Below are positions 1 through 64,000 of a stretch of DNA of 64,000 bases, piece by piece (position 1 is the first letter of the stretch; each line of letters begins with the position of its first letter). Location of the stretch: positions 62,001-126,000 of the forward strand of contig NIVC01000659.1 of NCBI GenBank assembly GCA_002269645.1. Direction: 5' to 3'. Both the position numbers and the translations under genes were made by a program. The notes under the pieces were generated by a model. It was not told the origin of the DNA. It was given only the letters and a program-made list of their open reading frames with translations, and did not search any database. This DNA comes from Macrostomum lignano. Lineage: Eukaryota.

Positions 1-11741: not shown

Positions 11742-12667
11742 TAATTTGCTGGTACAGTGTATTTAAGAGACTCACACAAGAAGTCTAAAGAAGCAGTAGT
11801 TTTCTACTAACTAAGTACCTCTTGCCACTCCGAAATAGCAGTTTTTATACGTTATAAAAAGCTGCCATTGTAACAGACAATTGGGGTGGGTTTTTGTACC
11901 GGTGTGTGAGCTTCAGGTGCGTGTAACGTATAAATGTCACAATAGCCAGAATGCTTCTACAGTATAACTAAGGCATCTATCGCATACAATATAATTAAAT
12001 ACAATTATTAAAGAGCGAGTTGAGAGATGAGGCTTAAAAGCTCAAAAAACTGTTGCTGCGTTTTCAGTGCGTCAGACAGACTAATAGGAATTTGTGGTGA
12101 CAACATAGCTGCTCTCTGCCAGCAGTGTGCAGTGGTCTGAAGAAGCTGTATGTCTGCCTGCCCAGAAGCCGCGCGCCCTAGCTAGCTATACTGTAAAAAT
12201 GAGAGTATAAAAATTGTCTACGAGTGTCTGCTGTCAAATTGACAAATTTAGCCGCTGACAATTAGCTAGCCGCCATGCAGACAGTCAGTGTTGTATTAAA
12301 TAAGCCTGCAATAATGTGTAACCGTGGATGCCTTGCCTGAATATTTCTTTAAATTTCAGATCGCTTTAAATTTTATTCTAGGGTTAATATAATAACAAAA
12401 AAAAGATTGAGCTGCCGGGTTTACAAAGAGGTCACGGCCCAGCGTATTTCAGTCTGTTCAGCTTCATGCACATAGTACAACATGCGCATATGGTGTATAC
12501 AGTGCATGCTCATATGTACATGTAAATGTGAATTTGCATAATATACATATATATACACATGTATTATAATATATGATCTGATCTGCGCCTTCCCTTCTCG
12601 GTTATCCGCGAGCACTTGTGCGCTAGGACTCTTGAGTCCTCTGCGTCGCTATACTCTGTACTACTAC

Positions 12668-13040
12668 CAGGGGCGTCGCCATGGATTTTATGGTGGGGGG
12701 ACAAAGTCAACAGTTACACATGTACCTGTACATGTACATGACTAAATTTCCTACATTTCATTATTTTCAGAATAAGTTTTCAGCACTCAATTTAGCGCCG
12801 CGTGAACTCATTTTGGCGCCGCAGACACTTATTTTAGCGCCGTAGGCCCTCATTTTAGCGCCGCAGGCACTCATTTAAGCTCCGCAGGCACTCATTTTGG
12901 CGCCGCAGGCACTCATTTCAGCGCCGCAGGCGCTATGTTTTGTCGCCTTGCAGCAAAAAATTATTGATTTCCATAACGGGTCACAAAAAGTGGTGTGGGG
13001 ACATGTCCCCCCTGCCCCCCCCCCGTTGGCGACGCCCCTG
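12668..13040. mobile_element. hAT-type MITE with internal 21-bp repeats
   Basis: Perfect 14-bp TIRs CAGGGGCGTCGCCA / TGGCGACGCCCCTG. Exact 8-bp TSD ACTACTAC (12660-12667, 13041-13048). Confidence 0.9.
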
Positions 13041-14514
13041 ACTACTACACTGTACAGTGTATATATGTACGCAGTACACAATACAAAAAGGCCTGATCTG
13101 CGACTAGGCGGAACTGACTTTCATTTAGAGCTTTAATGTTAGTTACGTTAGAGCTCTAACCAGTTTTGACTTTATCTGTTCGCAAATCCAAAATCTAGAC
13201 CTACGAGACAAGTCATCCTTGCAAGGCAAGCCACGAAGTATAATTGTTGCAGTTTAAATGGTGATGGAATCAATAAATAGAATGTGTTGAATTAATGACG
13301 ACATATTTTTTATCAACTAAAATTGCTATTAAATATGCTGTGTTAGAATAAAAATATTTAATTTAATTTTTATTTCCAGTACCTCACTAGTCGGCAGTTT
13401 TTTAAACACAAATAAAATTTGTTTAACTTTGATAACGCGATAAAATTTGTTACTGTTAAAAGTTTAAGTTAAGCTAAGTTTTATTTTTTACCGTGGAAGA
13501 AAATAACTTCAGTGTTATGTGTCATCGCTATGTCTATGCCAGCTATAAGCTCAACACAGCCAATAAATTTAATACACTCGTCACACATTTTAAAGCATCT
13601 ACCTTGAGAGCTCTTCCGTTTTGTATTTACAAATACTATAGTATATGTGGACTACATAAAACGCATGTCTTGATGTCTTTATCCGTCCTGACCGTCCATA
13701 TCCATTATATTACCATAACCCATCAGTATTTTTTCCTTTTTCTTTCGTAATTTTGGTATGACTGGTAGGATTGTTTTTTTAGATTTTAGCATTATTGAAT
13801 ATTGATGCTTTTTTATTTTTTAAATAATATTTTAGCAAAAATGAAAGAAAATCTATATTTAATATTTCTTTCACAGTCAAAAAAATTAAATCTAATTCTA
13901 ACGATGCAGTGAAAGTACTCGTAATTCTGCAGTTTAGTTAATATTCTAAAAAAGAAAGACTTTAAAAAGTTTTGTTGCTTTATTAGTAGACTAGTTAGAA
14001 ATATTCGATTTGTCAATTTATATTACTTGCATGATGAAATTTATATTATTAAACTGTGCTGCTAAGTATGCACCAGAATTAAAAGCAAAATCATAGTTTT
14101 ATGCCAATTTATACAAAACTTTCCAATTTTGTTATACTTGAGAGTTGTGGCATGGTACCAATAGGAAACCATGCCAATTAAATTATTTTTACTTAAAAAA
14201 ATCTTTTCCACATAAAGCCTTTGCCTTTGTCAAAATTGTTATCAATAGAAAAAAATACAAGTTTTGATGTAAAACTGCAGTAATGCCTTCTTGGTCAAAA
14301 CTAAAAAAATTTCAAGTCAATCAAAGCATTAATTTTTTTCTGCTACAGAACCAATTTAGTGCACAGAAAAAACTTGTTCTGCCTACTGATACTGATAGTA
14401 CTAAAGGTAACTATTATCACCAAAAGTAGTAACACTAGACATTGCTAAAGAAAATAAAATATAATATGACTTAAAAATTGTCAATAAAATGTTTATTTCA
14501 GCTGCAGGCCAGCC

Positions 14515-17500
14515 ATGGCAATCAGCTCTGTTGCCGGCAGCCTGCAGCAGGCCATAGCAACCACAGCGGTTGACCTGGGTGGATCGAAGAGCTCTCTGGC
14601 GCAAACTCTGCGCTCTGGGAAAGAGCAGGTTTGTTTCTTCTAGACTTAACAGTGGCTGGCCTAAAGCACTAGCAATTTTGTATATAATTTCCACTCTTCC
14701 CTCCCTGATCGAGTCCCTGATCGCAGTCTCTTTTCTTTCCTCTCTCCCCACTTTTTTCTTCTTTCCTCTCCCCCTTTCTCTCTTCTCTCCTCTCTAAACT
14801 CCCTCTTTTCTCTTCTCTCTTTTCTTCTCTTCTCTCTTCTCTTCTCTTCTCTCTTCTCTCCCCTTTTCTCTCTCCCCTCTTCTCTCCCCTCTCCTTTCTG
14901 CCCATTCTCCTTTCTCTCCTCTCTTCTCTTCTCTCTTTCTCTCCCATCTTCTCTCTCCCCCATATTCTCTTTCCTCTCCTCTCTCCTCTAATTCTCTTTT
15001 CTCTTTCTTCTCACCTCTCTTCTCCCTTCTCTCCTCTTCCCTCTTCTCTCTCCTCTCCACTCTCCGTTCTCATCTCTTATCTCCTTTCATCTCTCATCTT
15101 ATCTATCCTCTCATCTCTTTCTTTTCTTTTTTCTTTCTTTCTCATCTTCTCTCTCGCCTCTCGCTTCTCCTCTCTTCTCTTATCTCTCATCTCCTCTTTC
15201 CTCCTCTCACTCCTCCATTCTCTCTCTTTTTCTCTCATCTGGCCCGCAGCAACGAGCTGGATTATTTATCTGGCCCATGAGGTCAAGAAGCTTGCCTACC
15301 CCAGGCTTAAAACCAGCCTCCAAATACTTTTTTCCAAGAAACCTCGTCCTTCGACTTAGCCGTAGATTTGCTCCTATCTTTCTCATACTGAAGGACCCGG
15401 CTTTCCTGACCGAATTAGCCGAGCTGGCGCGCCGTGACTTCTCCAGGCGCGACTGTCGCTCAGGCCTGATTCGCCTCATCCAGTTGAGAACACTCGACTG
15501 TTCTGGCGTAAGCGCTGGTCTCAGCTGGTCCGGAGTTCGAATCCTGGAGTCGATGAGTTCGAATAGATTCGCATTGAAGCGCCTGGCTTATCTGGCGGCC
15601 TCTTTGATCTTTGATAACGACAGCGCCGCCGAATTGCTTATCCTAGCAACTAATCTGCTGCGCAAGGACCTCTGCTCTGCCTGTCCCGTGGAGACCAGCT
15701 CGACCCTGTGCTCACTGGCCTCGTTTATGACTGCCGACTTGGCTAAGTGAGTCCTTGGACTTTTTTGGAGGACTCATCGCTGGGTTTTCGGGGTTTTGTG
15801 AATTGTTGAATATGTTAGATTTTAGTTTTACTCATTAAATACGTATCCGAACCACAGAAACAAGAATAACTAGATGGGCCACTTACACGGCACTTAGCAC
15901 ATTTGCGTGTAAGCTACTTTCAGTTCAGTAGTAAGTTTAACTGAAGCATTTTAATGTTTTATTAAAGCCAAGGCTACTTTATTGGCTCTTACCCCCCCCC
16001 CCAGCTTAAACCCTCCAACCGCGCCTTACCACACTAAACCCCCCACCCCACCCCAATTTATTGCCTTTCTCGGAATTCCAGCCTAAAGCTGCCATGTACA
16101 TTTCAGTGGACTGGCAAATGTACATTATGGCTGAACCAATTAGCAAGTTGTTTACGCCTGCAAGCTTGGGCTTCTAAACTTATCAAAGTCATTTCAGCTG
16201 CCTTTATTTTTATAAAATAGCTTACGTATTCTTCTTTGCTACTGAACTGAAAGTAGAAAGCTGTTTTGCTAAGTATGCCTGAGTGGCCCATCTAGCTATT
16301 TTGGTATCTGTGGTTTGACTTATCAGATTTGTGTCAGATCTTAGTTTTAATAATCAAATTTGTGTCAGATGTTTTTCAGCAGTCTTGAGCTGTATGGACC
16401 TCTAAAAACATCCGCAGAGACCTCTGCAACGATCTGCTCTCTCTTGCTGCCAGTTCGCCCTACGCCTGCGTCAGAGCTCGCTGCACTCTGCTGCTGCCCC
16501 GCCTGCTGGCCCGCTTCCCTGAAGCGGCCGGCCTAGCGTTTGCCAGCCTTCGCGACCGTCTCGCCGATGCTCACGCCGCAGTTCGCGGCGCCGCCGTCTG
16601 CGCCGCTTGCGAATTGGCCGGCAGCGCCGGCGCCAATCCCGGCGCCTGTTTGCCGTTGGCGCCGGCGCTGTTCCGCCTGCTCTGCTCCGGCGAGTGCTGC
16701 TTCGGCTTGGCAACGGCCTGGCACGCTGCCAAACTGTTGAGGCTGTTCGCTTTGCTGACTCCGCTGGAGCCGCGGCTTGGCAGGAAGCTGATCGACCCGA
16801 TTGTGGCCCAGCTGCAGGTTTGTGACTGCGCCATTTGGGAATACTTCTTAGGGAGTCACTCTTCACCGCTTCCCGGAGACTTCAGAAACTAACCAGAGAG
16901 CTTGGACATTCTTTATGGAGCTTGAGCACCACAAATCCAGATCCCTGAGACACTTATGGGAGAGCTGAGACACTTATGGGAGAGCTGAGACACTTATGGG
17001 AGAGCTGAGACACTTATGGGAGAGCTGAGACACTTATCGAAGAGACAGCTGAGACACTTATCGAAGAGCTGAGACACTTATCGGAGAGCTGAGACACTTA
17101 TTGGAGATCTGAGACTCTTATCATTATCATAGAGCTGAGACACTTATTGGAGATCTGAGACTCTTATCATTATCATAGAGCTGAGACACTTATCAGAGAG
17201 ACAGCTGAGACACTTATCGGAGAGCTGAGACACTTATCTGAGAGACAGCTGAGGCACTTATCTTAGAGCTGAGACACTTATCGTAGAGCTGAGACACTTA
17301 TCGTAGAGCTGAGACACTTATCGTAGTGCTGAGACACTTATCAGAGAGACAGCTGAGACACTTATCGGAGAGCTGAGACACTTATCAGAGAGACAGCTGA
17401 GACACTTATCGGAGAGCTGAGACACTTATCAGAGAGATAGCTGAGACACTTATCGGAGAGCTGAGACACTTATCGTAAAGCTGAGACACTTATCGGAGAG

Positions 17501-20500
17501 CTGAGACACTTATCGGAGAGCTGAGACACTTATCGGAGAGCTGTGACACTTATCGGAGAGACAGCTGAGACACTTATCGAAGAGCTGAGACACTTATCGG
17601 AGAGACAGCTGAGACACATCGGAGAGACAGCTGAGACACTTATCAGAGAGCTGAGACACTTATCGGAGAGCTGAGACACTTATTGGAGAGACAGCTGAGA
17701 CACTTATCGGAGAGCTGAGACACTTATTGGAGAGACAGCTGAGACACTTATCGGAGAGCTGAGACACTTATTGGAGAGACAGCTGAGACACTTATCGGAG
17801 AGCTGAGACACTTATTGGAGAGACAGCTGAGACACTTATCGGAGAGCTGAGACACTTATCGGAGAGCTGAGACACTTATCGGAGAGCTGAGACACTTATC
17901 GTAGAGCTGAGACACTTATCGTAGAGCTGAGACACTTATCGTAGAGCTGAGACACTTATCGGAGAGACAGCTGAGACACTTATCGAAGAGCTGAGACACT
18001 TATTGGAGAGACAGCTGAGACACTTATCGTAGAGCTGAGACACTTATCGTAGAGCTGAGACACTTATCGTAGAGCTGAGACACTTATCGGAGAGACAGCT
18101 GAGACACTTATCGAAGAGCTGAGACACTTATTGGAGAGACAGCTGAGACACTTATCGGAGAGCTGAGACACTTATCAGAGGGACAGCTGAGACACTTATC
18201 GGAGAGCTGAGACACTTATCGGAGAGCTGAGACACTTATCGGAGAGCTGAGACACTTATTGGAGAGACAGCTGAGACACTTATCGGAGAGCTGAGACACT
18301 TATTGGAGAGACAGCTGAGACACTTATCGGAGAGCTGAGACACTTATTGGAGAGACAGCTGAGACACTTATCGGAGAGCTGAGACACTTATCGGAGAGCT
18401 GAGACACTTATCGGAGAGCTGAGACACTTATCGGAGAGCTGAGACACTTATCGGAGAGCTGAGACACTTATCGGAGAGCTGAGACACTTATCAGAGAGAC
18501 AGCTGAGACACTTATCGGAGAGCTGAGACACTTATTGGAGAGACAGCTGAGACACTTATCGGAGAGCTGAGACACTTATTGGAGAGACAGCTGAGACACT
18601 TATCGGAGAGCTGAGACACTTATCGGAGAGCTGAGACACTTATCGGAGAGCTGAGACACTTATCGGAGAGCTGAGACACTTATCGGAGAGCTGAGACACT
18701 TATCAGAGAGACAGCTGAGACACTTATCGGAAAGACAGCTGAAACACTTACTAAGCTCTTTTCTTCTCAACTCCGCCTGGCAGGACTCCAGTTCGATTCC
18801 CCTGTTGTACGAGTGCGTCAACACCTTGGTAACAGCCCTGCAGACTGCTCAGGATCGCGTGCCAGCCTCGTCACGTTCAACAGCTATTCACATGTGCTCA
18901 TCTCGACTGCACTCCCTGCTTGAGCATTACGATCGAAATATTCGCTGTTTGGGCCTCATGTCTATGGCCAGACTCACCGCCCTGGACCCTAAATCGGTGA
19001 GCCTTTAAGATGACCTCAATTTTAACTGAAACTTGATTCGAATGCCCAGATCCCCACCCAGATCCCCACTCAGATCCCCACCCACATCCCCACTGAGGTA
19101 CCCACCCAGATCCCCATTGGTGTCCCCACCCAGATCCCCACTGAGATCCCCTCCCAGATCCCTACCCAGATCCCCATTGGTGTCCCCACCCAGATCCCCA
19201 CTGAGATCCCCTCCCAGATCCCTACCCAGATCCCCATTGGTGTCCCCACCCAGATCCCCACTGAGATCCCCACCCAGATCCACATTGAGGTCCCCACCCA
19301 GATCCCCACCCAGATCCCCGAGGTCCCCACCCAGATCCCCACCCCGATTTCCATCCAGATCCCCACCCAGATCCCCACCCAGATCCCCACTGGGGTCCCC
19401 ACCCAGATCCCCACCCAGATTCCCACCCAGATCCCCACCCAGATCCCCACCCAGATCCCCACCCAGATTCCCACCCAGATCCCCATTCAGTTCCCCACCC
19501 AGATCCCCACCCAGATCCCCACCCAGATCCCCACCCAGATCCCCACCCAGATCCCCACCCAGATCCCCACCCAGATCCCCACCCAGATCCCCACCCAGAT
19601 TCCCACCCAGATCCCCATTCAGGTCCCCACCCAGATCCCCACCAGATCCCCACCCAGATCCCCACCCAGATTCCCACCCAGATCCCCATTCAGGTCCCCA
19701 CCCAGATCCCCACCCAGATCCCCACCCAGATCCCCACCCAGATTCCCATCCAGATCCCAGCCACTGCAGCGAGTCCCGAACTCGGCACCCCGCAGGCGCA
19801 GTCCCAGCGCGAGTTGGTGGCCTCGGCCTGCCTGACTGACTCCGACGCCTCGGTGTCGTGCCGCGCCGCCGACCTGCTGTGCCGCCTGGCCTGCCGCGAC
19901 AGCCTGACCGACACGGTGCGCCTCCTTCGCGGCCACCTCGCCGACAGCCTCGGCTTGCACCGTCGAGCCCGCCTGCTGGAGCAGCTGCTCACTTGCTGCT
20001 CAGCCGCCAATTACAGCCTAGTCAGGCCGAATTTCGACTGGTACATTGTGGAGCTGTTCAACTTGTCCGTTGTGGTTGCTAATGACGCTCTGGTTAGCAA
20101 CGAGTGTCCGCTAGGACGCCAGCTAGTGGAAGTCAGCCGTTGCCTAGCAACAGTAGTGTCGCGTCGGAGAGCTCGGCAGCTCTGCCTGAACGTCCTGATC
20201 GGCGCTGCCGACTGCCGCCCGTCGCCCGTCCGCCTGCTGCCAGCGGCCGCCTGGCTGTACGCCGAATTTGCCGACGATGTCGAGGACGACGATCTGGCAG
20301 ACTCGGTCGCCGCTGAGGCGATGCTCCGCCTGCCGAGGTGTCCGATTGTTGTCGGCCGGCTGGCGGACTGGCAGCAGGCGGCTCTGCTGCACAGCGGCGT
20401 CAAGCTGACGGTGAAACGGGCGCTGCGGCGAGGACGGAACAGCAGCGGCAGGTGCGACCTGGCATGTGGCTGAGTGGCTGCTGATGCTCTATAGAAAGGA

Positions 20501-23500
20501 GAAGAGAAGGGGAGAAGAGAGGAGAAGGCAGAAGCGAAGGGAGAAGAGAAAAAGAGAAAAGAAGAGAAGGGAAAAGAAAGGGTAGAAGAGAGGGGATAAA
20601 AGAAGAGAGAAGAGAAGAGGAGAAGAGAAGGGGAGAAGTGAAAGGGGGAAGAGAAGGGGAGAAGAGAAGAAGGGAGAAGAGAAGAGGAGAAGAGAAGAGG
20701 AGAAGAGAAGGGGGAAGAGAAGGGGGAAGAGAAGGGGAAAGAGAAGGGGAGAAGAGAAGAGGAGAAGAGAAGAGAGAAGAGAAAGGGAGAAGAGAAGAGG
20801 AGAAGAGAAGGGGAGAAGCGAAAGGGGGAAGAGAAGGGGAGAAGAGAAGAAGGGAGAAGAGAAGAGGAGAAGAGAAGGGGAGAAGAAAGGGGAAGATGCA
20901 GAGAGAGGGAGGAGTAACTGAGAGAGGTAACTACCTCACTATTACTAATGGTGAAGTAGAATCTACTCAATTCATTGACTCAAAAGGCCTGCACCGGCCG
21001 ATCTGCTATCCGAGTGCGTGGAACGACTCGAGTCGCTGGTCCGGTCCCCGCTGCTGGAGGTTCAGGAGCGCGCGGTCAGCTGCCACAGCCTGCTGCGGGC
21101 GGCGGCGGCTGCTGCGCCAGCCTGCGGAGTGGACTGGCTGGCCGACCTGTTCGAGCGGGACCGCCAACTGGAGCCGGTGGGGCCGGCAGCCCAGCGGCAG
21201 GTGCACCCGCCAGACGGTCTGGACCTCGACGCTTGGATCAACGCTCCGTTGGCTGCGGCGGACTCTCAGAGGAAGAAGAAAAAGAAGACGAAACAAAAGC
21301 AGCAGGCAGCGGCGAATCCGGTGCCCGCGCCGGAGCTACGGGACTCGGCCGATGTGAGTCCTCCGTCTCTCTCCTCTCATGTCTTCTCAATCATCTCTTC
21401 TCTACCTCTCCTCTTCTCTCCCTCTCATCTCTTCTCTCCCTCTCATCTCTTCTCTCCTCTCATCTCTTTTCTCCCTCTCCTCTTCTCTCCCTCTCATCTC
21501 ATCTCTCCCTCTCCTCTTCTCTCCCTCTCATCTCTTCTCTACCTCTCCTCTTCTCTCCCTCTCATCTCTTCTCTCTCATCTCATCTCTTCTCTCCCCCCT
21601 CATCTCTTCTCTCTCATCTCATCTCTCCCTCTCCTCTTCTCTCCTCTCATCTCTTCTCTCTCATCTCATCTCTTCTCTCCCCCCTCATCTCTTCTCTCTC
21701 ATCTCATCTCTCCCTCTCCTCTTCTCTCCCTCTCATCTCTTCTCTCCTCTCATCTCTTCTCTCTCATCTCATCTCTTCTCTCCCCCCTCATCTCTTCTCT
21801 CTCATCTCATCTCTCCCTCTCCTCTTCTCTCCTCTCATCTCTTCTCTCTCATCTCATCTCTTCTCTCCCCCCTCATCTCTTCTCTCTCATCTCATCTCTC
21901 CCTCTCCTCTTCTCTCCCTCTCATCTCTTCTCTCCTCTCATCTCTTCTCTCTCATCTCATCTCTTCTCTCCCCCCTCATCTCTTCTCTCTCATCTCATCT
22001 CTCCCTCTCCTCTTCTCTCCTCTCATCTCTTCTCTCCCCCCTCATCTCTTCTCTCTCATCTCATCTCTCCCTCTCCTCTTCTCTCCCTCTCCTCTTCTCT
22101 CCTCTCATATCTTCTCTCTCTCATCTCATCTCTTCTCTCCCCCTCATCTCTTCTCTCTCATCTCATCTCTCCCTCTCCTCTTCTCTCCCTCTCATCTCTT
22201 CTCTCCTCTCATCTCTTCTCTCTCATCTCATCTCTTCTCTCCCCCCTCATCTCTTCTCTCTCATCTCATCTCTCCCTCTCCTCTTCTCTCCCTCTCATCT
22301 CTTCTCTACCTCTCCTCTTCTCTCCCTCTCATCTCTTCTCTCCTCTCATCTTCTCTCCCTCTTCTCTCCCTCTCCTCTTCTCTCCTCTCATCTCTTCTCT
22401 CTCATCTCATCACTTCTCTCCCCCCTCATCTCTTCTTTCCTCTCCTCTTCTCTCCCTCTCATCTCTTCTCTCCTCTCATCTTCTCTCCCTCTCCTCTTCT
22501 CTACCCCTCATCTCTTCTCTCCCTTTCCTCTTCTCTACCTCTCCTCTTCTCCCTCTTATCTCTTCTCTCTCATCTCTTCTCTCCCCTCTCATCTCTTTTG
22601 TCCCTCTCATCTCTTCTCTCCCTTTTCATCTCTTGTCTCTCCCAGCTTAGCTGCATAGTTCGAATTCCCAACATAATTCAGCGTTCTTGTTAGTTGAGTA
22701 TCATGGCTGCCTTGCATGCAGTTTCTCGAGTAAACTGTGTGCTATTTTCACTCGCTGCTCTTACCGGCAATTATTAATTTATGCGGACATTAAATACTAT
22801 CCTCGGAAACTGGACTCTGTGATAGATATTTATATTCTATCAGCCCAAAGGAAGTTCAACTCGAAAGCAGAAATGTCTCAAACTCAGGCTGTCTCTCTGT
22901 GGCTCGAGTGTATTCTGCCGAAGACCATAAAGCGTGCAATATCGCGTGACAAACGCTGCAATTTCCTGAGGACTATTTTTTAGTCTGAAGCACTGCTCTT
23001 TTGATCCTGGATTGGCTGCGTCTGTCTGATATCACAGAGGCAAAATATCTTTACTGTATTCTCCTGGTGGCTCCGGCAGCAGAGACATGGAAGGAAAGGA
23101 GCAGCTGGGGTGACTCACACAGATTGGGTGACAGCTGGGGTGACTCACACAGATTGGGTGACAGCTTGGGTGACTCACACTGATGGGGTGACAGCTGGGG
23201 TGACTCACACAGATGGGGTGACAGCTTGGGTGACTCACACAGATGGGGTGACAGCTTGGGTGACTCACACAGATGGGGTGACAGCTGGGGTGACTCACAC
23301 AGATTGGGTGACAGCTGGGGTGACTCACACAGATGGGGTGATAGCTGGGGTGACTCACACAGATGGGGTGACAGCTGGGGTGACTCACACAGATTGGGTG
23401 ACAGCTGGGTTGACTCACACAGATGGTGTGACAGCTGGGGTGACTCACACAGATGGGGTGACAGCTGGGGTGACTCGCACAGATTGGGTGACAGCTGGGG

Positions 23501-26500
23501 TGACTCACACAGATGGGGTGACAGCTGGGGTGACTCGCACAGATTGGGTGACAGCTGGGTTGACTCACACAGATGGGGTGACAGCTGGGGTGACTCACAC
23601 AGATTGGGTGACAGCTGGGGTGACTCACACAGATGGGGTGACAGCTGGGGTGACTCAAACATGATTTCGATTCGCTGAAATCAATTCACTCAGTAAATCA
23701 AGTTAAGAATTAATGTTGAATGTGCACTGCACATTGCTCTTTACAGCAGCAGCAGCAGCAGCAGCAGGTGTGTCAGTCGGGCAAGGAGCAGAACCCGCAC
23801 TACCTGAAGAGTCCAGCTGACCAATCCAACACATCGGATGCGGTAGACTCTGCAAACGCGCAACTGTCGGTGGACCAGCAACTGCTCAGGGGCTTAGCCA
23901 GATCTGATTACTATTTGATGCAGCACCGGAGGCTGGCCGAGCAGTCGGTCGGTAGGAGAAGCAAATCCGGGTCGAAGAAGCTGCGCCAACCGCCGCCACC
24001 TGTAGAGGCTGGGGTCGGCGATTGCGAGGACTTCGGAGAGGAGTCGGACGAGCTGTTCTCTGCCGCTGTGGTCAGTGACGACATTGTGTGCCCGCATTTC
24101 TTTGTACTCCAGCCTTGGGTCACAGTTCTGGTGATGCATTGGTCACAGTTCTGGTGATGCATTGGTCACAGTTCTTTTGATGCATTGGTCACAGTTCTGG
24201 TGATGCATTGGTCACAGTTCTTTTGATGCATTGGTCACAGTTCTGGTGATGCATTGGTCACAGTTCTGGTGATGCATTGGTCACAGTTCTGTTCATGCAT
24301 TGGTCACAGTTCTTGTGATGCATTGGTCACAGTTCTTGTGATGCATTGGTCACAGTTCTGGTGATGCATTGGTCACAGTTCTGTTCATGCATTGGTCACA
24401 GTTCTTGTGATGCATTGGTCACAGTTCTTGTGATGCATTGGTCACAGTTCTGGTGATGGTGATACATTGGTTACAGTTCTGGTGATGCATTGGTCACAGT
24501 TCTGGTGATGCATTGGTCACAGTTCTGGTGATGGTGATACATTGGTTACAGTTCTGGTGATGCATTGGTCACAGTTCTGGTGATGCATTGGTCACAGTTC
24601 TGTTCATGCATTGGTCACAGTTCATATCACTCTAATTGGTCACAGTTCTGGTGATTGGTCACAGTTCTGGTGATTGGTCACAGTCACAGTTCTGTTCATG
24701 CATTGGTCACAGTTCATGTCACAACACATTGGTCACAGTTCATGTCACACACATTGGTCACAGTTCATGTCACTCTAATTGGTCACAGTTCATGTCACAC
24801 ACATTGGTCACAGTTCATGTTACACTATAATTGGTCACAGTTCATGTCACACACATTGGTCACAGTTCATGTCACTCTAATTGGTCACAGTTCATGTCAC
24901 ACACATTGGTCACAGTTCATATCACTCTAATTGGTCACAGTTTATGTCACACACATTGGTCACAGTTCATGTCACTCTAATTGGTCACAGTTCATGTCAC
25001 ACACATTGGTCACAGTTCATATCACTCTAATTGGTCACAGTTTATGTCACACACATTGGTCACAGTTCATGTTACACTATAATTGGTCACAGTTCATGTC
25101 ACTCTAATTGGTCACAGTTCATGTCACACACATTGGTCACAGTTCATGTTACACTATAATTGGTCACAGTTCATGTCACACACATTGGTCACAGTTCATG
25201 TCACTCTAATTGGTCACAGTTCATGTCACACACATTGGTCACAGTTCATATCACTCTAATTGGTCACAGTTTATGTCACACACATTGGTCACAGTTCATG
25301 TCACTCTAATTGGTCACAGTTCATGTCACACACATTGGTCACAGTTCATATCACTCTAATTGGTCACAGTTTATGTCACACACATTGGTCACAGTTCATG
25401 TCACACTATAATTGGTCACAGGTGTCCACCGCGCTTGATTCACCGGAAGTAGCTGGCGTTTCTATGAAAGACAACGCCAATTCGCTTTTAAAAGAAAAGC
25501 AAAAGAAGAAGCAGAAGAAGGCAAAGCGCGAGTCAGTGAGCTCCTCGGTCGGAGACTACAAAAGCTTGCCAAACTCAAAGCTCAATAATTCGAAGGCGAA
25601 GTCGGTTAATCTGACCGAATACCTCACCGTGAGCAGCCTCTCTCCCGGCTGCGTGGAGCAGTCCGACCTGACAGCTAAACTGGAACTGGCTTGGCCAACT
25701 GATGCTGAGCAGAGGCTGCTGCATCTGAGACTGCGGGCTCCGGCTCGGCTATCAGTGGTGTCGGCGCACCTGCTCACTCTCGCTGCTCAAGAGCCGGCAG
25801 ACACGCCTGTACACTTTCCTGGGTGCCCGCTGGCTCCTGGACAATGCACCGCTTCCGTCTGCGTGCCAGTGAGTCTGTGGGGCATCGAGATTGTTTTCCA
25901 GATTTCTAATTCAGTTGTCCCAGTCTGTAGAGTCAGTTGTGCCAGTCTGTAGAGTCAGTTGTGCCAGTCTGTAGAGTCTGTTGTCCCAGTCTGTAGAGTC
26001 TGTTGTGCCAGTCTGTAGAGTCTGTTGTGCCAGTCTGTAGAGTCAGTTGTGCCAGTCTGTAGAGTCTGTTGTGCCAGTCTGTAGAGTCTGTTGTCCCAGT
26101 CTGTAGAGTCTGTTGTGCCAGTCTGTAGAGTCTGTTGTCCCAGTCTGTAGAGTCTGTTGTGCCAGTCTGTAGAGTCTGTTGTGCCAGTCTGTAGAGTCTG
26201 TTGTGCCAGTCTGTAGAGTCAGTTGTGCCAGTCTGTAGAGTCTGTTGTCCCAGTCTGTAGAGTCAGTTGTGCCAGTCTGTAGAGTCAGTTGTGCCAGTCT
26301 GTAGAGTCAGTTGTGCCAGTCTGTAGAGTCAGTTGTGCCAGTCTGTAGAGTCTGTTGTGCCAGTCTGTAGAGTCTGTTGTCCCAGTCTGTAGAGTCAGTT
26401 GTGCCAGTCTGTAGAGTCAGTTGTGCCAGTCTGTAGAGTCAGTTGTGCCAGTCTGTAGAGTCAGTTGTGCCAGTCTGTAGAGTCAGTTGTGCCAGTCTGT

Positions 26501-27531
26501 AGAGTCAGTTGTGCCAGTCTGTAGAGTCTGTTGTGCCAGTCTGTAGAGTCTGTTGTGCCAGTCTGTAGAGTCTGTTGTGCCAGTCTGTAGAGTCAGTTGT
26601 GCCAGTCTGTAGAGTCTGTTGTGCCAGTCTGTAGAGTCTGTTGTCCCAGTCTGTAGAGTCAGTTGTGCCAGTCTGTAGAGTCAGTTGTGCCAGTCTGTAG
26701 AGTCAGTTGTCCAGAGAGTCCTACCAGTCCGCAGCCTGAGAGTCCCCAGTCCGCAGCCTGAGAGTCCCCAGTCCGCAGCCTGAGAGTCCCCAGTCCGCAG
26801 CCTGAGAGTCCCCAGTCCGCAGCCTGAGAGTCCCCAGTCCGCAGCCTGAGAGTCCCCAGTCCGCAGCCTGAGAGTCCCCAGTCCGCAGCCTGAGAGTCCC
26901 CCAGTCCGCAGCCTGAGAGTCCCCAGTCCGCTGCCTGAGTGTCCCCCAGTCCGCAGCCTGAGAGTCCCCCAGTCCGCAACCTGAGAGTCCCCAGTCCGCA
27001 GCCTGAGTGTCCCCCAGTCCGCAGCCTGAGAGTCCCCCAGTCCGCAGCCTGAGAGTCCGCACCCTGCCGCACCCTCAGTGGAGCAGCAAGCGCCGCGCCA
27101 GGCTGAAGCTGCACTGCCTGTTTGGCGACGCGGTGAATTTTTGCGTCGCCGACGTTCGTCTGCCGTCGCTCCGCTTGTCCGCGCAGCTCCGCCCAGATTC
27201 GTCGATGACGCCGGAGCTGCTTCAGCAGCGCGTGGCCGAAGGCCGCCTGCCCGGCCAGGCGCAAGTTCAGCTACGCCTCGTTGCTAAGGGCGCCACCGAG
27301 TTTGGCGCTATCGAAGCTCGGCTGGCGCCGATCGCGCGCCCTCTCATTTCGGCGCCGAATTCGACGCTGTGCGCCTCGGTCGATTCTCGAGGTTGGTCGG
27401 CCTCCCTGCTGGCGAAATTGTCGGCTGACTCGTCGGTCAGACTGGAGATCCGGGCCAGGGATCAGGCTGCGGCGGACGGGCTGGCCGAGGAGCTGCGCTG
27501 GGTTCTTGATCGATCGGTTTCTTCACTCTGA
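14515..27531 (+). CDS. AP3D1: AP-3 complex subunit delta-like (divergent); exons 14515-14628, 15394-15746, 16418-16817, 18784-18996, 19796-20451, 20987-21353, 23747-about 24085, 25422-25868, 27079-27531
   Basis: Phase-consistent GT-AG splicing gives AP3D1 landmarks: MSSNRFALKRLAYLAAS, TNLLRKDL, LLTPLEPRLGRKLIDP, LLYECVNT, NFDWYI, LEVQERA, PDGLDLDAWINAPL, NPHYLKS and a C-terminal ear-like region. The exon-7 donor is uncertain. Confidence 0.88.
14725..15240. repeat. Polypyrimidine (CT-rich) low-complexity tract, AP3D intron 1
   Basis: Almost exclusively C/T on the plus strand. Confidence 0.9.
15850..16317. mobile_element. MITE, copy 1 (second copy about 28730-29180)
   Basis: Imperfect TIRs of about 35 bp around CTAGATGGGCCACT / AGTGGCCCATCTAG. 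The internal sequence is nearly identical to 28745-29160. Confidence 0.8.
16945..18750. repeat. 20/24-bp minisatellite (GAGCTGAGACACTTATCGGA, with or without GACA), AP3D intron 3
   Basis: Visible tandem array of about 1.8 kb. Confidence 0.97.
19045..19760. repeat. 12-bp minisatellite (CCCAGATCCCCA), AP3D intron 4
   Basis: Visible tandem array. Confidence 0.95.
20490..20915. repeat. Polypurine (GA-rich) tract, AP3D intron 5
   Basis: Almost exclusively G/A on the plus strand. Confidence 0.9.
21360..22630. repeat. Polypyrimidine (TCTC/TCATC) compound repeat, AP3D intron 6
   Basis: About 1.3 kb, nearly all C/T. Confidence 0.93.
23101..23657. repeat. 30-bp minisatellite (GTGACTCACACAGATGGGGTGACAGCTGGG), AP3D intron 6
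   Basis: Visible tandem array. The same unit occurs inverted at 29545-30490. Confidence 0.95.
24115..25421. repeat. 23-bp then 25-bp minisatellite with TTGGTCACAG core, AP3D intron 7
   Basis: TGGTCACAGTTCTGGTGATGCAT grades into TTGGTCACAGTTCATGTCACACACA / ...TCACTCTAA. Confidence 0.95.
25912..27058. repeat. Two adjacent 22-bp minisatellites (GTCTGTAGAGTCAGTTGTGCCA to about 26712; CCCCAGTCCGCAGCCTGAGAGT from about 26720), AP3D intron 8
   Basis: Visible tandem arrays. Confidence 0.95.
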
Positions 27532-27549
27532 TGCAGAGTGTGGTGCGTT

Positions 27550-28390
27550 TTCTAGCAACGGTTGCTATGGAAACAAGCCGATAAATAATCAGCCACGGTT
27601 GCTATGGTAACAAGCCGAAACAATATACTATAACAACGATTGTTATTACAATAATTCTAGAGAAACTACTATAGAAACGGTTGCTATGAAAATAAATCGT
27701 GAGAAAATATCATAGCAACGGTTGCTATGGAAACAAGCCGAGAAATTATCATAGCAACGGTTGCTATGGAAACAAGCTGAGAAATTATCATAGCAACGGT
27801 TGCTATGAAAATAAGCCGAGAAATTATCATAGCAACGGTTGCTATGGAAACAAGCTGAGAAATTATCATAGCAACGGTTGCCATGGAAATAAGCCGAGAA
27901 ATTATCATAGCAACGGTTGCTATGGAAATAAGCTGAGAAATTATCATAGCAGCGGTTGCTATGGAAATAAGCCGAGAAATTATCATAGCAACGCTTGCTA
28001 TGAAAACAAGCCGAAACAATATACTATAGGAACGATTGCTATAACAATAATTCGAGAGAAACTACTATAGAAACGGTTGCTATGGAAATAAGCTGAGAAA
28101 TTATCATAGCAGCGGTTGCTATGGAAATAAGCCGAGAAATTATCATAGCAACGCTTGCTATGAAAACAAGCCGAAACAATATACTATAGGAACGATTGCT
28201 ATAACAATAATTCGAGAGAAACTACTATAGAAACGGTTGCTATGGAAATAAATCGAGAGAAACTATCATAGCAATGTTTTCTATGGAAACAAGTCTAGAG
28301 GAAATACCATTGCAACGGTTGCTAATTAAGAAAATAAATCAAAGGCTATGATATGGTGTTCATGTGGCAGCGGTTGCTATGGTAACACGT
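27550..28390. repeat. 39-bp repeat carrying the palindrome ATAGCAACGGTTGCTAT and an X-box-like GTTGCTATGGAAAC, roughly 20 units
   Basis: The 39-bp period is clear at 27721-27995; flanking units are degenerate. Confidence 0.9.
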
Positions 28391-28729
28391 CACAAATGCT
28401 TCACAAAGATTTTTAAAAAATCCTATCAAGATGGCTTAAGTAACGGCACAGCCATGACACAGTTTGATTAGCATGACGTAATTTAGCCGTGCAGAGTGGT
28501 TCAGAATTGCGTGCCTTAACTTAATAGTATTTTTTAAATATTTGTTTTCAAATATTTGTTGTTTATTAAACGGTTGAAGGTATTTTTCGTCTTTAATAGA
28601 ATCTATTTTGGTTCATTATTTTCACTGCTTCATCGCGAGTATTTGTCAGTTTTCAAAGTGTGTACATTATGCACTTTTAGGCTAATGAAAATATATTTGC
28701 TGTTATTTCAATTAGGTATTTACCACGTT

Positions 28730-29180
28730 ACCACAGATACTAAAATAAGATGGGCCACTCAGCACATTTGCGTGTAAGCTACTTTCAGTTCAGTAGTAAG
28801 TTTAACTGAAACATTTTAATGCATTTTTAATGCCAATGCTCATTTATTGGCTCTTACCCCCCTCGCTTAAACCCTCCAACCGCGCCTTTCCACACCACCC
28901 CACCCCACCCTAATTTTTATTGCCTTTCTTGGAAATCCAGCCTAAAGTTGCCATGTACATTTCAGAGGACTGGCCAATGTACATTATTGCTGAACCAATT
29001 AGCCAGTTGTTTACGCCTGCAAGCTTGGGCTTCTGAACTTATCAAAGTCATTTCAGCTGCCTTTATTTTAAAAAATAGCTTATGTATTCTTCTTTGCTAC
29101 TGAACTGAAGTAGAAAGCTGTTTTGCTAAGTATTGCAATATATGTGCCTGAGTGGCCATCTGGTTATTCTAGTATCTGTG
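28730..29180. mobile_element. MITE, copy 2 of the 15850-16317 family
   Basis: Same internal sequence, with terminal AGATGGGCCACTCAG / CTGAGTGGCCATCT. Confidence 0.78.
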
Positions 29181-29544
29181 CCATGTTACTTAATTATTTT
29201 TCGTCGTCTTGTGCGGTGGCTTTCTGCAGCTTATTTTAATAATTTTTATCCCAGTCAGTTTCTGTGTTTGTTACGTAAGTCAGATTTTATATTTTTTTCA
29301 AATATGACTGGTTTCATTTTTTGTCGCCTTCATCTGTTCCTCATAGCGCCACGGAGATGCTTCTGCTATTTCTCGTTTTCCAGTCAGCTCTCGTGCAGCA
29401 AAATTATTCTCAACTAGTCACGTTTGAGTCCCAGCAGCTCTTCTCCTCATTGATATTATTCTTTTCTCATCTCGCATACTTGTTCATGTGCTTGTTGCTC
29501 TGGCTCTGCACCCACCTTGTGCTTTTGCTTTATCTCACAAACTA

Positions 29545-30490
29545 CAGCTGTCACCCCATTTGTGTGGGTCACCCAAGCTGTCACCCCATCTGTGTGAGTC
29601 ACCCCAGCTGTCACCCAATCTGTGTGAGTCACCCCAGCTGTCACCCCATCTGTGTGAGTCAACCCAGCTGTCACCCAATCTGTGCGAGTCACCCCAGCTG
29701 TCACCCCATCTGTGTGAGTCACCCCAGCTGTCACCCCATCTGTGTGAGTCACCCAAGCTGTCACCCAATCTGTGTGAGTCACCCCAGCTGTCACCCAATC
29801 TGTGCGAGTCACCCCAGCTGTCACCCCATCTGTGCGAGTCACCCCAGCTGTCACCCCATCTGTGTGAGTCACCCCAGCTGTCACCCCATCTGTGTGAGTC
29901 ACCCCAGCTGTCACCCAATCTGTGCGAGTCACCCCAGCTGTCACCCAATCTGTGCGAGTCACCCCAGCTGTCACCCGATCTGTGCGAGTCACCCCAGCTG
30001 TCACCTTATCTGTGAGTCACCCCATCTGAGTCACCCCAGGTGCCACCCTATCTGTGTGAGTCACCCCAGCTGTCACCCCATCTGTGCGAGTCACCCCAGC
30101 TGTCACCCCATCTGTGTGAGTCACCCCAGCTGTCACCTTATCTGTGAGTCACCCCATCTGAGTCACCCCAGGTGCCACCCAATCTGTGTGAGTCACCCCA
30201 GCTAACTATCTATGAGTGACCCCTGCTGTCACCCCATCTGTGAGTCACCCCATCTGTGAGTCACCCCATCTGTGAGTCACCCCATCTGTGAGTCACCCCA
30301 TCTGTGAGTCACCCCATCTGTGAGTCACCCCATCTGTGAGTCACCCCATCTGTGAGTCACCCCATCTGTGAGTCACCCCATCTGTGAGTCACCCCATCTG
30401 TGAGTCACCCCATCTGTGAGTCACCCCATCTGTGAGTCACCCTATCTGTGAGTCACCCCATCTGTGAGTCACCCCATCTGTGAGTCACTC
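29545..30490. repeat. 30-bp minisatellite (inverse of 23101-23657) grading into an 18-bp derivative (CCCATCTGTGAGTCAC-type)
   Basis: Visible tandem array. Confidence 0.93.
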
Positions 30491-31074
30491 CAACTGCCCC
30501 TTGTTTCCTTCTCTCAAAAAGCAACTCTCAATCATCATGCATTGATCAGTGACTTCCACACTGCAGCAATATATTAAAGTTGTCAAACTTGTGTCCCATT
30601 CTTCATGGGAAATTTTTTAAAACACTTGACTGTATTCCAAAATTCTTTTGCTATGACTGTCTTTCTTTTTGAGATTAACCATTTTACTCCCAGTAATAGT
30701 TTTCATTGTTTTTTGACAACACACGAAGCAATATCTATTGCACTGCTTGCAATAGCTGGCTTTGAATTTACTCCTCTCTGTCGGTGTTTTGTGCTCTTGT
30801 ATTTGTGTCTGACTGTCTGTCTGTTTACCTTTCTGCTAGATATTTTAAGTTTTTTTATCGTTATTAATTGAGATTTGGTGTCCAATTTCCAATGCTGAAC
30901 TATAAAGTTTGAAAAGCACTTCCAATGAGAGAAAAATTCTTTATTTGTGTTTTTTATTTACAAATTGCACTACTTATAAAACTTGATAGCTTAGTAGTGC
31001 AGTAAAGATGCGGTTTTGATTTTTTGCAATTCGATGTTTGGGTTAAATTAACATAAAAAGTAGGTAGAATCACG

Positions 31075-31552
31075 GACTAACTGAACCACCAGCTGACCCA
31101 CTAACTGACCCACCAGCTGACCCACCAACTGACCCACCAGCTGACCCATCAACTGACCCACCAACTGAACCACCAACTGAACCACCAACTGACCCACCAA
31201 CTGCCAAACTGACCCACCAACTGACCCACCAAATGACCCACCAACTGACCCATCAACTGACCCACCAACTGACCCACCAACTGAACCACCAACTGAACCA
31301 CCAACTGACCCACCAACTGCCAAACTGACCCACCAACTGACCCACCAAATGACCCACCAACTGACCCATCAACTGACCCACCAACTGACCCACCAACTGA
31401 CCCACCAGCTGACCCACCAACTGACCCATCAACTGACCCATCAACTGACCCATCAACTGACCCATCAACTGAACTACCAACTGACCCACAACTGACCCAC
31501 CAGCTGACCCACCAACTGACCCAAACTGACCCAAACTGATCCACAACTGACC
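31075..31552. repeat. 12-bp minisatellite (CCACCAACTGAC) directly upstream of the ankyrin exon acceptor
   Basis: Visible tandem array. Confidence 0.93.
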
Positions 31553-31568
31553 CGCCGACGCTCCGCAG

Positions 31569-35620
<4,052 letters not shown>

Positions 35621-35884
35621 CTAACTGTCAAATAATTTTTTCTCTTGCGCTATGCACTGGGTCCGATTTTTAATGACATTCCAATTTTTTTCTTTTCAAT
35701 TTTTGTAGCCTTTTTTAGTGTTTTTCTACCGATATTACTGCATAGAGAATCTCGCGAAAGTTTTTTCTTGGGCGTTGACGCGTGCAGCTTCACTTGATGC
35801 TGGGTTGACTTTTTTACCTGAGACATATTTACTAGTTATAATGTACTTTTTATTGATGAGATTGATTAGAATCGTGAGCATTCC

Positions 35885-36305
35885 TTTTTCCTCTCCCTCA
35901 GTGCTTGAGAATCTGCCTCTCCGTTCCCTCAGTGCTTGAGAATCTGCCTCTCCGCTCACTCAGTGCTTGAGAATCTGCCTCTCCGTTCCCCCTCAGTGCT
36001 TGAGAATCTGCCTCTCCGCTCACTCAGTGCTTGAGAATCTGCCTCTCCGTTCCCCCTCAGTGCTTGAGAATCTGCCTCTCCGCTCACTCAGTGCTTGAGA
36101 ATCTGCCTCTCCGCTCACTCAGTGCTTGAGAATCTGCCTCTCCGCTCACTCAGTGCTTGAGAATCTGCCTCTCCGCTCACTCAGTGCTTGAGAATCTGCC
36201 TCTCCGCTCACTCAGTGCTTGAGAATCTGCCTCTCCGTTCCCCCTCAGTGCTTGAGAATCTGCCTCTCCGCCCCATCAGTCACTGAATCTGCCTCTCCGC
36301 TCCCC
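35885..36305. repeat. About 31-bp minisatellite (CTCAGTGCTTGAGAATCTGCCTCTCCGCTCA)
   Basis: Visible. Confidence 0.95.
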
Positions 36306-36507
36306 TCAGTTCTCAAACTGATTTCCGTCCTTTACTTAAATATTTAGCTTTTTCTGTCAACTGTGTTTAGAAGCATTCGAGAAAGGCTCACATTTTTATT
36401 CCAGTTTTTGGTAAGCCAGCTGCCTTATTAGCTTGAGTAATTTTACGTGTGCCGCTTTTTCCACTATAGACATGTATTTAATGCTCTATTGATAATATAA
36501 TTATAAT

Positions 36508-36930
36508 TTATCGTATTTGCCAAGAAGTTAATCCAGAGGGCAATGAACCACACAAACAAATTCTGTTTTCACTTAGCATTGATCTGCATAGAGCGTCGTT
36601 GAACAGTCGGATGCAGTCACAGTTGACACCACTATTTGACTTATTGTTGGCAAACAGCTCGTCGTCCTCCGGGAAGATGTCGTTTCCAGTGACCCTCTGC
36701 CAGCAGGCTCTGCTCCTGCGGTCTCTCATCGGTCAGGTTGCTCCATCCGGCCCACAGGTTGCAGCTGCAGCCGGCACCGAGTTGAGCAGCTCGCCTCCGA
36801 TCGATGCCCACTGCCGATTGGCTGAGCACCAGCTGTGGCTGTGAGCTGTGCTCACGAACAGGCACAGACCGGCCTGCATGGTGAACGGTGCATGGCACGG
36901 CAGGAGCAGCTGCAGTAGCTTCAATGTCAT
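36508..36930 (-). pseudogene. Frameshifted, truncated C-type lectin paralog
   Basis: CLFVSTAHSHSWCSANRQWASIGGELLNS, then GCSCNLWAGWSNLTDER, then WQRVTGNDIFPEDDELF lie in three different frames. All are homologous to the paralogs at 38294 and 43010. No PAN domain. Confidence 0.8.
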
Positions 36931-36986
36931 ACATGTAGAAAAAAAGAAAAAAGCAGAAGGCGCAGTTCCATCGCCTGTTGACACAG

Positions 36987-37288
36987 ACAAACAGTCTGCG
37001 AGTCACTCTGGTGTGAGTGAGCGGGCGGCAGATTCACAAACAGTCTGCGAGTCACTCTGGTGTGAGTGAGCGGGCGGCAGATTCACAAACAGTCTGCGAG
37101 TCACTCTGGTGTGAGTGAGCGGGCGGCAGATTCACAAACAGTCTGCGAGTCACTCTGGTGTGAGTGAGCGGGCGGCAGATTCACAAACAGTCTGCGAGTC
37201 ACTCTGGTGTGAGTGAGCGGGCGGCAGATTCACAAACAGTCTGCGAGTCACTCTGGTGTGAGTGAGCGGGCGGCAGATTCACAAACAA
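36987..37288. repeat. 49-bp tandem repeat, 6 identical copies plus a partial copy
   Basis: ACAAACAGTCTGCGAGTCACTCTGGTGTGAGTGAGCGGGCGGCAGATTC at 36987, 37036, 37085, 37134, 37183 and 37232. Confidence 0.96.
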
Positions 37289-37417
37289 AAAGGCGAATCA
37301 CTTTTTGCTTGTTTGTAGTAAAATTCAAAGCTGATTCCTTCCAAATTCGATAAGATCTTAAAAATTCTCACTCTGATAAAAAGCATTCAATACTTTTAAT
37401 AATACTATTGATATTAT

Positions 37418-37784
37418 TTTTTTATTATTAGAGGCAGGGGGGTTGTGTGCACTCTGGCGCACTTTAAGCGACATAGGCACACAGCCGGCGAGAGGCATTA
37501 CTGCCCATTCCGCCGACTCCCCTGAGCAGGCACACAAGCGCGCGGATACGTACGCAGGCACACACTCACACAGGAGTGTACAGCGGCCCTAACTTTATAT
37601 TATCGTTAGGCATGTACACTTCACTGCGCCTTGGGGGGTTGGCTCTCAAGGCCGTTAATTGCACGAGCAGAGCCAAGCGGAGATTCCAATTCAGCCCTAA
37701 ATTAATGTGACTGCACTTGGAATCGAGCCTGGGTCGCTGGCACACCAGAGCAGCTGCGCTACCGCTGGGCTACGCCCCCCTCCC
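37418..37784 (-). mobile_element. tRNA-derived SINE (second family), full-length copy
   Basis: Minus-strand head GGCGTAGCCCAGCGG (A-box) ... GGCTCGATTCC (B-box), A-rich tail, and 13-bp TSD CTATTGATATTAT (37405-37417, 37785-37797). A homologous copy is split by the Gypsy element. Confidence 0.85.
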
Positions 37785-38293
37785 CTATTGATATTATGGG
37801 CTGAATGCAAATCAGTCGAATCCATTTTTTTGTAAAACAGTTTGGATTTCCAGCTTTGAACAATATCCTAAGAAAGAAAGCATCCCGATCCCGCCCTTTT
37901 ACGCTTGTCGAGTACTTGAGTACTCTCTGCTTCCGCCTGAGGCCAGCTAACGTTTTGCTCAGTTTGTCCATGGAATTGCGAATTCTTGAAATCATTCCAA
38001 TTATCCTACCCTCCTTACTTAGAAAGTTATCAAAACTATTCGTAAATTCTTTCAACAGCTGCGGCAGAAGCAGAATGTGTGCCATAGATTTATCAATTTA
38101 AGTTATTCCATTGAAAAACTTCCATTAGCAAACCTGCCAATCATCAGCACCGAGATGCATTTGGGGGTACTCCAGTGCCTGACAAGTTCTGAACCAGCTT
38201 TTAAATTGACAGGAGATCAATTCTAATTTGGTACGCTTCTCAAGGTAAAAGCCCTGACAGAACTGAGTCTCATCGGTGAGCCCCAACATCCGC

Positions 38294-39046
38294 ATGCAGC
38301 TCCATTAGATCGCCACAGCACTCGCTCTGCAAGCGGCAGTCTGCCAGCTGCTCTGGCCGTCAGCTCAACCGTGCCCCGCTTCGTTCCGTCTCGAGGCCGG
38401 CAAATGCGTGTTCGTGAGCACAGCTCACAGCCACAGCTGGTGCTCAGCGAATCGGCACTGCGCATCGATCCGAGGCGAGCTGCTCAACTCGCACAGCTCG
38501 CTGCAGTTGCTGGGCAGCATGCCGAGTACCAAATGTGGCTGCAACATCTGGCTCGGAGTGTCCGACCTGGCTGAGGAGAGAGTCACGAGCAGGTCGGACT
38601 GGCAGAGAGTCAACGGCAACGGTCAGCTGCCAAAGGATGACTCACTGTGGCATACAAATGATCCGAGCAACTCTGGAGGACATGAGGACTGCATCGCGTG
38701 GTACTTCACATCACATGCGAAGATAGTCGACATGAAGTGCTCAGCGCTGGCTGGCTTTGCCTGCGAGTTTGTTGAGACTCTGCGAGAAGCTCCAGCTGGA
38801 GCCTCATGGCTGCGGACTCCGTTCAAGCGCACCAGCTACAATCCCAGCTCCGAGTACTGCCACGCTGACCTGCTGCAGGTGAAGAACGCAATGCACTGCG
38901 TGGCAGCCGGCATGCGTGCGGCCAGCTGCAGACACGTGCTGTACAACAGCAAGCTGAGAGCCTGCCGCCTGCTGCTGTTCACCGACGCTCAGGTGGAGGC
39001 GGAGATCGAGACGAACGCCGACTGGGTCAAGTTCAGCGTGTTCTGA
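38294..39046 (+). CDS. C-type lectin + PAN/apple-domain secreted protein, paralog B; in-frame TAG at codon 5 (pseudogene or unrecognised 5' exon)
   Basis: ATG CAG CTC CAT TAG, then open IATALALQAAVCQLLWPSAQPCPASFRLEAGKCVFV...WLGVSD...DPSNSGGHEDC...FACE. A PAN-like C-terminus follows (C..A....C..V.YN....C.L). Confidence 0.75.
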
Positions 39047-49895: not shown

Positions 49896-52800
49896 TCAGC
49901 TGGGCAGGTCCTGATGCTTGATTGCCCACCTGGGAGCGTCGGCTGGCACGGTCCGGTTGCTATAGTGACCGGGCACTCGGACGCAGCGCTGCAGACTGGA
50001 GGCGCGCAACTTCTGCGTGGCAACCCGACGCTGATAAGTCTCGTCCAGGTGCTGCTTCATCTGAGAGACCGTCTCAGACTCCCACACAAGAGAGCGGATT
50101 CGCAGCGCACTGCCGCCGCCGCTGCCGGCCTCGGTGCAGTCAGCGGCATCAGTTGTCTCCTCATCAGAGGAGGTGAACTCGCGGGTGAGCACAGTCTGAT
50201 ATTTGGACATGTCGTCGGAGCTCAGCTCCGGCAACAGGCGTTCGAAAGCTTTCTGCCGACGGGACAACTTCTGTAGGCGTTGAATCCGTGGGGTTTGTTG
50301 AGCCAAATTGTTAACACATTAAACTAATATTGCTTTTGTCAGCCTAACTGAGAACAAAGCCATCCAAAGTGAGAATCCTGCCTACGCTGACTGCGAAGGG
50401 CCTGGCTGCGTGCAGCCTTAGTCTATGGGCCATAGACAATAAAGGACAAGCAAAGTGATAAAAAGCCATCCAATGTGAGAATCGATTGGTCTATGCGTCG
50501 TATTCTTTTATTTTTATACCTTTTTCTGAGCTTCTGAGCCATATGACTAGCCAATCCTAGCTTATCCTTTATAGTCTATGGCTCATAGACTAGGCTGGAC
50601 GCAGCTAGGCCCTTCGTATTCAGCGTAGGCAGGATTCTCACATTGGATGGCTTTTTATCACTTTGCTTATCCTTTAAAGTCTATGGCCCATAGACTAAGG
50701 CTGCACGCAGCCAGGCCCTTCGCAGTCAGCGTAGGCAGGATTCTCACTTTGGATGGCTTTATTCTCAGTTAGGCTGACAAAACCAATACTGGATTAATAA
50801 GGTTCAGTAGTAAGGGGAAAATTATTGATGCAGTCGTAATGTACATTAGCCAGCTTCACTCAGAATGTACATGGCCTAATTTAGCTAAAGGCAGGGGTTG
50901 TGTGCACCCTGGCGCACTTTAAGCGACATTGTCACACAACCGGCGAGAGGCATTGCTGTCTATTCCACCGACTCCCCTGAGCAGGCAGGCAAGCGCTCGG
51001 ATACGTACGCAGGCACACACTCACACAGGAGTGTACAGCGGCCGACTTTATATTTATCGTTAGGCATGTGTTATACTTGTGGTTTTCTCGGGGTGGCCTG
51101 GTAGGTCTTTGAATCCCACCGCTGCCACCAGTGAAATAGAATGGTTTTTCTCGGGGTGGCCTGGTAGGTCTTTGAATCCTACCGCTGCCACCAGTGTTGT
51201 ACCTGCGGTTGTCCTGCTGTACAGCGCAGTGACTTGGGCTCTCCGTCTTCTCACTCGGAAGCCTTCTTAACTCTCTCAGTAGCGTAGGTAGTGCTGCCAC
51301 CAGTTCCTTCAGGTCTCGGCCTTCGATGAGGTGAGCTTCCCGTCGGAACGAAATAAACAAGTCAACGAACTCAGCACAGCGTGCAGATTTGCAGATTAAT
51401 GAACAAGGCGTCCTGATCAGCAGATCCCCGCCGGGCTCAGGGGTGGCTGGGAAGGCAGTGTTAGCCTCCCTTAGGCTTGGGCTTTAGTGGGGTCTCAGTC
51501 AGACCAGTACAAACGGATTCAGTACGCAAAGGGCACTTAGTTAGACACTGACGCACACGGGATCTTAGTGAATTCTCCGCGGATAAGAAGCCATTCCTTG
51601 ACGGAAACAAGGGGAGAGGGGTCCTATTTATAGCCGGGAAACACCCACGCACAAGACCTCGTGACTTGTTCTATTTTTAGAACTGACGTCACTTGAGATC
51701 TCGAGGCAGGGTCTCAGTGCGCGCAAGACCTCGTGACTCGTTCTATTTTTAGAACTGACGTCACTTGAGGTCTCCGGCCAGAGTACACGCGGCTGTGACT
51801 CAGTTGCTATTTTTAGCAACATGAGTCACTCCTCTCCTTAGAGAAGGGAGGGTTCCGAAAGCACGTGATTCTCCCGGTAAACAGGGCCAACGAGTGCAGT
51901 AAACATGTTTACTGCACTTTAGGACTCGAAGAACGCAGAGTCTGTCATGTGACTTGCTCACATGACAGAGGAAAACGGGACGGGAACGAAACAGAGACAG
52001 CCCACAGCAGAGAAGCTGAGGGCTGAGAACAGAGACGCAGAAGGGCAGAACAGGCCAAGGGCAGCAACAGACGGGCCAAGGGGGGTGGGAAGCTGACCAG
52101 CGGCAGACAGCAACCCAGGGCGAGGGCGAGGGAGACTGCTGACAAAGTGGGACGCCTAACATCAACTAGCGGATCACTACACTCTCCCCGTTCAAATGAA
52201 GAGGCGGAGTGAAAGCGAAGCGCGCTTTATTTAATAAACAAAATAGTGATTTTACTAAATAAAATTATTACAAATGCCTGGCAAAAGGATGGCAGTGTCA
52301 CAAGGCATGCAAATTATTACACGGCTGGGCCAAGGTCAGGATTGTGACCCAAAATGGCGAAGCACCAATAGCACCGGTGGGTTGCCCACGCCAAGGCAGA
52401 GCCCTAGAAAATCATAAAATCGGAGGGGCTGGCAAGTCCCTCGGGCGTACGCAGAATCAGGACCTCAGTCCAACAGCGGTTTGGGGGCGCCGGCCCGGAA
52501 AATGGGCGCCTAAATATACGGGATACCATAGACAGCCGGCAGAGCCCGTCACTGGGGAGAAGGGGGATGCAGAACTGCATCAGAGCAACAGCTCACGGGA
52601 AGATAAAAGAGTACGCATTGCGGGGGCGCTGGCCTGCTATTGAGGCGCCACATAAAGTAGAGCAGGGAAAAATCAGAGGGTGCCTGTCAGCACCAAGTCC
52701 ACAGAGTCAGAGTTAATCGCTGCGTTGGGTTGATCGGTGCACGCAGATGCGGGCAGTGCGACTAACATACGTCTTGGCCCTAGGATTAATAATTAGCCTC

Positions 52801-55800
52801 TCAGGCTGCCTACGATTCCTAGCCGGCCTACCGACATCTACAGACCCTAATGACGCTTCCACCGGAGTGGTGCATAACGACGGCCCAGGGGTCTGGACCA
52901 CAGAAAAAGCAGCACTGGGAGCGGGAGCAGAAACGGGCGGAAAAGAAACAGCAGGCATAGACGCATCAAGAACAGGCTTATGCAGATGACATTCACCATA
53001 CGGCACTGGCTCACGCCGAAGTGCACTTGCCTGGTTCGCTGGTGTCGTGACCGGTCCACCTCCTGGCTGCACCTCCGGGATCGCCAAAGGCCGGAAGTGC
53101 CATCGGAAGGCCGGCCTTGCGTCGTAGCCGTCATCATCGTCATCGTCGGGGTCGTCCTGGTCGTCCTCGGGATTGGCGTCAGGGTCGCGGGTCCTGCGCC
53201 GTCGGGGACGTCGGGCGGCCGCCGGCGTTTCTTCGGTTTGTCGACTTCAGGGTCCGAAGTTCTCGTGTAGTCAGCGTCAGGCACGAGCAGAAGGTTCCGG
53301 CGATGGACGACTAGTTCGTCTCGTCTGGCTCTCGGGTTGGGCAGTCTCCGTCGAATCTTGTAGACGACCTCGCCCTTGGGCTCGACGACTTCGTATAGGG
53401 CTTTGCGAGGTCGATGAAACTTCGCCGCCTCATCCGGTTCGAGTACCGGGTTGTTGAGGAAGACCAGATCACCGGGTTGAAGCTTCTTGGCGGCGGGCAG
53501 GTTCGAATAGTGCTCGTCTCGCAGTTGCTGGTGCAGATGCAGGCGCTCCTTGGCTAGCTCAGTCGCCTCGTCCAGGCGACGTTGGAAGTCCTTGACGTAG
53601 TCGGGCAGGTCGGCGTACTCGGGCAGCTTCTTCAGCGCGTTGTCGATCGGGAGTCGGAAATCACGGCCGAACACCAGGTAGTGAGGCGTGAAGCCGGTCA
53701 CCGGGTGCACGCTGGAGCGGAGAGCCATCAGACAGGCCGGGAGGAAGGTGTCCCAGTCGTTGTGGTTGCGCTCGAGCAGACAGGTGAGGACACTCTTCAG
53801 CTGTTTGTTGAGGTTCTCGACTTGTCCGTTGGAAGCTGGATTGTACGGTGTTGTTGTCGTATGCCGAATGCCAAACAGGTCGCAGAACTTCTTGAAGGCT
53901 GAGCCGGTGAAGTTGGTGCCTTGGTCAGTGTGGATCCAGCATGGTACACCGAACTCGGGGATGAAGCGCTCCTGCAGAAGCTTGATGACTGTTTTGGCTT
54001 TCTGGTTTCTCATCGGGTAGGCGAATGGATACTTCGACGTCGCATCGCACAAGGTCAGGATGTAGCGGTTGCCGCTCTTGCTCTTCTGCGCGATTGGTCC
54101 TACTACATCACAGTGGATTCTACCCAGAACTTCGCAAACTGGGAAGCTCTGGACCGGAACTCTCTCTCGCCGTCGCGATTTACTTTCAAGGCAAGTGCGG
54201 CACTTACTGATGAAGGTCTTGGTAGCACGGGCTAATCCGGGTCTCCAGAACCGTTCTCGTAGCCGCAGTAACGTCTTCGTCTCGCCGAGGTGTCCACACA
54301 GTGACGAACTGTGGAGCTCCTGGAGCACCTGGGCGTCAAGGGCCTCAGGCAGAACAACCTTTGGCGGCTGCTGGCCATCGGACAGGTCAATCAGCAGCAG
54401 GCCGTTGTCCTCCTGCAGGTTCTCGTAGTATCCGAGCAGGTTCCGCTGCTCCTTCGTCAGGCGCAACCGGGCGTCGAACTCAGGCTTCGGGGCTTCGTTC
54501 TTGACCAGGTTGAGCACGTAGCTGATGGCTCGGTCAGCGCGCTGGGCTTCAACGAACTGTTGGCGAGTCATCGGCAGCTTCAGAATATCAGTGAGCACAG
54601 CGCGGCATGGCTGAGGGGTCCGGATTCCCGCAGTCTCCGCTTTAATGGCTCCAGGTCGATCACACGGCACCGTCTTGTCGGCGTCAGGATTAGGTCGCTC
54701 CGAGGGACTTTGTCTCGCAACGTCGGCGTACGTCCGTTGATCTCGTTTCGAAGTTCTCATCGTCGCTCTATTGACAGAAAAATCCGCAGATGGAGCAGTG
54801 CACATGCCTCCACTGCCTAGCCCAGGCGACTCTTGGCTGTAGGGCGGGACGCAACACGTGAAGCACGCCTCGTCACTGGCAGCCGTAGCCGTCGGCTCAG
54901 TCGTCGTCAAATCTGGGTGAGTCTTCTCCTGCACTGGGCGGTGTCGCAAAGGGGGAATCGACTTTCCGCACAGGCGATGAGCAGCTGTCTGTCGGCCCGG
55001 GGGACAGAGCTTCGACCTTGCAGCTGGCGCGAGATTCTGGCCCCTGTCAACATGGCGAGAGATCTCAGCGAAAGGCTCAGAAGGGTTGTACTTAGGTTGC
55101 TGTCCTGGAGTTGCGTTGCGGGCCGTCATCAGAAGGGCTGCTGGCGCGGTGGCCTTTGAATCTTGGTCCGTGGGCATCTCCAGATTCCGAGACCGGAAGT
55201 CTTGGGCGTCGTCAAGGAGGTCTGCTTCGGCGGTGGCCTCTAGGACTTCGTCCAGGTTGGTCTCCAGGTAACGGCAGTCGGCGTGGGCATCGCTGCAGAG
55301 GGCTGTCGTCACAGTGGCCTCTGGGTTGTCGTCCAGGCCGATCTCCAGGCGTTGACTGCAGCGGTGGGCGTCGTGCTGGAAGGCTGCTGGCGCGGTGGCT
55401 TCCAGGTCTTCGTCCAGGTCAGTCTCGGCCTCCAGGTAGCGAGGGTGGACAGTCTTCGGGAGGGCTGCTCTGGCAGTGGCCTCGGGTGTCGCGTCCAAGT
55501 CCGTCTCCAGGAAACGTCGGCGCTCAGTCTTGGGGCTGCCGCCGGCACCGGGTTGGGCTGTAGAACCAGGTTGCTTTAGCAGTCGGCCATGCTCGAAGTT
55601 GATCGGTGGTGTCTCCGGTCTTCTTGACAGGGCGTCGGCGTTGGCGTGGTCCTTGCCTTTGCGGTGGTTGAGCTGGAAGCGGAACTCGCTAAGGCGTTCG
55701 ATCCAGCGGCCTAAAATACCTGTGGCCTGAGTTTGGTTCAGTAACCACAGTAAGGCCCGATGATCGGATCGAACTTCAAACTTCTTGCCGATTAAGTAAT

Positions 55801-58800
55801 GACGGAAATGTCGCATAGCGTCCAAAATTGCAAGCAGCTCTTTCTTCGTGACCGTGTAGCGCTTCTCAGGATCGCGAAGTTTACGGCTAAAGAATGCAAT
55901 TGGTCGTTCGACGCCGTCGGATTGCAGTTGTCCAAGGCAAGCGCCTATTCGAATATCAGAGGCATCCGTGTCGAGGACAAACTTCACTGCAGAATCAGAA
56001 TTAAACTCAGGCAGAGCGAGAACTTCAGTAGAACACAGTTTCTTCTTCAGAGTGTCGAACGCGTGCTGATGCTCGGGAGTCCAGTGCTGCCGCAAGCTGC
56101 CAATGTCCTTTCGCGTCAGGGCATGCAGCGGCGCAGCCACTCCAGCGTAGCCGTCGACAAACTTGTGGTAGTAATTGGCGAGGCCTAGGAATTGTCTCAG
56201 TTGAGTAACGGACTGTGGCACGGGCCAATCACGGATCTGCGCAATCTTGTCCTCACAGGTCTTCAGGCCGTCGGGAGTCACGACGTGACCTAAATAATGC
56301 AGCTCCTTGAGGAACAAATGACATTTCTTCGGTTTCACTTTGAGGTTGGCTGCGATGATGCGCTGGAGTACAGTTCGCAGGTTATCCAGCTGTTCCTCGA
56401 AAGTCACTGAGTACACAACGATGTCGTCCATATAGCCAAGCGCAGTCTTTGGCGTCAGGCCGTCCAGGAGCTTATTGATGCAACGCTGAAAGCTGCCGGG
56501 ACTATCGTGGAGACCCATCGGTAGAACGTTAAAACAGAATTGGCCGCGGTCGATTACTGAGAATGCCGTCAAGTGCTGGTCGCAGTCACGCAGCGGGATC
56601 TGCCAGAATCCTTGAGCAAGGTCCAAGCTGGAATACCACTGAGCACCACGAAGCTTTGCGAAGGTTTCCTGGATGTGCGGCAGTGGATACGGGTGATACA
56701 CACACCTGTCGTTGAGAGCTCTGAAGTCGTGGACTAGTCGGATGTTGCCGTCCTTCTTAGGCACGATGAGCATTGGCGAATTGTAGCTCGAGTAGGCAGG
56801 GCGAATGATGTGCTTCGCCAGCATCTCGTCTAGCAGGGCGTCGAGCTTGTCCTTCAGATGAGGCGGAATTCGGCGCGGTGGAAGCGCAACTGGTGTCCGG
56901 TCCTTCAAGATGATCTCGTGGGTCACCAGGTGAGTCAGGCCGGCGTCTAGCGAGTGCTTGGAGAAGGCCGCTTGACATTCGACTAGTAGATCTCGCACTC
57001 TTAGATGTTGTTCTTTGGACAATTCGCTGTTGATCTCGACTTCATCTAGCCATGCTGTGCTGGACTCTTCAGAGTTCTTCGGGAGGTGTCGTACTTCAGG
57101 TTCGGGCGTCTCACTCAGGTACATCAGGTCGGCAGTTCGGAGTGGCGTCGCAACACCAACACGGATACCGGCTTGCAGGAACACCTCGCTGTCGGCGGTG
57201 TTGACGACCTCAATGTAGCCGCGACCTTCAGGCATCGTCATCAGAGCAGGCGCTGCTTCCAGAGCGTTGCAGCTGGGATGCAGCCTCGACTTAACCAGCT
57301 CGACAATTGATGGCGATCCTCGATTCTCAGGGTGGCCGTCATCCAGTCTGACGGCAAGCAACGCTGAACTTCTAGGCGGCAGGGTGCACTTCTCGGAGGT
57401 GTACACTCGGCAGTTCTGAAGCTCACGACGCGAATAGCGAACGGGGATGCACGCGCCGTTGTTAAACTTCAACATTCCTTGAGCGGAGTCCAAGTTCTGG
57501 CAGTGCTCTCGCATAAACGATACGCCAAGCAAGTTTTCACAATCGGAGACCGTGACGAGGAATTCGGTGTCCGCGACGACATCACCGAACTCCACCGGAA
57601 TGGTCACCTTACAAGCAAGTGGGAGCTGCGTCCCATCATACATAGTTACGCAATCGGGAATAGCATGCGATATAATACAACGAGGCATCCGACGTCTAAT
57701 AGCGGCCCAGGTTGACGAACCAAGAAAGTTTTTCCGGCTGCCGCTGTCAAGCAAGAAAGGGACCTCTCGACTCGCAACTCGACCTGTGACGTACGGATCG
57801 GCCTCACGCGCATGGATTTTTTGATTCGGGGAGGTGTCCACGAAACCTCCGCACTCCGCGTCACTTACTGACGAGTGACTGTCGGACTGGGCATTGGCGC
57901 CTGCACAGCCGACATTCTCTTCTTCTGGTGACCTCTCGGAGTCTGCCAAGTAGCCTGGGCTTGGACCTCGCGGAGGGCGGTGCCGTTGTCGCTCTCCGCC
58001 TGGCCGTTTCCCTGGTTCTGGCGCATCGGGCACTGGGCACTGCGGTGACCGGGCTGTCCGCAGCCGTAGCAGATTGTAGTCTTCGCCGGCGGGCTGTTCT
58101 TCTGCTGTTGGTCACGCTGCACCAGGTGATCAAGCAGTCGCTGCTGCTTCTCGATCAAGTCGGTTAGAGTTAGCAAGGCTTGGGCGGTGACGTCGGGCTT
58201 CGGGTCGCCGTCCTGCTCCCCGTCCAACATCCTAACCGGGGGTTGAGCGGTTCGCTGCGCCAATTCTTTGGCGCCTTCTAGTCGTCGTAGTTCTCGAATC
58301 GCAGCAAGAAGATTATTTGGGCGGACCCAGTACAGCCGTTCACGCAGGTCTGGAGTCGTTCGGATACCAGCAAGAAATTGATCAGCAATCTCCTTCTCGC
58401 GGTCTTCAGGGTGCATTCGAGGATACGCACGTTCACCAAGAGTTCTCAGGGCGTCAGCAAACTCTTCTGCTGACTCATTCTTGCATTGTTGACGACGCCT
58501 AAACAGCTCTCTATACTCATCAGCACCACCATGACGGGCAAATCGCTCAATCAGACGCTGCTTGACCTCCTCGTAGCTGGCGAAACGCGGGAGATTCATA
58601 CTAAGCAAAGAAGGATATGCAGTAGCCAAATCAAGACTCGCAATGAGGTGTTGCTTCATCTCGAACGGGTCGACGATGCGCTCCATCTCGCAACGCTGCT
58701 CGAACGCGGCAAGCCAGACATGAATGTCCTGACTTGGAGTATACTTCACAATCTTAACTTGTTTACTCACAGGCCGCTCCATCTGCTGCTGCAGAGCTGC

Positions 58801-61800
58801 CATCATGGTCCTCACGTCCTGGTGCGTGATGTTCCGGCCGATGTTGTCCAGGCCTTGCAGAAGCTCGTCTGGCGGGTCGTCGGACACGTCGCTTCTGGCA
58901 CCTCGCCTCGGCGTCGGCTGCTGACCAAAGTCGTTGATCGCTGCTGCTGCTGCGGCGTCCGCTGCCGCAGGCCTCGAACTGCTGATGTGCTGATCCAGCC
59001 GGCTGCTGCACCGGCTCTCGTCTCGTTCGTTGAACATGTTGAACTCGTAGTAGTTACTGGCCGATGTCGTTCTCGAAAGAGCGGTTGGCTTGGGTGTGTC
59101 GTAGTCGGATCCCACCGCTGCCACCAGTGTTATACTTGTGGTTTTCTCGGGGTGGCCTGGTAGGTCTTTGAATCCCACCGCTGCCACCAGTGAAATAGAA
59201 TGGTTTTTCTCGGGGTGGCCTGGTAGGTCTTTGAATCCTACCGCTGCCACCAGTGTTGTACCTGCGGTTGTCCTGCTGTACAGCGCAGTGACTTGGGCTC
59301 TCCGTCTTCTCACTCGGAAGCCTTCTTAACTCTCTCAGTAGCGTAGGTAGTGCTGCCACCAGTTCCTTCAGGTCTCGGCCTTCGATGAGGTGAGCTTCCC
59401 GTCGGAACGAAATAAACAAGTCAACGAACTCAGCACAGCGTGCAGATTTGCAGATTAATGAACAAGGCGTCCTGATCAGCAGATCCCCGCCGGGCTCAGG
59501 GGTGGCTGGGAAGGCAGTGTTAGCCTCCCTTAGGCTTGGGCTTTAGTGGGGTCTCAGTCAGACCAGTACAAACGGATTCAGTACGCAAAGGGCACTTAGT
59601 TAGACACTGACGCACACGGGATCTTAGTGAATTCTCCGCGGATAAGAAGCCATTCCTTGACGGAAACAAGGGGAGAGGGGTCCTATTTATAGCCGGGAAA
59701 CACCCACGCACAAGACCTCGTGACTTGTTCTATTTTTAGAACTGACGTCACTTGAGATCTCGAGGCAGGGTCTCAGTGCGCGCAAGACCTCGTGACTCGT
59801 TCTATTTTTAGAACTGACGTCACTTGAGGTCTCCGGCCAGAGTACACGCGGCTGTGACTCAGTTGCTATTTTTAGCAACATGAGTCACTCCTCTCCTTAG
59901 AGAAGGGAGGGTTCCGAAAGCACGTGATTCTCCCGGTAAACAGGGCCAACGAGTGCAGTAAACATGTTTACTGCACTTTAGGACTCGAAGAACGCAGAGT
60001 CTGTCATGTGACTTGCTCACATGACAGAGGAAAACGGGACGGGAACGAAACAGAGACAGCCCACAGCAGAGAAGCTGAGGGCTGAGAACAGAGACGCAGA
60101 AGGGCAGAACAGGCCAAGGGCAGCAACAGACGGGCCAAGGGGGGTGGGAAGCTGACCAGCGGCAGACAGCAACCCAGGGCGAGGGCGAGGGAGACTGCTG
60201 ACAAAGTGGGACGCCTAACATCAACTAGCGGATCACTACACATGTACACTTCACTGTACTGTACCTTACGGGTTGGCCCTCAAACTGGGTGTTAATTGCA
60301 CGGACAGACCCATAAAACTGAGATTCCAATTTAGCCCCAAATTAATGTGACTGCACTTGGAATCGAGCCTTGGCCGCTGGCACATCAGAACGCCGCGCTG
60401 GACCAGTGGGCTACTCACCGCTTGAACGCGGAAGCACTTTCTCTGCGTGCGCTTCTTAAACTCGTATCGGTACTGTTCGTCTTGGAAGAACGATGCAACA
60501 GCCGCTGATGATGAAACTGAAACAGACATGATCCGCATGTAAATAAAAATATCATTGCATATGCTAAGAAAAAGGCTATTAACTCGTGTTAGTAAAAGTT
60601 TAGAAAACTTTTTCAGGTTGTGTTTTGGCTCCATCTATACAAGCTTCAATATACAAGTAACAGAAACTATAACGAAAATTCTATACGGTACCCAGGCCAA
60701 GAAGCTAGTAGAGTCAATCTAAGGCGTTTTATTGTCTGCGACTCTGCGTCAGAGTCGCATCTGAGACGTGCCAGAGTTGCTGTAGAATCACTGAGTTGCG
60801 TCCAAAGCGCATCTGAGCCACTTTATGAATTAGAATCGCATTTTGCAAATATAACAACTTTTTGTGTCTACTTAAGTCAGTAGAAAGTAAAGCACAAAAA
60901 CAACGACTTTTGGACGACTTTTTTGCGACTATTTTACGATTCCGCAACTCACGTGATGCGCTCGTGACTCAACAGTCGCCTCTACGTCGCATTTGCAGTC
61001 GTTTGAGTCGTTAAAAAGTCTCAAGAGTCTCCCTAAGGTCGCTTGAGTGACAAGTGAATTGTTTGAAATGACTCTTTAGCTTATCAGCTAAACTTTGCCT
61101 GTTCATAAAATTCACGTCATTAGGGAGGAAATTACTGAGATGTTCTTGGGTGAGAGCGCCAATTGCAGATCTCCAGTGCTTCCAGGACAGCTACAGGTAG
61201 GTACACAGGTACAAAAACTAAATTAAGCAGGTCTCACATTTCAACTGTTCAACAGAGACGCCGCTGGATGGACCGAGATTTGTTGACGCGATGTGATTGA
61301 AAATCTTGTCCGTAACAGCCTGATTGACTGGGTCGTTCCATCTGAAGAAATAAATAAACTAAATTTAGAATTGAAAATTTACACAGCCGATAAAGATGAA
61401 AGGATTGTTGGCAACTCACCGCCGACTCAAATCATACAGATGCAGCTGCTTAGCGGAGCTGCACAAAGCTCGATAGGCCTGCTTAATCAGCTGCTTCACC
61501 TGCTCGGTACTCACTGACGCCAGCTCTCCGACATCGCTACCTTCGATACTGTCGGGGCAGCCGTCTCCTTGCCCGGCGGCCATCAATACAACGCAGTCAT
61601 CATTGTCGCCTTCGCCATAATGTTTAGCTTCGTCTGGCAGAACAAATTCCTGGTCGTTACTGTCTGTAATGTCCAAAGACTCAAACTTCGGTCGCTTTGT
61701 ACAAGTAGGAGGTGAGTCTGGGCGTTGACGCTGACTCCGCTGGTTCTTAGTTGATGAAGCATTGAACGATTGACGCTTAGACAGATCCTCCAACTGAGCG

Positions 61801-61997
61801 CAGGTGCTGCTGACTCCGGGCTCCAGGATGGTCAGCACCCTGCCGTGCAGACTGCCAATGATGCGCAGTGCGGACACCAGCTCCGGGAGAGACATGCTCT
61901 CCAGCAGCATGTCCGCATTATTCATGGTGCATTCGAACAGTGTTAAAGAATTAAATGCTGGGGCAGAAGCCACCGCCGGAGACGCTGCCGTAGCCAT
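49896..61997 (-). CDS. C14orf93-like protein; exons 61997-61420, 61341-61238, 60504(or 60516)-60419, 50270-49896
   Basis: Phase-consistent GT-AG junctions: ..YDLSRR|WNDPVNQAVTDKI..EQLK|SAVASFF..RVQA|KLSRRQKAF..FTSSDEE..LVWESETV..LDE..R....S.R..P...P.WAI. The family call is from motif recall. Intron 3 contains a foldback, a SINE and the Gypsy element. Confidence 0.7.
50328..50788. mobile_element. Foldback element with about 155-bp inverted arms and an extra internal subunit copy
   Basis: TATTGCTTTTGTCAGCCTAACTGAG...GTGAGAATC is mirrored at 50633-50788. Confidence 0.8.
50890..51068 (-). mobile_element. 3' part of a SINE split by the Gypsy insertion (5' part at 60245-60418)
   Basis: Colinear with the 37418-37784 SINE, which reads ..TAGGCATGTACACTTCACTG.. 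across the insertion point. Confidence 0.88.
51069..52181 (-). repeat. 3' LTR
   Basis: Direct repeat of 59128-60240, preceded on the minus strand by the PPT AACGGGGAGAG (52182-52192). Confidence 0.96.
52713..58033 (-). CDS. pol: Gypsy Pol (protease, RT, RNase H, long insert, integrase); -1 frame relative to gag; probable 1-nt frameshift near 53190 so the native C-terminus ends at 52713
   Basis: FLLDSGS (PR), YMDDIVVYS (RT), VLDTDAS..IGACL (RH), H..GH..C..C and CDVVGP..HTDQG..ENLNK (IN). The alternative frame continues DPDANPEDD...RPARNRRQPERL*. Confidence 0.93.
57865..59037 (-). CDS. gag: Gypsy Gag with CCHC zinc knuckle
   Basis: First ATG after the PBS at 59037; capsid-like region (WLAAFEQ..QQCKNESAEEF); CYGCGQPGHRSAQC. 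Confidence 0.9.
   Translation of the reverse strand: MFNERDESRCSSRLDQHISSSRPAAADAAAAAAINDFGQQPTPRRGARSDVSDDPPDELLQGLDNIGRNITHQDVRTMMAALQQQMERPVSKQVKIVKYTPSQDIHVWLAAFEQRCEMERIVDPFEMKQHLIASLDLATAYPSLLSMNLPRFASYEEVKQRLIERFARHGGADEYRELFRRRQQCKNESAEEFADALRTLGERAYPRMHPEDREKEIADQFLAGIRTTPDLRERLYWVRPNNLLAAIRELRRLEGAKELAQRTAQPPVRMLDGEQDGDPKPDVTAQALLTLTDLIEKQQRLLDHLVQRDQQQKNSPPAKTTICYGCGQPGHRSAQCPMRQNQGNGQAESDNGTALREVQAQATWQTPRGHQKKRMSAVQAPMPSPTVTRQ
58006..58012 (-). promoter_or_regulatory. -1 ribosomal frameshift slippery heptamer G GGA AAC
   Basis: XXXYYYZ in the gag frame (Q-G-N) within the gag/pol overlap, followed by a GCGGAG...CTCCGC stem. Confidence 0.75.
59109..59126 (-). promoter_or_regulatory. 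Primer-binding site complementary to the tRNA-Leu 3' end
   Basis: TGGTGGCAGCGGTGGGAT (18 nt), one base after the 5' LTR. It is complementary to ..AUCCCACCGCUGCCACCA of eukaryotic tRNA-Leu(AAG/UAG type). Confidence 0.88.
59128..60240 (-). repeat. 5' LTR, with minus-strand TATAAATA at 59691-59684 and duplicated TGACGTCA-containing blocks
   Basis: Direct repeat of 51069-52181. Confidence 0.96.
60245..60418 (-). mobile_element. 5' (tRNA-head) part of the split SINE
   Basis: Minus strand TAGCCCACTGG...GGCTCGATTCC, colinear with 37620-37780. Confidence 0.85.
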
Positions 61998-62432
61998 CTA
62001 TTGCAGCAAAATTGGCATTCAATTTTAATGAATATTTTTCATGGGAATATTTATGGGATATTTTTATATAAAACTGCTGTTTTTGTTAGTTAACTCAATT
62101 TAGATTTAGAGACTTTAAACAGTCTTTTAATACACGAGACAGCACACGGCACAAAACAGCCACCCCATAGATAATAACTCAATACTCAAGAATCGCATTT
62201 CAAATTTATTATAATTCTTATTAGTCTACTTGAGTAAGTAGAAAGTTAAGCGTTAAAACGACTCTTGGACGACTCTTTCGTGACTCAAACGATTCTGCAG
62301 CTCACGTGACGCGCTCGAGACTCAACAGTCGCCTCTCTGTCGCATTGCAGTCGTTTGAGTCGTTAAAAAGTCTTAAGAGTCGCCCCAGAGTCGCTAGAGT
62401 CACCAGTGAGTTGTTTACAATGACTCTTTAGC
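60832..62432. repeat. Pair of about 245-bp diverged direct repeats (60832-61080 and 62189-62432), rich in GACTC/GAGTC
   Basis: Both run AGAATCGCATTT...CTCACGTGA.GCGCTCG.GACTCAACAGTCGCCTC...TGACTCTTTAGC. Confidence 0.85.
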
Positions 62433-63214
62433 CATTCTTGTCACGGTAACGTTTTCAACAAGCCCAAGGTGATTTTCTTATAAGCATGGAGAAACCAGTG
62501 GGAGCTAAGCCAGGAATCGAGCCCGGGACCTTGGCTCCCTTTAAGGCTAGGCTACCCAAGCCTTTCTGGCATAGTTTACGGAAGCATAGTTTGAGTAAGT
62601 CCCTGGCTTGAACTCAAAGGTTATTTGACAGCACAGCAGTGTACATGGTAGGGTAGAGCATTAGTTAGTATTTTATTTGATTTAGAAATTTTTAACTGAT
62701 GGCAACTGGCATCCCGGTTATAAATTTGGCATCCAACCAAGTTTTAAAAAGCTACCTTAATGTTACTGCCCTAGCGCAATCGAAAATTATGCTAAAGTTT
62801 AACAAAAAATCAAAACAAAAGACATACAAAATAACTAATTAATGCATTTTATTGAAAGTACTCTGGTAGAGACAAATGAAAACAAATAAAATTACATAGT
62901 TAGAAAAGACTAGACATATACTGGGAAGCATTCCTTGCAGTTGTAGCAATTTCAAGTGTGTACACATCGAGCACCGAAACTGTTTGATGTACAGCAGTAA
63001 CATACCGTAATAGCATAAATAATTATATGTACAAAATCGCTAACAGTAGCAAGTATCAAGCATTGCATTACAAATTTAGGCAGTAATAGTTTGTGAGTTT
63101 GATTTTAGACTGTCGTTAATTTTTAATAGTACTACTGACACTACTACTACGAGTACTATATCCAAATGTGTAGAGTTACGGGCATAGAAATATTTGCCAC
63201 TGAATAACTGGGAC

Positions 63215-63422
63215 TTAAAGGACTTAAAAGACTGGGGGGGGGGTCGCCACACACATCCTCAATTACCCCAGCTAATGCTGGCACCCATTTTACAGCTGGG
63301 TGAACTGAAGCAATGCAGAGTTAAGTGTCTTGCTCAAGGACACAAATTGTTCCAAGTGGGGTCGAGAATCGAACCCCCAACCTTTCAGTTGTGAGTCAGA
63401 CTCAGACACTATCCACTAGGCT
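63215..63422 (-). mobile_element. CORE-type SINE, copy 2
   Basis: Homologous to 35186-35380. Confidence 0.7.
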
Positions 63423-63504
63423 ACAACCCCCTGTTAGTCACAATACCTACACTGTCACAGTGAATAAATCAATCAAAAGTAGGCAACGGCTATATTTACT
63501 CGGG

Positions 63505-63960
63505 CTACACAGCACAGTACGGAGTGACGCCAGTATCGCAGTGCAAGTGAACGCACACCACTGAAGCTGGCTGTGCTCCATCAATAGCCAGGCTGTACCG
63601 GCGGGTCACCCGGTACCGCAAGCTGTCCATACCGCTGGTTCTGTCTCGCCTGAAGGTCAATTCCCGCTGATTGCCAACAATGCGGCTGTCCCGGGCGTGC
63701 CTGCGCGGATCGTGCAGGTGGACGAAACTGGCCGTGCCGCTTGACAGATTGCGCAATCGACCAATAGATAGACCGGCCTCCATTAATCTAAGCCGGAACT
63801 CGTCGTCCTCGCGACCCCAGCCCCAGAATAGGTTGGAGAAGCCGCCAGACTTGGCGAATGCCTCACGCGTTAACAGCAGAATGCCGCCCATGTACTCTTT
63901 GTAGTGGTACTGCGGGTTGAGGGTTGACGGGTCGACGGTGTTCTTGAATGGGGCTTCAGT
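63505..63960 (-). CDS. B4GALT7: Beta-1,4-galactosyltransferase 7 (xylosylprotein galactosyltransferase I), terminal exon; 5' part lies beyond the window
   Basis: LNPQYHYKEYMGGILLL...SNLFWGWGREDDEF...FVHLHD...HARD...CDTGVTPYC matches the B4GALT7 catalytic C-terminus. The exon start is approximate. Confidence 0.9.
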   Translation of the reverse strand, partial: TEAPFKNTVDPSTLNPQYHYKEYMGGILLLTREAFAKSGGFSNLFWGWGREDDEFRLRLMEAGLSIGRLRNLSSGTASFVHLHDPRRHARDSRIVGNQRELTFRRDRTSGMDSLRYRVTRRYSLAIDGAQPASVVCVHLHCDTGVTPYCAV

Positions 63961-64000
63961 GCGATTGTTTCTTAGCAGTACATCACAACTCTTTTTTGAA

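Follow-up and report, generated by a model that had tools for sequence, protein, structure and literature searches.

How can an LTR end contain three tandem primer-binding sites (PBSs), each preceded by a possible integration end, and does the element choose among them? The question is raised by a retrotransposon of the flatworm Macrostomum lignano in a 64-kb stretch of contig NIVC01000659.1 (the window, 64,000 nucleotides, to which all coordinates refer). The best explanation that we can offer is that the 63-bp unit responsible is a variable-copy cassette, made of a PBS, a loop, an anti-PBS arm and a U5 tail with an att end, which occurs in one Ty3/gypsy clade. The minus strand of the window carries one complete Ty3/gypsy LTR retrotransposon, with these features:

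60241..60244, no strand: target-site duplication (TSD) CATG, 4 bp, 5' side
59128..60240, minus strand: 5' LTR, TG...CA, 1,113 bp, including two extra PBS-att units; identical to the 3' LTR
59686..59691, minus strand: candidate TATAAA box within the LTR, of putative role
59330..59361, minus strand: degenerate fourth PBS relic, a 10-nt core (59361-59352) and a short fold-back
59254..59267, minus strand: att0, the LTR end in unit-less relatives, whose LTRs stop there, adjoining the TSD
59235..59252, minus strand: inner PBS 1, tRNA-Leu, one mismatch to the tRNA, GGTAGGAT, which turns a hairpin G.U pair into A-U
59213..59234, minus strand: unit 1 loop and linker, predicted anti-PBS arm, also complementary to the 5' strand of the tRNA-Leu D arm
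59191..59212, minus strand: unit 1 U5 tail with variable att1
59172..59189, minus strand: inner PBS 2, 18/18 to tRNA-Leu
59150..59171, minus strand: unit 2 loop and predicted anti-PBS linker
59128..59149, minus strand: unit 2 U5 tail with variable att2, the integration end; the 3' LTR stops there beside the TSD
59109..59126, minus strand: outer, functional PBS, 18/18 to tRNA-Leu in the window copy
57865..59037, minus strand: gag ORF with CCHC zinc knuckle, ATG at 59037
52847..58111, minus strand: pol ORF with RT, RNase H and integrase (H2C2 and core), in another frame and overlapping gag
52182..52189, minus strand: polypurine tract (PPT)
51069..52181, minus strand: 3' LTR with both extra units, identical to the 5' LTR over 1,113 bp
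51176..51193, minus strand: inner PBS 1 copy, 3' LTR
51113..51130, minus strand: inner PBS 2 copy, 3' LTR
51065..51068, no strand: TSD CATG, 4 bp, 3' side

The TG...CA LTRs with their TSD, the tRNA PBS, the PPT ahead of the 3' LTR, the gag knuckle and the pol order RT, RNase H, integrase are those of Ty3/gypsy elements, and the identical LTRs and 4-bp TSD mark a young copy. For the protease there is no Pfam match; inspection of the translation by eye shows a DSG motif. No env ORF or domain was found between pol and the 3' LTR (∼ 660 bp) or between gag and pol, which rules out an errantivirus or other env-bearing element. The nearest named proteins are Macrostomum lignano proteins, 59% identical. 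Apart from its LTR-end cassette, which is unusual and mobile, the element is a typical Ty3/gypsy retrotransposon.

A reading of the same DNA from its letters (the sequence-only reading) had described three tandem tRNA-Leu PBSs in 63-bp units, with both extra units in both LTRs, and each coordinate was confirmed. The PBS copies begin at 59252, 59189 and 59126 (spacing 63 and 63 bp), each preceded by a CA end and one C, and their 3' LTR counterparts lie at 51193-51176 and 51130-51113. The two units are alike at 54 of 63 positions; att1 occupies 59204-59191 and att2 59141-59128 on the minus strand. Throughout the 64-kb window the 10-nt PBS core is restricted to the LTRs of the element, and the relic at 59330..59361, which the sequence-only reading had overlooked, is likely an older unit that would since have decayed. 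Contigs of four public runs cover the units. In one of these, an independent run (X9, record 26), short-read contigs read linker-att-PBS-linker through two units; the structure is therefore no assembly artefact.

The PBS complements the 3'-terminal 18 nt of tRNA-Leu(AAG) and tRNA-Leu(TAG) without a mismatch; 12 genes for these tRNAs were located in this genome. In Tf1-type self-priming the PBS matches the element's own 5' end. That mode works without tRNA (PMC5371799, in part) and is ruled out here by the 18/18 match to tRNA-Leu genes.

Unit number varies between copies. Exact searches of the genome gave 439 matches to the LTR start (including sister subfamilies), 63 to the leader behind the working PBS (61 of these loci were retrieved) and 28 to the PPT-LTR junction; the 25-nt unit linker matched 149 times, its reversed control 0 times. 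In an unselected sample, the first 30 LTR starts, 24 were readable to the end, 15 of them with one unit and 9 without. Solo LTRs between matching 4-bp TSDs have 0 (n = 5), 1 (n = 22), 2 (n = 8) or 3 units (n = 1), in a set over all loci that over-represents units, many of the loci having been found through unit searches. All four kinds of end that the sequence-only reading had proposed to look for are thus present with proper TSDs, so that every att segment is usable as an end and unit number is polymorphic. No unit is found at 29 of 49 5' ends, many of which belong to young copies with identical LTRs. After duplicates with the same flanks were dropped, both LTRs could be read in 43 insertions (units in 5'/3' LTR): 24 are 0/0, 11 are 1/1, five are 2/2, two are 1/0 and one, a tandem array without TSD, is 0/1. 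On a tree of 85 LTR bodies, which omits the last 60 columns, 3' LTRs, unresolved ends and eight loci of other families, unit presence changes at least 18 times (mean with shuffled labels, 26). Among 37 LTR pairs within five substitutions of each other, which are not independent, 14 differ in unit number and 19 in att0; att1 differs in nine of 16 near-identical pairs. The genome copies support accretion of units over replication cycles, as had been suggested. Units of this family measure 61–66 or 74 bp (63 in 33 of 68). Homopolymer length differences between copies may include assembly errors.

Such variation bears on the case that had been named as refuting, an inert ancient duplication with the same fixed end everywhere, and disposes of it in that form, unit number being polymorphic between copies. 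An inert old duplication altered only by chromosomal slippage or recombination after insertion would explain why four of 14 unit pairs in tandem are identical. It would also fit C440 (two units 5', one unit 3', 19 LTR differences), which resembles a deletion between PBS repeats and may be one that followed insertion. We consider it very unlikely nonetheless: changes are present in copies with 0–1 LTR substitutions, units turn up in lineages previously without them, and both LTRs usually have the same heterogeneous units. The 1/0 ends would moreover require precise deletion through 4–7 nt of homology, and the young asymmetric copies already largely refute this explanation.

Which PBS, then, sets the LTR end? 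That the outermost PBS primed the window copy is supported by its LTR, which ends at att2 beside the TSD. Of 18 full-length copies with units and a TSD, 16 likewise owe their LTR end to the outermost PBS, which in 10 of these 16 is imperfect while a perfect PBS lies upstream. Across the family the outer PBS is perfect in 12 and imperfect in 37 of 49 5' ends, mostly through a 2-nt insertion, in some cases joined by a G-to-A change; the inner PBS is perfect in 51 of 68 units. Reversion to a perfect outer PBS is spread over the LTR tree, with 10 changes, and other families have different inserted letters at the same position. A search for a variant tRNA matching the imperfect outer PBS gave no exact match, and no tRNA gene fits the imperfect form. 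Twelve near matches of another type proved to be sister-subfamily PBSs (0/12 tRNA genes).

The sequence-only reading had proposed that the element could switch LTR length by primer choice, selecting among three primer sites and thus three LTR ends. All att segments are indeed usable ends, inner sites bind the tRNA well in theory, and in two of the 18 copies, C2478 and C163, the 3' LTR ends at att0 with an intact TSD while one unit is kept at the 5' end. However, the other 16 have all units in both LTRs, their outer site having been used even where imperfect, and the sole two exceptions match unit-less siblings. Over its LTR body and 3 kb of interior, C2478 shows 0 substitutions relative to C73 and C423, which have no unit; C163 differs from unit-less C2457 by two substitutions in 1.5 kb, and by ∼ 60 from a one-unit copy having the same att0. 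Both 1/0 copies have a perfect outer PBS, which is imperfect in their unit-less siblings, and no identical 1/1 sibling was found among the retrieved copies. Their near-identity to unit-less siblings argues for a fresh gain rather than primer choice; on the simplest reading, C2478 and C163 look like first-generation gains at plus-strand transfer. Either of these two sole cases could instead stem from inner-PBS priming in a later generation, so that the genomic proxy for primer choice is at most 2/18. Inner priming would, in addition, leave the daughter RNA unchanged, and nothing heritable would be switched. A primer-choice switch therefore appears improbable to us, and gain of a unit fits the asymmetric copies better.

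Other asymmetric insertions also concern the U5 end. C206 (family C) shows the reverse arrangement, one unit 5' and two units 3', with an intact TSD and seven LTR differences. In C511 and C199 the TSDs are intact, yet the LTRs differ mainly in their last 60–80 nt, which points to an exchange of the U5 end within one insertion, with a second template there.

The two parts of the unit differ in their variability. Diversity (π) of PBS and linker is 0.024 over 68 units (LTR mean 0.15), and the att 14-mer takes 40 distinct forms in the same 68, which bears out the expectation of new 14-nt variants. Only the terminal CA and the TA at −7/−6 are fixed within it. Most variable att sites have two states and combine freely: all four haplotypes occur in 23 of 28 site pairs (mean r2 0.11), compared with 244 of 1,295 close pairs in the LTR body (r2 0.43) and six of 28 in att0 (r2 0.39). 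At −4/−3, AA and TT change together (58:0:0:9), which argues for templated exchange rather than point mutation. Units of one element share slightly more of their att (mean shared suffix 4.7 versus 4.0, p 0.012; pairs sharing at least 8 nt, 9 versus 5.8, p 0.09; related copies are not independent), a weak indication of primer hopping or att exchange between units of the same RNA. The att ends of a single-PBS sister lineage are variable too; units are thus not needed for att variation.

It had further been noted that the frame is open through all units into gag, possibly from an upstream GTG. The units would then encode an N-terminal Gag extension, a reading to which we give hardly any credence. 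The frame is stop-free in the window copy, and among the 13 5' ends with the GTG (59313), 10 have it in frame and stop-free; coding read-through across the family did not stand. The GTG is absent from 36 of 49 5' ends, unit lengths do not keep to 63 bp (see above; 35–94 bp in other families), distances between a U5 anchor and the ATG fall about equally into the three frames (16/17/16), and just eight of 49 5' ends have every PBS copy in the LVA frame. Two of the three unit frames are stop-free by composition, and the open frame in 45 of 49 5' ends, considered as coding evidence, is explained by this lack of stops. A family-wide Gag extension is excluded; the exclusion does not reach down to the level of a lineage.

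A possible reason for the neglect of the inner sites lies in the linker. In the predicted fold, the inner PBS pairs with the next 21 nt in two 6-bp stems. The local hairpin has a mean predicted energy of −17.6 kcal/mol (z −1.9) in 49 distinct inner contexts versus −10.0 kcal/mol (z +0.5) in 32 outer contexts, and the commonest inner-PBS change (seven of 68 units) converts a G.U pair of the stem to A-U. For the units of family G no hairpin is predicted. With opening costs included, the tRNA 3' end is computed to bind inner sites better than outer sites at equilibrium (net −21.9 versus −18.3 kcal/mol). Equilibrium locking by the hairpin was therefore rejected, since computed tRNA binding does not favour the outer PBS, and any hairpin block of inner priming would have to be kinetic.

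The same linker is predicted to pair with tRNA positions 1–26 (z −2.2; leaders +0.3) as well as with the PBS (z −1.8; leaders +1.4), because the D arm of tRNA-Leu resembles its own PBS. It is attached to the inner PBS, not to the PBS in use. Within the unit the PBS is followed by a T-loop complement (4/5) and a D-arm complement, an order that agrees with an origin by read-through of the primer tRNA; self-folding of the product would then require no selection. The claim that tRNA complementarity extends past the usual 18 nt holds for four of five letters in the inner units, but also for three of five after the outer PBS (both counted by eye). The extension is weak, and confounded with the anti-PBS hairpin.

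These features could also belong to an adaptive module, in which a perfect inner PBS with its T-loop and D-arm complement serves an imperfect outer PBS as a dock or loading site for the tRNA, or as a decoy for silencing 3' tRNA fragments. The proposal and the variable cassette are not mutually exclusive. It would make sense of an outer PBS that departs from the tRNA in 37 of 49 5' ends, in several families through 2-nt insertions whose letters differ, and that no tRNA gene matches, beside an inner PBS that is perfect in 51 of 68 units; of the predicted pairing with tRNA positions 1–26; and of the motif AAGA(C/T), which is kept in all families. Mouse endogenous retroviruses favour an imperfect PBS against silencing by tRNA fragments (PMC7472051, in part), which lends it a precedent. 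On the other hand, 29 of 49 5' ends are unit-less, many in young copies with identical LTRs, the sister lineage has an imperfect PBS yet no units, and a folded site makes a poor decoy. We regard an adaptive role as unlikely; unit-less copies being both common and young, a benefit to the element is not required.

Units are not confined to the family of the window element (family A). Families whose RT is 89–97%, 75–78%, 69% and 68% identical to that of the window element have units of 35–94 bp, and units run throughout the one RT clade (68–100% identity) that these families form (support 99/96, in a tree without named reference elements). The LTR bodies of families B and C give no blastn alignment to those of family A, and the linkers of families A and C are identical at 19 of 21 positions; this likeness could reflect conservation by selection instead of transfer. 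In the sister lineage (59%), which uses the same tRNA, a PBS was seen in 14 of 20 loci and a second PBS in none; its PBS is imperfect and units are absent. Elements with 29% identical RT also use the same tRNA, with a single PBS. The exact pattern of tandem tRNA-Leu PBSs gave 0 matches in metagenome and viral contigs, which hold few eukaryotes and are uninformative on spread.

A bolder reading makes the unit a selfish mini-element. Its inner PBS complement, present in minus-strand strong-stop DNA, would capture the plus strand of any co-packaged element using the same tRNA and so spread across families with unalignable LTRs; the hairpin would hide its own PBS, and the shuffling of att ends at single-base scale would be a side-effect. 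We put this forward as a speculation, conceivable but on balance doubtful.

The account that we favour, and hold to be moderately probable, is that of an optional, hairpin-masked cassette. Plus-strand transfer out of register, with a co-packaged partner as donor, would bring it in, outer priming would fix it and deletion would remove it, with att scrambled in the process. The first unit may have arisen when synthesis ran on into the primer tRNA and the copy, made up of its 3' end, T loop and D arm, was rejoined to U5. Predicted folding on its own linker would keep the inner PBS from priming through a kinetic block. Plus-strand strong-stop DNA, which ends in a copy of the PBS, could anneal to the complement of the inner PBS of a unit-bearing partner, and annealing at this inner site would carry one unit into the new 5' end. 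In the next cycle, priming at the outer PBS would copy the unit into both LTRs, and repeated exchange beside the PBS may have scrambled the 14-nt att. Loss is likely to proceed by deletion between unit repeats; such deletion appears to use the GAAAACC stretch common to att0 and the unit tail and would move the unit's att into the place of att0. As best read from the sequences, the cassette would be tolerated, possibly self-spreading, and exchanged between co-packaged RNAs.

The sequence-only reading knew of no description of such an arrangement, and our literature search, which covered openly available papers, likewise found no account of variable att and PBS units inside LTRs. The canonical Ty3/gypsy junction of U5-att and PBS (PMC5371799, in part) is alike in its TG...CA LTRs, tRNA 3'-end PBS at the LTR end, PPT, gag, RT-RNase H-integrase pol and short TSD; the window family differs in having full att and PBS copies inside both LTRs, 0–3 per copy and with differing att. 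Extra tRNA-complementary sequence beyond the priming site is known from Ty1 and Ty3, which have a bipartite PBS not inherited from the tRNA (PMC5371799, in part), and from Drosophila Gypsy, whose second PBS, at the 3' end, is dispensable for cDNA synthesis (PMC1635307, in part); two PBSs are also mentioned in passing in PMC3212995 (in part). As far as these sources extend, such sites are fixed parts of the genome, whereas the flatworm units are optional and tandem, each with a usable att end and an anti-PBS arm. The extra segment of the bipartite PBS is a constant part of all active copies; here 29 of 49 5' ends lack any unit.

Delayed (aberrant) second-strand transfer in HIV-1 leaves tRNA-Lys3 inserts of 7–54 nt (PMC12657518, in part), and the likeness is that read-through of the tRNA past position 58 is left behind the PBS. 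By analogy, such read-through is the likely origin of the first unit. The HIV-1 products in that source are defective deletions; the flatworm product is intact, replicating and spread through a clade. Imperfect PBSs and silencing by tRNA fragments have been described for the mouse elements ETn, MusD and IAP (Cullen and Schorn, PMC7472051, in part), where, as here, the commonest functional PBS mismatches the tRNA; section 4.3 of that paper describes no spare perfect PBS in the LTR, which the flatworm family has. Helenus TRIMs contain a tRNA-like sequence in the LTR and, in animals, a 4-bp TSD (PMC10886601, in part). They share with the window element tRNA-related sequence within the LTR, but are non-autonomous, and their tRNA-like part is without PBS complementarity. 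The flatworm element is autonomous, with gag and pol, and its insert is the PBS itself, which rules out its being a Helenus TRIM.

In models of reverse transcription, and in the annotation and dating of LTRs, the LTR end and the PBS are treated as a single fixed junction. In this flatworm, copies gain, lose and exchange the junction as a module, and the exchange probably extends across families. Two gains are apparently seen in the very generation in which they arose, and a single insertion can have LTRs that differ at the U5 end, so that divergence close to U5 is not necessarily a measure of age. The units serve as a natural record of plus-strand transfer and of co-packaging in the germ line of an animal and indicate the att bases that integrase needs, CA and the TA at −7/−6. 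The coexistence of an imperfect working PBS and hidden perfect PBSs provides a testable pairing for the question of silencing by tRNA fragments.

The unit, a cassette of about 63 bp that joins a tRNA-Leu primer binding site (PBS), a linker and an att end, is present in 13 of the 19 solo LTRs of an unselected sample (L253–L282) versus 20 of 49 full-length 5' ends, a comparison that covers few loci and mixes subfamilies. In one solo LTR (L043, G000:C217; locus ∼ 1290–1500), telomere-like (TTAGGG)2 takes the place of ∼ 50 nt, among them the degenerate PBS relic, the decayed fourth PBS copy; this LTR has also lost the inner PBS of its unit. At L154 (C1903), L160 (C3668), L117 (C2137) and L217–L219 (C255), elements lie in tandem with a shared internal LTR, and as many as four LTRs follow one another.

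The element interior varies in length among copies by up to 1.5 kb. On the minus strand, RNase H and integrase of pol are separated by a long insertion in which LETDLD-like motifs recur (window 55096–55563 region). Other features of the window are as follows.

48301–48891, plus strand: fragment of a mariner-type DDD transposase, recognized by eye
1600–35100: dense mosaic of minisatellite arrays with units of 8–30 bp
23100–23660 and 29545–30014, within this mosaic: 30-bp minisatellite array in inverted orientation

The outer PBS, which is the working primer site behind the LTR end, is mostly imperfect in families A, D, C and G, and perfect revertants are scattered. The defect in these families consists of 2-nt insertions whose letters differ; in the sister lineage of single-PBS relatives (L283–L301) the working PBS is imperfect by another defect.

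Family B (L062–L064) has a 22-nt near-complement of the 5' end of tRNA-Leu(TAG), located ∼ 80 nt 5' of the first PBS. This stretch is a possible second tRNA-binding box, a candidate that would resemble the arrangement in Ty1. Family B ends (L069, L073, L089) further contain remnants of partial PBS copies and a triple unit of 35 bp.

Immediately 3' of the outer PBS, the leader consists of successive repeats with GATTCGA or TGGGATTCGA, both in family C (L214, L233–L239) and in L231 and L309–L319. These motifs are complementary to the tRNA T loop and the PBS end, and suggest that stutter at the PBS occurs on the downstream side too.
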